This document shows positions 1-64,000 of a DNA stretch of 64,000 nt, one piece after another. A program made the position numbers and the translations under genes. Under the pieces are notes generated by a model. It saw only the letters and a program-made list of their open reading frames with translations, did no database searches and had not been told where the DNA came from. The DNA is from an uncultured Gemmatimonadales bacterium. Lineage in GTDB: Bacteria > Gemmatimonadota > Gemmatimonadetes > Gemmatimonadales > GWC2-71-9. Each line of letters opens with the position of its first letter. The stretch's first letter is position 1. The stretch is from positions 1,216,001-1,280,000 of the forward strand of contig CAWCFX010000001.1 in NCBI GenBank assembly GCA_963795085.1. Direction: 5' to 3'.

Positions 1-1409
1 TCAGCGCCTGGTACAACGAAGTCATCATGCGGGCCGAACTGGCCGACTACAGCCCGGTGCGGGGCTGCATGGTCATCCGGCCCAATGGCTACGCCATCTG
101 GGAGCAGATGACGCGCGCCCTGGACGACATGTTCAAGGAGACCGGCCACCAGAACGCCTATTTCCCGCTCTTCATTCCCCAGAGTTTCCTGGCCCGCGAG
201 GCGGAACACGTCGAGGGATTTGCCCCGGAGACCGCGGTGGTGACCATCGGCGGCGGCAAGGAGCTGGAGGAGCCGCTGGTGGTGCGGCCCACCTCGGAGA
301 CCATCATCTATTCGATGTTCGCCAAGTGGATCCAGAGTTACCGTCAGCTGCCGCTGCTCATCAACCAGTGGGCCAACGTCGTGCGCTGGGAGCTGCGGAC
401 CCGGCTCTTTCTCCGCACGACGGAGTTCCTCTGGCAGGAGGGGCACACCGCCCATGCCACCGAGGCTGAGGCCGAGGCGGAGACAGTACAGATGCTCAAC
501 GTGTATCGCCGCTTCATGGAAGAGTGGATCGCCATGCCGGTGATAACCGGGCGGAAGACCGACAGCGAACGGTTCGCGGGGGCGCTGCGCACGTATGGAC
601 TGGAAGCCCTGATGCAGGACAACAAGGCGCTGCAGGCCGGCACCAGCCACAACCTGGGCCAGAACTTTGCCCGGGCCTTCGATGTGCGGTTCCAGACCGA
701 AGCCGGCGGCCTGGACTACGTGTGGAACACTTCGTGGGGCGTCTCCACCCGGCTCGTCGGCGGGCTGATCATGACCCACAGCGACGATGCCGGGCTGGTC
801 TGTCCGCCCCGGCTGGCCCAGTACCAGGTGATCATCGTGCCGATCTACAGGAAGGACGAGGAACGGGCCGCGGTGCTGGAGGCCGCCGGCGGGCTCCTCC
901 GGGAATTGCGGGAAGGAGGCATCCGGTGTCACCTGGATGCGCGGGAGGGCATGACCCCCGGCGCCAAGTACTACGAGTGGGAAGGCCGGGGCGCGCCCTT
1001 CCGGCTGGAACTGGGGCCCCGGGATATCGCGTCGGGCAGCGCCATGCTGGCGCGCCGCACCGGCGGCAAGAAGGAACCGGTTCCCCTGGCCGGGATCGTG
1101 GAGCGGATGCGCGGGGAAGCGGAGACCATGCAGCGGGCCCTGCTGGACGCGGCCCGGGCGCGGCGCGAGGCGGCCAGCATTCGCGGCGCCACCAGGGACC
1201 AGTTCGTGGCCCACCTCGCGGGGCCCGGCGGATTCATTTACGGCGGGTGGTGCGGGAACGCGGCGTGTGAAGCCGACATCAAGGAGCAGACCAGGGCGAC
1301 CATCCGGGTCCTCCCCGACGAGGAGTTCCGGTCTGCCGAGGTGCCGGCCCGGTGCATGTGGTGCGGATCCGCCAGCGTGGCCGAAGCGCTCTGGGCGAGG
1401 GCCTACTGA
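1..1409 (+). CDS. proS: Proline--tRNA ligase, archaeal/eukaryotic type (5' end lies outside the window)
   Basis: Motifs RPTSET, NQWANVVRWE, LFLRTTEFLWQEGHT, QAGTSHNLGQNF, SWGVSTR and a C-terminal Cys cluster. The frame is open from the window edge (SAWYNEVIMRAE). Confidence 0.97.
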   Translation, partial: SAWYNEVIMRAELADYSPVRGCMVIRPNGYAIWEQMTRALDDMFKETGHQNAYFPLFIPQSFLAREAEHVEGFAPETAVVTIGGGKELEEPLVVRPTSETIIYSMFAKWIQSYRQLPLLINQWANVVRWELRTRLFLRTTEFLWQEGHTAHATEAEAEAETVQMLNVYRRFMEEWIAMPVITGRKTDSERFAGALRTYGLEALMQDNKALQAGTSHNLGQNFARAFDVRFQTEAGGLDYVWNTSWGVSTRLVGGLIMTHSDDAGLVCPPRLAQYQVIIVPIYRKDEERAAVLEAAGGLLRELREGGIRCHLDAREGMTPGAKYYEWEGRGAPFRLELGPRDIASGSAMLARRTGGKKEPVPLAGIVERMRGEAETMQRALLDAARARREAASIRGATRDQFVAHLAGPGGFIYGGWCGNAACEADIKEQTRATIRVLPDEEFRSAEVPARCMWCGSASVAEALWARAY

Positions 1410-2734
1410 TGGCGGCCCGCGCGGAGAAAAAGAACGGCGGGACGCCGGTCGATCTCGAGGTCCTGCTGAAGGATGCGGGGCTCGTGAAAAGCTCGGCGGG
1501 CCTGCGCATGGGGAACGTCAAGCTCAGCCGGATCGCCGAGTCGGCGGGCACGCCGGTGTATGTCTATAACGCCGAGGTCATCCGGCAGCAGTATCGGGCG
1601 CTGGACGAGGCCTTCGCCACCATCTCCCACCAGATCGCCTACGCCATCAAGGCCAACAGCAACCTGGCCGTTCTCCGGGTGCTGCGTGACCTGGGCGCCG
1701 GCGCCGACATCGTCTCGGGCGGCGAGCTGCGGCGCGCGCTCCATGTCGGGTTCCCCCCCGAACGGATCGTGTTCAGCGGCGTCGGGAAGACCGGGGCCGA
1801 ACTGGAGGCCGCGGTCAAGGCCGGCGTGGGCCACGTGCACCTCGAATCGGTCGAGGAGATGGCGGAACTGGGCGCGGTGGCCGGGTCGCGGCAGCGGAAA
1901 ATGCAGGTGGGGATCCGGGTCAACCCGGACGTGACCGCGAACACCCATCCGTTCATTGCGACCGGGCAGGGCGGCATCAAGTTCGGGGTGCCCTTCGACC
2001 AGGTGCTGGAGCTGGCGGCGGCGGTGCACAAGCATCCGTGGCTGGAGCTGGATACCATCGCCATGCATCTGGGCAGCCAGCTGCTCGACCCGGCGCCCTA
2101 CCGGGAAGGGGTGGAGAAGCTGCTGGGCCTCGTGGTCCGGATCCGGGCGGCGGGTATTACGACGCTGCGGTCGCTGGATATCGGCGGCGGGCTGGGCATC
2201 CGCTATGAAAACGAAGTGCCGATGGATCCCCAGCTGGTCGCCGCGGCGGTCGAGCCCCTGGTCAAAGGCAGCGGGCTCACCCTGGTCCTGGAACCGGGCC
2301 GGTTCCTGGTCGGCAGCGCCGGCATTCTTCTCACCACGGTGCTCTCTCGCAAGCATGCCGGCGGCAAGGACCTGGTGATCGTGGATGCCGGGATGAACGA
2401 CCTGGTCCGCCCCAGCCATTACGGCGCGTATCACGCCATCACCGAGGTGGTGGAGCGGGGCCGCCCGCCCCTTCGCATGGACGTGGTGGGGCCGGTCTGC
2501 GAGACCGGCGACTTCCTGGCGCTGGACCGGGAGCTGCCGGGCCTGGCGCGGGGCGACCTGCTCGCGGTGCTGGGAGCGGGGGCCTACGGCTTCGTCATGA
2601 GCAGCACCTACAACACCCGGCCCCGTCCCGCCGAAGTGCTGGTGGAGGGCAACCGCTGGGGCGTGGTGCGGCCCCGGATCAGCGAGGACGAGATCTTCGA
2701 GAAGGAAACCGCCGAACCCAAATGGGAGGGGTAG
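1409..2734 (+). CDS. lysA: Diaminopimelate decarboxylase
   Basis: PLP lysine motif YAIKAN, plus [22 protein letters not shown] and GAYG. The ATG overlaps the proS stop (TGATG). Confidence 0.96.
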
Positions 2735-2736
2735 CC

Positions 2737-4290
2737 TTGGCAGCGTCGCAGAACGGCATCCTGATCATCGACTTCGGCTCCCAGTTCACCCAGCTCATCG
2801 CCCGCCGGGTCCGCGAGGCCCACGTGTACTGCGAGATTCACCCGCCCACCCGTACGCTGGACTGGATCCGGGAGTGGAACCCCCGGGGGATCATTCTGTC
2901 GGGCGGCCCCAACTCGGTCTATGGCGAGAACGTGCCCACCGCCGATCCCGGCCTCCTCGAGCTGGCGACACCGGTCCTGGGCCTCTGTTACGGGATGCAG
3001 GTCATGGCCCAGCTGGCCGGGGGGCGGGTGGTGCGGGCCGACCGGCGGGAGTATGGCCGCGCGTTGCTGGAAGTGAAGGGGGGCCGGCTCTTCCAGGGTT
3101 TCGAGCCGGGGGAGGAAACCCCGGTGTGGATGAGCCACGGCGACCACGTGGACCAGGCGCCGCCGGGATACACGGTCACCGCGTCCAGCGCCAACAGTCC
3201 GGTCGCGGCGCTCGAGCACCAGTCCCGCCCGCTCCATGCCCTCCAGTTCCACCCCGAGGTGGCCCACACCCCGCGGGGCGGCGAGATCATCCAGAACTTC
3301 CTGTTCTCCGTGTGCGGCTGTACCCCGGACTGGACACCCGGGCACTTCATCGAGGCGGAGATCGCGAGGATCCGGGGGCTGGTGGGAGACCGCCGGGTGA
3401 TCTGCGGCCTCTCCGGGGGGGTGGATTCTTCGGTCGCGGCGGCACTGGTGCATCGGGCCATCGGGGACCAGCTCACCTGTATCTTCGTGGACCATGGCCT
3501 CCTGCGACTCCACGAGCGGAGCCAGGTGGAGACAACCTTCCGCCGGCACCTGGGCATCGACCTGCGCACCGCCGATGCCGCCGACCGCTTCCTGGACCGG
3601 CTCGCCGGCGTCACCGACCCGGAAGAGAAGCGCCGCCGGATTGGCCACACCTTCATCGACGTGTTCGAAGCGGAAGCGCGCCAAGTGGGCGATGACGTTG
3701 GCTTCCTGGTCCAGGGCACGCTTTACCCCGACGTGATCGAGTCCATCAGCCCGCTGGGCGGCCCCTCGGTGACCATCAAGACCCACCACAACGTCGGGGG
3801 ACTCCCCGAGCGGCTGCCGTTCACGCTGATTGAGCCGCTGCGGGAACTGTTCAAGGACGAGGTTCGCCAGGTAGGCCGGGAACTGGGCCTGCCGGAGGAG
3901 ATGGTCGGCCGGCATCCCTTCCCGGGCCCCGGCCTGGCAATTCGGATCCTGGGCGAGGTGAGCCGGCCCAACCTGGAGATCCTCCGCAAGGCGGACAACA
4001 TCTACATCGAGGAGATCCGGGCGGCCAATCTCTACGACGAGATCTGGCAGGCCTTCGCGGTGCTGCTGCCGGTCCGGTCGGTCGGGGTCGTGGGGGACGA
4101 CCGCAGCTACGACCAGGTGGTGGCGCTGCGCGCCGTCACCAGCCGCGATGGCATGACGGCCGACTGGTACCCGTTCCCGCCCGAGGTGCTGGCCCACATT
4201 TCCAACCGGATCGCCAACGAGGTGGACGGGGTCAACCGGGTGGTGTACGACATCAGTTCCAAGCCACCGGCCACGATCGAGTGGGAGTGA
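2737..4290 (+). CDS. guaA: GMP synthase (glutamine-hydrolysing)
   Basis: Motifs [33 protein letters not shown] and the KPPATIEWE terminus. TTG start at 2737 follows a GGGAGG RBS. Confidence 0.97.
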
Positions 4291-4293
4291 GAG

Positions 4294-4357
4294 AGAGTGC
4301 AGAGTACAGAGTACAGAGTACAGAGTGCAGAGTACAGAGTAGCAGAGTGCAGAGTAA
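4294..4357 (+). repeat. Tandem heptamer repeat AGAGTRC, about 9 copies
   Basis: Read directly after the guaA stop: agagtgc agagtac agagtac agagtac agagtgc agagtac agagtagc agagtgc agagtaa. Confidence 0.95.
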
Positions 4358-4482
4358 AGATTTAAAAGTCTCAGTCGGCGGTCTGCTATTGCCAAACTGA
4401 AGTCTGGAAATCCCCAACCTGTTGGCCGGCAATCACTGTCCGGCTCTCTGCTATTTCCGCCTGCCGTTGTACATTAATCCCC

Positions 4483-5808
4483 ATGCGTATCTCCACCTCG
4501 GCATCCGCCATGGATTCGGCTTCGCTCGCCGATGCCTGGCCGATTCTCACGCCGGAAGAACGAATGGAGGGATTCAACCTGCTGGGACGGGTTGATGCCG
4601 AGGCATTCTTCCTGAGCCTGGGTGCGCGCGAGCAGGTGCAGATCCTGGAGCAACTGCATCCCGCGGAGCGGCGCAGCTGGATGCGGCTCCTGGCCCCTGA
4701 CGACGCCGCCGACGTGCTCCAGGAAGCGCCCGACGACCTCCGCATCGCGCTGTTTACCCTCCTCGATTCCCCTGCCCGGCTGGAAGTCAGCGCCCTGATG
4801 GCGTACGAGGAAGACGACGCCGGCGGCCTGATGAACCCCCGCTACCTCCGGGTGCGGCCGGACATGACCGTGGACGAAGCGCTCCTCTACATCCGGAAAC
4901 AGGCGGTGCAGGGGATCCAGTTGGTGAACTACGCCTACGCGCTGGACGCCCAGTCCCGGTTGCTCGGCGTGGTCTCCTCCCGCGAGCTCTTCGTTTCCCC
5001 GGCGGACAAGCTGGTCCGGGACATCATGAAGGCGGACCTCCTCACGGTGTCTGAAGACACCGACCAGGAGGCCGTCGCCAACCTGCTGGCGGAGCACGAC
5101 CTGATCTCGATTCCCGTGGTGGACGTGGAAGGGCGGATGAAGGGCATCATCACGGTGGACGACATCGTGGACGTGCTGGAAGAGGAGGCGACCGAGGACA
5201 TCCAGAAGATGGGCGGCACCGAGGCGCTGGACGCGCCGTACCTCGAGGTCGGATTCTTCACGATGATCCGGAAGCGGGGAGGCTGGCTGGCGATTCTTTT
5301 CGTGGGGGAGATGCTCACCGCCAGCGCCATGGCCTACTTCGAACACGAAATCGCCAAAGCCCTGGTCCTCATGCTGTTCGTCCCCCTCATCATCAGCAGC
5401 GGCGGCAACTCGGGCTCCCAGGCGACTACCCTGGTCATCCGGGCCATGGCCCTGGGCGAGGTGCGGCTCCGTGACTGGTGGCGGGTGGTGCGGCGCGAGG
5501 TGCCCGCCGGCCTGGTCCTGGGGACGCTGCTGGGAGCGATCGGCATCCTGCGGATCGTGCTGGTCGAACAGGTCTCGGGGGCCTACGGGGAGCATTACCT
5601 GCTGGTCGCGCTGACGGTGGGCATCGCCCTGGTGGGCGTGGTGATGTTCGGAACCCTGGCGGGCTCGATGCTGCCCTTTCTCTTCAAGCGGCTCGGCTGG
5701 GACCCGGCCAGCGCTTCCGCCCCCTTCGTCGCGACGCTGGTGGACGTGACCGGCCTGGTCATCTACTTCTCGCTGGCGGCGGTGCTGCTCAAGGGAACGC
5801 TGTTGTGA
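4483..5808 (+). CDS. mgtE: Magnesium transporter MgtE
   Basis: N-terminal domain, CBS pair (AGGLM; GIITVDDIVDV), SGGNSGSQ and DPASASAPFVATLVDVTG. Confidence 0.95.
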   Translation: MRISTSASAMDSASLADAWPILTPEERMEGFNLLGRVDAEAFFLSLGAREQVQILEQLHPAERRSWMRLLAPDDAADVLQEAPDDLRIALFTLLDSPARLEVSALMAYEEDDAGGLMNPRYLRVRPDMTVDEALLYIRKQAVQGIQLVNYAYALDAQSRLLGVVSSRELFVSPADKLVRDIMKADLLTVSEDTDQEAVANLLAEHDLISIPVVDVEGRMKGIITVDDIVDVLEEEATEDIQKMGGTEALDAPYLEVGFFTMIRKRGGWLAILFVGEMLTASAMAYFEHEIAKALVLMLFVPLIISSGGNSGSQATTLVIRAMALGEVRLRDWWRVVRREVPAGLVLGTLLGAIGILRIVLVEQVSGAYGEHYLLVALTVGIALVGVVMFGTLAGSMLPFLFKRLGWDPASASAPFVATLVDVTGLVIYFSLAAVLLKGTLL

Positions 5809-5926
5809 TTGAAGGAATTGAGGGAATGGTGGAATTGAAGCAGGTCAAGTTCCCTCAATTCCCTCAATTCCCTCAATTCCCCCATTCCCTCAATTCCCTC
5901 AATTCCCTCAATTCCCTCAATTCCCT
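5809..5926. repeat. Nonamer repeat TTCCCTCAA (about 8 copies, 5850-5926) preceded by about 3 inverted copies (5809-5840)
   Basis: Read directly between the convergent mgtE and EIIA genes. Confidence 0.93.
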
Positions 5927-6377
5927 ACACTCCTTTCTCATCCAGCAGCGCCAGGAACTCCTCCGGGCTGCTGATCGCCATCAGCCGATCGGGCACATCG
6001 GGTTCCTTGACGAACTGGGCGATCTTGCCCAGCACCGGCAGGTACTGGTTGGAGACTTCCAGGGGCGGCGCCACGATCAGAATGAGGAAGTGAACGGGCC
6101 GATCGTCGATGCCCTGGTACTCCACGCCGGCACGGGTCCGGCCAAAAACCAGGCTGAGAGTATCCACGACCGGCGACCGGCAATGGGGAATCGCCACGCC
6201 GCGTCCGACCCCGGTCGATCCGAGGTTTTCCCTTCGCTTGGCGACTTTGAACAGGGCGGCATTAGCGTCATCGTCCAGGCCCAGGAGCCCGATCATTTCG
6301 GCGAGAATGTCGTCCTTGGTGGTTCCTTGCAGGGAAAGCTGGATGGAACCATCAGCGAAGAGCTCGCGGAGCCGCAT
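5925..6377 (-). CDS. PTS sugar/nitrogen-regulatory EIIA subunit (PTS_EIIA_2 family)
   Basis: RENLGSTGVGRGVAIPH phospho-His motif; 150 aa. Confidence 0.9.
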   Translation of the reverse strand: MRLRELFADGSIQLSLQGTTKDDILAEMIGLLGLDDDANAALFKVAKRRENLGSTGVGRGVAIPHCRSPVVDTLSLVFGRTRAGVEYQGIDDRPVHFLILIVAPPLEVSNQYLPVLGKIAQFVKEPDVPDRLMAISSPEEFLALLDEKGV

Positions 6378-7524
6378 CGGCAGTATCCTGGTGGAGCGCG
6401 GAAGGGGTCGCTGGGATGGGGGCGGAACCTAAACCTCCGGTGGAATCCGTGTCAATTTGCCGGGCGGCATCGGCCTGGCGGCAGCGCTGGTGCTGGCGCA
6501 CCAGGACCAGGCCGGCGAGGATCAGCCCGGCGGCCATAAACGCCACGTTCCTCGCGGCGAGCACCATCACTTCCCGCAGCAAATAGAATACCACCTGCAG
6601 CCACTGGCCGGTGCTTTCCGACATCTGGTAGCCGGGATCTACCTTCGCAATGGTTGTGAAGAGATCGATGTGCTGCCAGTAGTAGAATAGAGGCAGGTTG
6701 ATCAGCAGGAGGAAGGCGCCGGTAATCAGGAGCGGCGCCCCCAGCCGCGCGTAGAGCGCGGCGCGGTTGTTCCTGCTCAACAGGGCGATGCCGAGCAACA
6801 GACCTGGAAAGATCAGCGCGAGGCGCGCCCCGTCCTGGCCGAAGGCGAGGCTCTGGCGCACGAACCGGTGCGCCCTGGGGCCGAACGCGGGGCGGACCTG
6901 AACGGAATCCGGGGAATTGGCCTGGGCCGCGGTGAGCCGCGCCTGGACGGCCTGGAGGACCCCCTCCTGAACCATGCGGGGCGGGCGGCAGTGGGGCAGC
7001 TTCCGGAGTTGCTGCTCGGGCGTCGGCGCGCGGGCGCCGAACATTTTTCCCACGCTGCGCCAGGCGATCCCCAGGAACTGTCCCATCGAACACTCGGGCC
7101 GGCTGACCATCTTGCGCCGGAAGATGCGGAGCAGATTCTTCTGGAAGAGCGGAAACTCCTGTTCGGTCGAAATGGCGAAGGTAAAGACGCCGGGGGGGCC
7201 ATTCCGCCCGTTGGCGACGATCGACCGGTGAACTTCAAGGGACTTCCGTTTCAGGGCATCGGGCGTGAAACTGGTCTGGAGGAGAAAGTTGAGATCGCCC
7301 CGGTCCAGCTCCAGCACCGTGCCATCCAGGCTTCGAATGCCGCGTTCTTTTTCCAGCTCCACGATGATGCCCGGTACCGCCAGGGCGTAGAGCATCTCGG
7401 GGTCGAGCACCTGGTCGACCACCTCGGTCTGCTGCAGCAGGTACAGATAGTAAACGAAGGGGAACCCGGCCACGCCCACCAGGACAAACGCGACAGCGAG
7501 GAGCAGTGCCAGGTGGCGCTTCAT
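6352..7524 (-). CDS. Hypothetical membrane protein (390 aa; N-terminal anchor, large soluble domain, about 3 C-terminal TM helices)
   Basis: The coding-like part of ORF 6352..8559 starts at MKRHLALLL (ATG 7524) and has clear hydrophobic segments. Confidence 0.7.
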   Translation of the reverse strand: MKRHLALLLAVAFVLVGVAGFPFVYYLYLLQQTEVVDQVLDPEMLYALAVPGIIVELEKERGIRSLDGTVLELDRGDLNFLLQTSFTPDALKRKSLEVHRSIVANGRNGPPGVFTFAISTEQEFPLFQKNLLRIFRRKMVSRPECSMGQFLGIAWRSVGKMFGARAPTPEQQLRKLPHCRPPRMVQEGVLQAVQARLTAAQANSPDSVQVRPAFGPRAHRFVRQSLAFGQDGARLALIFPGLLLGIALLSRNNRAALYARLGAPLLITGAFLLLINLPLFYYWQHIDLFTTIAKVDPGYQMSESTGQWLQVVFYLLREVMVLAARNVAFMAAGLILAGLVLVRQHQRCRQADAARQIDTDSTGGLGSAPIPATPSALHQDTADAAPRALR

Positions 7525-7704
7525 GTGAGGCCCGGGGGTCAAAAGCTGGTCGGTTGGCCGGCCGGCCGGGACCATTCCCAAGGCTCGCCGTCCGTCGTCC
7601 CAACCGTCTGTCCTCAAAAGTAGGTGTGGGGGTGCGGGGGTGAGGTGACGGCGCTTACGCGCCGCTCCATTGCCGCCTCCGGGATTCCCAAGTATTTTCC
7701 CGGC

Positions 7705-8688
7705 ATGCACTTGCCCTATTGGACCGGCGCCGAATGCCCACTGATCCTGGCCCCCATGGCCGGGGTCTCGGAGGCGCCGTTCCGGCAGATCTGCCGTCGG
7801 CTGGGTGCCGATGTGCTGATGACCGAGTTCCTGAGCGCCGAGGCCATCCGGCGGGGCATCCGGCGCACCCTCGAGGGCGCCGAGTTCGAGCCGGTGGAGC
7901 GGCCGATCGGGGTCCAGATCTACGGCGCCGACCCCGATGCCATGGAACGGGCCGCTGCCATCGTGACCGAGGCCTACCAGCCAGAGTTTGTGGACATCAA
8001 TTTCGGCTGCCCTGTCAAGAAGGTCGTCCAGCGCAATGGAGGGTCGGGCTGTCTCCGCGACCTCGACCTGGTCGAGACGATCATCCGCCGGTGCGCCGCC
8101 GCGACACCGCTTCCCATCACCGTGAAGACCCGGAGCGGCTGGAGTGAAACCACCCGGGATCCGGTGGGTATCGCGCTGCGGATGCAGGACGCCGGCGCGC
8201 GGGCGTTCACCCTGCACGCCCGCACCCGCACCCAGATGTTCAGCGGGAAGGCCGACTGGGACGAGATCGCCCGGGTGGTGGAGGCGCTCTCGATTCCGGT
8301 CATCGGCAACGGCGACATCCACACCGGTGACGACGTGGTCCGGATGCAGCGGCATACCCGGTGTGCGGCGGTGATGATCGGGCGGGGCGCCTTCGGCAAC
8401 CCGTGGATTTTCCGCGATGCCCGCGCCCGGCTTGCCGGCCAGGCACCTCCGCCGGCACCGGATGCCGCCGAGCGGTTTTCCGTGGCGTTGGAGCACGCCC
8501 GGCTGGCGCTCCGCCTCCAGGGCGACACCCGCAAGACCGTCATGGAGTTTCGAAAGCATCTCGGCTGGTACACTCGGGGGCTTCCTGGGTCATCGGCACT
8601 CCGGGAACGGCTGTTCCAGGTGGAGTCGATGGCGGAGGCCGAGTCGATTTTCCTGGACTACCTCGAGCCGGTCGCGCAGGTGGCGTGA
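7705..8688 (+). CDS. dusB: tRNA-dihydrouridine synthase B
   Basis: Motifs LAPMAG, DINFGCP, LHARTR, IGNGDI and MIGRG. Confidence 0.93.
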   Translation: MHLPYWTGAECPLILAPMAGVSEAPFRQICRRLGADVLMTEFLSAEAIRRGIRRTLEGAEFEPVERPIGVQIYGADPDAMERAAAIVTEAYQPEFVDINFGCPVKKVVQRNGGSGCLRDLDLVETIIRRCAAATPLPITVKTRSGWSETTRDPVGIALRMQDAGARAFTLHARTRTQMFSGKADWDEIARVVEALSIPVIGNGDIHTGDDVVRMQRHTRCAAVMIGRGAFGNPWIFRDARARLAGQAPPPAPDAAERFSVALEHARLALRLQGDTRKTVMEFRKHLGWYTRGLPGSSALRERLFQVESMAEAESIFLDYLEPVAQVA

Positions 8689-9479
8689 ACCGGACCCAGC
8701 TGGAATCCCTGCTCGCGGAGGTCGCCGCCGGCCGCCTCGATCCCGCGGCCGCGCTTGCCCGCCTCTCGCGCTTCCCCACCGAGGACCTCTCCTTCGCGCG
8801 GCTGGACCACCACCGGGCCCTGCGGCAGGGGTTGCCGGAGGTCGTCTTCTGCGCCGGCAAGACGATCGACCAGGTGGTGGCGATCTGCGAGGGGCTGGCC
8901 CGGCAGGGCGGAGGCTTCCTGGGCACCCGGGCGACGCCCGAGCAGGCGGCCGCGCTGGCGGCCCGATTTCCCGGCTGCCGGCACAACGCGCTGGCCCGGA
9001 CGGTGGTCTCACCCGCAGAGCGGGAACCGGTCGTTTCGGCCGGCCCGCTGCTGGTGGTGTCGGCGGGGACCAGCGATCTCCCGGTGTCGGAGGAGGCGGT
9101 GGAAGTGGCCCTCGCCGCGGGCCTCCGGGTCGAGCGGCTCACCGATGTCGGCGTGGCCGGCCTGCACCGGCTGCTCGGCGCCGGCGACACGCTTTACCGG
9201 GCCCGCGTGATCATCGTGGTCGCCGGCATGGAGGGCGCGCTGCCCAGCGTGGTGGGCGGCCTGGTGCCGGTGCCGGTCATCGCAGTGCCGACCAGCGTGG
9301 GGTACGGCGCGTCGTTCGGGGGCCTGGCGGCGTTGCTGGGGATGCTCAATTCCTGCGCGGCCGGAGTGACCGTGATGAACATCGACAACGGGTTCGGCGC
9401 GGCAGTCGCCGCGTTCCGGATCCTCGCGGCGGACGGGGGCCCGATCTCCCCCAAGAGCCGGGCTAGCGGCGTCGCATGA
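8685..9479 (+). CDS. larB: Nickel-pincer cofactor biosynthesis protein LarB (PurE-like)
   Basis: Motifs RLDHHR..G.PEVV, AGTSDLPV, DVGVAG, AGMEGALPSV, PTSVGYG, MLNSC and NIDNGFGA. The GTG overlaps the dusB stop. Confidence 0.92.
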   Translation: MNRTQLESLLAEVAAGRLDPAAALARLSRFPTEDLSFARLDHHRALRQGLPEVVFCAGKTIDQVVAICEGLARQGGGFLGTRATPEQAAALAARFPGCRHNALARTVVSPAEREPVVSAGPLLVVSAGTSDLPVSEEAVEVALAAGLRVERLTDVGVAGLHRLLGAGDTLYRARVIIVVAGMEGALPSVVGGLVPVPVIAVPTSVGYGASFGGLAALLGMLNSCAAGVTVMNIDNGFGAAVAAFRILAADGGPISPKSRASGVA

Positions 9480-10399
9480 TCACCACCGTGCTCACTTCCC
9501 GGTCGGGGTTCACCTGGCTCGACGTGGTCCACCCCTCGGAAGAGGAGCTGGACCAGCTGGCCTCGACCTACGGGCTCCACGCCACCGCCGTCAAGGATTG
9601 TCTCGACCCCGAGCACCTGCCCAAGTACGAGCGCTACGAAGAGCTGACGTTCATCATCATGCGGGCTTTCGACGAGGAGAGCGTCCCGTCCGCGGAGACC
9701 ATCCAGCAGATCACCCGGAAAGTCGCGGTGTTCTATACCGAGAAGTACATCATCACGATTCACCGCCGGGACCAGGCGTTCTTCGCGCGGCTCCGGGAGG
9801 AGCACCTCCAGCGGGCCCGGAAGCGCGAGGTCCGGCTGTCCTATGTCCTGACCGACCTGGTCAACGCCGTGGTGACGACCTACGAGAAACCCCTGGACGA
9901 GGCGGAGCACGCCATCGAGGAGTTCGAAGATTCCCTGTTCGATTCCAGCCGGGCCAGCCCCCCGCTGCAACGGATTCACATTCTGAAGCGCCGGGTCAAC
10001 CTCATGAAGCGGCTCCTGTGGCAGACGCTGGGGGTGATTCACAAGATGAAACCGCCCTTCGAGCGCAACGCCCCGCTGTTTCAGGACGCCGGAGAAAACG
10101 CCGAAAGCTATCATTTCTATGCCGACGAGCTGCTGGAGGAAGTCAACAACCTGCTCAGCATCCACCTCTCCATGGCATCCCACCGGACCAACGAGGTCAT
10201 GCGGGTCCTGACCGTGTTCTCGGCCTTCTTCCTGCCGCTCACGTTTATCGTGGGCATCTACGGGATGAACTTCGACATGATGCCGGAACTGCGTTCGGCC
10301 TACGGGTATCCCGCCGTGCTGCTCCTGATGCTGGGGGTCAGCACCGCCATCTTCGTCTGGTTCCGCCGGCGCGGCTGGCTCCGGCGGCCGCCTTCATGA
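9476..10399 (+). CDS. CorA-family Mg/Co/Ni transporter
   Basis: HLPKYE motif, TNEVMRVLT, YGMNF signature and two C-terminal TM helices. Confidence 0.9.
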   Translation: MITTVLTSRSGFTWLDVVHPSEEELDQLASTYGLHATAVKDCLDPEHLPKYERYEELTFIIMRAFDEESVPSAETIQQITRKVAVFYTEKYIITIHRRDQAFFARLREEHLQRARKREVRLSYVLTDLVNAVVTTYEKPLDEAEHAIEEFEDSLFDSSRASPPLQRIHILKRRVNLMKRLLWQTLGVIHKMKPPFERNAPLFQDAGENAESYHFYADELLEEVNNLLSIHLSMASHRTNEVMRVLTVFSAFFLPLTFIVGIYGMNFDMMPELRSAYGYPAVLLLMLGVSTAIFVWFRRRGWLRRPPS

Positions 10400-11808
10400 C
10401 GCTGCTCTGGCTGGCTCTGGCCACCGTCGCCGGGGGCGTGGGTTTTATCCTGGGCCGCCGCCAGGGCGCCGGGGTCCAGCCGGCGGCGCCGGACCTGGAC
10501 CGGATGCAGCGGTTTCTGCCCGACCCGGCCATGCGCTGGCTGGGCCGCGCTCATGATGCCCGGGCGGTGTGGGCGCTGGAAGGACCCGAGCCTGCCACCG
10601 TCTCGGTGGCCCGGTACCTGGGGGGCGCCGGCCTCCCCGCCTCGGAGCTCGATCTGCTGGAACGAAAGATCGAAGTCCTGACCGGCCGCGAGGACGAAGG
10701 CGTGGAGCGCATCAACCGGGGGACGCTGATCTACGTCTCCCGGCCCTCCGCGGTGGCGGCCATGCTGATTCCCACCGGCCCGTCGGTCGCGACCGACCTG
10801 GCGCTGGACGACCTCCGCGACTTTGCCGACGCCCTGGTGTACCATCACGCCCTCCTCCCCACCCGGGAACGAAAGTCACCGGTGGAATCGCTGGCGACGG
10901 TCGGGCGGGGACTCGCGGTTCAGCTGGAACGGCTGGCGTTAAGCCCGGTGGCCATCGTCGCCGGGCTGCACGGGGGCGCCCAGGTGATCGCGGTTTCGCC
11001 GTCGGGCGACCAGCGGCTGATGCACCTCAGGGCTGAGCCCGGGAGCCCGGCGGGGCGGGTGGCCCAGGGCGACGCGGACGAGATGTTCACCCGGCTGGAT
11101 CCCCTGGGAAGCACCGTGGTGGACCGGCGCCGAATGTCCGCCTCCCAGCTGATTCCGCTGACCCGGGATTCGACCCGGCTCGGCACGGTGATCGTGTGGC
11201 CGCACCACGGCGAGGAACTGGCGGGGCAGGCGCTGGCCGACATCATGGAGGCGATCGGCTCCGTGGCGGTGGCCCTGGAGAATGCGCGGCAGGTCCACGA
11301 ACTGGAGCTGACGGCCACCACCGACCCCCTCACCGGGCTGACCAACCGGCGGGGGCTGGAAACGGCCATGGCGCGCATCGGGGCGCAGGCGGGCGCACTG
11401 ATCTACGCCGACCTCGACCGTTTCAAGCTCCTCAACGACAGCCTGGGACACCCCGCCGGCGATGACGCGCTCCGGTTCTTTGCCGGCATCATCCGGAAGC
11501 ACGTCCGGGCGACCGACACGCCCGCCCGGATCGGCGGGGAGGAGTTCGCGCTCTGGCTGCCCGGGGCCAGGGTACGGCTGGGAGAGGAGATCGCCGACCG
11601 GATCCGCAACTCGCTGGAGAAAGAATTGTGGACCTGGCAGGACCGCCACTGGCCGCTCACGGCCTCGTTCGGGGTGGCGGCATGTCCCGATACCAGCCGG
11701 AGCATCCAGAACCTGGCCGCACAGGCCGATGCGGCGCTCTACGCCGCCAAGAACGGGGGGCGGAACCGGGTGGTGGTGGCGGGGAAGTCGGGGGACTGGG
11801 TGATGTGA
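10396..11808 (+). CDS. Membrane-anchored diguanylate cyclase (GAF-like plus GGDEF)
   Basis: TDPLTGL, DLDRFK..ND..GH..GD, RxxD I-site (RATD) and GGEEF. The ATG overlaps the corA stop. Confidence 0.88.
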   Translation: MTLLWLALATVAGGVGFILGRRQGAGVQPAAPDLDRMQRFLPDPAMRWLGRAHDARAVWALEGPEPATVSVARYLGGAGLPASELDLLERKIEVLTGREDEGVERINRGTLIYVSRPSAVAAMLIPTGPSVATDLALDDLRDFADALVYHHALLPTRERKSPVESLATVGRGLAVQLERLALSPVAIVAGLHGGAQVIAVSPSGDQRLMHLRAEPGSPAGRVAQGDADEMFTRLDPLGSTVVDRRRMSASQLIPLTRDSTRLGTVIVWPHHGEELAGQALADIMEAIGSVAVALENARQVHELELTATTDPLTGLTNRRGLETAMARIGAQAGALIYADLDRFKLLNDSLGHPAGDDALRFFAGIIRKHVRATDTPARIGGEEFALWLPGARVRLGEEIADRIRNSLEKELWTWQDRHWPLTASFGVAACPDTSRSIQNLAAQADAALYAAKNGGRNRVVVAGKSGDWVM

Positions 11809-11847
11809 TCCGCGCTTGCGCTCCTGTCCATGCGGGATGGCTAATAC

Positions 11848-11876
11848 TTGAATTCCCAATGAGTTCTGGCTAGTTT
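11848..11876 (+). promoter_or_regulatory. Putative sigma70 promoter of ssrA
   Basis: TTGAAT-N17-TAGTTT ends 8 nt upstream of the tmRNA 5' end. Confidence 0.55.
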
Positions 11877-11884
11877 TATCGCAC

Positions 11885-12246
11885 GGGGGCGATCGGCTTC
11901 GACGGGTTTGATGAAGGAATCGCCGCGTGCCCAGGTCCAGGTTCCTGGTAAAACCGCTTGGAAAGATTCAACTGCCAATTCTGAACTGGCAATGGCCGCG
12001 TAAGCTGAGCTAACGCTCGCTTCACGCACCTTCCGCAGTTGTAGCTCGCCCGGCGCGACGCTGCGGAATCGCAAATCCGGGCTGGCAAGCCGCGCTGCTC
12101 CGTCGCGGTAAGCGAGATTTCAGGAGCTGATCTGTCAGGCGGTCGGTTCATCACCGGCTGATGGACGAAGCAGAGAGATGAGCCTACGCACGTAGACGTT
12201 ATTCTGGAGACTCATCCGGACCAGGGTTCGATTCCCTGCGCCTCCA
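11885..12246 (+). ncRNA. ssrA: tmRNA; tag reading frame ANSELAMAA* at 11974-12003
   Basis: The 5' GGGGGCGATCGGCTTCGACGG pairs with the 3' CAGGGTTCGATTCCCTGCGCCTCCA (alanyl acceptor stem with G-U pair and a T-arm). The internal tag ORF ends in AA-stop. Confidence 0.96.
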
Positions 12247-12263
12247 TAACTCTCCTCCCCCGG

Positions 12264-12294
12264 CCCCCGCTCCGTTTCGGAGCGGGGGTTTTTT
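12264..12294 (+). terminator. Rho-independent terminator of ssrA
   Basis: CCCCCGCTCCG-TTT-CGGAGCGGGGG followed by TTTTTT. Confidence 0.9.
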
Positions 12295-12299
12295 CTTCC

Positions 12300-12702
12300 G
12301 AGATTATGCCGGGCGCTGGCCCTGCCTTGGACACCAAGGCACGAAACCTCAGGAAACAACGAAGGCGGTGTCTGCTTGGAGTGTTTCGTGCTTTGTTGTT
12401 CCGGGCAGGGCTGGTCACCAGTACAATCCTGGAGATAGTACCAGGCGCGGGCCCTGCCTTGACGCCAAAGCACGAAATACCACGAAACAGGGAAGACATC
12501 TGTCGGTGTGCCTTTCTTCCGTTGTTGTTTGGTCTTTCGTGCCTTGTCGTTCCGGGCAGGGCTGGTCTCCAGTACAATCCCGGAGATAGTACCGGGCGCG
12601 GGCCCTGCCTTGACGCCAAAGCACAAATATCATGAAACAAGGAAAGCGAAATCTTGGCATTCGTGCTGTGTTGTTCCGCAGGGCTGGTTACCGCTACAAT
12701 CC
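12300..12702. repeat. Array of three tandem palindromic units (starts 12300, 12432, 12583) with conserved arms and variable cores
   Basis: The left arm GAGAT..CCRGGCGC.GGCCCTGCCTTG..ACRCCAARGCAC(G)AAA and the right arm TTCGTGC..TGTYGTTCCG(GG)CAGGGCTGGT..CC..TACAATCC each recur three times. Confidence 0.9.
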
Positions 12703-12754
12703 TCAGGCAATACCGTGAGGACGGCCTGCCGGGCGGTCCCTTCCCGCATGCCGG

Positions 12755-12783
12755 ACAACCTTTTCCATCCGCCGGACGACTAA
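12755..12783 (+). promoter_or_regulatory. Putative ECF-sigma autoregulatory promoter
   Basis: ACAACC-N16-CGACTAA resembles the AAC-N16-CGT/CGA ECF consensus and lies 34 nt upstream of the sigma start. Confidence 0.45.
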
Positions 12784-12816
12784 CCTGCACATGACCGTGC
12801 CCGCGGCAGGCCACAC

Positions 12817-13344
12817 GTGAACCCCGACAGGGATCTCGTCCAGGCCATCCTCCAGGATGGCGACGAGGGGGCGTTCCGCGAACTCTACCGCCGGCACACC
12901 AACCGTCTCTACGCCACCGCGCTCCGGCTCCTGGCCCATTCGGAGATGGACGCCGAGGATGCGGTGCAGGAAACCTGGGTTCGGGCGGTGCGGGAACTGG
13001 AGCGGTTTCGCTGGGGGGCGGCCTTGAGCACCTGGCTGATCGCCATCCTGACCAATGTCGCCCGCGACCAGATACGAAAGACGCACCGGCTGGCGGAACA
13101 GGAATTCGGACCCGTCGAGCTGGCGGGGTCCACCGCCGCCCCCGGTGACCGGGTTGACCTGGAGCGGGCCATCGCGCTGCTGCCCGAGGGCTACCGGACC
13201 GTGCTGGTCCTGCACGATGTGGAAGGCCTGACCCACGAAGAAATCGGGGCGGCCCTGGGGATCGCCCCGGGAACGTCCAAGAGCCAGCTGTTCAGCGCCC
13301 GGCGATCCATGCGGGCGCTGCTGCAACCGCAAGTGGAGGGATGA
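12817..13344 (+). CDS. ECF RNA polymerase sigma-70 factor
   Basis: Region 2 (DAEDAVQETW, LSTWL) and region 4 (LPEGYRTVLVLHDVEGLTHEEIG..GTSKSQL). Confidence 0.93.
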   Translation: MNPDRDLVQAILQDGDEGAFRELYRRHTNRLYATALRLLAHSEMDAEDAVQETWVRAVRELERFRWGAALSTWLIAILTNVARDQIRKTHRLAEQEFGPVELAGSTAAPGDRVDLERAIALLPEGYRTVLVLHDVEGLTHEEIGAALGIAPGTSKSQLFSARRSMRALLQPQVEG

Positions 13345-13889
13345 TGACCGACCCCGATGATCTGACGCCGGCCGAACGCCGCGCGCTGGCCAGCCTGTCC
13401 ACGGGGCCCCAGCCGGGCCGCCTGCTGGAGGAACGCACGGTGCAGGCGCTCCGGGCCGAAGGGTTGTTGCGTACCCGCCCGCGGCGGTTCCCGGCGGCCC
13501 GGCGGGCGGCGGCTGCGGCCGTCGCCGCCGGCCTGTTCTTCGGCGGCCTGGCCACCGGGCAATGGATCGCGGGCCGGGAGACCGGCCGCATGGTGAGCCA
13601 GCTCGAGGCCAGTCATGCCATGGAGGCGGCGCTACTGGTGCAGCGGACCGGGTCGGCCTACGCGCAGGCCATCGCCGGACTGGCCACTTCACGGAACGCC
13701 GGCGACAGCCTGGTCGTGGCGCAGGGGCGGGAGGTGGCCCTCAGCGCGCTGTATGGCGCCGCCAACCAGCTGGTCCGGATCTCCCCCGATGATCCGCTCG
13801 TCGTCCGCATTCTCCAGGCGATGGAACAGGAGCGGGCCGACACTGGTACGACCGCAGCGGGAGGGACCCGCCGCGTGATCTGGTTCTGA
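13341..13889 (+). CDS. Putative single-TM anti-sigma factor
   Basis: Overlaps the sigma stop; short N-terminus, one TM helix and a helical C-terminal domain. Confidence 0.6.
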   Translation: MMTDPDDLTPAERRALASLSTGPQPGRLLEERTVQALRAEGLLRTRPRRFPAARRAAAAAVAAGLFFGGLATGQWIAGRETGRMVSQLEASHAMEAALLVQRTGSAYAQAIAGLATSRNAGDSLVVAQGREVALSALYGAANQLVRISPDDPLVVRILQAMEQERADTGTTAAGGTRRVIWF

Positions 13890-13903
13890 CAAGGAGATTG
13901 TCC

Positions 13904-15325
13904 ATGCCAACGCTGCCCCCGCGACCCTGGCGCTCACTGTTCTTGCTCGGCGCGCTGCTGGTCCCGGGCCAGGTGGGTGCCCAGGGTGTCACCACCGCTT
14001 CATCGTGCACCGGAGCCCCTTCCGCCCTCGGCCCCCTTGGCATCCTCGAGGTGAGTTGTGATTGTACCTTCGACAGCCGGAACGGCACCTGGACTTTTCG
14101 GGGAGAGCCCGAGATTCGGGCCGTGGCCCCCGGCGGCCCCTCGGCCGGACGCCTGCGGCCTGGCGACATCGTCGTGGCGGTGGACGGGATCCCGATCACG
14201 ACCCGGGCCGCGGGTACCCGGCTCTCCCGGTACACGACCACCCCGCTCACCCTCAGGGTCCGCAGGGGGAACCGGGAGATCGAAGTTCGAATCACGCCCG
14301 AGGAACCGTGCCAACCCCCGGTGCCCCCCCGGCCGGCGTCGGCTGCGCCGCCCCGGGCTGTATCGGCCCCCCGGCTTCCCGGCGCCGGCACCCCCCCGGT
14401 GACTCCCCAGCCCCCATCGGCCGTTCGCGCTCCGCCGGCCCCGCCCACCTCGGGTGGATGGTTCGGGTTCGGGATCAGCTGCACCAACTGTGAAATGAAC
14501 GTGACCAATCACGCGGACATCGAGCGGGCCGAATTCGAGCTGCGCGCCCTGCTCGATCGACCAAATGGCGATGCGTCGGCGATTCTTTCGGCGCGGGCCA
14601 AGGTCCGGGACCTGCGGCGGGCGAACACTTCCTGGCGCTTCAGCGAGTATCCATCCCTCTTCTCGGTCGACCGCGGCAGCCCGGCCCTGGAGGCCGGCCT
14701 TCAGCGGGGGGATGTCCTGCTCAAGATCGATGGGCATTCCCTGCTCACCGCCGAGGGCGCCCGGCGGTTCGCCCTGGTGGAGCCGGGCCAGACGGTGGGT
14801 TTCACCTATCGGCGGGGTGGGTCGGAGCATTCGGTCAATGTGCAGGCCGTTGAACGTCCCTACTCGTCTTTCGTCGCCGCTCCGGTAGGACGGGCGACCG
14901 AAACGCTGGGCCGACTGGAACGGATCGAGATGCTGCGGGAGCGGGAACTGGAGGAGCACGCAGCCCGGCTGACCGAGACGCTGGACCGCGCGGAGGGCAG
15001 TGCGCGGGGCGGCCGGGACCGGGAACGGGCGCTGGCCGAACTCCGGGCCCAGACGGAGGCGCTCAGCACGACCCAAACCTCCGAATCCCAGGTTCAGTTG
15101 GAGCGGCTGCGGTCCCAACTGGCCCTGCTGGAACGATCGCGCCCGCTGGCGCTTGAGTCCTCGCCGGAGGAGCAGCACCTCCGGTTCGCCGGCTCGGTCG
15201 GGAACACCGAGGTCGAGGTGCGGGGCCGTAGTTCCGTGGTCGTCAGCTATGATCGGGGCACCGGCGAGTTGCTGATCAGCACGCTGGATTCCACCATCCG
15301 GGTCAAGGCGCCGGCCCAGCGGTGA
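13904..15325 (+). CDS. Secreted protein with two PDZ domains, a Pro-rich linker and a coiled coil
   Basis: Signal peptide; V..GGPS..L.PGDI.VAVDG and VDRGSPA..AGLQRGDVLLKIDG; AAGGAG RBS. Confidence 0.8.
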   Translation: MPTLPPRPWRSLFLLGALLVPGQVGAQGVTTASSCTGAPSALGPLGILEVSCDCTFDSRNGTWTFRGEPEIRAVAPGGPSAGRLRPGDIVVAVDGIPITTRAAGTRLSRYTTTPLTLRVRRGNREIEVRITPEEPCQPPVPPRPASAAPPRAVSAPRLPGAGTPPVTPQPPSAVRAPPAPPTSGGWFGFGISCTNCEMNVTNHADIERAEFELRALLDRPNGDASAILSARAKVRDLRRANTSWRFSEYPSLFSVDRGSPALEAGLQRGDVLLKIDGHSLLTAEGARRFALVEPGQTVGFTYRRGGSEHSVNVQAVERPYSSFVAAPVGRATETLGRLERIEMLRERELEEHAARLTETLDRAEGSARGGRDRERALAELRAQTEALSTTQTSESQVQLERLRSQLALLERSRPLALESSPEEQHLRFAGSVGNTEVEVRGRSSVVVSYDRGTGELLISTLDSTIRVKAPAQR

Positions 15326-15521
15326 GTGAGGGCCAAAGTCGCGAAGTTCAGTTGCAAACCTCCGAGGTTCACCCCCGGGGGTTGTCGAAACCAGGGGCCC
15401 GGGGCAGCGATTCGGGTGAGGAGACCAGGGCAGGCCGCCCCGGCAGTTGACGACCGGCTGCCGGAGGTGGTAATTGAGGGTGTCGCCGCCCTCTTCCGTG
15501 ACCCGATCCCCCTGGCCGCCC

Positions 15522-16766
15522 ATGTCGTCATCTCTCGCCCACCCCGTTTCGGTTTCCCGGCTTACCGCGCTCCGGGCCCGGTTTCCCGCCCTGGCCCGGA
15601 CCCACCAGGGGGTTCCGGTGGCGTACTTCGACGGCCCCGGCGGCACCCAGGTGCCCCAGCCGGTGGTCGACGCGATGACCGATTACCTCCTCCACCATAA
15701 CGCCAATACCCACTGGAACTATCCCACCAGCGCCGAGACAGACCAGGCGATCGCCGATGCCCGGCAGGCGCTGGCCGATTTCCTGAATGCGCGGCCGGAG
15801 GAAATTGCCTTTGGGGCCAACATGACGACCCTCACCTTTCACCTGGCCCGGGCGCTGGGCCGGCGCTGGCGGGAAGGGGACACGGTCGTGATCACCGAGC
15901 TGGACCACCAGGCGAACGTGGCGCCCTGGGAGGCCCTGATCCACGAGCGGGGTATCCGGCTCCGGATTGTCGGTTTTCATCCCGAGTCAGGAGAACTGGA
16001 CTGGGACGATCTCGAGCGCGCCCTGGCGGCCCGGCCCCGCCTGCTCGCAATCGGCGCAGCCTCCAACGCGCTGGGCACCATCAACGATGTGCAGCGTGCG
16101 ACCACGCTGGCCCGGGCCGCGGGCGCCCTGACCTTCGTGGATGCCGTCCACTACGCCCCCCACAACCTGGTGGACGTCGAAGCGCTGGGGTGTGATTTCC
16201 TCGCCTGCTCGGCCTACAAGTTCTATGGCCCCCACGTGGGCGTGCTCTTTGGGAAACGCGCCCTGCTCGAAGAGCTGCACCCGCCCAAGCTGACGCCGGC
16301 CCCGGAAACCGCCCCCGAGAAAATGGAAACCGGCACCCAGAACCATGAAGGCATCGTCGGCGCGGCCGCGGCGGTGGATTTCCTGGCCGGGCAGGGTGAG
16401 GGAGATACGCGGCGGGAACGGCTGGTCGCGGCTTTCGGCGCGTTCCATGCCTCGGGGCGGCAGCTGTTCGGTCAGCTCTGGAGCGGCCTCGGGCTGATCC
16501 CCGGCGTGCTCCGGTATGGCGTGGGGCTGGGCGGGGAACGAACCCCCACGGCAGCCTTTACCCTGGCCAGAGTTCCCGCCGACCAGGTGAGTGAGGCGCT
16601 GGCCCGCCGGGGGGTCTTCGTATCGCACGGGGACTTCTATGCCAGCACCGTCACCAGCCGCCTCAAGGTGGGGCCCCAGGGGCTGGTGCGGGCCGGCTGC
16701 GCCTGCTACAGCAGCGCGGCCGAGGTGGACCGGCTGCTGGAGGGCATCGAGGCTCTGGCTAGGTAG
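15522..16766 (+). CDS. Cysteine desulfurase-like protein (class V aminotransferase)
   Basis: Motifs [34 protein letters not shown] and ETGT. Confidence 0.9.
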
Positions 16767-17247
16767 GGAGCTTCTTCGCCAGGACTTTCTCTTCCTGCGC
16801 CTTCCGGAACGCGCGCAGTTTGTCCGCCATCTCCGGGTCGGTCCGCGCGATCATCGCCACGGCGAACAGGGCGGCGTTCGCGGCGCCCGCCTCGCCGATA
16901 GCAAAGGTGGCCACCGGGATACCGGCCGGCATCTGGGCGGTGGACAACAGGGAGTCGAGGCCCTGCAGGTATTTGGAGGGCATCGGGACGCCAAGCACGG
17001 GCAGCGTAGTCTTCGAGGCGATGACCCCCGCGAGGTGGGCCGCGCCGCCGGCCCCGGCGATGATGCAGACCATGCCCCGGCCCTGCGCTTCCTCGGCGAA
17101 CTTGACGGCGTGGTCCGGGGTCCGGTGCGCGGACAGAACCCGCGCATCAACCGTGATGCCGAACGCGGCCAGTTGTTTCGCGGCGTGTTCCATCGTCGGC
17201 CAGTCGCTGTCGCTGCCCATCAGAATTCCCACCAGTGGCGCTGCCAT
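16759..17247 (-). CDS. purE: N5-carboxyaminoimidazole ribonucleotide mutase
   Basis: Motifs [20 protein letters not shown] and [18 protein letters not shown]. Confidence 0.96.
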
Positions 17248-17448
17248 CCTTCCTCCTGTCGCTAGAGTTAGTGGTTCTGCCCCCAAAATAACCCGGTCCG
17301 GCATTTCAATTGCAGACCGTTCCGGGTACCTTGTACCTATCCGCAGGACAGGGGGGCCTCTCCGGGCCGCGACCGGCTGGGGAGAGCCGATTCCATAGCT
17401 GTATGCCCGACCCAGTTCGATCGCCAGCACCCTCTGGAGGAAACCGGG

Positions 17449-18006
17449 ATGCAGGCTCAGCCCACTCAAGCGATCCTCGCGGCGTACCTGGAGGCCATTT
17501 CGGCGTTCTGGCCGGAATTGCATACCCGGCTGCTGCAGCGATCCGCCACCTGGGCCGGGCAGTCGGAGGACGAGCTGGGTAGGGAACTCGAGGCATGCCT
17601 CGCCGAGGCGTCCGGCCCGGGCAGCCAGGTCAGGATATTCTGGAAATTGGGACCCGATCTTCGCTTCGGTGGGTGTAACCGGCTGTTCGCGGAGGATGCC
17701 GGCGTGCCCGCGGCCAGCCTGGTCGGTATGGATGACTTCGATCCCCGGCTGCCGTGGGCCGGCCAGGCCGAGAAGTTCCGGGCGGACGACCTGGGAGTAT
17801 TTCTGGGAGGAGAACCTCGCATGGATATCGTCGAGCGGCAGCGCTCCGCCGCCGGCGTCATCTGGGTGAAGGTCGCGAAGGTCCCCATTCGTTCCCCGGC
17901 GGGCCCGACCGGCATTCTCGGCCTGTACCAGATCCTGGAATCCGAGTTGGACGGAGGACTGCTTTCCCAGCCCACTCCCTCCACCTCGCTCTCCGCCCCC
18001 GCGTGA
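17449..18006 (+). CDS. Small PAS-fold protein
   Basis: PAS_4-like pattern FWK...RF.GCN..FA..AG ... FRADD ... WVKVAKVPI...GILG; GGAGG RBS. Confidence 0.65.
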
Positions 18007-20744
18007 GTTCCACCACCGACCGTTCGGTCTCGGCGGGGTCCCTGGCCGCGGGCACCGCGCTGTACGGCCTTGCCTATTTCGTGTGGGAGCGGGCAGGCTG
18101 GGGTACGGCCGAGATGCGCGACCTGCTGTCCAATGTCGCGTTCATGCCGCTCAACGCGATGGTCGCCCTCCTCTTCGGGCTGGCCTCCCGCAACCAGGTC
18201 CTGGAACCCCGGGTCCGGGGGGCACTGCGCCTGCTGGCGGTGGCCAGCACGATGGTGCTGATCGGCAATTCCATCTCGGTCTATTACGACACGGTGCTGG
18301 AGATCAACCCGCCGATATCCTGGGCCGACCTGTTCTATATATCCGACAGTTTCCTCACCGTCGCCGCCCTGCTGAGTTTCCCCATCGCCGAACGCACCTC
18401 GATCGAGTGGCGGAAATTCGCGCTCGACGCGACGGTGGTGCTGCTGGGCGGGGCAGTGGCCATCTGGTTCTTCGTCATGCGGCCGATCGCCGCGGTGGGC
18501 GAAAGCCAGGGCACCGCAGTGGTGCTGGTTTTCGCCTATCCGCTGGCCGGCCTGCTGGTCCTCCTCGGGATCATCACGGTCCTCCTTCGCCGGCCCACGG
18601 ACAACAACCGGCTGGCCTTTCACCTCCTGGTGGCGGCCAGCGGGCTTTCGATCGTCGCCGACCTGGTTTTCAACTACATCCTCGCGGACGAGGGGCGGCG
18701 GGCCGCCGCGTGGACCGACGGGATCTACCTGGTGGTCTACACGTTGCTGGTCGCCAGCGGGGAACTGTATTGGCGGCGGCCGGTTCCCCGCCGCCGGGTA
18801 GAGCCCCGGGAATCCCCCCGCTCTCAGCCGCTCAGCGCGCTTCCCTATATCGCGGCCGCCGGGGTCTACGGTCTGCTGCTGATCGCGGCGCTGGAGAACT
18901 GGGTGGACCCGATCAGCGGCCTCACCATTGGGGCCGTGCTGGTGACCATCGTCGTGCTGATTCGGCAGTTCACCGCGGTCCGGCAGAACGTCCGGCTGCT
19001 GGCGGTGCAGGCCGCCCGTCAGAACGAGGCGCGGTTCCGTTCGATGGTCCAGAACTCGTCCGACGTCATTCTCGTCATTCAGCCCGATGCCTCGATCCGG
19101 TTCGTGAGCCCCTCGGTGACCCGGGTCTTCGGCTACGCGCCGGGGGTACTGACCGGGGCGCGGCTGCTGGACTTCGTGCATCCCGAGGACGCCGCGGGGT
19201 TCGCCAGCTTCCTGCGTGACGCCGCCGGCCATCCGGGCGTGACGCCGCCAGCGGAATGGCGGATGCGGCGGCCCGACGGAGCCTGGCTGCATTCCGAGGC
19301 GATCGGGACCAACCTGATGCACGATCCGGATGTCGCCGGCATCGTGCTCAACGCCCGGGACGTGAGCGAGCGCAAGCAGCTGGAGCAGCAGTTGATGCAC
19401 CAGGCCTTTCACGATCCGCTCACCGGGCTCGCCAACCGGGCGCTGTTCCGTGACCGGGTGAGCCACGCGCTCACCATCGCCAACCGGCAGGGCGGCTCGC
19501 TCGCGGTGCTCTTCCTCGACCTGGACGATTTCAAGAAGGTCAACGACAGCCTGGGCCACAGCGAGGGCGACCGACTCCTGGTCGAGGTGGCCCGCCGGCT
19601 GCGCAGCTGCGCCCGGGAGTCGGACACGGTGGCCCGGCTGGGCGGCGACGAGTTCGCCGTCCTGATCGAGGACCCGGCCCAGAGTGACGGGCCCGATACC
19701 GTGGTGGACCGGATTACCCGCGCCATGGCGCGCCCCTTTCCCATTGGCAACAGCGACCTGGAGATTCACGCCAGCGCCGGCATCGCGACACCCGCGAGCG
19801 GCGATACCGCCGATGCCCTGCTGCGCAACGCCGACGTGGCGATGTACAGCGCCAAGCGGGCCGGCAAAGGCCGCAGCGTGCGGTTTGACCCGGGGATGTA
19901 TGCCAGCGTGCTGAACCGCCTCGAAATGGAAACGGCCTTGCGGCACGCCATCGAGCGCCATGAGCTGGCGCTGTACTACCAGCCGATCGTGTCGCTCAAG
20001 AGCGGAAACCTGGTGGGCGTGGAAGCGCTGGTCCGCTGGAATCATCCCCAGCACGGGTCGCTGGTTCCGCTCCACTTCATTCCGCTCGCCGAGGAGACCG
20101 GGCTGATCGTGCCGCTGGGCCGCTGGGTGCTGGCCGAATCCCTCCGCCAGCTGGCCATCTGGAAAGCCCGCTTTCCGCGGGCCGAGGTCGCTGTCTACGT
20201 GAACATGTCGGGAAGGGAACTGGCTGAAGCGGATGCCGTGGAGACAATCCGGCAGCTGCTGGAGCAGGCGGCAGTGGACCCGCACGGGCTGGTGCTGGAG
20301 ATTACCGAGAGCGTCCTGATGCAGCAAAGTGACGAGGCGCTGACCCGGCTGCATGATCTCCGGGCCCTGGGCCTGCGCCTGGCGATCGATGATTTCGGGA
20401 CCGGATATTCATCGCTCAGCTACCTGCAGCGGTTTCCCATTGACATCCTCAAGATCGCCAAGCCGTTCGTGGACGACGTGGCCGCCGGGGTCGAGCGTTC
20501 GGCGCTGGCCCGTGCCATCATCGGCATCGGCAGTACGCTCAAGCTCACCACGCTGGCCGAGGGCATCGAGATGGCGGAGCAACGCGCTGGCCTGGTGAAG
20601 CTGGGGTGCCAGCTGGGGCAGGGGTACTATTTTGCCCGGCCGCTGCCGGCCGATGGGATCGAGGCCATCCTCAAGAGCCCGGGGGTGGAGGTGCGGCAAT
20701 ACCGGAGCGGCGAACACGCCATGCCGGCGGCCGACGGGACCTGA
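18003..20744 (+). CDS. Multi-TM sensor plus PAS, GGDEF and EAL (c-di-GMP cyclase/phosphodiesterase)
   Basis: Hydrophobic N-terminus, PAS (FVHPED), RLGGDEF, VEALVRW and [10 protein letters not shown]. The GTG overlaps the upstream stop. Confidence 0.93.
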
Positions 20745-20749
20745 CTCCG

Positions 20750-21286
20750 TCAGGCCGCCGGAAGACCATAGCGCTCCCGCAGGATTCTCAGATGATGGCG
20801 CTCGTGGCCTGGAATGATAAACGCCAGCGCCCGGACGCTGATCCGCGCATTGCTGGCTACGCCCCGGCGGTTCCACGCCGCGGCGTCGAGGCTTCGGAAG
20901 AGCGCCAGCGTTCCCCGCCGCACCACGGCCAGTTCTTCCACCAGGGTCCCCCACGCCTGGCGGTCGAACCCGGCCGCCTCGACATAGCGATTCTCGTCGA
21001 ATCCTTCCAGGGGCGTCTCGTCACCCCGCGCGATCCGCAGGGCCCGGTACCCGAAGATCCGCTCGGCGTCTACCAGGTGACCGATGATCTCCCGGATGCT
21101 CCACTTCCCCGGCGCATAACGGAACAGCGACTGGTCATCCGGGATGGTCCCGATCAGGGCCTGGGTGGCGATCGCCTGGGATTCCATCACGTGGACGGGG
21201 TCCGTCTCCAGGACTTCGCCCACGTATCCGGCATAAAAGGGCGAGTACTCGTCGGACATGGGACGGCCCAGCGAGGCTATAGCCAT
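20750..21286 (-). CDS. DinB family protein
   Basis: YAPGKWSIREIIGHL.D.ER and GHERHH. Confidence 0.85.
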   Translation of the reverse strand: MAIASLGRPMSDEYSPFYAGYVGEVLETDPVHVMESQAIATQALIGTIPDDQSLFRYAPGKWSIREIIGHLVDAERIFGYRALRIARGDETPLEGFDENRYVEAAGFDRQAWGTLVEELAVVRRGTLALFRSLDAAAWNRRGVASNARISVRALAFIIPGHERHHLRILRERYGLPAA

Positions 21287-21366
21287 GGGGACATACTCCG
21301 GTGCTTGAAAGGCGCGGTGGGCATGGTGAGACTTGGGATTCCAGCTGTCATGGGATGGGCGGGAGG

Positions 21367-22116
21367 TCAGCCAATCGCTTTCACGATCTTCCGGATCCGG
21401 TGGGCATCAGTGTACTCGGCAACGTAATCAGAGGCAAGCGGCTGGGCCCGGAAGGTCAGTTGCCGGTTGCGGTGTTTCATCTCGCTTCGCACCTGCTGGG
21501 CCGCCCGGACGTGGATTTCGCGGGCGCCCGTCAGTTCGACGATCCGTGCCGCATTGGTTTCACTGATCCGCCCTCCGGGCAGGATGACCAGGCGACCGGC
21601 GGCTCGCTCGATCATCCGCACGATGGTACGGGTCCCCGCGAGGGCGGTGCGGGCCTGGCCCGAGGTGAGCACCCGGTCCACCCCGATCCGCGCGAGATCA
21701 TCCACCGCCTCCAGCGCATCCCGGCTCACGTCGATCGCCCGGTGAAAGGTCACGTCCAGGGGCCGGGCTTCCTCGACCAGCCGGGTCGTGCGCTCCGCGT
21801 CCACCGTTCCATCGGGCCGCAGGAGACCGAACACGACGCCGTCGGCGCCCAGCTCCTGCGCCGTGGCGATGTCCCGCCGCATCACCGCGAACTCGCTCTC
21901 GGAGTAAAGGAAATCACCACCTCGCGGACGAACCATCACGTACACCGGCAGGTCCACCCTGGCCCGGACCTCGGCGATCATCCCTCCGCTCGGGGTGATG
22001 CCGCCCTCGACGAGGCTCGCGCACAACTCCACTCGCCCGGCGCCACCGCGCTCGGCGGCAACGGCGGACTGGACCGTGTCGACCACGACCTCCACCATGA
22101 TGCGCGGCTTCGCCAT
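21367..22116 (-). CDS. cutC: Copper homeostasis protein CutC
   Basis: Motifs RVELC, GGITPS, MVRPRGGDF, TFHRAID and LTSG. Confidence 0.92.
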   Translation of the reverse strand: MAKPRIMVEVVVDTVQSAVAAERGGAGRVELCASLVEGGITPSGGMIAEVRARVDLPVYVMVRPRGGDFLYSESEFAVMRRDIATAQELGADGVVFGLLRPDGTVDAERTTRLVEEARPLDVTFHRAIDVSRDALEAVDDLARIGVDRVLTSGQARTALAGTRTIVRMIERAAGRLVILPGGRISETNAARIVELTGAREIHVRAAQQVRSEMKHRNRQLTFRAQPLASDYVAEYTDAHRIRKIVKAIG

Positions 22117-22151
22117 GATGCTCCGATTTCCGATGTTCGGTTCCCGCTCCG

Positions 22152-23060
22152 CTACGAATCGGCCGCCACGTAGGCGTCGATGACCGCCTGCTCGCCCGCC
22201 GTGCCGGGCCGGGAGTTGCCGTGCTCCATGCCGAGCACCCCCTGGTATCCCTTTTCCCGGATGTGGCGAAAGATATTCCGGTAGTTGACCTCCCCGGTGC
22301 CGGGTTCTTTCCGGCCGGGGTTGTCACCAATCTGGAAGTATGCTACCTCGTCCCAGGCGCGGTTGATATTGGGGATCAGGTTCCCCTCCGTGATCTGCTG
22401 GTGGTACAGGTCGAACAGGATCTTGCAGGCGGGGCTGCTCACCGCTTTGCAGACCTGGTAGGCCTGGGGGATCCTGGTCAGGAACTGCCCGGGGTGGTCC
22501 CGCAGATTGTTGAGCGGCTCAATGACGATCACCAGGCCGTGCGGGGCCAGGATTCCGGCCGCCTGCGTGAGCGATTCGACCACGTTGGCGGTCTGGTAGT
22601 CGAGGTGGAGCCGGGGGTCGACCAGCCCGGGCACGACCGTCATCCAGCGGGCGTTGACCCGCCGGGCTACATCCACCGAGTTACGAATGTCGGCGAGGAA
22701 GGCCTCCCGCTTGCCCGGGTCACCGCTGGTCAGGTTGGGGTCGTTCCAGCCGATCTTCGCGGCCACGAAGACGCCCATCGTCATGCCGTGCCGCGCCAGC
22801 GCCGCGGCGATGCGCACCTGTTCCGGCACCGGTCGTCCCGCCATGTCGTTGTCCTCCATGGCGGTGAATCCCCGTTCCGCCATGAAATCGATCTGGGACA
22901 CGGGATCGGGACCGGCATGCTGCTCGAACATGCCGAGGTGGGGGGCGTACCTGAGGGAAAAAGCGGAGGGCCGGGCCGACCCCACAGCCAGGGCAGGAGA
23001 GGCGAAGCCAGCGGCCGCGGCCGCGCCCAGGCCCGCGCCGACAAAATCCCGTCGCTTCAT
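22152..23060 (-). CDS. Tat-exported hydroxypyruvate isomerase/xylose isomerase-like TIM-barrel protein
   Basis: KRRDFV Tat motif; IEPLN, DLYHQQ, GDNPGRKEPGTGE and MEH. Confidence 0.85.
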   Translation of the reverse strand: MKRRDFVGAGLGAAAAAGFASPALAVGSARPSAFSLRYAPHLGMFEQHAGPDPVSQIDFMAERGFTAMEDNDMAGRPVPEQVRIAAALARHGMTMGVFVAAKIGWNDPNLTSGDPGKREAFLADIRNSVDVARRVNARWMTVVPGLVDPRLHLDYQTANVVESLTQAAGILAPHGLVIVIEPLNNLRDHPGQFLTRIPQAYQVCKAVSSPACKILFDLYHQQITEGNLIPNINRAWDEVAYFQIGDNPGRKEPGTGEVNYRNIFRHIREKGYQGVLGMEHGNSRPGTAGEQAVIDAYVAADS

Positions 23061-23063
23061 CGA

Positions 23064-24365
<1,302 letters not shown>

Positions 24366-24432
24366 GAGGAAACCTCCAGCCGTCAGTGAGCACTCCGCAC
24401 CAAAGCCAGAACCCAGTACTGGGTTTCGCGTC

Positions 24433-25200
24433 TTATTCTCGCACTATCCTGAAACCGACGAAGGGCGCGTCCGAGAGCCACCAGCGACTCTTGGGGTACT
24501 GGGGATCTCGCTCCTGCCAGCCGGTGGAGTACCCGGCCCGGGCGCCGGGGTGTGCCTCCGCCGGTGGGTCCCGCCAGGAGCCGCCCCTCGTGAGATGGCG
24601 GCCGTCGGGGCCGGTCACCCATTCGGCGGCGTTGCCCAGGAGGTCGTAAATCCCCAGGGCATCCGGGGCTCGGGAGCCCACCGGGTGAGATCTGCCGCCG
24701 GCGTTGCCGGCATACCAGGCCACCGAATCGAGCCGGGCGGATGCCACCGGGGCGTACCCGAAGCCGGCCGCGGCTGCTCTCGACCATTCCGCATCGGTTG
24801 GCAGACGATACCGCTTCCCGGTGACGGACGATAGCCACGCCGCGTAGGCCTCCGCCGCCGGGGCCGCGACGCTGATGGCGGGGTAGCCCTGGTGTCCCCA
24901 GCCATAATCGGGGGCGCCGTAGGGCCTGCTGGGGCGCGAAATGGCATCCGAGCCGGCCTCGCCGGCCGGTTGGTCGAGCCGGTAGGCGAAGACATCATAG
25001 GCATCCCAGGTCACCTCGGTCGCGCCAATCCAGAGCGCCGGCTCGCCCGGCAGGCGGACCATGACAAAGCTGACCAGGGTGCCCGGGATGGTATCGGCAT
25101 AGGCCGCCCGAACCGGTTCGGTGCGCATTCCGGCCGGGTCCGCCGCCGACGGCGCACAGGCCAGCAGGCATCCCGCGAGCGCGATTAGCTTGGATTTCAT
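24433..25200 (-). CDS. Formylglycine-generating enzyme (SUMF1/FGE-sulfatase) domain lipoprotein
   Basis: Lipobox LLAC; TEVT, YRLPT.AEW, DLLGNAAEW, RGGSW and GFRIV. Confidence 0.85.
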   Translation of the reverse strand: MKSKLIALAGCLLACAPSAADPAGMRTEPVRAAYADTIPGTLVSFVMVRLPGEPALWIGATEVTWDAYDVFAYRLDQPAGEAGSDAISRPSRPYGAPDYGWGHQGYPAISVAAPAAEAYAAWLSSVTGKRYRLPTDAEWSRAAAAGFGYAPVASARLDSVAWYAGNAGGRSHPVGSRAPDALGIYDLLGNAAEWVTGPDGRHLTRGGSWRDPPAEAHPGARAGYSTGWQERDPQYPKSRWWLSDAPFVGFRIVRE

Positions 25201-26140
25201 GCCTGTGAATCGACTCGTATGGGGCCCATATCTGCTGTTGCACGTTTTCCCCTGGCAGGCTGGCGCGCAGGAGCGTCTCGAGTTTGCCCAGGTCCACATG
25301 GGGATGGAGGTGCGAGTGGTGCTGTACGCCGATTCCGGGGTGGGAAGGCTGGCGGCAACGGCCGCCTTTGCGCGGATCCGGGTGCTCGAAGATATCCTGA
25401 GCGACTACCGAGACGAAAGCGAGGTGCGCCGGCTCGCCCGGAGGCCGGGGGAGTGGATCCCGGTCTCGGCGGACCTCTTTTCCGTTCTGAGCCTGGCGCT
25501 CGAGCTGGCCGAGGCGAGCCAGGGGGCGTTCGATCCCACGGTGGGAGCGCTGGTGGCGTTGTGGCGGGAGGCACGAGTGACCGCCCGCCTGCCCGACTCC
25601 GCGGCACTGGCCGATGTCAGGCAGCGGGTTGGGTGGCGCCTGGTCCTTCTGGATTCGGCCCGGTCCGCGGCCCGCTTCGCACGGGATGGTATGCGGCTGG
25701 ACCTGGGAGCGGTCGCCAAGGGTTATATCCTGGACGAGGCGCTGGCGGCGGCCCGCACGGCGGGAGCGAGCCGCGCGCTGATCCGGGCCGGCGGGGATAT
25801 CGTCACCGGCGACGCACCGCCGGGCCGCACCGGATGGGCGATACGGGCCGACGATGCCGGCGCCCCAATCGCGGCGGCCGCCGGCTCCCTGGTGAACGCG
25901 GCGCTCTCGACGTCCGGGGACAGTGAGCAATTTGTCATGCTCGGCGGGGTGCGGTATTCCCACGTGCTGGATGCGCGGAGCGGGTGGCCCCTGACGCACC
26001 GAAGGCGGGCCTGGGTGATCGCCCCGCGAGGCGCCCTCGCCGACGGCCTGGCCACCGCGCTTACGATCGTGGGTACTGAGGAGACTGCCGGGTTGCTCGC
26101 CCGCTATCCCGGCGTGATCGCCGGCGTGACGCCTCGCTGA
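25199..26140 (+). CDS. apbE: FAD:protein FMN transferase (ApbE family); start uncertain
   Basis: Motifs HMG, GAFDPTVG, DLGAVAKG, GGDI, STSG, YSHVLD and ADGLATA. Confidence 0.88.
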   Translation: MPVNRLVWGPYLLLHVFPWQAGAQERLEFAQVHMGMEVRVVLYADSGVGRLAATAAFARIRVLEDILSDYRDESEVRRLARRPGEWIPVSADLFSVLSLALELAEASQGAFDPTVGALVALWREARVTARLPDSAALADVRQRVGWRLVLLDSARSAARFARDGMRLDLGAVAKGYILDEALAAARTAGASRALIRAGGDIVTGDAPPGRTGWAIRADDAGAPIAAAAGSLVNAALSTSGDSEQFVMLGGVRYSHVLDARSGWPLTHRRRAWVIAPRGALADGLATALTIVGTEETAGLLARYPGVIAGVTPR

Positions 26141-26142
26141 CG

Positions 26143-26883
26143 CTATTTCCGGTTCGAGTTCCAGACCCGGCCCGCCTGGGCGGCGATGTTCGGCATGGTC
26201 CGCCCCGATACCACCGAGGTCTCGTACTCCCCGGTGACATCCGAGTCGGGCCTGGCGTACTCATCCCGGTGTTTGATCAGCAGCCATTCGTTCTTGCCCC
26301 GGTCGGCACGGCGGGTGCGCACCAGCACGAATGATCCCTTCAGCCGTTCGCCCAGCAGGACAAACTTGAGGTCTCCTTTGGCGTAGCCACGGCGGAGCCC
26401 GGCCAGCGGAGCCAGGTCGGTGTCGCCATACGTATAGATGCCCCGGTCCCAGAGCATCACCGTGCCGCCGCCATACTGGCCCTTCGGAATGATGCCTTCG
26501 AATTCGTTGTACTCCACCGGGTGATCCTCGACTTCCATCGCCAGCCGCTTGACAGCCGGGTCCATGCTGGGTCCCTTGGGGACCGCCCAGCTTTTCATCA
26601 CCCCGTCCAGCTCCAGCCGCAGATCGTAGTGAAGCCGGGTCGCGGCATGCTTCTGTATCACGAAGACCAGGCTGGCCGCCGCGCTCGTCCCGCCACCTTC
26701 AGGCTCAGCGGTTACCGTGAAGTCGCGCTTCTTCTGATATTCCGCCAGTTTCGCTCCGGCCTTGCTGGCCGGGGGTGGGCCCGCGGCCTTCCTGGTGCGG
26801 GTGGCTTTCTTCCCGGTTCCAGATGCTTTCGCGGCCGGTTTCGAAGCTGGTTTGGGGGATGATTTTTTCTTGCCGGTTGGCAT
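26143..26883 (-). CDS. Stand-alone LigD 3'-phosphoesterase domain protein
   Basis: Motifs Y..KRDF..T.EP, FVIQKH.A.RLHYDLRLE, SWAVPKGPS, VEDHP and YGGG.VM.WD.G; Lys-rich N-terminus. Confidence 0.92.
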   Translation of the reverse strand: MPTGKKKSSPKPASKPAAKASGTGKKATRTRKAAGPPPASKAGAKLAEYQKKRDFTVTAEPEGGGTSAAASLVFVIQKHAATRLHYDLRLELDGVMKSWAVPKGPSMDPAVKRLAMEVEDHPVEYNEFEGIIPKGQYGGGTVMLWDRGIYTYGDTDLAPLAGLRRGYAKGDLKFVLLGERLKGSFVLVRTRRADRGKNEWLLIKHRDEYARPDSDVTGEYETSVVSGRTMPNIAAQAGRVWNSNRK

Positions 26884-26898
26884 CGGGTCTCCTGAGGC

Positions 26899-27333
26899 TC
26901 AGTCCCCCGAATGTAGCGGACGTCGGGGCTGCCGCTGTGACCCAATGCTCATCGCGGCCCCGGAGTCTCTCAGCAGATCACCGAGAACCGATCGGTGGCA
27001 GCGTTTCTCATCCTCGCAGTAGCACCCCACCGCGAGGTCGGTCTGTCGGGAGAGCAGCGCCAGGAGCCGGATGATCCGGCTGGGGACCGGTCGGGCCATT
27101 TCCCGCCGGTAGCGCCGGGCAAAGGCTTCCCACTGGCGGGGTGTTATCGCGCCGGCCTGGACCGACGCCACCAGCTCTGCGCTGGGCGCCAGTTCGGGGA
27201 GCCAGGTGTCGAACCAGCCATCCGGGGACCACCGCTCCTTCGGCACGCCCCGGGGCGGGCGCCGCACGGTGCCGATGCGAAGGCCTTCACCCGGAACGCG
27301 GTCCGAACCCAGCCGCACCACCCGAAGCGCCAT
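26899..27333 (-). CDS. DUF488 family protein
   Basis: RIGTVRRPPRGV, WLPELAPS and C.CEDE..CHRS. Confidence 0.8.
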   Translation of the reverse strand: MALRVVRLGSDRVPGEGLRIGTVRRPPRGVPKERWSPDGWFDTWLPELAPSAELVASVQAGAITPRQWEAFARRYRREMARPVPSRIIRLLALLSRQTDLAVGCYCEDEKRCHRSVLGDLLRDSGAAMSIGSQRQPRRPLHSGD

Positions 27334-27343
27334 GGCTTCCCCC

Positions 27344-27913
27344 TCACCCGCCGATGGCGGATTTGATCCGGGCCAGCTGGCGCTGGTGGACCAGGTCGTG
27401 GCCGGCATACATCTCCATCATCCTCGTCAGGCTCTCTTCACCCCGCTCGGCATGGATACCAACCCGCGCCCGTTCCGCCGGCGTGGTCTCCAGGAGCAGC
27501 CGCAGGTTGCAGGCGCGCAGCGCATCGAACTGCTCGAGCGCGAGAGCGAGGGTGGCCCGGTCGTAGTGCAGGCGGCTGGCCCAGCGGTCCTGGTCATAGC
27601 CGGGGATAGGGGGGCGGTCATGGGCGAGCGTCATCCGGAACCGGAAGGCACCGACGATCTCCGAGTCGGCCAGATGCTGCACCACCTGGGCCAGCGACCA
27701 TTTGCCCGGCTTTTCCGGCTCGCCCAGTTTGCCGGCGGCTACGCCATCGAGCAGGCGGCGGAGGGCCGCCGGGGTTTCACGCATGACCTGGAGCGGATCC
27801 CGGCCCGCCAGAGCGTCCAGGAGGGAGGCGATGTACGCATCGGGCTGTGCCGCGGGGTCGGGCGCCGCGGACGCCGGTCGTCCACCGGCGATGGCGGGAT
27901 CATTGCTTGGCAT
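27344..27913 (-). CDS. DinB family protein
   Basis: PGKWS..QVVQHLADSE, YDQD.W and AGHDLVH. Confidence 0.85.
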   Translation of the reverse strand: MPSNDPAIAGGRPASAAPDPAAQPDAYIASLLDALAGRDPLQVMRETPAALRRLLDGVAAGKLGEPEKPGKWSLAQVVQHLADSEIVGAFRFRMTLAHDRPPIPGYDQDRWASRLHYDRATLALALEQFDALRACNLRLLLETTPAERARVGIHAERGEESLTRMMEMYAGHDLVHQRQLARIKSAIGG

Positions 27914-28328
27914 TGGCGTCCAGACCGGCCGAGTCTTCATAGGCCGCGTTGATGAGCCTGGTCAGCGTGGGGAGGTGGATGTCCTCGAGTTTCCGGACAG
28001 ACAGGCAGGACACGCCGAGCTTGTGCTTGCCCAGCTTCTTGAGCAGGTGGGGATACCGCCGGAGGCCGGGCATGATGTAAATCGACAAGTTCCCTTTTCG
28101 GGGAGAGAACCCGATCCGGGGCCAGTCGCCCTCCCGGCCGGAGGCGTACCCGTAGTGGAAGGATCCAAACCCGACGATGGCCGGGCCCCACATGACGGGG
28201 CGCTTGCCGCTGGCTTTCTTCATCAAGCCGAGGACGGTCCGGGCGTCCGCCCGCTGGACCGGGTCCTCGATTCCGTGGATGAAGGCGGTCACGCTTTTCC
28301 GGGTTGGTCGGGTCTTGAGCTCCGCCAT
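27900..28328 (-). CDS. DUF1801 domain protein
   Basis: MWG..IVGFG..HY.YASGREGDW...GFSPRK and LGKHK.G.SCL. Confidence 0.85.
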   Translation of the reverse strand: MAELKTRPTRKSVTAFIHGIEDPVQRADARTVLGLMKKASGKRPVMWGPAIVGFGSFHYGYASGREGDWPRIGFSPRKGNLSIYIMPGLRRYPHLLKKLGKHKLGVSCLSVRKLEDIHLPTLTRLINAAYEDSAGLDANAKQ

Positions 28329-28358
28329 GGTATCCATCCCAAGGGAAACGGCTGACGA

Positions 28359-28754
28359 TCAGCGCGGGAGATTGTGCCGCACCGAGCGATATCCCAGCCC
28401 GAGGATGATCGTACCGGGAATTTCGATTGCCAGCGCGATCAGAATTATGCCGCCGGGCCAGATCCCGGTCGCCGCCAGCCCGAGGATCCGGGCCGCTGCC
28501 AGCCCGGCGAAAACAATCGCGCCGGCAAAGAGGCCGGGCCCCGTCCATGCCGTTCGCCGGCTGGCGAGAAGGAAGAAAATGCCCAGGGCAAGCTGGACGC
28601 CCCCGTAGGTCGCCGCGAAATCAATTCGCGCGGTGGGCGATGGCAGGGGTATCTCGGTCAGCCGGGCCATGGGCAGCGGCCAGAGCAGGTAGGCGGCGCC
28701 GAAGCCCAGGAACCCGAGCGCGGTCAGCAGGAGGGCCAGCCGGGGCCAGGTCAT
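28359..28754 (-). CDS. DUF4345-like 4-TM membrane protein
   Basis: Four hydrophobic helices and an A.YGG motif. Confidence 0.6.
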   Translation of the reverse strand: MTWPRLALLLTALGFLGFGAAYLLWPLPMARLTEIPLPSPTARIDFAATYGGVQLALGIFFLLASRRTAWTGPGLFAGAIVFAGLAAARILGLAATGIWPGGIILIALAIEIPGTIILGLGYRSVRHNLPR

Positions 28755-28788
28755 GGATGACTAGATATACCCTCAGCGGCGGACTCGC

Positions 28789-29640
28789 TCAAGGGAATGC
28801 GATCATGAGTCCACCCTGCAGCACCCAATCCGGGGACTTGGAGGAGAGCCCGATCTGGCTGTCGAACTTGAGTGACTCCCGGCGGGTCAAGGTGACGAGA
28901 ATGCCGGGAATCTGTTCCCATATGGCCAGCGCTCCGGTTTCCCCACCTTCAAGAATGATATGGGTGCGCACCGCCGGCGAGAACCGGCGGATCCACTCGA
29001 GGCTGACCTCTCCGAAATCGAGCTTCGATTCCCGGTGGTTGTACTCCAGCCCCAGCCGGCCCTGGACGGTCCCCACCCCGGTGCCTTTGACGAACCCGAT
29101 ACCGGGCTTGATATCAAAGTCCGGTTCTCCGACCAGGACCGACCGGGTCTGGGTGGGAATCACGACTTCCGCATAGGCGAAGAGTTCCGGCGTGCGCCGG
29201 CTTTCGGTCCGGAGCCGGGTTCGGAACTGCCCCTCGATGTCGGCAATGCCGGATTCCTCCCGGGGGAGCCCGGTCGGAAAGGTGTCTCCGGGGGCCCGGT
29301 CCAGCCGGGCGTGGACGTAGGCCGCCTCCATCTCGACCGCGAGCCAGTTGGTGACCCCATAGCCTACCCAGAGCTGGGCGGACCAGGATCGCAGCCGGGC
29401 GCGGATATCCACATCGGGGCCGGCCCCGAACTCGGTCGGCTGATATTGGTGATCGGCATCGCGCAGGTACTTCGAAGAACGGTAGAGCATGAGGCGGCCT
29501 TGCTCGATGTAGGTTCCGAACAGGGACGCCGGGATGCCGGTGCCCCGGTCGGCAAACGAGCGGGCAACCGGTGTCTCCTGGGCCAGGGCGGGAGCAGCGC
29601 ATAGCAGCAGCAGCGCGGTGAGGGTGGGTCGAAAGGTCAT
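28789..29640 (-). CDS. Secreted/outer-membrane beta-barrel protein (transporter-like)
   Basis: Signal peptide, alternating amphipathic strands and an aromatic residue near the C-terminus. Confidence 0.6.
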   Translation of the reverse strand: MTFRPTLTALLLLCAAPALAQETPVARSFADRGTGIPASLFGTYIEQGRLMLYRSSKYLRDADHQYQPTEFGAGPDVDIRARLRSWSAQLWVGYGVTNWLAVEMEAAYVHARLDRAPGDTFPTGLPREESGIADIEGQFRTRLRTESRRTPELFAYAEVVIPTQTRSVLVGEPDFDIKPGIGFVKGTGVGTVQGRLGLEYNHRESKLDFGEVSLEWIRRFSPAVRTHIILEGGETGALAIWEQIPGILVTLTRRESLKFDSQIGLSSKSPDWVLQGGLMIAFP

Positions 29641-29755
29641 GGGTGTCTCCGAAGGGGCCGGACAAGGAACCGGTACCGGGGCCGCGGCGTGACAATTTGC
29701 GGATTGTTCCCCCCCATGGCATCTTCGACCCGGCTGGCCCAGATCAGGAGACTCT

Positions 29756-30512
29756 ATGATGTTCGCCCTCGTGCTGGCCTTCCAGGCGGGCCAGGCAACT
29801 GTCTCCGGTGACCTGCGTGACAGCGAATCCGGCCGGCCCCTGGTGCATGCCAGCGTTCACCTCACCAACCTGGACCGGCAGGTCCTCACCGACGCCCAGG
29901 GCCGCTACACCCTGTCCAATGTACCGCCCGGCCCCCAGCACCTCACCTTCCGGCTGATCGGTTACACCCCCCGCACGCTGGACGCCCTGGTGCCGCGGGA
30001 GGGCCGGCTGGAAATCAGCGTCACGCTGCGGGCCCACCCGCTGGAACTGGCACCGCTCAACGTGACCGCTACGACCGGGGCGGGCGCGTGAACCCGACGG
30101 CGCATTCTGGTTCGCGGCGGATCACTCGACGTCCCTCGCCGACATCCGGCTCCATCCGCTCCTGGCCGAGCCGGATGCGCTGCAGTCCATTGCCAGTGGC
30201 GACATCGTGGTAGATCCCGAGTCACCCGCCGGTGTTCACCTCCGGGGGGAGCCTCCGACCAGGTGAGCGACACGCTTGACGGCATCCCCGTGTTCAACCC
30301 GTACCATGTCGGCGGGATGTTCACGGCCTGGAATCCTGATGCGCTCGCCACCCTGGAGGTATCCACCTCCAGCCCGTCCCCGGACCTGCCGCCCTCGCTC
30401 TCGGGCACCATCGCAGCGACCACCCGCTCCCCGGGTAGTCGCCACGAGATGCAGGGGAGCCTCAGTACCGACCAGGCCCGGCTTACGATGCATGGCCCCA
30501 TCGCCGGCGGCA
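29756..30512 (+). pseudogene. TonB-dependent receptor fragment (carboxypeptidase-regulatory-like domain plus plug; barrel missing)
   Basis: TDAQGRY.L..VP.G domain, then frameshifts near 30080 and at the G6 run 30244-30249, then plug motif HLRG/GASDQ...LDGIPVFNPYH. Confidence 0.75.
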
Positions 30513-30514
30513 GG

Positions 30515-30682
30515 ATGCCGGAGAGGGAACGTCACATGCTGCTGCTGCGGGCGGAAGGGTACAGCTACCGGGAGATCGCCGGGGCGTTGGAAATAAACGA
30601 GGCCAGCGTCGGAGTATTCCTGGCCCGGGCCAAGGAGGCCTTTCGCGGCCACTTCGAGGCGCTTGCCGATGCATCTCACTGA
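30515..30682 (+). pseudogene. ECF sigma factor region-4 remnant
   Basis: PERERHMLLLRAEGYSYREIA.AL.....SVG..LARA with no region 2; joined in frame to the receptor plug. Confidence 0.75.
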
Positions 30683-31030
30683 AGAGCAGGTCCAGCGCGC
30701 CCTTCACGGGGAGGCCCCGGATGCGTCGCTGGAGGAGCATCTCGCCACCTGTGCGGCCTGCCGCCAGGCGCTCGCCCGGGCTGCCGCGGATGAAGCCGGG
30801 ATCCTGGCGCTGCTGGGGTCGCTGGATGCGGAACCGCCGGCTCTGAGCGCGGACACCATCGCGGCGCTGGCTCGAGGGCGCCGTCCGGCCAGGGCCGGCT
30901 TCCGGTGGGCGGCCGCGCTGCTCCTTGCCTCCGGACTCGCCGAGGTGGCCTATGCTGTCCCGGGTTCGCCCGTTCGCCGCTGGGTCAGCGAGTTCCTGGG
31001 GTCTGCGTCCATCCCGGCTCCCGAGCCAGC
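30669..31030 (+). pseudogene. Truncated zinc-finger (ZAS-type) anti-sigma factor
   Basis: MHL..E...HLATCAAC (HxxxCxxC) followed by a TM helix; then runs into unrelated sequence. Confidence 0.65.
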
Positions 31031-31402
31031 CTGCGTGGAGAACAACTCCGTCCTCAATTTTCGGGGAGGACGTGGACAACTATGAAAACGGCGAGTCGGG
31101 ACCATGCCGGCAGCTGGCGCCACGGTACCGCCGGAGCGGTCGCCGGCCTCATCATGCCCGGGCTGCCGCTGCTGGGCTCCCGTTATTACCAGGAGATCGC
31201 ACCGGGCGTGGCCCTGGACCGGGCGGAGATTACGCAACTCAACGCCGACCTGCGTACGCCCTACCGGCCATTCCGTGAGGTCCTGGTGACGGAAGAGACG
31301 ACCCCCCTGGAACCCGACCTCGTCGAGTACAAATATTATGTGGCTGGTATTGGATTGACGGCGGACGGCGATCTCAAGCTGGTCGGCTTCACGGCGCCGT
31401 AG
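31030..31402 (+). pseudogene. C-terminal fragment of a conserved hypothetical protein, frameshifted
   Basis: FGEDVDNYENG in one frame and GSWRHG..GA.AGLIMPG...YYQE.APG.A.DRAE...EYKYY..GIG in another. Confidence 0.6.
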
Positions 31403-31507
31403 GGGCTTCCGGCGTCGCCACTTTCCGGGGTCCTTCAGCGTAGGGGTGTGGCATCTCCGGTTTCCGGGTATACATTCCCGGTCGATCCCATCCAACGAGG
31501 AGGACCC

Positions 31508-32050
31508 ATGCGGTTCAGAATGTGGTTACCCATGACTCTACTTGGGCTCACGGCGGCGCCCATCGCGGCCCAGCATGCCCCGGCCGGGGACATGCCGGAA
31601 TCCTACCGGCGGGTCCAGGCCAGTGCCCTGGAGTTGCAGCGCACGATGCTGCTCGCCATGGTCGATTCCATGCCGGAGCGGCTGTACCGGGACAAGGCCA
31701 CCCCCGCGCAACGCGACTTCGCCGGCCAGGTGCAGCACGCGGTGGGCGCGGTCGTGATGATAGGCGCCCGGGTCCTGGGCGCCACGCCGCCCTCGGATCG
31801 GCCCGATACCGCCGCGGTGCTGAACACCCGCGCCGGACTCCGCGGCTTTGTCAATTCACGGTACGACTGGGCGGTGGCCGCGCTCAAGGCGCAAACCGAC
31901 CGCAGCAGGGAAGTGGATCTCTTCGGCAACAAGATGCCGGCCTGGCAGGTCTGGGATGAGATTCACCAGCACACGGTGTGGACCGCGGGGCAGCTGGTAG
32001 CCAATTTCCGGAAGCATGGCATGGCCCCTCCCGGCTTCGGGTTCTTCTAG
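31508..32050 (+). CDS. Secreted DinB family protein
   Basis: GAGGAGG RBS, signal peptide, MPE..Y..K.TP..R.F..Q..H and H...GQ.V...R..G..PP. Confidence 0.8.
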   Translation: MRFRMWLPMTLLGLTAAPIAAQHAPAGDMPESYRRVQASALELQRTMLLAMVDSMPERLYRDKATPAQRDFAGQVQHAVGAVVMIGARVLGATPPSDRPDTAAVLNTRAGLRGFVNSRYDWAVAALKAQTDRSREVDLFGNKMPAWQVWDEIHQHTVWTAGQLVANFRKHGMAPPGFGFF

Positions 32051-32228
32051 GCTTCGCACGCTGGCGCCCGGGCGACACTGACCGTCCGGGCGCTTTCGGG
32101 CCCTCCATCCCCGACCGGGCGCTGCCCGCCGGTCCTCCTCATCTTCCGCCGGCCTGCGACCGTCCCCGCTGTCGGTATCCCGGACCGGGACCACCGTCCG
32201 GATCATCGGCCCTGGCCTCCCAATCGTA

Positions 32229-33086
32229 GTGACTGGCCGCACATTGCGCGGGGCCGCGAATGCCCATCTTGGTGTGGCCTCACGACCTGTACGGGGAACT
32301 CGCGTGCCAGCATCAGTCCAGGAAACGCCGGAATGGTTTGAACGCTGGGCCCGCATGGGCTACGCGGCCAAGGCCCTGCTTTACGGGACCATCGGCCTGC
32401 TGGCCGGCAAGGCTGCGCTGGGCATGGGCGGCGGGACGACCGATACCGACGGGGCCATGTCCGAGATCGCCCGCGCGCCGTTCGGCCGCACGCTCCTCAC
32501 GCTCTGCGCGGTCGGACTGGTCGGGTATTCGGTGTGGCGGACTATCTCGGCGGTCACCGATGCCGAGAACCGGGGCACCGACTTGAAGGGGCTGGCGGTG
32601 CGGGGCAGTTTTATCGCGCGGGCGCTTTTTCACCTGGTGCTGGCCTGGTCGGCGGCCCGCATCGCCCTCGGCAAGAGCGCGGTGAGCCGGGACAAGTCCA
32701 GCGCCCTGGGTGACTCCGCCGAGCTGGTCCTGGGCGCCATCAGCCTCGGGTTCATCGGATACGGCCTGTACCAGGTGTACCGCGGCTGGGTCGCCAAGCT
32801 GAGCCGTCAGATCGATCACTCGGAGATGACCCGTGAAGCCGGCCCCTGGGTGTACCCGGTGGCGCGCTTCGGCATCGGAGCGCGAGGCGTGGTGTTCTGC
32901 CTGATCGGATATCTGACCGTGCGTTCGGTGACCCGCGGCGCACCCTCCGGGTCGGGCAAGTTCCAGGAGTCGCTCGAGCTGTTTGCCGACATCGGGCGGA
33001 TTCCGCTGGGCGCCATCGCCGCCGGGCTGCTGGCCTACGCGTTCTATGAAGTCCTGAATGTGCGGTATCGCGAAATCCGCACCTGA
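32229..33086 (+). CDS. DUF1206 membrane protein; start uncertain
   Basis: Repeated AR.G..A..L.Y / P.G..LL / GL.GY..W units. Confidence 0.8.
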   Translation: MTGRTLRGAANAHLGVASRPVRGTRVPASVQETPEWFERWARMGYAAKALLYGTIGLLAGKAALGMGGGTTDTDGAMSEIARAPFGRTLLTLCAVGLVGYSVWRTISAVTDAENRGTDLKGLAVRGSFIARALFHLVLAWSAARIALGKSAVSRDKSSALGDSAELVLGAISLGFIGYGLYQVYRGWVAKLSRQIDHSEMTREAGPWVYPVARFGIGARGVVFCLIGYLTVRSVTRGAPSGSGKFQESLELFADIGRIPLGAIAAGLLAYAFYEVLNVRYREIRT

Positions 33087-33665
33087 TCAGCCGGCGTACA
33101 GCACCCAGGCCCAACCGGCGCCGCTGAGGACCAGTCCCCCCACGAAAACCCGGTAGCACCAGTCCAGGTAGAAATACTGTCGGCGCAGGTAGATGGCGCC
33201 GTAGGCATACATCGCATCGGTCACCTGGTCGTGCATCAGGTGGGGCGTGGCCAGCAGCGTCCGCATCGCGTCCCGGTATTCCGCCGGGCTCAGGCTGGCG
33301 AAGTGGGTGAAAGTGAGCACGTTAAAGCCGGGGTCGCCGGGCCGGGGCGGATTGCGCCGGGGCGTGGGCGGTTTCATTGAGGCCACGGCGAAGAGCGCCG
33401 CGATGACCGATCCGGCGACCAGCAGCAGGGCGGGATAGCGCGCATCGCCGAGATAGGGCCGTCCCAGGCTGTAGGTGGAAATGGCCGCGCAGATGGTCAG
33501 CATCACCTGGGCCTTGGTGTCCGCGGCCTTGCTCAGGTCCAGTTGGGCGGACACCCCGACACGCAGGAAAGTGTCCGCCGAACGGACTGCCTTGCCGCCC
33601 GGTTTCGGCAGCGCCGACGCTGCCTCCGAGGCCGGCTCCTCGCGCCGCCTGTCTTTCTTTCCCAT
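33087..33665 (-). CDS. DUF5706 / Pycsar-type transmembrane effector family protein
   Basis: LS..AD.KA.V.L, two TM helices followed by P, N.L.F.HF..L...EY, and L.R.Y.YL...Y..F..G followed by a TM helix. Confidence 0.75.
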   Translation of the reverse strand: MGKKDRRREEPASEAASALPKPGGKAVRSADTFLRVGVSAQLDLSKAADTKAQVMLTICAAISTYSLGRPYLGDARYPALLLVAGSVIAALFAVASMKPPTPRRNPPRPGDPGFNVLTFTHFASLSPAEYRDAMRTLLATPHLMHDQVTDAMYAYGAIYLRRQYFYLDWCYRVFVGGLVLSGAGWAWVLYAG

Positions 33666-33681
33666 GCTGGGTCCCTCGCGG

Positions 33682-34065
33682 TTATTCGCTGGTCTGGGCA
33701 AACCTGAGGCGGTAGCCGCAGGGGTCCTCGACGCTGTACTCCCGGAGGCCCCACGGCTCATCGGTGATGGGGCGGGTGATCACGGCCCCTTTCCCGACGT
33801 GTTCGGCATGGATGGCATCGATGCCGGTGACCAGAATCATCACTTCCTGGCCCCGAACCCGGGTGGCCAGTTCGGAATTGGCCATGAAGTGGATATTGGC
33901 GCCGCCGCGCTGGATTCCGGCATCGGTGGCCGGGTCGCCCCAGAACCAGGTCACCTCGAACCCGAGGGTCTCGGTATAGAAACGGAGGGTGGCGGGCAGG
34001 TCGGCGCAGGCCAGCACGGGCACCGCCGCGGCGACCGTCGGCAGGGCGGAGGGAGTGAGGGTCAT
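33682..34065 (-). CDS. VOC/glyoxalase/bleomycin-resistance family protein
   Basis: PVL...D......FY...LGF and PWG.REY.V.DP.G. Confidence 0.88.
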   Translation of the reverse strand: MTLTPSALPTVAAAVPVLACADLPATLRFYTETLGFEVTWFWGDPATDAGIQRGGANIHFMANSELATRVRGQEVMILVTGIDAIHAEHVGKGAVITRPITDEPWGLREYSVEDPCGYRLRFAQTSE

Positions 34066-34066
34066 G

Positions 34067-35038
34067 TCAGAGCCACCCGAGCAGACGGGAATGAATGAAA
34101 CCCCAGGCCACCATGACGGCCAGGAAGCTCACCACGGCCAGGAAGGCGAGCTGATGGGCGGCTCCGGGGATGAACTGGAAGTTCATCCCGAAGATGCTGG
34201 CCACGAAATTAGGCACCATGATGATTACGGTGACCGCAGTGAGCCGTTTCATGACCAGCCCCAGCCGGTTAAAGGAGTAGAAGACCTGGACGTCGAGCGC
34301 CGCGCTCAGCAGGTCCCGGTAGGTGTCCAGTTCCGCCAGCACGTGGACGGCGTGGTCCTGCACGTCGCCGAAATAAGGCCGGAGTCGCTCCGGTACCGTC
34401 TGTTCCCGGCGGAGCACTTCGGCCAGCACATGGCTGGTGGGCGCCAGCAGCCGGGGCACCCGGAGCAATTCCTTCCGGAGCCGGAACAGGTCGGCCGCGG
34501 CGCTCTCCGCCCCCGCGAAGATGGCCTCTTCGATGTCCTCCATTCGCTCGCGGATCCGGTCCTGGACCGCGAAGTAGCCGTCCACCAGGCTTTCGAACAG
34601 GGCGTAGGCCAGTCCGGCCACGCCGTTGGCGTGACGGTCATCCTGGTGTTCCCATTTCCGGCGGGCGGATTCCAGCACGCCGAGCACCGCCGCCGGCTGG
34701 CGATGGATGGTGACCAGGTAGTTGGGTCCCCAGAAGAGGTTCAGTTCCCGGGGCTGAAAACTGTTCCCGCCATGCTCGGCCACGTACGCCACGATGAAGT
34801 AGTAACCGCCGAACGCCTCGCAGCGGGGTCGTTCGTGGGGCCGGGTCACCTCCTCGAGCGCCAGTTCGTGGAATCCAAAGATACGCCGGAGATATTCGAC
34901 ATCGTCCGCCGTGGGGTCGCTCAGGTCCAGCCAGAGCCGCTGCTCCGGATCGGCGAGAAGGGCGGGCAGCCGTTCCCGCGGCACCTCCGCCGGCGTGGCA
35001 TCCCCACGGCCATCCGCGATGAGCCGTATGGTTCCCAT
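34067..35038 (-). CDS. CorA-family divalent cation transporter (second copy)
   Basis: WLDL..P, FHELALE, HERPR and FGMNF. Confidence 0.88.
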   Translation of the reverse strand: MGTIRLIADGRGDATPAEVPRERLPALLADPEQRLWLDLSDPTADDVEYLRRIFGFHELALEEVTRPHERPRCEAFGGYYFIVAYVAEHGGNSFQPRELNLFWGPNYLVTIHRQPAAVLGVLESARRKWEHQDDRHANGVAGLAYALFESLVDGYFAVQDRIRERMEDIEEAIFAGAESAAADLFRLRKELLRVPRLLAPTSHVLAEVLRREQTVPERLRPYFGDVQDHAVHVLAELDTYRDLLSAALDVQVFYSFNRLGLVMKRLTAVTVIIMVPNFVASIFGMNFQFIPGAAHQLAFLAVVSFLAVMVAWGFIHSRLLGWL

Positions 35039-35177
35039 GAACGCTCCCGGAGTTGGAGAGAACGTGCTCGTGATCCATCGCGCTGCGTTGAAACGTTGGT
35101 TCCGGCGCTGGAATGATGACGAAACCGGCTGGCGGCGATCGTAGCTTGGCGGTCCACCCCTCACCCGGAGGCCGCCT

Positions 35178-36470
35178 GTGCTGGACGCCCGCATCGCCAA
35201 TGCCTACCAGCTGGAGCCCGTCCTGCTGGATGGCATCCTTGAAATGGCCCGGGGCCTCGGCATTGCCGTTGCGCCCCACGTCCTCATCTGGGATGCCGCC
35301 ATAGCCACCCTCGTCGCCCGGGTCGAAGGCGGGGGCGGCACCTGGCGGCCCGCCGGCCCGGTCACTGAATGGCTGGTCCGGCCCCGGCAATCCGGCGAAT
35401 CCGACCACCCGGAGCCCTTTCGCCGGGCCCGCTGGAGCTATCGCCGGCCGCCCACCAGGATGCTGGACGAGGCGGTCAGCGGTATGAACGGCATCTTCGA
35501 AGTCACCTGGAAGGACACGCGGTTTCTGGCCACGACAGGATTTAAGCACCGCGGGTGGGCCCTGCAAGACCCCTGCTTCGCTGCGGTGGTGGGCCCCTCC
35601 CGCGAGGTGCTGTTGGGTTTCCTCAAGGATATGCTCGCCCAGCGCTGGCTGGAACCAGACCGGGTTCGGGTCTGGGGCAACGCGCTGGAAGGCCTGACCC
35701 CCGATCCCGTCGCGGAAGATGAGGTCATCCTGCCACCCGATTTCAAGCGTGAGTTGCTTGCCTACCTGGACCGGTTCTGGGCGCTCCGGGAAAAAGCCGC
35801 CTCACTGAAGCTGCCCTGCCGCCGCGGAGTCCTGCTGGTCGGAGCGCCGGGCACCGGCAAGTCGCTGTTCGTCCGCCACCTGGTTTCCCGCTACCCGGGC
35901 ATCGCCGCCCATCTCTTCGTATCCTCCCGGCTCCAGCTGCCCGGCGAGAACGATATCGAAGCCCTGCTGGCCGAGGTCCGCCGCGCCGCGGAACCCGCCA
36001 TGATCATCCTCGAGGACATCGACCACGTCCTGGAAGGCGGGTACATGACGCGTGAGTTTCTCCTCAACAGTCTCGACGGCCTGCTGGAGACCGGGGTTCC
36101 GGTGCTCTGGCTGGCGACGTCAAACGATCCGAGCGGGGTCGAGCAGAACCTGCTGGACCGGCCCGGGCGGTTTGACCGAGTCGTGATCTTCCAGGCTCCC
36201 GGGCCGGCGGAACGCCGGAGCCTGATCCGGAATCTCTCGCCCCTGGGCATCGAAGACGAGGCACTGCGCGAGGCCGTCGCCCGCAGCGACTCCCTGACCG
36301 GCGCTCACCTGCGGGAAGCCTGCACCGCCGCCACCCTGGCCTGCCTCGACGGGGGCGATTCGTATGGCCATTCGCTCCTCGCCGAGTTGCGCCGCATGCA
36401 TGAACACCACGAGCGGGCAAAAAAGCACCAGTATGACCTGAACAAGGAGGAACGGGCCGGCTTCCGCTGA
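35178..36470 (+). CDS. AAA+ ATPase (classical clade) with an uncharacterised N-terminal domain
   Basis: Walker A GAPGTGKS, Walker B ILEDID, LN.LDG and DRPGRFD. Confidence 0.85.
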   Translation: MLDARIANAYQLEPVLLDGILEMARGLGIAVAPHVLIWDAAIATLVARVEGGGGTWRPAGPVTEWLVRPRQSGESDHPEPFRRARWSYRRPPTRMLDEAVSGMNGIFEVTWKDTRFLATTGFKHRGWALQDPCFAAVVGPSREVLLGFLKDMLAQRWLEPDRVRVWGNALEGLTPDPVAEDEVILPPDFKRELLAYLDRFWALREKAASLKLPCRRGVLLVGAPGTGKSLFVRHLVSRYPGIAAHLFVSSRLQLPGENDIEALLAEVRRAAEPAMIILEDIDHVLEGGYMTREFLLNSLDGLLETGVPVLWLATSNDPSGVEQNLLDRPGRFDRVVIFQAPGPAERRSLIRNLSPLGIEDEALREAVARSDSLTGAHLREACTAATLACLDGGDSYGHSLLAELRRMHEHHERAKKHQYDLNKEERAGFR

Positions 36471-36473
36471 CCG

Positions 36474-36977
36474 TCAGCCGGGGGCTGCCCGGGCGTAGAG
36501 GCCCAGGGCTTCGCCCGCCGGGTTCCGAACCAGCCCGGATTCTTCGAACCCCAGCCGGCGGAGCAGCCGGATGGAACGCTGGTTCCCGGCATCCACGATG
36601 GCAAGGATCCGGCGGTGGCCCTGCCGGGTCGCGTCCGCCAGCACTGTTTCGGCGGCCTCGCGGGCGTAGCCCTGAGACCAGAAGCCAGGGAGCAACGAGA
36701 ATCCCAGGTCGGGGCCGGGCAGCCACTCCCGGCGCACCAGTCCGCAGATACCCATGGGTTCCCCCGCCGGCTTGAGCGTCACCAGGCCGAGCCCATAGCC
36801 GTGCGTGGCGCGGGTTGCCGCCGGTCCCGTCGCGATCCAGGCGCGGGCGTCCTCGACCGTGCGGACGCCCTTGTCTCCCACGAACCGAAGGAACGCGGGG
36901 TCGTTGAGAATCTGGAGAATGGCCGGCGCGTCGCCGGGAAGGATTTCCCGCACAATCAATCGCGGGGTTTCAAGCAT
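36474..36977 (-). CDS. GNAT (RimJ/RimL-like) N-acetyltransferase
   Basis: LETPRL, G.CGL, DLG, GYAREA and N.RS..LL.RLGF. Confidence 0.88.
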   Translation of the reverse strand: MLETPRLIVREILPGDAPAILQILNDPAFLRFVGDKGVRTVEDARAWIATGPAATRATHGYGLGLVTLKPAGEPMGICGLVRREWLPGPDLGFSLLPGFWSQGYAREAAETVLADATRQGHRRILAIVDAGNQRSIRLLRRLGFEESGLVRNPAGEALGLYARAAPG

Positions 36978-37048
36978 GGCTGCCGCCCTTGTGGGATTCG
37001 GGGCCGCCCTGCACCTTTGGCCCCTCACCATCAACACTGGGGGCGGCG

Positions 37049-37360
37049 ATGCGGACATGGGGCGTAGTGGCGTGCCTGGCGGCAGGGCTGGCGTGTGGCG
37101 GATCGGATCTCGCGGACCGCATCGAGGCCTCCTGTGTCAAGGACGGGGCCATGACGGCGGTGCAGTGCGCCTGCTTCGCGGACCGGGCCGAGAAGGACCT
37201 GTCCCGTGATGCGCAGGAACTCATCGTGGCCGAGATCGAAGAGAACCAGGCCAAGGTGCGGGAGCTCACCGGGAAAATGAGCATGCAGGACGCCGCGTCG
37301 GTCGGGACCTTTCTCATGAACGCCATGGCCCAGTGCACCGCGGGGCAGCCGGGGGAATAG
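37049..37360 (+). CDS. Small hypothetical lipoprotein
   Basis: Lipobox LAC-GG and a C..C.C..C pattern. Confidence 0.6.
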   Translation: MRTWGVVACLAAGLACGGSDLADRIEASCVKDGAMTAVQCACFADRAEKDLSRDAQELIVAEIEENQAKVRELTGKMSMQDAASVGTFLMNAMAQCTAGQPGE

Positions 37361-37507
37361 CCGTCCCTCTCGTCACGGCCCGCGCCGGGAGCCCGGCCGC
37401 CCGGCGCCAGGTCATAATGCCGGCTGCTGACAACCACCGGGTGCCGATGGGACCCGCCGGGTGCGGGCTATCCGGCCCTGCCTTCGCGGGTTCCCGTCCG
37501 CAGGATG

Positions 37508-38080
37508 TCATGGCCTCGGTGGGGCTCCGGTCGCGCGTGCGGCGGTGTCTCGGTCCAGCATGGAGCGGAGCGGCGCCAGCCGCGGATCGGACGTGAAGCG
37601 GCGTCCGTAGTCCAGGTTGAACGCGTAATCGAAGTCCGGGGGGTTGGTCCCCTGGTTGTGCTGCATGATGGTCTCCAGCTTGTCCAGGCCCTTGGCGAGC
37701 CGCGCTTCCGCCGTCTCACACCCTTCATACTCATCATAGAGTGCCACGATCATTGCCTGTTGAGCCGGTGCCAGGGGCGTGACCAGCTCCACCAGGTCTT
37801 TGCGCTCGTCGGCGGCCTTGGCGCCCAGTGCTTCCTGCAGCGGTGCGGGAATATCGCCGCGCACCGCCTCTCCGAGGTCATGGACGACGAGCAACTGGAT
37901 GACCCGGTTGGTGTCCACGTCAGGAAACCGGTCCGCCAGCACCAGGGCCATCAGGCAAAGCCGCCAGCTGTGGGCTGCGACGCTTTCCGGCTGGCCGTCG
38001 GAGGTCCAGGCGCTCCGATGGGTCGCCTTGAGCCGCTCGGCGCGCCCCAGGAACTCGATGATGCCGGCCAGGTCATCCAT
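37508..38080 (-). CDS. HD-domain hydrolase (YfbR/HDDC2-like)
   Basis: LK...R, ESVA.HSW, HDL.E...GD and DKLE. Confidence 0.88.
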   Translation of the reverse strand: MDDLAGIIEFLGRAERLKATHRSAWTSDGQPESVAAHSWRLCLMALVLADRFPDVDTNRVIQLLVVHDLGEAVRGDIPAPLQEALGAKAADERKDLVELVTPLAPAQQAMIVALYDEYEGCETAEARLAKGLDKLETIMQHNQGTNPPDFDYAFNLDYGRRFTSDPRLAPLRSMLDRDTAARATGAPPRP

Positions 38081-38510
38081 GAGGTTCCCCGGTGAACACG
38101 GTGTCTGCGGCCAGCTCCTCGAAGCAGAGGTTGACGGTCCGGCCCACCGTGCGGGTGCGATGCACGGTGCCGGCCGGGACGGTGGCGGCCTGCCAGGGGC
38201 CCAGGCGCAATTCAGTGCCATCCGCCAGGTCGATCAGGAGGGTGCCTTCGAGCACGAGGAACAATTCGTCGGACGATGGATGATGATGCCAGGGATAATC
38301 GCCGTCGAAGGCCGCGAAGCGCAGGCAGTGCCCGTTAACCCGGTTGAGCACCAGGTTCTGGTAGCCGGCCGGCGCGTCCCCGGCCAGCCGCGCCAGGTCC
38401 ATGACCTGGAGGGCGGGATAGCTGACCGGCGTGTCCCGGTAGGATTCCGGGGTGAAGTCGTGGTCCGGCAAGGTGGCGGCTCCGCTCGGGTTTGTCGTAA
38501 TATAGGCCAC
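38073..38510 (-). CDS. Cupin domain protein
   Basis: WHHH..SDELF.VLEG and VP.G..HR. Confidence 0.85.
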   Translation of the reverse strand: MAYITTNPSGAATLPDHDFTPESYRDTPVSYPALQVMDLARLAGDAPAGYQNLVLNRVNGHCLRFAAFDGDYPWHHHPSSDELFLVLEGTLLIDLADGTELRLGPWQAATVPAGTVHRTRTVGRTVNLCFEELAADTVFTGEPHG

Positions 38511-38528
38511 CCCGTGCGGGAGCAGTCC

Positions 38529-39341
38529 TCACTGCCCGCAGTCCGTCTGGGGAATGTCGGAAACCTTGCCTTCGTCCTCGATCACGGCTGTCTGCCGCCA
38601 GAAGACGTCGTGCAGGGCCTGGGTCATGCCGCTGTCCACGTTGGCCGCCCGCACGGTGGCGAGGCGCTCGCCGAAGGTGGGAAGGGCGGGCACCGCGCCG
38701 CCTTCCCGTCCGGCCGGGGCAAACTCGCGGAGCCCCTTGCACTGGTAACAGACGCCCCGTTTGTTGACCAGCGAGCAGAGCCCTTCATAGGTGCTCTCCA
38801 TCTGGTGCCGTGCGCGCGACAGCGAGTGGCGAAAGGCTGATTCCGACAGGTCGAGAGCGGCCGCGGATTCCCGGTCGGTGAATCCCAGGACCTCCCGCAG
38901 GACCAGGGCGGCCTGCCCGTCCGGGTCCAGCGAGCGACCCACGCAGGTGAAGCAGTAGCCGATGTGTTCCTTGGCTTCATAATGGAAATCCGGGCGGCTC
39001 AGGGCCGTTCCGATTTCGCCGCCCAGCCGCTCGGAGCTGGCGCACGCGTTGGCGTGGGCGACCTGGGCGTGGGCCCGCCATCGTTTGCGCCGGCGGAGGT
39101 GGTCCACCGCGGCCCGGGCGCCAATGGCGCACAGCCAGGTGCCCACGCTCGAGTCCCCCCGGAACGACGCGCGGCCCTCCCAGGCCTTGAGCAGCGTCTC
39201 CTGCACGACGTCATCGGTATCCTCCGGGTGGCCAATCATCCGCCGCACCACCGCCCGGAGGCGGGGAATCTCGGGCGTGAAGATGGCGTCAAAGCCTTCC
39301 CGGGTGGCCCCGGCCACCGCCTCAATGTCTGATGCAGGCAT
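38529..39341 (-). CDS. ECF sigma factor with a Cys/His-rich insertion and C-terminal extension
   Basis: Region 2 (DDVVQET.LKAW, F.G.SS..TW), region 4, HIGYCFTC and CSLVNKRGVCYQC. Confidence 0.88.
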   Translation of the reverse strand: MPASDIEAVAGATREGFDAIFTPEIPRLRAVVRRMIGHPEDTDDVVQETLLKAWEGRASFRGDSSVGTWLCAIGARAAVDHLRRRKRWRAHAQVAHANACASSERLGGEIGTALSRPDFHYEAKEHIGYCFTCVGRSLDPDGQAALVLREVLGFTDRESAAALDLSESAFRHSLSRARHQMESTYEGLCSLVNKRGVCYQCKGLREFAPAGREGGAVPALPTFGERLATVRAANVDSGMTQALHDVFWRQTAVIEDEGKVSDIPQTDCGQ

Positions 39342-40312
39342 CAGTCGGTTCCTTCCTGGGAGGAGGCGAAGAGAGCCTGGAGCCGGAGTTCGAAGCCTTC
39401 CTTCTCCCGCTCGGCGATCAGTTCGGCGGCCACCAGGTTGGCGCTGGTGGTCACCAGGAAATCAAACGCCTCGAGATTCTCAGGCGCATCGGTCCGGAGC
39501 ATGCTGACGACCGAAGCGATTTCGGGTTCCGTCAGCAACCGGGCGCGGTGGGTCAAGCCGGCCACCGCCGCTCGAAAGGCCCGGAGCCGGGCGATCTGCC
39601 AGCGGAGGATGGAACGATTCCGGCCGGCACCGGACTCAGGGGCGGCCGCCAGGTCGTGTCCGATGTATACGGGCGTATCATCCGGCAGCATGGCGTCCAG
39701 TCGCTCCAGGGTGCGGATCCACTCCCGGGTGTGCCCGGACTGGGCAAAGGGAGGAATCCCGAACATCACGAGGTCGCCAACCACGGCGGCCTGCTGCCGG
39801 CCGGACCGGACCAGGAAGACCGCGTCCTCATACGATTCGCCCGGTCCCGTCTCGATCAGGGTGAAGGTCACCCCATCCACCTCGATGGCCTGGCCGCTGC
39901 CCAGGACCATGTCAGGCCGGGGCGCACCGGGCGAAGTCATGCCGAAGCGGGCGTAGTTGGTCTCATCCCAGGTGGCCAGTTGCCGCGCGACGCCCGCGCT
40001 CGACATGACCCTCGCCCCGCCGCGATCCAGCCAGGCCAGCGCGCCGTAATGGTCCACGTGCGCATGGGTCAGTAGCACCGCGTGCACCGACTTTCCCAGG
40101 ACGGTGCGTATCGAATCAATCCGGGCGGCGTGCGCCGGCGAGAATCCCGGATCAATGATCACCAGGTGGCGCCGGGTTTCGACCACGATAGTAGTGGCGA
40201 AGGCGGCGTCCGAATGGGTCAGGACCCGCACCCGGAACGCGTCGTCGGGAGAAGCCTGGCTCGTCGGGGCGGACCCCGTGAGCAGGGTGAGCAGGGTCAG
40301 GGTGGTGATCAT
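39341..40312 (-). CDS. Secreted metallo-beta-lactamase-fold hydrolase
   Basis: Signal peptide, THAHVDH, GD and GH. Confidence 0.85.
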   Translation of the reverse strand: MITTLTLLTLLTGSAPTSQASPDDAFRVRVLTHSDAAFATTIVVETRRHLVIIDPGFSPAHAARIDSIRTVLGKSVHAVLLTHAHVDHYGALAWLDRGGARVMSSAGVARQLATWDETNYARFGMTSPGAPRPDMVLGSGQAIEVDGVTFTLIETGPGESYEDAVFLVRSGRQQAAVVGDLVMFGIPPFAQSGHTREWIRTLERLDAMLPDDTPVYIGHDLAAAPESGAGRNRSILRWQIARLRAFRAAVAGLTHRARLLTEPEIASVVSMLRTDAPENLEAFDFLVTTSANLVAAELIAEREKEGFELRLQALFASSQEGTD

Positions 40313-40417
40313 GGCAGGGTCTCCGGTCCGAGGGTGGGTGTCGTCTTACCCTGGCTTAGACGACCGGCGCCGGAGAATCCGCCAACTGCAACCGGCGCAA
40401 TCACCTGGGGCCGGCGG

Positions 40418-41095
40418 TCACCGGAACGTGGCGATGGCCGAGAGCGGTTTCCGCCGGATGTCGGGGACGCGGGCGTCCGCCGCCGGATAGCCAGCGACGA
40501 TCAGCATGACCGCCCGTTCGTTGGTTGGACGCTCCAGCACGTCGCCCAGGAAGCCCATCGGGCTCGGCGTGTGGGTCAGGGTGGCCAGGCCGGCATGGTG
40601 CAGGGCCGCGAGGAGAAACCCGCAGGCAATACCCACCGATTCCATGACGTAGTAGTTGGTGATGCGGGAACCATCCGCCGCGAGGCCGTACCGCTCGGCG
40701 AACACGGCAATCAGGTAGGGCGCCGTCTCCAGGTAGGGCTTGTGCTCGTCGGTTCCCAGTGGTGCCAGGGCGGCCAGCCAGTCCGCGGGCGCCGTGGCGT
40801 AAAACTCCGCCTCGGCGGTCTCCGCCGCGGCGCGAATCGCCCGTTTCATGGCCAGGTCCGCGACCGCGACAAAGTGCCATGGCTGCCGGTGGGCCCCGCT
40901 CGGCGCCGTGCCGGCGGCCTCGATGCAGGACTCGATGATGGCCCGTGCCACCGGCCGGTCGCTGAACTGTCGCACGGTGCGCCGGCGCTGGAGGTCTTCG
41001 GCAAACTCCCGGCTGCGCCGGAGCATTTCGTCCGGTGGGTATTCCCGGTAGGATCGGAGCGGCACGAAGGCGGTTTCCCTGGATGGCTCGTTCAT
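40418..41095 (-). CDS. Nitroreductase family protein, iodotyrosine deiodinase-like
   Basis: RRTVR.FS, APSGAH.QPW, L.PLGT...KPYLE, ESVGIA.G and LTHTPSPM. Confidence 0.85.
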
Positions 41096-41312
41096 TCGTC
41101 TGTCCTTTTCGCGGCGGGGGCGCGCATCGGCCGGTGAATCCCTGATCCGGGTGAAGTAGGTCCGAGTACCGCTGCTACTACCGGCCCATCAGCGCCGGTG
41201 CGTTTCTGCAGGTTCAGCGCCCTAACCGTTGCGGGCGAGGGTGGCGGGAACGGGGCATGCGGCCGCGTCGGGAAGCGAGGTCCTCGGGACACGACGCCAC
41301 CTTTATCAGGAA

Positions 41313-43592
41313 TCAAAGCGAGGCCGGGGGCGCGCCCAGGCCGACGACCGTCACCGCAAATACCGGGCAGTGCGCGGCCTGCACCACCCGCTCGGTCACG
41401 CTGCCCACCTCGACGTCGATATTTTCCGGGGCCCCTCTCCCCCGGGTGGCCATCATGATCAGGTCGCATCCTTCCGACTCGGCGACCCGGGCAATGGTCC
41501 GGACCGCCCCGGAACCTTCGACCCGGGTTTCCGCGACGAAGCCGATGTTCCGGAGTGCCTCCGCGACCGAGTCGAGGTAGGTCTTGAGTCGCTGGGTCTC
41601 GCCCTCGGTCTCCGGCACCGTGAGCAGCACCAGGGTGCTGTGGAAGTGGCGCGCGAAGATCCGCGCCCAGGGCAGCACTTCTTCCGACTCCTCCGACCCG
41701 TCAAGGCAGACCAGCAGTTTCGCGAACGCGGTGTGCCGACTGGTCCAGGCGTCGGTCGGCCGGATGAGCAGGACCGGCAGCGCGGTCTGGCGCACCACCG
41801 CCGTCGCGATGTTCCGGCCCAGCAGGTGGTCCACCCGCGACCGGCCATGGGTGGCCATGACAATGATATCGGCGTTCCGCTCCATCCCGTGACGGCCGAT
41901 TTCCTCCGGGATGCGCCCTTGTCGGACTGCGGAGTGCACTTGGAGTCCTCCCTTCGCCAAGCCCGAAGAAACGCTCTCGAGGTAGGCCTCGATGGTGGGG
42001 TGCACCCGGGGCGCATCCCCCGCCTGCCCGGTGCCCGGCGGTCGCCGCACCGAGACCAGGTCAATGCTCCCGGTGACCGTCCGCGCCAGCAGTTCCGCCA
42101 CCGGCAGCGCATGCTCGGCCAGGGCCGAACCGTCCAGCGGGACGATGATGCGCTCGAGGCCGAAGTCGTTCTCCGGGAAATCGTAGCGCTGGAACGGAAG
42201 CAGGTACTGGCCGGAGAAGAACCGGCCCAGGTGGGATTCCAGGGGCTCGGGCGGGCCCAGCCGGCTGCGGAAGCGCCCAAAGACGAAGGCCAGCAGTGGA
42301 ATGAACAGGAGATAGGACCACGCGCCTTCGAAGAACCGCTCCTCGAAAATGATGATGGTCGCGGCCGTCGTCAGGAGAGCCGCGCAGACCGTGCCTGCCA
42401 GGGTCGCGGCGCCCCCGGGTGAGAAGGACCGGCGCAACCCGCGAAGGAGGCGTTTGGCGGCGGCCCACCCGGTCATGCTGAGCAGGATAAAGACGCCCGC
42501 CGCGTAGAGGGCGAGGTAGGTCTCCTCATGGGTTCCGAAGAACAGGAACGCGAGTGATACGATCCCGATCTCCACCCAGACCGGCTTGTCCGCTACGTCG
42601 AACCGGTTGCGGATCCCGAGGGATGCGGGGATATAATGCCGGTAGCGGAGCCCGAGGGCGAGGTTCTGAATGCCCTGCGCGCTCGCGGCGGCCGCGGAGG
42701 CGAGGACCAGGACGCCGATCAGGGTGCCCACCCAGGGCAGGGGAGCCGGGAGCAGCTGGTCCATCGTCTGGGTAAACACCGAGACGTGGAGATTGGACGG
42801 ATCGGCCAGTGCCAGGATGGCCGGCCCCACGACGAGCATGGTGAGGCAGGTCGTGCCCATGATGATGACCAGGCTGCCGAAGGCTTTCCGGCTCCGCTCG
42901 CCGCTGGTGCCGTCATAGGCGGCCACCAGGTTGGCGAAGATCTCGATCCCGGTCATCAGGGCGAGGATCCGGGCGAAGCCGCCCAGCGTGAAATGAAAGT
43001 ACTCCGGGGCGAAGGCCCGGAGGTCGAAGGACGGCAGGTGGAAGCCGCGCTGCCAGATGGTGGCCCCGATCATCGTCCAGAGCAGCAGCAGCACCGCGAA
43101 GGTTGCCGGTCCGAAGGCCCGCGCGGCGGTCCGGGGGCCCCGGTTCACCAGCCAGCCGATGGCCAGGCTGATGAGCACCGCGAGCAGGGTCCGGTACGGC
43201 AGCCCGATGACCGAGGTATTCAGCGCCGGGAGCCGGTCGGCCACGAACGTCACCAGGGCGGCGATGCTGACGAGAAAGGTCAGGGTGTACTCGACGAAGG
43301 TGATCCCCGCATTCACCTTGACCGCCCAGGGGCCGAACTCCTCTTCCGTCAGCCCGCTGCCGCCGCTCCCGTCCACTACCCACCGCATCACCAGGCGGTA
43401 CATCGCCGACACCATGATGACCGTAAAGACGACCAGCCATATGCTGGCGCCGAACGTCACCTCGGCGACGCCGGCCAGCACGATCAGCTTGAGGAAGGGC
43501 CCGAAGACGTAGAGGGGGGAGGTAGCGGGATCGCCGCCGCCGGCCAGCGCGCCCTGGAAAGAGTTCGACAGGCGGTGGGAAACGTGGGCCAT
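41313..43592 (-). CDS. APC-superfamily transporter fused to two universal stress protein domains
   Basis: About 12 TM helices, then IIVPLDGS..AE.AL / DIIVMATHGR and LLVCLDGS / DLIMMATRGR..GSV.E.V. Confidence 0.85.
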   Translation of the reverse strand: MAHVSHRLSNSFQGALAGGGDPATSPLYVFGPFLKLIVLAGVAEVTFGASIWLVVFTVIMVSAMYRLVMRWVVDGSGGSGLTEEEFGPWAVKVNAGITFVEYTLTFLVSIAALVTFVADRLPALNTSVIGLPYRTLLAVLISLAIGWLVNRGPRTAARAFGPATFAVLLLLWTMIGATIWQRGFHLPSFDLRAFAPEYFHFTLGGFARILALMTGIEIFANLVAAYDGTSGERSRKAFGSLVIIMGTTCLTMLVVGPAILALADPSNLHVSVFTQTMDQLLPAPLPWVGTLIGVLVLASAAAASAQGIQNLALGLRYRHYIPASLGIRNRFDVADKPVWVEIGIVSLAFLFFGTHEETYLALYAAGVFILLSMTGWAAAKRLLRGLRRSFSPGGAATLAGTVCAALLTTAATIIIFEERFFEGAWSYLLFIPLLAFVFGRFRSRLGPPEPLESHLGRFFSGQYLLPFQRYDFPENDFGLERIIVPLDGSALAEHALPVAELLARTVTGSIDLVSVRRPPGTGQAGDAPRVHPTIEAYLESVSSGLAKGGLQVHSAVRQGRIPEEIGRHGMERNADIIVMATHGRSRVDHLLGRNIATAVVRQTALPVLLIRPTDAWTSRHTAFAKLLVCLDGSEESEEVLPWARIFARHFHSTLVLLTVPETEGETQRLKTYLDSVAEALRNIGFVAETRVEGSGAVRTIARVAESEGCDLIMMATRGRGAPENIDVEVGSVTERVVQAAHCPVFAVTVVGLGAPPASL

Positions 43593-43749
43593 GGCGGGCA
43601 GGATCCGGGTGACGCGCGGGAGGCGGTGCGCGGTGGCACTGCCGGTGCTTACCCCGGTTCACTCCGGGGGCGGGCGGATAATGGGGCCCTTGGCCGCGGA
43701 TCGGAAGCCCCGGCGCCCACCCATGCGGCGGGGCGGCGGGGTGGCCCGC

Positions 43750-43950
43750 TCACTCCCTCCGCTCTTCGCTGTGCAGCACCAGGGTGGCAAACACCGCGAT
43801 GCCACCCAGCACGAGGCCAAGGCCCAGGATCCAGGTGAGCAGGGCAGGGAAGACCATAACGAGCACCCCGCCCAGCATCAGCAGCAGGGCGCCCATCACC
43901 ACGACGACCGGATCACGGTTCCGGATAACGGTATTGATCATGTGGATCAT
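43750..43950 (-). CDS. Small 2-TM membrane protein (66 aa)
   Basis: AAAGGA RBS and two hydrophobic helices; last gene of the asp23 operon. Confidence 0.65.
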   Translation of the reverse strand: MIHMINTVIRNRDPVVVVMGALLLMLGGVLVMVFPALLTWILGLGLVLGGIAVFATLVLHSEERRE

Positions 43951-43963
43951 GAGGATTCCTTTC

Positions 43964-44542
43964 TCATCGAAGCAGCCGGGGCACGGTGCCGCTGGCATGG
44001 GCCTGGACGTGGACCGACACGGCTTCCACGGGCCGCCCCAGGAAACCGTTCATCGCGTCGCGGACCCGGTTTTCCACCTGGCGCATGACTTCCGGTGCGT
44101 TCACGTCCAGCTGGGTCACGACCGCGCACGATACCCGGAGCCCGCTGCTCCGGTCACGCACGCTGGACTGGACGTCCAGCGTGCCGGGAATTTCCCGGAT
44201 GGTCCGCGTCAGCAGTTCGCGGATGGCGGAGATGGCCACCGTCAGCCGCCCCGCCGAACCCGATCGGAGCACGATGGACGGCGGCTGCCGCGCCAGGGTG
44301 GCGGCCTCCAGCCAGAGCAGCACCGGGGCTCCCAGGGCGACCACGAGGGCCGCACCCACCAGCACCGCCCGCCACCCGGTGGACAGCAGCGGCACCTGCC
44401 ACAGGCCGTCCTGGACCCAGGTCCCGAGCCAGGTGACGTACCCCGGGGAGACGAGCCCGGCGCTCACCACGAGCAGGACTACCGCCCCGAGGAAGAGGGC
44501 CAGCAGCACCACGAACGCGAGGACACGGTTGAAGGCGTTCAT
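43964..44542 (-). CDS. Alkaline shock response membrane anchor AmaP-like protein
   Basis: MN.FNR followed by two TM helices and an Asp23-like C-terminal domain (G.L.V...AI). Confidence 0.7.
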   Translation of the reverse strand: MNAFNRVLAFVVLLALFLGAVVLLVVSAGLVSPGYVTWLGTWVQDGLWQVPLLSTGWRAVLVGAALVVALGAPVLLWLEAATLARQPPSIVLRSGSAGRLTVAISAIRELLTRTIREIPGTLDVQSSVRDRSSGLRVSCAVVTQLDVNAPEVMRQVENRVRDAMNGFLGRPVEAVSVHVQAHASGTVPRLLR

Positions 44543-44572
44543 GGGGCTCCTTTCCGGCCATCGCGGGCCATG

Positions 44573-45028
44573 CTATTCCACCCGCGAGGGGCGTTGCCGC
44601 GCGGCCTCGTCCTCGGGAAAGAAGAGATCGCTCACCTCGATGTTGACTTCCTTCACCACCAGACCGGTCATGCCCTGGACCCGCTCGATGATATTGGAGC
44701 GCACGGCGTCGCCCAGCTGGGCGATGTTCACCCCGTAATCCACTTCCAACGCGAGGTCCACGGCGGTTTCCCGCTTGCCGACCTCGACTGAGACGCCGCG
44801 TCCGCGGGTATCGCTGCCCATGACCCGCTGGGCCAGTCCCGCCACCCGGGCACCCACCCCGCCGGCCACCATGCCATGGACACCGGGGATTTCCCGGGCC
44901 GCGATGGCGGCGATCTTGGCCACCACCGTGTCCGTAATGGTGGTCGCGCCCTTGTCACTGACCAGCCCGGGCGACTGCAGCCGGGTCTTGTTCTCCGGCC
45001 GTGTCATCGTATTCGTTGAGTCAACCAT
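44573..45028 (-). CDS. Asp23/Gls24 envelope stress response protein
   Basis: G.T.I.D.VVAKIA..AAREI.GV, GV.VEVG, VDL...V.YG and MTGL.V.EVNI.V.D; AAAGGAG RBS. Confidence 0.92.
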   Translation of the reverse strand: MVDSTNTMTRPENKTRLQSPGLVSDKGATTITDTVVAKIAAIAAREIPGVHGMVAGGVGARVAGLAQRVMGSDTRGRGVSVEVGKRETAVDLALEVDYGVNIAQLGDAVRSNIIERVQGMTGLVVKEVNIEVSDLFFPEDEAARQRPSRVE

Positions 45029-45067
45029 GATTTTCTGGTCTCCTTTCAAGAGATATAGGTCCTGCCG

Positions 45068-47782
45068 TTACCAGCCCCACTGGGCGCCGAGCAGCAGGCG
45101 ATTCAGGTCGAAGAGGTCAATGCCCTGATGCTCCAGGAAAATCCGGGGCTGACCCATCCACTCGGTGCCGGACCAGGTGCCGAAATCGGCACTGAAGCCA
45201 TACGCGAAGTTGAGCACGCCTTCGGTGCCGCCGGCGCCGCCGGCCGTCTCCGAGAACGTGATGATGCCGAGTCCCAGCCGGGTCACCGGCACCAGCGTGA
45301 CACTTCTGCTCAGGGCCAGTGAGGGCAGCCGGTATTCCACGTTGAGTGCCGCCATGAGGGAGGTGGTGCCGCCCCCAAAGCCGAAGGCCAGTTCCGGAAC
45401 GACATGCACCGGGACCTTGCGGCTGGCCTGGCCGAGGTCCACGCGGCCCCCCAGGATCCACTGTTTCGGACGCTCCAGGCCGAACCCGGTATACGCCGAG
45501 GGCGACTGGATAGTCCGCGCGACAGAGGAACGTCGCGGCACCTCCACCACGGTTACCCGGGTGGAATCCGTGCCCTCCTGTCCGGGCTGGACCACCACCA
45601 CCTGGGGGTCAGCCGGCGAAATGATCTGCTGCGGGGTCCGGTTGTCGAGCTCCGCCATCCGGCGGCGGACCTCCAACTCGACCCGGTCGTCGATCATGGC
45701 CTCCAGCCGCCGTTCATCGAGCGCGGGCTGGGCCGGCGCCGGCGTCACCGCGGGGGTGGCCTGGCGCTGCTGCTGGAGCAGGAACTGCTGCTGCTGCAGG
45801 TCTCGCTGCGCCTGCCGCTCCAGCATCGTGTCGATCCGGGCCTGCAACCGGCCGCTGAGCGCCGCGAACTGGGCTTCGGTCAGGGCGGCCGAGCCGGTGG
45901 TATCCCGGCGCGGGGCAGGAGCGCGCTCCAGCTCGGAACGGATCAGGCGCTGGATGCCGGCGGAATCGATCCCGGGCCGGCGCTGGGCCAGCGTATCAAT
46001 GCGGGCCAGCAGCGCCCGGTACATGAGTGCGCTGGAATCGGGGCCGGCTGCCGGGGCCGCCTGCACCCTTGCCTGGACCCGCAGGGAATCGAGTTCCCGG
46101 CGCTGCTGCACCAGGCTGTCCATCCGGGCCATGAGGGCCTGGAGCAGGCTGGAATCAGGGTTGGCACGCTGGGCGCCGGCCAATGCGGCTCTCAGTGAGT
46201 CCGACCGCAGGCGCAGTACGACCGAGTCGGTCGGGGACTCCACGGCCGGCCCCTTGGACGCCGCAAGCATTTCGTCACGGAGAATGCTGCGCAGTTCCTG
46301 CCGCAACGTTTCCCGGTTGATGGGCGCCGGCTCCCGCTCCCGCACCATGCCCGCGGCTATACCTCCTTCGGGCCTCGGAGTGCCGTACCGGATATAGATC
46401 TCGCCCTCCGAGGGGATCGGGATAGTGGCCGACTTGGCGGAGACGAACCCGCTGGCCAGGGTGTCCCGGATGAGGTCGCGCGTTTCCAGTCGGGGCGCCG
46501 CTTTGGCGGCCACGGCCGGACGCGGCTGGGCAGTGTCCGCTGCCACGGGCGCCGGTGCCTCGGCGACGGGCCGGACGGTCGGTGTCGGCGCCGACCGGCT
46601 GTTGCCGATGGCGTAACTGACGCCGGCGCTCAACATGAGGTTGTGGGTAATGTCGTCGGTGCTGCTCACCTGTCCGGCATTCATCTGGCCGAGGATGTAG
46701 TCGCGGGCGGTGAGGTTCAGCCGCAGCTGCTCGGTGAGCCGGAGGCCGACGCCGCCCCCGATGCTCAGGAAGGTCTCGTCGGCCGGCCAGACGCCGTTCG
46801 CGTCACGGTAGGCGCCCAGGAAATTGAGGCGGCCCGCCCCGGCCACGAGGAACGGCGCGAGGCCATTGCCCGTGTTCAGGTTGAACTGGGCCTCGCCGCC
46901 ATACCCGGCGATCGGGTCGGTGTCGCCGAACCCTGAGGTGGCGCCTCTCCAATAGAACCCCCGCACCCCGACGAAGGGGCCGAAGTCCACGCCGGCCCGG
47001 AGGCCGACCAGCGCCTGGTCCGAAAAGGCGTCGTTGGAGAACTTGAGCTCGCCCGCATAGGGCTCCACCCGGACCGCAGCGAACGACCAGTCGGAAGACC
47101 GCGCCGCCGAGGCGGAGTAGTTTCTCCCCCCGAGCGCGTAGCCCAGTCCCACGCTAATCGCGAGGTTGTCGCGCTGATCCCGTGCCTCGGCATCGGTAGG
47201 ATACGTTCCGCTGAGCCCGCCGGGCGCGAGCAGGTATCGGTCCATCCGGAACCGAACGTCCTGCACCATCAGTTCCGCTCGGAGCCGGTCCGTCACGTCC
47301 ATGCGGATACCGCCGCCCAGCGCCAGGGTGACCTGGCTGGTCCGGGCTCCCTCGTCCGGATCAAAGCGGAGGACCCCACCGCCTACCTGGAGGAAGGGAA
47401 CCAGCCGGCTGTGGCCAAACGCGTAGTCCAGGGTGGCCCCGTACCGCAGCAGGTCCACGCCCTGGTTTCCGACCTGGTTTCCGCTGGTGTCCTGCAACCC
47501 GGTGCGGTTCAATTCGGTCTCGATCCCCGAGCGGGCAAACCCGAAGCCCCGAAGCGAGAGCCCGCTCCCGAAGTCGAGCGCGACGCCGATTCCCGGCAGG
47601 GTGGCATCGGCCATGCCGAGGTCATCGTGCCAGAGGATGTGCTGTACGGATGGCGTCAGGGTGGAGCGCACGCCCTGGGCGGCGAGGGGCGACGCCAGCA
47701 CAACGCTGGCGGCGACCGCCAGCCACGCTGGCATTCGGCGGGCACTCCTCCGGTGTCTGCGACGGAAAACAGAACTGGACAT
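45068..47782 (-). CDS. Large secreted protein with about 3 outer-membrane beta-barrel domains and a central coiled coil
   Basis: Signal peptide (..PLAAQ); two N-terminal barrel-like repeats (L.PF...G.G...F); Gln/Arg-rich helical middle; C-terminal barrel ending in W; GGGAG RBS. Confidence 0.7.
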   Translation of the reverse strand: MSSSVFRRRHRRSARRMPAWLAVAASVVLASPLAAQGVRSTLTPSVQHILWHDDLGMADATLPGIGVALDFGSGLSLRGFGFARSGIETELNRTGLQDTSGNQVGNQGVDLLRYGATLDYAFGHSRLVPFLQVGGGVLRFDPDEGARTSQVTLALGGGIRMDVTDRLRAELMVQDVRFRMDRYLLAPGGLSGTYPTDAEARDQRDNLAISVGLGYALGGRNYSASAARSSDWSFAAVRVEPYAGELKFSNDAFSDQALVGLRAGVDFGPFVGVRGFYWRGATSGFGDTDPIAGYGGEAQFNLNTGNGLAPFLVAGAGRLNFLGAYRDANGVWPADETFLSIGGGVGLRLTEQLRLNLTARDYILGQMNAGQVSSTDDITHNLMLSAGVSYAIGNSRSAPTPTVRPVAEAPAPVAADTAQPRPAVAAKAAPRLETRDLIRDTLASGFVSAKSATIPIPSEGEIYIRYGTPRPEGGIAAGMVREREPAPINRETLRQELRSILRDEMLAASKGPAVESPTDSVVLRLRSDSLRAALAGAQRANPDSSLLQALMARMDSLVQQRRELDSLRVQARVQAAPAAGPDSSALMYRALLARIDTLAQRRPGIDSAGIQRLIRSELERAPAPRRDTTGSAALTEAQFAALSGRLQARIDTMLERQAQRDLQQQQFLLQQQRQATPAVTPAPAQPALDERRLEAMIDDRVELEVRRRMAELDNRTPQQIISPADPQVVVVQPGQEGTDSTRVTVVEVPRRSSVARTIQSPSAYTGFGLERPKQWILGGRVDLGQASRKVPVHVVPELAFGFGGGTTSLMAALNVEYRLPSLALSRSVTLVPVTRLGLGIITFSETAGGAGGTEGVLNFAYGFSADFGTWSGTEWMGQPRIFLEHQGIDLFDLNRLLLGAQWGW

Positions 47783-48102
47783 AGGCACTCCCTGTTAGAG
47801 GGAGAGCGCAGGCTGTCTCGCGGAACCGTTCGGTCAGACTCCCGGTATGAGACGTGACGGGAAAGCCCAGAGGCAAGAAAACCCAGAACGGATCTGACAG
47901 CACAACGCTCTCGCGTGATGAGCGAGACATTGGCTATCACCGCACCAGGTTTCAGGGCGCTGTATTGCGCCGGCTGGATCACTCTGCCGGGCATTGGAGC
48001 CCGGCGATGCCCCGAAGGGGCTGGAGATCACGGAGGGTGTACCGGCCGGCGCAAGGAAGTTCGCGTTGCGGCCTTGACAGGGAGTATAATCGGGTGGGGC
48101 GA

Positions 48103-48447
48103 TTACCGCAAGTGCTTGTTGCTCAAAGAGTTATCGTTCACGGTATCTTCACGGTTCCGCCGCCGCCTCGCCACCGCCATGGCGGCTAGCGTTCCCCCCA
48201 TGGCCAGCCCGGTCAACAGCAGCGGAATGAGCGGCGAAGCCCTCCGCTGGAAGAACGCGGCCATGCCCTCCATCAGCGACAGCCCACTGAACGCGATCAG
48301 GGCCAGGACGCTGCCCGAAACGGCGAACATGAAGGCCTCGAAGACCGTGACCATGCCCCGGTGGGCCGGGCCGGTCAACCGCAGGGTAGCCAGGCCGGCC
48401 AGTCCTCCGGCGATGCCGGCGATCCAGGCGGCGGCGGTGAAGCTCAT
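48103..48447 (-). CDS. Small 3-TM membrane protein
   Basis: The ATG overlaps the carbonic anhydrase stop; three hydrophobic helices. Confidence 0.55.
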   Translation of the reverse strand: MSFTAAAWIAGIAGGLAGLATLRLTGPAHRGMVTVFEAFMFAVSGSVLALIAFSGLSLMEGMAAFFQRRASPLIPLLLTGLAMGGTLAAMAVARRRRNREDTVNDNSLSNKHLR

Positions 48448-49061
48448 AACCCGTCGAAAAAATCGACGCGGCCTGTTTCCAGCGAGTACTCGGCGCCCGC
48501 CACGAGGAGTCCCTGGTCGGCGATCAGCTGTTCCAGCAGGCGGGAGCCATGGCGCAGGTGGTCCACCGAGGCGCGGATGTTGGCGCGGACCGCCTGGTTG
48601 ACCAGCGCCGGGACATCGTGGCGCAGGTCGGTGGCGAGGAGGCCCTCCACCGAAGGCCGCACCCGGTCCACGATGGAGCGGATGTTCCGGGAGTGCTCGC
48701 CGCCCGGGTTGCGGAGGTCGTCGAGCGTCGCCTGGATGGCTCCGCACTGGGAATGCCCCAGCACCACCACCAGCCGGGTGCCGAAGCGGTCGGCGGCGAA
48801 TTCCACGCTGCCGACCTGGGACGGGGCCACGATATTTCCCGCGACCCGGATGACGAAGAGGTCGCCCAGCCCCTGGTCAAAGACGATCTCGGCGGGCACC
48901 CGTGAGTCGGAGCAGCCCAGGATGATGGCGAAGGGTTCCTGGGCCGCCGCCAGCTCCGCGAGGCGGGTCCGGCTGACAAAGGTGTCGGACCCGCGGATGT
49001 TGGCGGCGAAACGGGCGTTGCCCTCCTGCAGCCGGGCCAGGGCTTCCCGGGCCGGGATCAC
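48444..49061 (-). CDS. Beta-class carbonic anhydrase
   Basis: GN.RF, CSDSRVP, GDLFVIRVAGN and GHSQCGA. Confidence 0.95.
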   Translation of the reverse strand: MIPAREALARLQEGNARFAANIRGSDTFVSRTRLAELAAAQEPFAIILGCSDSRVPAEIVFDQGLGDLFVIRVAGNIVAPSQVGSVEFAADRFGTRLVVVLGHSQCGAIQATLDDLRNPGGEHSRNIRSIVDRVRPSVEGLLATDLRHDVPALVNQAVRANIRASVDHLRHGSRLLEQLIADQGLLVAGAEYSLETGRVDFFDGL

Positions 49062-49071
49062 GCCGCGATCC

Positions 49072-49548
49072 TCACGGCGCGGGGGACGGTGCGTCGTTCC
49101 ACGTGTCCACCACGTTGCGCCAGGTGCCGCCCGCGTCTTTCCGCCAGACGGTCACCGCCTTGCCGTGCATGGTCAAGGGCTGGCCCGCCGAATCGTTCAC
49201 CGTCACGACATTCCGCTCCAGCATGTAGGCGAGGTCCCCGCTTTCCGCGACATGGACGCTCTCCGGCTCCCACCGGATCTGGAAGCCGGGCACCTGCTGG
49301 GAACCCTCCACGTACTCCCGGATGGCCGCCCGCCCGCGGAGCGCGGGGCCCCCGGGGGGGAGCAATACGGCGTCCTCCGCCCAGTAGGTCATGATGCTGT
49401 CCAGGTCGCCGGTCGCCGCGAGGGCGGACCAGTCCCGGCTGCGCTGCATCAGGAGGGCGCCCTCGGCGTCCCGGTCCACCGTCGGGCCGGCGCAGGATAT
49501 GACCAGCAGTGACAATAACAGGCAGGCTCTTCCTGCGAGGCGGTTCAT
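49072..49548 (-). CDS. YybH/DUF4440 (SnoaL-like) lipoprotein
   Basis: Lipobox ISC; DAVLLPPG, SGDLAY and GK.VTVWRK...G.W. Confidence 0.8.
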   Translation of the reverse strand: MNRLAGRACLLLSLLVISCAGPTVDRDAEGALLMQRSRDWSALAATGDLDSIMTYWAEDAVLLPPGGPALRGRAAIREYVEGSQQVPGFQIRWEPESVHVAESGDLAYMLERNVVTVNDSAGQPLTMHGKAVTVWRKDAGGTWRNVVDTWNDAPSPAP

Positions 49549-49684
49549 GAGCAGCTCCCGACAACGGATAACGCGGCGCGGGCCCGGATGCCCCGGGCCC
49601 GGCGGCGATGGGATCGGACGGAGGTGCAATTATAACCGCGGCCCGAGGATCGAGAAACCGCGTCGGCGGAGCCCGTGGAGCCGC

Positions 49685-50680
49685 TCAGTGCAGGCGCGGC
49701 CCGACCCCCGCGCCCAGGATAAGTCCAAATTGGTGCTGGCCGCTGCTGCTCTGGAACCAGAACGTCCGGCTGAGCAGCGTGACCGAAATACGCTCGCTCG
49801 CAAAGATCTCGCTTCCGGCGCCGACATGGACACCGGCGCGGAGCCCCGCGTCGGGCCCGTCCAGGAACCCCGGCAGGAAGGGTCCCAGCGCGATGTACGG
49901 CCGGCCCCACCGGGGCGTCGCCGCCAGTTCCGCCGCCGGGATCATGAGATAGGCGGTGGTCGCCTCGGGCGAGGTTCCCGGGCCGGCTGTGGCCGCCTCC
50001 AGCCCCACGGCGGCAATATCCACCGAGAGGGAAGAGTGGGCGCTCTTATCCCGCCGGAGCCGGACGCCCGCTACTGCGGAGGAGGCGACGTAGGGGCCGT
50101 TGCCCAGCCGGCTGAGGCTGCCGACGAACGGGGCCACGACGCCTGGCTTGCCTTCCGATGGCCGGAGGGTGCCCATCCCGACGTGCATGCCGGCGCGATA
50201 CTCCACGTTGCGGATCTGGTCGTCACTGCGCAGCCTGGCCTCCACTGATGCCGATACCCGGTCGGAGAGCCCGGCGCGAAGTCCGAACCCGGCGATGAAA
50301 CCGAACCCCCATTCCGTCGTGGACGGCGCCAGCAGGCCGGGCGCCGTGGTATAGCGGAACGCCGCGATGCCGGTCTGGACATAAGGCGCGATTCCGGAGG
50401 CACCCACCGGGTACCAGTTGCTCTCGAGGGCCAGGGCAAGGGCACCCTCCCCGTTGCCGAACCGCGCGCCCGGCCAGCGGGTCGCGGTCAGCGCGATTTC
50501 GTTTTCGCTCTGGGAGAGATATCCCAGCTGCAGGCCGTAGCCCGAGGACGAACGGTCTCCCGAAGCCTCGGACTGGAAGACGCTGCCGACCACTCCCAGC
50601 CGCAGCGTCCGCTGCGCTTCCGCGGCGGTGCCGGGCACCGCGATCAGGACGCTCAGGATACAGGTCAAAGGCCGACGCAT
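49685..50680 (-). CDS. Secreted protein with two predicted outer-membrane beta-barrel repeats
   Basis: Signal peptide and two beta-rich halves each containing a PY...G motif. Confidence 0.6.
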   Translation of the reverse strand: MRRPLTCILSVLIAVPGTAAEAQRTLRLGVVGSVFQSEASGDRSSSGYGLQLGYLSQSENEIALTATRWPGARFGNGEGALALALESNWYPVGASGIAPYVQTGIAAFRYTTAPGLLAPSTTEWGFGFIAGFGLRAGLSDRVSASVEARLRSDDQIRNVEYRAGMHVGMGTLRPSEGKPGVVAPFVGSLSRLGNGPYVASSAVAGVRLRRDKSAHSSLSVDIAAVGLEAATAGPGTSPEATTAYLMIPAAELAATPRWGRPYIALGPFLPGFLDGPDAGLRAGVHVGAGSEIFASERISVTLLSRTFWFQSSSGQHQFGLILGAGVGPRLH

Positions 50681-50778
50681 GGCCACGCTCCGGGATGCAG
50701 GTGAAGTCAGGTCGTTGGGGACGTGACATTCACTAGCAGGGTATGTGCCGTGGACGGGAGCGAAAAACCTGCGGGTAT

Positions 50779-50794
50779 GGTGATCTGGATCACA
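50779..50794. promoter_or_regulatory. CRP-family binding site
   Basis: GGTGATCTGGATCACA matches TGTGATCTAGATCACA at 14 of 16 positions; intergenic, about 100 bp upstream of the ATG at 50680. Confidence 0.6.
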
Positions 50795-50915
50795 CTGGGA
50801 TGTGATGCGCGCGGCACCCGGGGCGTGCGTGTGGCAGGCCGCGTACATCACTGGAACGAAATGTTTCGACCGTGCCCGGCGACCAGAATGGCGGTTTCCG
50901 GTCCGCGCCGTCTCC

Positions 50916-52238
50916 TCAATGATCCAGTGCGGCGAGCAGCACCGCGTAGCGTTCTTCGACGGCCCGGACATCTTCCTGCTCGGGAAGTCCCGCCCGGGCG
51001 CCGCGGAGAATGATGTCGGCCTGCCGGCGGAGTGCGGCCCGGTCTTCTTCCCGGTGGGTGGCGGCGGCGACCGGGACCATGGTTTCCATCAGCCGGTTGG
51101 TGACGGCGGCGCTTTCCCTGGCATACTGGCGGATCTGGGTCCAGGCGGCGTCGAGGATCTGGGGGAAGGTGACCGAGGGCGCGATGACCCGGAGCAGGCC
51201 ATCGTCGTCCACCCGGTACGGGGAAGGCGCCCTGCGCCGCGCCAGTCGGGTAAGCCCTGACCCCAGGCGGTCCACGCAGGAAACGGCGGTGAATGGGTCA
51301 TTGATGCCGGGCGAAAGCGCCCGCGCGGCGATTTCCACCAACTGGTGGACGGCAAATTCCAGGTCCTGCTTGGGGGTGCGCTGTCCGCCCAGCACGAAGG
51401 CCGCGTTCACCCGCTCGGCCACCCGGGGCGTGACCCGGTCTTCCGGCCAGACCCGCACCAGGGGGCTGCCGCGGATGACGTACTGACCGGGCCGCCGCTC
51501 GACGCGGAGGACCAGGTTGTGCTCCCGGGCCAGCCCCATAAGGCTGCTCGCGTCGATCAACTGGAGATAGCCGTCCGCGGCCGAGGGGATGCTGAGAGCC
51601 TCCCGCGCGAAGGCGGGGGGCTCCGCGGGTGCCTCGCCGGGACCAACCTCGTCCGAGGCCTCTCCGATATGCTCGGGGAACAGCCGGTCGATGCCCTCGT
51701 GCAGGTCGGTGCTGACCCTCCCGATGATCGCATCCGCCTGGATGGAAACCGCTACATGATGGATGAAATAGATGAGCACCCACAGGCTGGCCAGGGCGAA
51801 AACGACCCCGAGCGTGACGGCCAGCTGGGGCACGAAGGGGGTCTCTTCCGCGCGACGAATGGTCCGAATCACGAGCAGGCAATAGAGGAAGGTGGCAACA
51901 AAGGTTCCCAGCACGACCTGGTTGGTCGTGTCGCCCATGAAGTTCCGGAGCAGCCGCGGACCGAATTGGGAAGACGCCAGGGTCAGCGCCACCAGCGTCA
52001 GCGAAAACACGACCCCGGCGATGGTGATCATGGAACCGGCGATCGTCTGCAGGACGGCGCTGGCGCCGGCCGGCCCCCCCGTGTAGACCCACTTGAGCCC
52101 GTCCAGCCATTCCTGGCTCACCGAGTGGTCGAGCGACACCATCCCGAAGGCCAGCCCAGCGGCGGCCAGCGCCATGAGGGTCGGCAGGAACCAGAAACTG
52201 GTGCGGATATGGTCCCAGTACTTGAGCAGTCGGGTCAT
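50916..52238 (-). CDS. DUF2254 membrane protein
   Basis: SFWF.P, FS.T.VAL.LASSQF.PR.L and EIA.RALSPGINDP.TA. Confidence 0.9.
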   Translation of the reverse strand: MTRLLKYWDHIRTSFWFLPTLMALAAAGLAFGMVSLDHSVSQEWLDGLKWVYTGGPAGASAVLQTIAGSMITIAGVVFSLTLVALTLASSQFGPRLLRNFMGDTTNQVVLGTFVATFLYCLLVIRTIRRAEETPFVPQLAVTLGVVFALASLWVLIYFIHHVAVSIQADAIIGRVSTDLHEGIDRLFPEHIGEASDEVGPGEAPAEPPAFAREALSIPSAADGYLQLIDASSLMGLAREHNLVLRVERRPGQYVIRGSPLVRVWPEDRVTPRVAERVNAAFVLGGQRTPKQDLEFAVHQLVEIAARALSPGINDPFTAVSCVDRLGSGLTRLARRRAPSPYRVDDDGLLRVIAPSVTFPQILDAAWTQIRQYARESAAVTNRLMETMVPVAAATHREEDRAALRRQADIILRGARAGLPEQEDVRAVEERYAVLLAALDH

Positions 52239-52245
52239 GGGGATT

Positions 52246-53262
52246 TCACCGTCGGGATGCTGGCCGGCCGTGATCCCGGGCGATCTCCCGATCGGTCAGG
52301 CGGAGAAACCGGGCGGCGTTGTTGTAAAAAATGTCCCGCTTCTGGTCTTCGCTCAGGAAGGGGGCCTCCTCGATGGTTTCGATGGCCACCCGGATCGCCT
52401 GCGGCCAGATCATCTGGTCGGACCCCCACATGATCCGTTTTGCGAAGCCGGCATTGATCAGGCGCTGCAACTGGCTGTAGAAATGGGCCCGGGGAAATCC
52501 CCAGTTGTTCTGCGCGATATCCACGTACACCTGGGGATGCGAGTAGAGCACGGCGATCATCTCATCCACCAGCGGCGAGCCGTAGTGCATGACATAGACG
52601 CGGAGCCGGGGATGGCGGACCAGGACTTCCTCCAGCTGGAACGGGCTGCCCAGCCGGGCCCGATACGGGGATCCGCCCAGAGTATGGGGCCCGCCGGGCG
52701 GGCCCTCGCCCAGGTGAACGCCGACCGGGATATCCAATTCTTCGGCCAGGGCGAAATAGGGGTCGAACATCAGGTCGTCGAGCAGGACCCCGTCGTACTG
52801 GGGCGAGATCTCGGCGAAGACCTGGAACCGGCCCGCCTGGTAGAGCCGGCGGTACTCGTCCGGCGCGCGCTCCCGGGCCACGTTGAAAAACAGGGCGGGA
52901 ATGATCCGTTCGGGGGACGCCGCCTGCCAGGCGCTGATCTGCTCCAGCCGGCCGGTCGTCACCGCGCGGATGTTATACCGCTCCAGCAGGGCCAGCGTTT
53001 CGCTCCGTACCGCGGCGTCGCTGGCGGCCGGCTGCAGGGGAGTGGCGCAGGAGGTAAGTGTGCTGGCCAGCGTGATCGGCTTCCGGGGATCCACCGGGGG
53101 AAACTCGATAGGCTGGTCGCTGGTGCACACGGCGAGACCTCCGCCGTAGTCGGCCAGGGTATGAGCGTGCAGGTGCACGTCAATAATGGGACGCCCGGGA
53201 CCCTGGGCCGGCAGGGCCCGGGGCAGCAGAACGAACAGGAGGGCAAGGGACAGGGGCCGCAT
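52246..53262 (-). CDS. Secreted amidohydrolase family protein
   Basis: Signal peptide, IDVHLH, PVGVH, MHYG and WGSD. Confidence 0.87.
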   Translation of the reverse strand: MRPLSLALLFVLLPRALPAQGPGRPIIDVHLHAHTLADYGGGLAVCTSDQPIEFPPVDPRKPITLASTLTSCATPLQPAASDAAVRSETLALLERYNIRAVTTGRLEQISAWQAASPERIIPALFFNVARERAPDEYRRLYQAGRFQVFAEISPQYDGVLLDDLMFDPYFALAEELDIPVGVHLGEGPPGGPHTLGGSPYRARLGSPFQLEEVLVRHPRLRVYVMHYGSPLVDEMIAVLYSHPQVYVDIAQNNWGFPRAHFYSQLQRLINAGFAKRIMWGSDQMIWPQAIRVAIETIEEAPFLSEDQKRDIFYNNAARFLRLTDREIARDHGRPASRR

Positions 53263-53396
53263 GAGGCTCCGAATGTCAAAGTTTGAAATGGCCGACGGGC
53301 GGCGAAATCTGGCCCGCGGCGGAGGTGCCATGCGACGCGGACGGGACGGTTCCGGGACCAGGCGCGTGGCGCCTGGGTCCGCCCCGTCTCCCCCGG

Positions 53397-54086
53397 TCAA
53401 GACCGCCGGAGTATCCAGAACTCCCCGGTCAATCCCACCTCGGCGAGCAATGCTTCGGTTTCTTCGACAGTGTGGCGGCGCCATTCGGGCTTGACCTTGT
53501 CCCGGTACCAGCCCCGGGCCAGCCGCCACCCCTGCTCGGGAGTGAGCAATGCGCCCCGCGAGAGGTCGCGGGCCTGGCACCAGCGGTCCACGTGCTCTTC
53601 CGACCGGAAGAGAAGCATGGTGCTTCAGGCGAACCCGATGTTCTCCCACCACTGCCGGGCCGGGACCGCGAAGTGAATGATCCCCTCGGCGTGCGCCAGT
53701 TCGCCGCCGGCGACGGCGATCCGGAGCGGGGCTCCGCAGTCGCCGCAGGGCGCCTCGATTTCCGCGTCCCGCCCCAGCGCCGCCGCGATCCCGAGGGCAT
53801 CCCAGATGCAGATGCCCCAATAGGTGATTCCCGCCGACCGGACCCGGAACCCCGAGGGAACGGCGCAGAACGGGTTGGCGGCCCAGATACCGCCGCCGTT
53901 GGGCGCCTGGATCAGCACCTTGCCCGCGGCGAGGTGCGCGATCGCCTGCCGCACCGATTCCTCCGGGTGGCCGAGTGCCGTGGCAATAGCGGCCGCCTGG
54001 GGTACCTGTCCCGTGGTGGCCGCGTGCTGAAAGAGATAGACACGGACCCCATCCGACATCGCTTCCGCCGCCGCATCGCCCGTCAT
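53397..54086 (-). CDS. MerB (organomercurial lyase)-like protein with in-frame UGA at 53625-53627; probable selenoprotein of 229 aa
   Basis: ORFs 53625..54086 and 53397..53618 share one frame. They give PF...P, CIWDALG (CxxD), CGDCG and WWENIGFA-U-STMLLFRSEEH, with a hairpin after the UGA. Confidence 0.82.
53588..53624 (-). promoter_or_regulatory. Putative bacterial SECIS element
   Basis: mRNA reads UGA-AGCA-CCAUG-CUU-CUCUUCC-GGUC-GGAAGAG-CA-CGUGG: a perfect 7-bp upper stem with a GGUC loop 19 nt after the UGA. Confidence 0.75.
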
Positions 54087-55573
54087 GCGATCTGCTCCGG
54101 TGAAGGGTTTTCGATGGCCCGGGCCAGGCCCCGCAACATGCCGCCGAACACCAGGTGGTGCAGAGGATAGAGCGCATACCAGTAGGCCCGCCCCCACAGT
54201 CCCACCGGGTCAAAGATGGCGGTCTGCCGGATGGTGGTCCCCGTCCCGTCCGGCGTCAACTCGAACTCCAGCCACGCCCGCCCCGGCAACTTCATCTCGG
54301 CCGCCAGCCGCAGCAGGCGGTCCGGTTCGATCGCCTCGACCCGCCAGAAATCCAGGGTGTCGCCCACGCGCAGGGTGGTGGGGGAGCGGCGGCCCCGTCG
54401 CAAGCCCGCACCGCCGGCCAGCAGGTCCAGGAACCCCCGCAGGCGCCACAGCCAGTTCCAGGCGTACCACCCGGTGGCGCCGCCGATCTGGCGGACCGGC
54501 GCGAACGCGCGGCCGGGAGGCGCGGTGACACGCACCGAACGGGAATCTACCAGCCGGGAACCGAAAGGAACGCCCCCCCACGTAGGTGGCTCCCCCGCCG
54601 AAGAGAGTGCATCGGACCAGCGCGTGGCCGCGATCTCCCGGTCCTCCCGGGCCAATGCGCGTTCGACCGCCTGGTCCACGCCCATCGGCACGATCGCCGG
54701 AAAGGTCTGCCGCGCGCCGGGATCACGGACGATGGTAGGGTGGATGATGCTCTCGATGAGCTTCCTGCCGATTCGGGCGTACACCGGCGTCACCAGCCCC
54801 AGCCACAGGCTGGAAAGAAACGGTGTCAGCACCGGCACCGGGATCATGCGGAGCCGCATCCCCCGGCGGGCCGCATACCGCCGCATGATCTCGGCGTAAG
54901 AAACCTGGTCCGCCCCGCCGATCTCGAAGACCCGGTACTGGCTGACCGGCAGCTCGAGCGCCGCGACCAGGTAGGAAAGGAGATCGTCGATCGCGATGGG
55001 CTGGGCCGACACATTGACCCAGCGCGGCGTGACCATGAGCGGCAGCCGCTCCACCAGCGCACGAATCATCTCGAAGGAAAGGCTGCCGGATCCGATCACG
55101 ATCGACGCGCGGAACTCGAGGACCGGTACCCCGGATTCCCCGAGGATCCGCCCGACCTCCTGCCGGCTGCGAAGATGAGGGGAGAGATCCTCGCCGGCCT
55201 GGCCGAGCCCGCCGAGGTAAATAATCCCGCGAACCCCGGCGGCACGGGCCGCCTGGCCGAAGTGAAGGGCCGCCGCCCGGTCGGCGGTCTCGAAGGATCC
55301 GGCCGACCCCATGGAATGGACGAGGTAGTACGCGATGTCCACGTCCTCGAAGGCGGGGGGCAGCGTGGCGGGGCTCAGTACGTCGCCGGCCACCGTCTCG
55401 GTTGCTGCACCGGTCCGGCCGCGGAGCGTGGCCGGGCGGCGGCTCAGGCAGCGGATGCGGTGGCCGGCGTGCTCCAGGAGAGGAAGGAGCCGTCCGCCGA
55501 CGTAACCGGTGGCGCCGGTGAGCAGGATCCGACGGGGCGGGGAGCCGGTCACCCGGGCGGCAGATTCAGCCAT
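54083..55573 (-). CDS. NAD(P)-binding SDR-like protein with a C-terminal DUF2867 domain (YbjT-like)
   Basis: TGATGYVG, YYLVHSM, S.HL.SR, GSGS.SFE, GG..GWY and AEMKLPG.AWL. Confidence 0.9.
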   Translation of the reverse strand: MAESAARVTGSPPRRILLTGATGYVGGRLLPLLEHAGHRIRCLSRRPATLRGRTGAATETVAGDVLSPATLPPAFEDVDIAYYLVHSMGSAGSFETADRAAALHFGQAARAAGVRGIIYLGGLGQAGEDLSPHLRSRQEVGRILGESGVPVLEFRASIVIGSGSLSFEMIRALVERLPLMVTPRWVNVSAQPIAIDDLLSYLVAALELPVSQYRVFEIGGADQVSYAEIMRRYAARRGMRLRMIPVPVLTPFLSSLWLGLVTPVYARIGRKLIESIIHPTIVRDPGARQTFPAIVPMGVDQAVERALAREDREIAATRWSDALSSAGEPPTWGGVPFGSRLVDSRSVRVTAPPGRAFAPVRQIGGATGWYAWNWLWRLRGFLDLLAGGAGLRRGRRSPTTLRVGDTLDFWRVEAIEPDRLLRLAAEMKLPGRAWLEFELTPDGTGTTIRQTAIFDPVGLWGRAYWYALYPLHHLVFGGMLRGLARAIENPSPEQIA

Positions 55574-55920
55574 TGCTCGGCTTCTTCCATGGTCCGGAAA
55601 ACGCCAATCTCGGTGCCTTCGAATTCAAAAAATGCCTGGAGCATCCGGCTCAGCCCGAAATGGGCATCTTCCTCGGCGATGAAGGCGCGCTTGACGCCCG
55701 GGGCAAACACCGATGTCCGGGCCAGGCCGCGGAGGGCGGCGGCCGAAAGGTCCATGGTGTCCACATTGCGGAGATCGCAGGTTTGCCGGTAGGTCGGCCG
55801 GAAGGCAGGGTCGTTGGCCAGCTCGCGGTAGTGGACGATGCTTTCTTCTTCGGTCAGCAGGCCCCAGGCCCGACTTCGCACCAGTTCGAGGGCCGGGTCG
55901 ATCTCATAACTCGAAGGCAT
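55549..55920 (-). CDS. Hypothetical protein (SpoIIAA/STAS-like)
   Basis: D.R pattern, FGL.RM and an F....EA..WL terminus. Confidence 0.6.
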   Translation of the reverse strand: MPSSYEIDPALELVRSRAWGLLTEEESIVHYRELANDPAFRPTYRQTCDLRNVDTMDLSAAALRGLARTSVFAPGVKRAFIAEEDAHFGLSRMLQAFFEFEGTEIGVFRTMEEAEQWLNLPPG

Positions 55921-55976
55921 GGGGCTCCCTGGTTGCTGAAAACGGTAGTGCCCCGGGACCGCCTTGTCGAGGAGGA

Positions 55977-57971
55977 TCACAGGTAGTAATCGAAATCCCT
56001 TTCGCTCTTGACCTGGCGCCGGATCCGGAACAGGTGAGCCGGCAGCACCGCCGGGTCCAGCTGCACGTAGTTGGCGGGTCCGGTCCAGAGGTAGCGGCTG
56101 CCGCCCAGTTCGTCATGCACCTGGAAGGCCTGGTCCGGTTCCAGTCCCAGCGCGGCCAGGTCGAGATGTACCCACCCCGACTGGGCATGGTGCAGGTCCA
56201 GGTTCGCGACGACGAGCACGGCGTTGGCCAGGTCGTCGCTGGTCTTGCTGTAACAGAGGAGCAGGGGGTTGTCCACGATGTGAAACTTGAGGCCGCTGTT
56301 GGTCTGCAGGGCGGGATTCTCCCGGCGGGCGCGGTTGAGCCGGGTGATGAGCGGCTTGAGGCTGTGAGCGGCGCCGAGATCCCACTCGCGCAACTGGTAC
56401 TTCTCGGAATCGAGGTATTCCTCGCTGCCCGGGCTACGCGGCTGGTGCTCGCCCAGTTCGAAGGCGGGCCCGTAGATGCCGTAGCTGGCTCCCAGGGTGG
56501 CGGCCAGGATGACTCGCAACTGAAAGGCGGGACGCCCGCCGATCTGGAGATACTCGGTCAGGATATCCGGCGTGTTTGGCCACAGGTTGGGGCGGAAGAA
56601 CTCCCGGACATCGGCGGCGCTCAGTTCGGTGAAGTAGTCCGCCAGTTCCTGGCGGGTGTTCCGCCAGGAGAAGTAGGTATAGCTCTGGGAAAACCCCAGC
56701 TTGGCCAGGCGGTACATTACCTTGGGCCGGGTAAAGGCTTCGGCCAGAAAGATGGTGTCGGGATACTCCGCCTGCACTTCCGCGATCATCCACTCCCAGA
56801 ACGCAAAGGCCTTGGTGTGGGGATTGTCGACCCGGAAAATCCGGACCCCGCGTCTGGCCCAGAAAACCACGACCTCCTTGAGGCCTTCCCAGAGTGCTTC
56901 CCAGTCCTCGCTCTCAAAATCGATCGGATAGATGTCCTGGTATTTCTTGGGGGGGTTCTCGGCGTACTGGATGGTGCCATCGGGGCGGTGCCGGAACCAG
57001 GCGGGATGTTCGGTGACCCAGGGGTGGTCGGGCGAGCACTGGTAGGCGATGTCGAGGGCGATCTCGATGCCCCGGGCCTGGGCGGCGCTCACCAGCCGGT
57101 CAAAGTCGGTCAGGGTGCCCAGGTCGGGATGGATCGCGGTATGTCCCCCTTCCGGGCCGCCGATGGCCCACGGGCTGCCGACATCCGGAGGGCCCGCCGT
57201 GAGACTGTTGTTGGGGCCCTTGCGAAAGGCGCGGCCGACCGGGTGGATAGGCGGCAGGTAGAGGACGTCGAAACCCATCCCCGCGATGTAGGCCAGCCGT
57301 CGCTCCACGTCGGCGAAGGTCCCGTGCCGGCCCGGCGTCTCCGCGGCCGAGCGGGGGAACAACTCGTACCAGGTGCTGTAGCGGGCACGGGGCCGCTCTG
57401 CCCGGACCTTCAACTCCCGGTCATACCGGGTGGCCAGGCCCCGGTCGGGCCACCCGCAGGCGGTGGCTTCCAGTACCGGGTCCAGCGCCAGCGCGGTGCG
57501 GGCTTCGAGATCCCCCCTGGTGCGCAGGGTAGCGGCCCAGCCGGTCAGGCGGGTGGCATCCCGTTTCTGGGCGCGGCCGGCGGCGGCCTCCAGCAGACGA
57601 GCGCCGATCTCGAACTCCGGCTCCAGGTCCTGATCCGGGGCCTTCACCCGCCGGGCCATGTCGCGGACCCACGTCAGGAAACGATCGGTCCACCCTTCGA
57701 CGGTGAAGAGATACTCGCCCAGGTCCTGGACCGGGAAGCTGGCGGTCCATCGGTCATTCCCGAGCGATTGCATGGGAAGCTCGGTCCAGGTCTTTCCGCC
57801 GGGGCTCCGGACTCGAAGGACGCAAGCCACCGCATCGTGGCCGTCGCCGAAGACGTCGGCCTCGACCTGGACCGATTCGCCGACGACCCGTTTGACCGGG
57901 AACCTGCCGTCGTCCACGCGGGGCTGGACGTTCTCGATAACGACCCGGTGCCGGCCGTCCGGCTGCGCCAT
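55977..57971 (-). CDS. glgE: Alpha-1,4-glucan:maltose-1-phosphate maltosyltransferase
   Basis: WYELFPRS, YLPPIHP.G, RKG.NN, AENPPKKYQDIYP, FRVDNPHTK, EAFT, NTPDIL and SEKY. Confidence 0.95.
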   Translation of the reverse strand: MAQPDGRHRVVIENVQPRVDDGRFPVKRVVGESVQVEADVFGDGHDAVACVLRVRSPGGKTWTELPMQSLGNDRWTASFPVQDLGEYLFTVEGWTDRFLTWVRDMARRVKAPDQDLEPEFEIGARLLEAAAGRAQKRDATRLTGWAATLRTRGDLEARTALALDPVLEATACGWPDRGLATRYDRELKVRAERPRARYSTWYELFPRSAAETPGRHGTFADVERRLAYIAGMGFDVLYLPPIHPVGRAFRKGPNNSLTAGPPDVGSPWAIGGPEGGHTAIHPDLGTLTDFDRLVSAAQARGIEIALDIAYQCSPDHPWVTEHPAWFRHRPDGTIQYAENPPKKYQDIYPIDFESEDWEALWEGLKEVVVFWARRGVRIFRVDNPHTKAFAFWEWMIAEVQAEYPDTIFLAEAFTRPKVMYRLAKLGFSQSYTYFSWRNTRQELADYFTELSAADVREFFRPNLWPNTPDILTEYLQIGGRPAFQLRVILAATLGASYGIYGPAFELGEHQPRSPGSEEYLDSEKYQLREWDLGAAHSLKPLITRLNRARRENPALQTNSGLKFHIVDNPLLLCYSKTSDDLANAVLVVANLDLHHAQSGWVHLDLAALGLEPDQAFQVHDELGGSRYLWTGPANYVQLDPAVLPAHLFRIRRQVKSERDFDYYL

Positions 57972-57988
57972 GGTCTTCCTCCCTTCGC

Positions 57989-58690
57989 TCACAGGTGTTC
58001 GATGGTCGGTTCGGGCTGTTCGCCCTGGCGTTCCGCCTGCTTCTCCCAGGTGCGGCTGACCACTTCCTTGGAGCCCAGCCCTACCGCCAGCGCCAGCGCC
58101 AGGACGATCCCGCCGAACAGGGCGCCGAAGGCCAGCAGCAGGATGGTGCCGCCGATGCTCAGGTGGTCGAGCGCCATGGCGACCGTGAGGAGCAGGACCA
58201 GCCACTTGACGCCGAGGCTCATGAGCCGGGCCGACTGCAACTGCATGTTGACCGCGCTGATGAGCACCCCGCGCGACAGGAACCGGGCCAGCACCGTCCC
58301 CATGATGAGGAGGATGATGGCCACAAAGACGTTGGGGAGATAGGTCCCCAGCCGTCCCAGCAGGGTCACCATGAGCGTGGCATCGAGCGCGGCGAGCCCC
58401 ACCATGGCGCCGAGCAGCACGATGACCCAGTACACCAGCCGGCCGACCAGCAGGGTGGGGCTGTTGCGGGGAGACCATTCGACCAGCGCCGCGGCGCCCC
58501 AGCGCTCCAGCTGGTAATCGAACCGAACCGCGCTGAGCAGCCGGACCAGGATCCAGCGGATGAGCGCACCCACCAGCATGGCCGCCAGCACCGACAGCAG
58601 CAGCGCGACCAGGCCGGGCAGCAGGCTGGCCAGGGTCGTCAAAACCCGGCTCAGGGAGTCCCGCAAGGCGTCGTCAATCTGGTTCCACAT
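57989..58690 (-). CDS. Mechanosensitive-channel-like TM helix repeat protein (CmpX-like)
   Basis: Repeated LP.L..A / YLPNV..A helices and ALA.GLG. Confidence 0.75.
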   Translation of the reverse strand: MWNQIDDALRDSLSRVLTTLASLLPGLVALLLSVLAAMLVGALIRWILVRLLSAVRFDYQLERWGAAALVEWSPRNSPTLLVGRLVYWVIVLLGAMVGLAALDATLMVTLLGRLGTYLPNVFVAIILLIMGTVLARFLSRGVLISAVNMQLQSARLMSLGVKWLVLLLTVAMALDHLSIGGTILLLAFGALFGGIVLALALAVGLGSKEVVSRTWEKQAERQGEQPEPTIEHL

Positions 58691-58720
58691 GGCTCTTCCT
58701 CCTCCGGTGTTCGGGTCCGG

Positions 58721-59971
58721 TCAGGGATTGAAACGGTCGGGCCACCGCCACCGGGAGATCAGGTAGGGCTTCTCGGCCTCGTACTGCAGGCACAACTGTT
58801 CCAGCCGGTCTTCCAGCCGGGCCGGGTCGGCGTCTCCCAGCTCGGTATCGAGGGAGCCAAGCCATCCAAGGTACAGCGGCGCCAGGGCGCCCATCAGGTG
58901 ATCGCGGTTCATCACCCGGGTCCGGTAGGCCAGCGAAAAATCGAAAACGATGCGCGCCCACAGGCGGTCCGGCATGGCGAACCCGCCTTCCGGCATCTGG
59001 GCCAGCTTCTTGAGCTCGACCAGGGTGCCGGGAGAGTGAACCAGGCCCCACACTTCCCGCAGGTTCTGCTGGCCCAGCCGGTAGGCATCGAGGAGCCGCT
59101 TGCGATCGATGGGGGCCGGCTCGAGCTGGGCGCGGTCCACGGCGCCGGCCAGGGGGACCGGGGTGGACCCCCGGATCTTCTGCCAGACGCTGGTGGATTG
59201 CTCCATCTCACCGAAGACCTGGGAGAGAACTTCCAGCAGCACCGCGCTCAATCCGGCCGCCGTGTCGCCGGCGACGACGGTGCGGGGCCCGAGGGCCACC
59301 TGGGTCAGGTGCATGCCGCCGGCCACGGCGTCCACGTGCAGCTGGAGTTCGACCGACTGGTGGGCCGGCGGAGACCGGCGGGGATCCCGGCGGAGATGGC
59401 GATCGATGAGCCGGGACGACACGGCAAATTCGGCTCCCATCGGATAGCGCACCCGCTTGCCGAACAGGCAGCGCACCAGCGGATACACGATGCCCGAGGT
59501 GATGGCGCCACTGAAAGGATGCCGCAGATAGTACGGCGCCACGAAGTCCTGCTCACCGTCCGCCACCGGCGCCAGCAGGCGGCCGATCCATTCCGGCGTC
59601 AGGCTGGCCACTTCGGCGCCGATGATCGCCGCACCGCGGGCGCCCACCCGCTGGCTGGCCTGAAGAATGAGCCGGACCGCTTCCGCGTGGGGCAGGGAAA
59701 CGCCGGCGGTGCCGGGGGCCCGGTACGTGAGGTCCAGCACCGGGGCCCCGCCTTCGCCGTTGACCGGCTCGCCGTGGGTGCCGCCGGCGTGGGCGTGCAG
59801 CACCACCGCGCTTATCCCGGGAAACCGCTGCGCCAGCCCGGCCCGTGCCGCCGCCACCGCGTCCCGGGTATCGTCCAGCCGGTCGTGTGCGGCGATGCCC
59901 ACCACCAGGTCGGCATGACCCAGGGCGTTCAGGTTGGTATCGACCTCGGGGGCCAGTGTGAACTCCGCCAT
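58721..59971 (-). CDS. Glucosylglycerate synthase-like glycosyltransferase, possibly degenerate
   Basis: D.VVGI, TPEWI..L..P, DFV.PYY.RH, IT..IVYP, P.G.EF, WAR.V.DF and PLY.G. Confidence 0.7.
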   Translation of the reverse strand: MAEFTLAPEVDTNLNALGHADLVVGIAAHDRLDDTRDAVAAARAGLAQRFPGISAVVLHAHAGGTHGEPVNGEGGAPVLDLTYRAPGTAGVSLPHAEAVRLILQASQRVGARGAAIIGAEVASLTPEWIGRLLAPVADGEQDFVAPYYLRHPFSGAITSGIVYPLVRCLFGKRVRYPMGAEFAVSSRLIDRHLRRDPRRSPPAHQSVELQLHVDAVAGGMHLTQVALGPRTVVAGDTAAGLSAVLLEVLSQVFGEMEQSTSVWQKIRGSTPVPLAGAVDRAQLEPAPIDRKRLLDAYRLGQQNLREVWGLVHSPGTLVELKKLAQMPEGGFAMPDRLWARIVFDFSLAYRTRVMNRDHLMGALAPLYLGWLGSLDTELGDADPARLEDRLEQLCLQYEAEKPYLISRWRWPDRFNP

Positions 59972-60120
59972 TCATTCCTCCGCCCGGAACAAAACACGGG
60001 ATAACTCATGATACATTGATATGGATGGTATTGTCACGATACCTTGAGATTGTCCCTCATGGCAATGACAGCCCGCGGAACGACATGCCGGGTCCGTAAC
60101 TCACACGAGGATAACCCACC

Positions 60121-62262
60121 ATGCGGATCCATTGCGGCCGGCCCTATCCGCTCGGGGCAACCTGGGATGGCATGGGCGTGAATTTCGCCATTTTCTCGGA
60201 ACGCGCCACCCGGGTCGAGCTCTGCCTCTTCGACCACCCCGACGCGCCCGCCGAGGCGCTGAGAGTCGAACTCCCGGAACAGACCGACCAGATCTGGCAC
60301 GGCTACCTCCGGGACCTGCTCCCCGGTCAGCTCTACGGCTACCGGGTCCACGGGCCGGAGGATCCCGCCGCCGGCAACCGGTTCAATGCCCGGAAGGTGC
60401 TGCTGGATCCCTACGCCAAGGCGATCGGCCGCACGGTACGCTGGGATGATACCATGTATGGCTACCGGATCGGGGATCCCCACGCCGACCTCTCGGTCGA
60501 CGAGCGGGACAATGCCGCCAGCTGCGCGCTGGGCGCCGTGATCGACCCGGCCTTTACCTGGGGCGATGACCGGCGGCCCCGGACGCCGTGGCACGAGACC
60601 ATCGTTTACGAGATGCACGTGCGGGGGTTCTCCCGCCAGCATCCCGCGCTCCCGCCTCATCTCCAGGGCACCTACGCGGGGCTGGCCAGCGAGCCGATGA
60701 TCGCCTACCTGAAGCAGCTGGGCGTCACCGCGGTCGAACTGATGCCGGTCCACCACCACGCCTTCGACCGCCACCTGCTGGAGCGCGGCCTCACCAACTA
60801 CTGGGGATATAACACCATCGCGTTCTTCGCCCCCGATCTGCGCTACGCCGCCAACCGGACTCCGGCGGGCTCGGTAGGCGAGTTCAAGACGATGGTCCGG
60901 GGGCTCCACGCGGCGGGGCTCGAGGTGATCCTCGACGTGGTGTACAACCACACGGCGGAAGGCAGCGAGCTGGGGCCCACCCTGTCGCTCCGGGGCATCG
61001 ACAACCGGGCCTACTACCGCCTGGCCGCGGAGAATCCGCGCTACTACGTGGACTATACCGGCTGCGGCAACACCCTGAACATGCTGCATCCCCGGGTGCT
61101 CCAGATCATCATGGACAGCCTCCGCTACTGGGTGCTGGAGATGCGGGTGGACGGGTTCCGCTTCGACCTGGCCAGCACCCTGGCCCGGGAGCTTCACGCG
61201 GTTGACCGGCTGAGCGCCTTCTTTGACGTGATTCACCAGGACCCGGTACTCTCCCAGGTCAAGCTGATTGCGGAGCCCTGGGACCTGGGAGAAGGCGGCT
61301 ACCAGGTGGGCAATTTCCCGGTCGGCTGGACCGAGTGGAACGGCAAGTACCGGGACTCGGTGCGCCGGTTCTGGAAAGGCGACGGCGGGATGGTCTCCGA
61401 GATCGCGTCCCGGCTGGCCGGCAGCAGCGATCTCTATGAGTGGAACGGCCGGCGACCGTACGCGAGCATCAACCTGGTCACCGCCCATGACGGCTTCACG
61501 CTGCATGACCTGGTGAGCTACAACGAGAAGCACAACGAAGCCAATGGCGAAGGCAACAACGACGGCGAGAGCCACAACCTGAGCTGGAATTGCGGGGTAG
61601 AGGGGCCCACCGACGACCCCGATATCACCGCCCTGCGGGAACAGCAGGCCCGCAATTTCCTGGCAACGCTGTTACTGTCCCAAGGTGTGCCCATGCTGGC
61701 GATGGGCGACGAGATCGGGCGGACTCAGCAGGGCAACAACAACGCCTACTGCCAGGACAACCCGATCAGCTGGGTGGACTGGGAACGGGCCAGCCGGTTC
61801 TCCGACCGGCTCGAATTCACCCGCTATCTCATCGCCCTCCGGCGGGCGCACCCGGTACTCCGGCGGCGGCGGTTCTTCCAGGGCCGGCCGATCCGGGGCC
61901 GCAACATCAAGGACATCGCCTGGGTCCGCCCCTCGGGGAAAGAGATGACGGACCAGGACTGGAGCGCCAACGCGGGCCGCACCTTCGGGGTGCGGCTGGC
62001 CGGCGCCGCCAGCGAGGAATGCGATGAACCGGGCGACGCCCCGGCCGCCGAGACGCTCTTTCTCGCGTTCAATGCGCACCATGAGCGGGTGCGCTTTGTC
62101 CTTCCTCCCACGGAAGGCGAGCGCTGGATTCGCATTCTCGACACCGCGCAACGGCAGTGGGGCCGGGAACACGTGATGCCGGGTTCCAGCTACCGGGTGG
62201 CGGGGCGCTCGGTGGCCGCGTTCCGGCAGCCCGCGACACCCGGGACCAAGGAGGAATCATGA
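60121..62262 (+). CDS. glgX: Glycogen debranching enzyme
   Basis: [36 protein letters not shown] and [10 protein letters not shown]. Confidence 0.97.
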
Positions 62263-64000
62263 ACACGACCGCCCTGACGCAGGAGGAACTGGCCGCCATC
62301 GCCGACCGGTCCGGCACCCGATCGTACCGGAGCCTGGGCGCCCACCTGGCGGGAACCGGGGCCGGCACCGGGGTGCGCTTTGCCGTGGTGGCCCCCAATG
62401 CCGGCCAGGTCTCGGTGATCGGCGAATTCAATGGCTGGGACCCGGCGAAGCACCCGATGACCGGGACCGACCAGGGCGTCTGGCAGGTCTTCATTCCGGG
62501 CCTGGCTCCCGGCACCCGCTACAAGTACCGGGTGGTGTCCCGTGATGGGAAATTCCGGGCCGACAAGGCCGACCCCTACGCCTTCGCCGCCGAGCTGCCG
62601 CCGGGCACCGCGTCGGTGGTGGTGAAACCCCCGGAGTACCAGTGGCAGGACGAGACCTGGCTGGCCGAGCGGCAGGCCGGCCGGATTCATCGTTCGCCCA
62701 TGTCCATCTACGAGGTGCACCTCGGGTCCTGGCGCCGGATCCCGGAGGCCGGCAACCGGTCGCTGACCTACCGGGAGGCGGCCAGCCAGCTGGCCGAGTA
62801 CGTCGAGGCGCAGGGCTTTACCCACGTCGAGCTGATGCCGCTGGCGGAGCATCCGTTCTACGGATCCTGGGGCTACCAGGTGACCGGGTATTTTGCGCCC
62901 ACCGCCCGGTATGGCGACCCCGAGGATATGATGTTCATGGTGGACGCCTTTCACCAGCGGGGAATCGGGGTGATTCTCGACTGGGTGCCGGCGCACTTTC
63001 CCCGCGACGAACTGGGACTGGCCTATTTCGACGGTACCCACCTCTACGAGCATGCCGACCCCCGGCAGGGCCTCCATCCCGACTGGGACACTTTCGTGTT
63101 CAACTACGGCCGGGACGAAGTCCGGAACTTCCTGCTGAGCAACGCCATATTCTGGCTCGACCGCTACCATATCGACGCGCTGCGGGTGGACGCGGTCGCC
63201 TCGATGCTCTACCTCGATTACGGCCGCAAGGAAGGCGAATGGATCCCCAACCGCTTCGGCGGCCGGGAGAACCTGGAAGCGGTCGAGTTCCTGCGCACCC
63301 TCAACGAACAGCTGCACCAGGAATTTCCCGGCGCCACCGTGATCGCCGAAGAATCCACCAGCTGGCCGATGGTGTCCCGGCCCACCTACCTCGGCGGGCT
63401 GGGGTTCGGATTCAAGTGGAACATGGGCTGGATGCACGACATGCTGGACTACATGGCAAGGGATCCGGTCTACCGGACCCATCATCACAGCGCGATCACC
63501 TTCTCCCTGCTGTACGCCTTCAGCGAGAATTTCGTCCTGCCCTTCTCCCACGACGAAGTGGTGCACGGCAAGGGGTCCATGCTGGGGCGGATGCCGGGCG
63601 ACCGGTGGCAGCGCTTCGCGAACCTGCGGGCGCTGTACGGCTACATGTTCAGCCATCCCGGCAAGAAGCTGCTGTTCATGGGCGGCGAGTTCGGCCAGGA
63701 GAAGGAGTGGAACCACGAGTCCAGCCTGGACTGGCACCTGCTGGAGCAACCGGAGCACCGCGGCCTCCAGCGCTGGGTGCGCGACCTGAACACCTGCTAC
63801 CGGGGCCAGCCGGCCCTGCACCAGGTGGATTTCGAGGGCGCCGGCTTCGAATGGGTGGATTGCAATGACAACCTCCGGAGCGTGGTCAGCTTCCTCCGGC
63901 GAGCCCGCGATCCCGGCGACATGGTCCTGGTCGTCTGCAACTTCACTCCCCAGGTCCGGTCCGATTACCGGGTCGGTGTCCCGGTGGGCGGCCACTGGAC
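62259..64000 (+). CDS. glgB: 1,4-alpha-glucan branching enzyme (3' end lies outside the window)
   Basis: AAGGAGG RBS and ATGA overlap. The frame reads [44 protein letters not shown] and SHDEVVHGK. Confidence 0.96.

Follow-up and report, generated by a model that had tools for sequence, protein, structure and literature searches.

In MerB (R831b; PDB 3F0O, 3F0P, 3F2F; EC 4.99.1.2), the catalytic residues are Cys96, Asp99, which serves as the proton donor, and Cys159. The related MerB2 (PDB 5C17), from the Bacillus megaterium mer locus, has a single Cys, Cys165, at the Cys159 position. A form that carries selenocysteine (Sec) has also been described: SaoL, the "selenocysteine-assisted organometallic lyase" known from anaerobes such as Clostridioides difficile, has Cys99, Asp102, and Sec162, with Sec at the position of MerB Cys159, as given in the Figure 1 legend of Haft and Gwadz (bioRxiv 10.1101/2022.07.06.499078). 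SaoL is the only selenoprotein placed under MerB in two reviews of prokaryotic selenoproteins, from 2022 and 2026. The window analyzed here (the whole 64,000-nucleotide stretch from an uncultured Gemmatimonadales genome) contains a gene whose product is best read as a second, unannotated Sec clade of the MerB superfamily.

The preliminary description of this locus had noted that Sec-containing MerB-like families are already reported. This is correct insofar as SaoL is published, but SaoL is a different clade. The two proteins share membership of the MerB superfamily (PF03243), counterparts of MerB Cys96 and Asp99, and a Sec, predicted in the window protein, at the MerB Cys159 position; like SaoL, the window family is routinely shortened at the UGA in databases, and the substrate is uncertain. 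We do not assign the window protein to SaoL because its score against the SaoL model (NF040728) is 28.6 bits with a cut-off of 140, the match being confined to residues 33-133, because its motif, GF[A/T]-U-S-T, lacks the Cys-Sec (C-U) dipeptide, and because there is no conserved neighborhood: in BLASTP of the window neighbors and ORF clustering, no nine-gene SAO locus appeared, and neighbors are not conserved across 65 related loci. The carriers reported for SaoL are strict anaerobes and the C. difficile protein has 213 aa, whereas those of the window family bear the labels Gemmatimonadota, Acidobacteriota, Actinomycetota, and Chloroflexota, and the window protein has ∼229 aa. No specific NCBIfam model (June 2026) matched the window family.

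One reading frame interrupted by a TGA

The features of the gene are as follows, all on the minus strand.

53400..54086, minus strand: predicted MerB-like selenoprotein CDS, 229 codons, with UGA codon 154 read as Sec
53397..53399, minus strand: terminal stop of this gene, TGA, from the reading frame
53625..53627, minus strand: UGA codon 154 (predicted Sec), corresponding to MerB Cys159 and MerB2 Cys165 in alignments to 5c17, 3f2g, and 3fn8
53799..53810, minus strand: CIWD motif, Cys93 (53810-53808) and Asp96 (53801-53799), aligning with MerB Cys96 and Asp99
53736..53747, minus strand: CGDC motif, Cys114 (MerB Cys117 by alignment) and the family-specific Cys117
53595..53612, minus strand: SECIS-type hairpin, 18 nt, 7 bp, GGUC loop (5′ arm 53612-53606, loop 53605-53602, 3′ arm 53601-53595), from its fold, pairing in relatives, and frozen synonymous sites

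The ATG at 54086 opens a single minus-strand frame that runs as far as the final sense codon (53400) and is interrupted only by the TGA at 53627-53625. The ORF list cuts this gene into 53625..54197 and 53397..53618; the suggestion that these are one frame split by the TGA is borne out by the 229-codon frame, and the prediction that standard annotation would split the gene agrees both with the ORF list and with database proteins of 144-167 aa that stop at the TGA. In a profile search, Pfam MerB (PF03243) matches residues 74-194, spanning the TGA, with 101.5 bits and a cut-off of 27. The AlphaFold model of the 229-residue protein has a pLDDT of 94.6, and its best Foldseek match is 5c17 (MerB2; E 6e-10, TM 0.66/0.73), followed by 3f2f/3f0o (MerB; TM 0.60/0.68). 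The region 54086-53400 is best explained as encoding a single cytosolic MerB-superfamily protein of 229 residues.

The CIWD and CGDC motifs that had been pointed out in the upstream part were both found, and HMMER alignment to MerB and MerB2 places codon 154 in the column of Cys159, as had been proposed. MerB Cys96, Asp99, Cys159, and Cys117 thereby correspond to Cys93, Asp96, the predicted Sec154, and Cys114 of the window protein. Cys93, Asp96, Cys114, and Cys117 are invariant in 57 aligned family sequences; Cys117 and His138 are invariant, and Cys74 is nearly so, in the selenoprotein family, and by alignment none of these three is kept in MerB or MerB2. For alignment A3, the script kept 54 of 60 loci, dropping those without a usable start codon in range, and 53 of these 54 are included, L063 having been removed for a probable frameshift near residue 178; L068 and L071 were also excluded.

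The window protein has the MerB fold at ∼18% identity (Foldseek alignment). It differs from MerB in having a predicted Sec in place of Cys159, in lacking the vicinal Cys160, and in carrying the extra conserved Cys74, Cys117, and His138 together with a longer C-terminal helical tail. MerB2 is the best match by both sequence (E 1.5e-9) and fold, and its Cys165 lies in the Sec column of the window protein; the proton-donor Asp shared by the window protein and MerB aligns with a Ser in MerB2. The scores against the NCBIfam MerB models NF009710 and NF033555 are far below cut-off (29.2 bits vs 193 and 24.7 vs 200).

Conservation of the TGA and the downstream frame

Relatives had been expected to carry Cys or UGA in this column, and with a single exception they do. 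TGA is present in 60/60 of the species-genome loci that reach the column (65 loci were collected, of which 4 end at a contig edge before the column and 1 is broken), and in 76/78 of the metagenome loci that reach it, the other 2 having TGC (80 loci, including 2 with no call). Cys occupies the column in P0004, P0005, and distant paralogues, and one metagenome protein, P0002, is the sole exception with Ser. A Cys-form paralogue is present in genome G203, which is without SelA. The residue that precedes the Sec column is Ala in the window protein and Thr, Ala, Ser, or Asn in relatives. More than 130 relatives from at least four phyla retain the UGA, the hairpin, and the frame downstream of it, and recurrence of the same TGA and hairpin in 136 related loci puts the feature far outside what chance would give. 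We consider the family evidence for Sec at the TGA column decisive.

If the TGA were instead a real stop, the locus would encode a 153-residue N-terminal protein, perhaps with a restarted 73-residue C-terminal peptide, that is, a split MerB without the Cys159 equivalent. Gene callers do split it in this way, and an ATG lies two codons past the TGA in 107 of 120 relatives. In the remaining 13 TGA forms this codon is CTG (6), ACN (4), ATC (2), or ATA (1), and a stop followed by restart at Met157 was rejected. Every one of 120 distinct genes (120/120) has TGA as its internal stop, though 38 of them terminate with TAG or TAA (terminal stops: TGA 82, TAG 23, TAA 15). The position of the internal stop coincides exactly with the column of the catalytic Cys, in which the closest relatives without TGA carry Cys; downstream of it comes a SECIS-type hairpin whose synonymous sites are frozen, and SelA was found in every carrier checked. 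We regard a genuine stop as very improbable.

The reading as a pseudogene, or as a false stop produced by an error in sequencing or assembly, is effectively refuted. Decay is genuine in a few relatives (a second TGA in L083, a frameshift in L071, and a break in L068), but the same TGA occurs in the 136 independent loci, and selection downstream of it is close to that upstream: the median dN/dS is 0.154 before the UGA (85 codons) and 0.186 after it (60 codons), from 56 genes and 1104 pairs. Reads with TGC, TGT, or TGG had been named as an outcome that would speak against Sec. In an identity check of the TGA region, which covered contigs from four DNA runs, one 214-nt soil-metagenome contig matches 53427-53640 with zero differences, TGA included, although this contig possibly derives from the source sample itself.

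Synonymous sites in 60 genes are frozen solely over the hairpin, at codons 159-164. There, Leu159 is CTC in 45/45, Phe160 is TTC in 60/60, Arg161 is CGG in 44 and CGT in 16, and Glu163 is GAA in 56/60; elsewhere in the gene, Leu columns use 4-6 codons and Glu columns favor GAG. In the two Cys forms closest to the Sec clade, the GG of the loop is gone and Arg161 is CGC.

The hairpin and the selenocysteine machinery

The hairpin, CUCUUCC-GGUC-GGAAGAG, had been described as having a GGUC loop 19 nt from the UGA, and we confirm it at 53612-53595 with a local fold of -9.6 kcal/mol. A 61-nt stretch folds at -27.1 kcal/mol, compared to -19.4 ± 2.7 kcal/mol for shuffled sequences, of which 1/200 is equally stable. 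The bacterial SECIS model, as given in PMC13188914 (Figure 2 legend), has an apical loop of 3-9 nt, a stem of 4-16 bp, a G in loop positions 1-2 at 16-37 nt from the UGA, and an MFE of at most -7.5 kcal/mol. With its GGUC loop, 7 bp, 19 nt spacing, and -9.6 kcal/mol, the window hairpin agrees with all four of these constraints. When relatives were folded locally over 24 nt, 40/61 passed all four, and the other 21 fell short on at least one, most often the MFE limit of -7.5 kcal/mol.

Core pairing (18:31 to 21:28) is formed in 95/95 distinct sequences, and 17/17 one-sided changes within them still pair. Compensatory cells number 7 in the hairpin and 2.4 in shuffles, with 5/500 shuffles reaching 7. 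The covariation score is 0.064 and that of a control slid by +1 is higher, at 0.074; with most hairpin positions invariant, true covariation is modest. The proposed extension of the stem by CCAUG/CGUGG is present in the window and is not conserved in relatives, which show free variation at columns 9 and 39 of the alignment. A longer SECIS stem (this extension, or outer columns 5-10 with 46-51) was set aside as weakly kept, with 9:47 pairing in 23/59. The apical hairpin alone is treated here as the putative element.

The preliminary description had named selA, selB, selC, and selD as genes that the genome should contain, and all four are accounted for: SelA, SelB, and SelD were found, as was a tRNA-SeC with anticodon tca (ARAGORN). 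The selD gene of this genome itself has an in-frame TGA (...HGAG[TGA]ACKLG). Among 301 sampled genomes from the phylum, SelA is present in 32/32 carriers of a one-TGA copy and in 243/301 genomes overall; among carriers from other phyla, it was present in 5/5 checked. We infer that the UGA is very probably decoded as Sec. In the proposed sequence of events, SelB with Sec-tRNA(Sec) would bind the hairpin on the mRNA during translation, and UGA 154 would be read as Sec, giving an active site of Cys93, Asp96, and Sec154.

Candidate chemistry and genomic context

By analogy to MerB, a metal would be held between the thiolate and the selenolate, Asp96 would supply a proton, and the enzyme would carry out protonolysis of a carbon-metal(loid) bond independently of any mer operon. 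We lean modestly toward this chemistry. Organomercurials, methylmercury among them, would be the leading but unproven candidate substrates. Against this chemistry, mercury bonds far more strongly to selenium than to sulfur, and the Hg(II) product could therefore be slow to leave the active site.

The gene lies directly downstream of the following neighbor.

54083..55573, minus strand: upstream gene, 496-aa NAD-binding SDR + DUF2867 protein

The stop of this gene overlaps the start of the selenoprotein gene (ATGA), and the two genes are probably co-transcribed. The SDR/DUF2867 neighbor is not common to the 65 related loci, and neither BLASTP of the window neighbors nor all-against-all ORF clustering revealed a conserved neighborhood in them; apart from the selenoprotein gene itself and its shadow frames, no cluster occurs in more than 7 loci. 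The context is therefore uninformative about the substrate. The earlier observation that merA, merR, and merT are missing from the window extends to the whole 93.4% complete genome, in which none exceeds its curated cut-off: the best MerA match has 318 bits (cut-off 454), the best match for an Hg-type MerR has 30 bits (cut-off 151), and MerT has no match. The window protein thus differs from MerB in lacking these partners. The missed curated MerB cut-offs, the absence of mer genes, the lack of a conserved neighborhood, and the family-specific conserved Cys74, Cys117, and His138 were all counted against a lyase function.

These same observations fit a selenoprotein that is no organometal lyase, in which Cys93 and Sec154 would form a redox center (a selenylsulfide) or a high-affinity soft-metal binding or chaperone site, and in which a second metal site might be built from Cys74, Cys114, Cys117, and His138. 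The protein falls below the curated cut-offs for both MerB and SaoL, the genome has no mer operon and the gene no conserved neighbors, Cys74, Cys117, and His138 are conserved in the family and absent from MerB and MerB2, and the distant Cys paralogues have Cys in place of the proton-donor Asp (CAWC, CLYC). Moreover, most known bacterial selenoproteins are redox enzymes, according to PMC9312934. However, Asp96, the equivalent of the MerB proton donor, is invariant in 57/57 aligned family members, the protein retains the MerB fold in full along with the Cys/Asp/(Sec) arrangement, and an organometallic lyase is also the interpretation given to SaoL, whose Sec lies at this position (bioRxiv 2022.07.06.499078). 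We regard a redox or metal-binding role as possible but, on balance, doubtful. A MerB-superfamily selenoenzyme that reads UGA as Sec and performs MerB-like carbon-metal(loid) cleavage is, overall, the best explanation and a probable one.

In paddy soils, 'mer-independent' methylmercury degradation has been reported, and 13C-methylmercury stable-isotope probing labelled genomes of Gemmatimonadota and Actinobacteria without annotated merB (PMC12130583). If the window family is a demethylase, the clade could be part of this mer-independent degradation, because gene callers truncate the protein at Sec and surveys that require Cys159 would discard it. It is a speculative and rather unlikely proposal that the family forms an unrecognized selenoenzyme clade, abundant among Gemmatimonadota, Acidobacteriota, Actinomycetota, and Chloroflexota of soils, that demethylates methylmercury, or cleaves another organometal, with no need for a mer operon. 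Were methylmercury to be cleaved, merB-based surveys would overlook a widespread demethylase, and the question of who degrades methylmercury in soils would become directly testable. Under the Sec reading, the database proteins of ∼150 aa that go by the name "organomercurial lyase" or "hypothetical protein", which number in the hundreds, would be truncated selenoproteins, each short of one third of its length and of one catalytic residue.

The soil phyla that carry the clade are usually regarded as aerobic. The clade uses Sec almost exclusively (136 TGA vs 2 TGC), and selenoproteins are rarely kept by aerobic bacteria according to the 2026 review. A second, apparently independent placement of Sec at Cys159 of the MerB fold suggests that selenium confers a real catalytic or affinity advantage. 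We note that a genome-wide GC3 scan for in-frame TGAs returned 75 candidates, most of which resemble gene boundaries; three are selenoprotein-like, including an AhpD-like candidate, and two of these three are putative.

The MerB-like frame and its putative catalytic residues

The MerB-like selenoprotein gene is a single reading frame whose sole interruption is a TGA at codon 154. The features concerned, in window positions, are as follows.

54083-55573, minus strand: upstream gene, an NAD-binding SDR/NmrA-like and DUF2867 fusion, whose stop overlaps the selenoprotein start (ATGA)
54086 (ATG) to 53400 (end of the last sense codon), minus strand: MerB-like selenoprotein frame
53627-53625, minus strand: in-frame TGA, codon 154
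53612-53595, minus strand: hairpin CUCUUCC-GGUC-GGAAGAG

A mechanical ORF list cuts the gene in two (53625..54197 and 53397..53618), which the preliminary description had read as one frame, with CIWD and CGDC motifs, split by the TGA. The frame and both motifs are confirmed. The Pfam MerB domain (PF03243) spans the TGA when it is read through, covering residues 74-194 at 101.5 bits (profile positions 2-125 of 126); the halves before and after the TGA, scored separately, each give a partial domain (58.9 and 23.7 bits). Elsewhere in the genome TGA is an ordinary stop, and it ends both the upstream gene and the selenoprotein gene itself. The pairing of these two genes is specific to this genome.

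Aligned by HMMER with proteins of solved structure, the frame has Cys93 at the position of MerB Cys96, Asp96 at that of Asp99, and Cys114 at that of Cys117. Codon 154 aligns with MerB Cys159 in the C160S chain, with the adjacent Cys160 in one wild-type alignment, and with the lone Cys165 of MerB2 (PDB 5c17, E 1.5e-9), in agreement with the earlier proposal that selenocysteine (Sec) replaces the Cys159 equivalent. An AlphaFold2 model of the selenoprotein computed from a 57-row family alignment (pLDDT 94.6, pTM 0.91) has Foldseek matches at E <= 0.001 solely to MerB2 (5c17, TM 0.66/0.73) and MerB (3f2f/3f0o, TM 0.60/0.68). Four residues encoded on the minus strand, Cys74 (53865-53867), Cys114 (53745-53747), Cys117 (53736-53738), and His138 (53673-53675), show no or almost no variation across the family, and together they might make up a structural metal site. 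MerB has an equivalent of just one of them, Cys114 (Cys117 in MerB numbering); Cys74, Cys117, and His138 are absent in both MerB and MerB2.

The hairpin, the TGA, and the selenocysteine machinery

The hairpin 3' of the UGA is present as originally described, and its reading as a SECIS element also holds, as it fits all four constraints of the bacterial SECIS model in the Fig. 2 legend of PMC13188914: a 4-nt loop opening with GG, a 7-bp stem, 19-nt spacing, and −9.6 kcal/mol. All four are likewise fitted by 40 of 61 relatives (24-nt local fold), the failures falling mostly at the energy threshold. The 61 nt around the UGA fold at −27.1 kcal/mol versus −19.4 ± 2.7 for shuffles (z = −2.83; 1 of 200 shuffles as good). 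Numbering columns from the U of the UGA, the stem pairs 16-21 with 28-33, and 22:27 is added when the loop is GGUC; loops in relatives include GGUC, CGGGAY, CGUGNN, and similar forms. The four core pairs form in 95/95 distinct sequences, and all 17 one-sided core changes keep the pair (U-A to U-G in 15, C-G to U-G in 2). Compensatory changes occur at 16:33 (C-G, A-U, U-A, G-U), 17:32 (U-A, G-C), and 22:27 (C-G, U-A, G-C). The covariation signal is modest: there are 7 compensatory cells versus 2.4 ± 1.4 in shuffles, 5 of 500 of which reach 7, and the covariation score is higher in a +1 slide control than in the true register. Synonymous-site constraint is the stronger signal. Leu159 is CTC in 45/45 genes and Phe160 TTC in 60/60, Arg161 is limited to CGG (44) or CGT (16), and Glu163 and Glu164 are GAA in 56/60 and GAG in 47/50, respectively; outside the hairpin, these genes encode Leu with 4-6 codons per column and favor GAG for Glu. 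Contigs of other organisms in soil and hot-spring metagenomes match the window over no more than 31-58 nt around the UGA and hairpin (within positions 53576-53654) and then diverge, short matches that we attribute to strong nucleotide conservation of the element.

The TGA might instead be an ordinary stop, with translation restarting at an ATG three codons past it. Such a restart is unlikely: across 120 distinct genes with the TGA, that codon is CTG, ACN, ATC, or ATA in 13. All 120 have TGA as the internal stop, whereas they end in TGA (82), TAG (23), or TAA (15). Purifying selection is the same after the TGA as before it, with a median pairwise dN/dS of 0.154 for the 85 codons before and 0.186 for the 60 after (56 genes, 1104 pairs).

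The Sec machinery on which a read-through depends was found in the genome (3.89 Mb, 93.4% complete): SelA (431.6 bits), SelB (via its winged-helix domain), SelD (384.9 bits), and a tRNA-SeC with anticodon tca (ARAGORN). We consider it very probable that SelB-dependent insertion would place Sec at codon 154. The SelD gene (contig C4:64282-65202, locus L003) has an in-frame TGA of its own, SLSHGAG[TGA]ACKLG, and is itself a selenoprotein gene; the hairpins 3' of that TGA include one with a GUC loop.

Among 301 genomes drawn evenly from the phylum of the window, 38 contain a match at E <= 1e-20, in 39 places. Exactly one TGA is present in 33 full-length places in 32 genomes, this one included (TGAs were counted over each place as a whole); one further place, in G259, is decayed with two TGAs, and three full-length (G272, G203, G139) and two partial places are stop-free. 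SelA is present in 243/301 genomes, a tally that includes two noncarriers flagged unpublished (G157 and G057). SelA occurs in every one of the 32 one-TGA genomes (lists compared by eye) and in 5/5 carriers from other phyla, and it was not found in two genomes with stop-free forms, G203 and G136 (a partial copy). Because related genomes are not independent, this co-occurrence lends support but does not amount to a formal test. One genome of the same order, G098, has two full-length TGA-containing copies on separate contigs. Loci labeled Gemmatimonadaceae correspond to the copies in a same-order genome, and from this the genome of the window probably belongs to Gemmatimonadota, order Gemmatimonadales. 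The SelA count indicates that Sec is commonly used in this phylum, which lives largely in soil; that is hard to square with the statement of a 2026 review that aerobic bacteria rarely keep selenoproteins.

Sec and Cys forms across the family

Related loci carry almost only TGA at the codon 154 column, in line with the expectation of UGA or Cys there. Of 65 loci fetched from one-genome-per-species contigs, 60 have TGA; L065, L066, L067, and L069 are cut earlier by a contig end, and L068 has a break near residue 100. L063 and L071 have TGA at the column and frame disruptions elsewhere, and L053, from a genome flagged unpublished (G306), contributes one row to the counts and alignments. Record labels include Acidobacteriota (among them Thermoanaerobaculia, Terriglobia, and Vicinamibacterales), Gemmatimonadota, Actinomycetota, Chloroflexota, and a few others. 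A metagenome contig scan seeded with the Cys form P0004 gave 80 loci: 76 with TGA, two with TGC (L086, L129), and two in which the column was not found by pattern (L161, which ends at a contig end, and L163).

A search of a 5.8-billion-protein collection returned at least 1007 matches at E <= 0.001 among 8000 candidates scored, and 115 of the best 120 are 144-167 aa long. Of 13 aligned from these 120, 10 end exactly at GFT, one residue short of the UGA column; two full-length proteins have Cys there, and one, P0002, is an exception with Ser. In P0103 an N-terminal GNAT acetyltransferase domain (PF13302/PF00583) is fused, and its database entry likewise ends at the Sec column.

L086 and L129, which are 82-92% identical to TGA forms (L087-L091), stand alone within the Sec clade in having Cys. 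In both, Arg161 is CGC (from CGG), a codon absent from all TGA forms in the alignment, and the loop G[G/U] is thereby gone. The pattern suggests that Sec gave way to Cys recently and that constraint on the SECIS loop then relaxed. The stop-free forms, full-length in G272, G203, and G139, are distant paralogues with 29-32% identity and Cys at the UGA column. Cys-form paralogues L080, L081, L082, and L084 are from the same phylum (29-32% identity for L080 and L082); CxxD becomes CxxC in L080 (CAWC) and L081 (CLYC), both of which lack CGDC, and L082 keeps CAWD.

Relation to known MerB proteins and predicted activity

A MerB-like selenoprotein that likewise carries Sec at the Cys159 position has been published: SaoL (bioRxiv 10.1101/2022.07.06.499078), whose defining features are a Cys-Sec dipeptide, model NF040728, and a locus of nine genes in anaerobes. 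The protein encoded here is not SaoL: it scores 28.6 bits against a cutoff of 140, has Ala-Sec, and lacks conserved neighbors. Nor is it a canonical MerB (29.2 bits versus 193, 24.7 versus 200). Full-text searches of the literature, at the level of main texts, that combined selenoproteins with MerB, alkylmercury lyase, or organomercurial lyase yielded only the SaoL paper and two reviews, PMC9312934 and PMC13188914. The tables of these reviews have a single MerB-like selenoprotein, identified with SaoL by the 2026 review. We therefore rate the window family as a second clade with Sec within the MerB superfamily, one that uses Sec almost without exception, is widespread among soil phyla, and is systematically misannotated. 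Cys96, Asp99, and Cys159 are called strictly conserved and catalytic in a mer-gene survey (PMC8261052). Any survey requiring Cys159 would lose Sec forms cut off at the UGA; that this survey applied such a filter is our assumption.

By analogy with MerB, Cys93, Sec154, and Asp96 would carry out protonolysis of a carbon-metal(loid) bond, a prediction that the invariance of Asp96 supports and that we hold at slightly better than even. The absence of mer partners, noted previously for the window, extends across the genome: no MerA (best 318 versus 454) or Hg-type MerR exceeds its cutoff, and MerT has no match, in an assembly where this is the sole PF03243 gene. Its neighbors are the SDR/DUF2867 fusion, an Amidohydro_2 protein, a DUF2254 protein, and GlgE, none of them common to related loci. 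Hg-Se binding is expected to be tight. This, the lack of context, and the subthreshold family scores call for caution over mercury as the substrate; the finding would have much greater value if the enzyme demethylates methylmercury. Both the observation and the interpretation of the preliminary description were correct.

Other features were recorded in the window and genome, the three ORF candidates by a GC3-based scan for in-frame TGAs.

11885-12246 of the window (C1:1227885-1228246): tmRNA gene, tag peptide ANSELAMAA (ARAGORN)
C1:917754-919943, outside the window: candidate peroxiredoxin-like ORF, FYPGNDTPG[TGA]NRQLS
C1:645108-646376, outside the window: candidate AhpD-like ORF, NGCHY[TGA]IVHHG, then a GGG-loop hairpin
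38076-39461 of the window, minus strand: two long same-frame ORFs joined by a TGA, DCGQ[TGA]GLLPHG, which may simply be two adjacent genes
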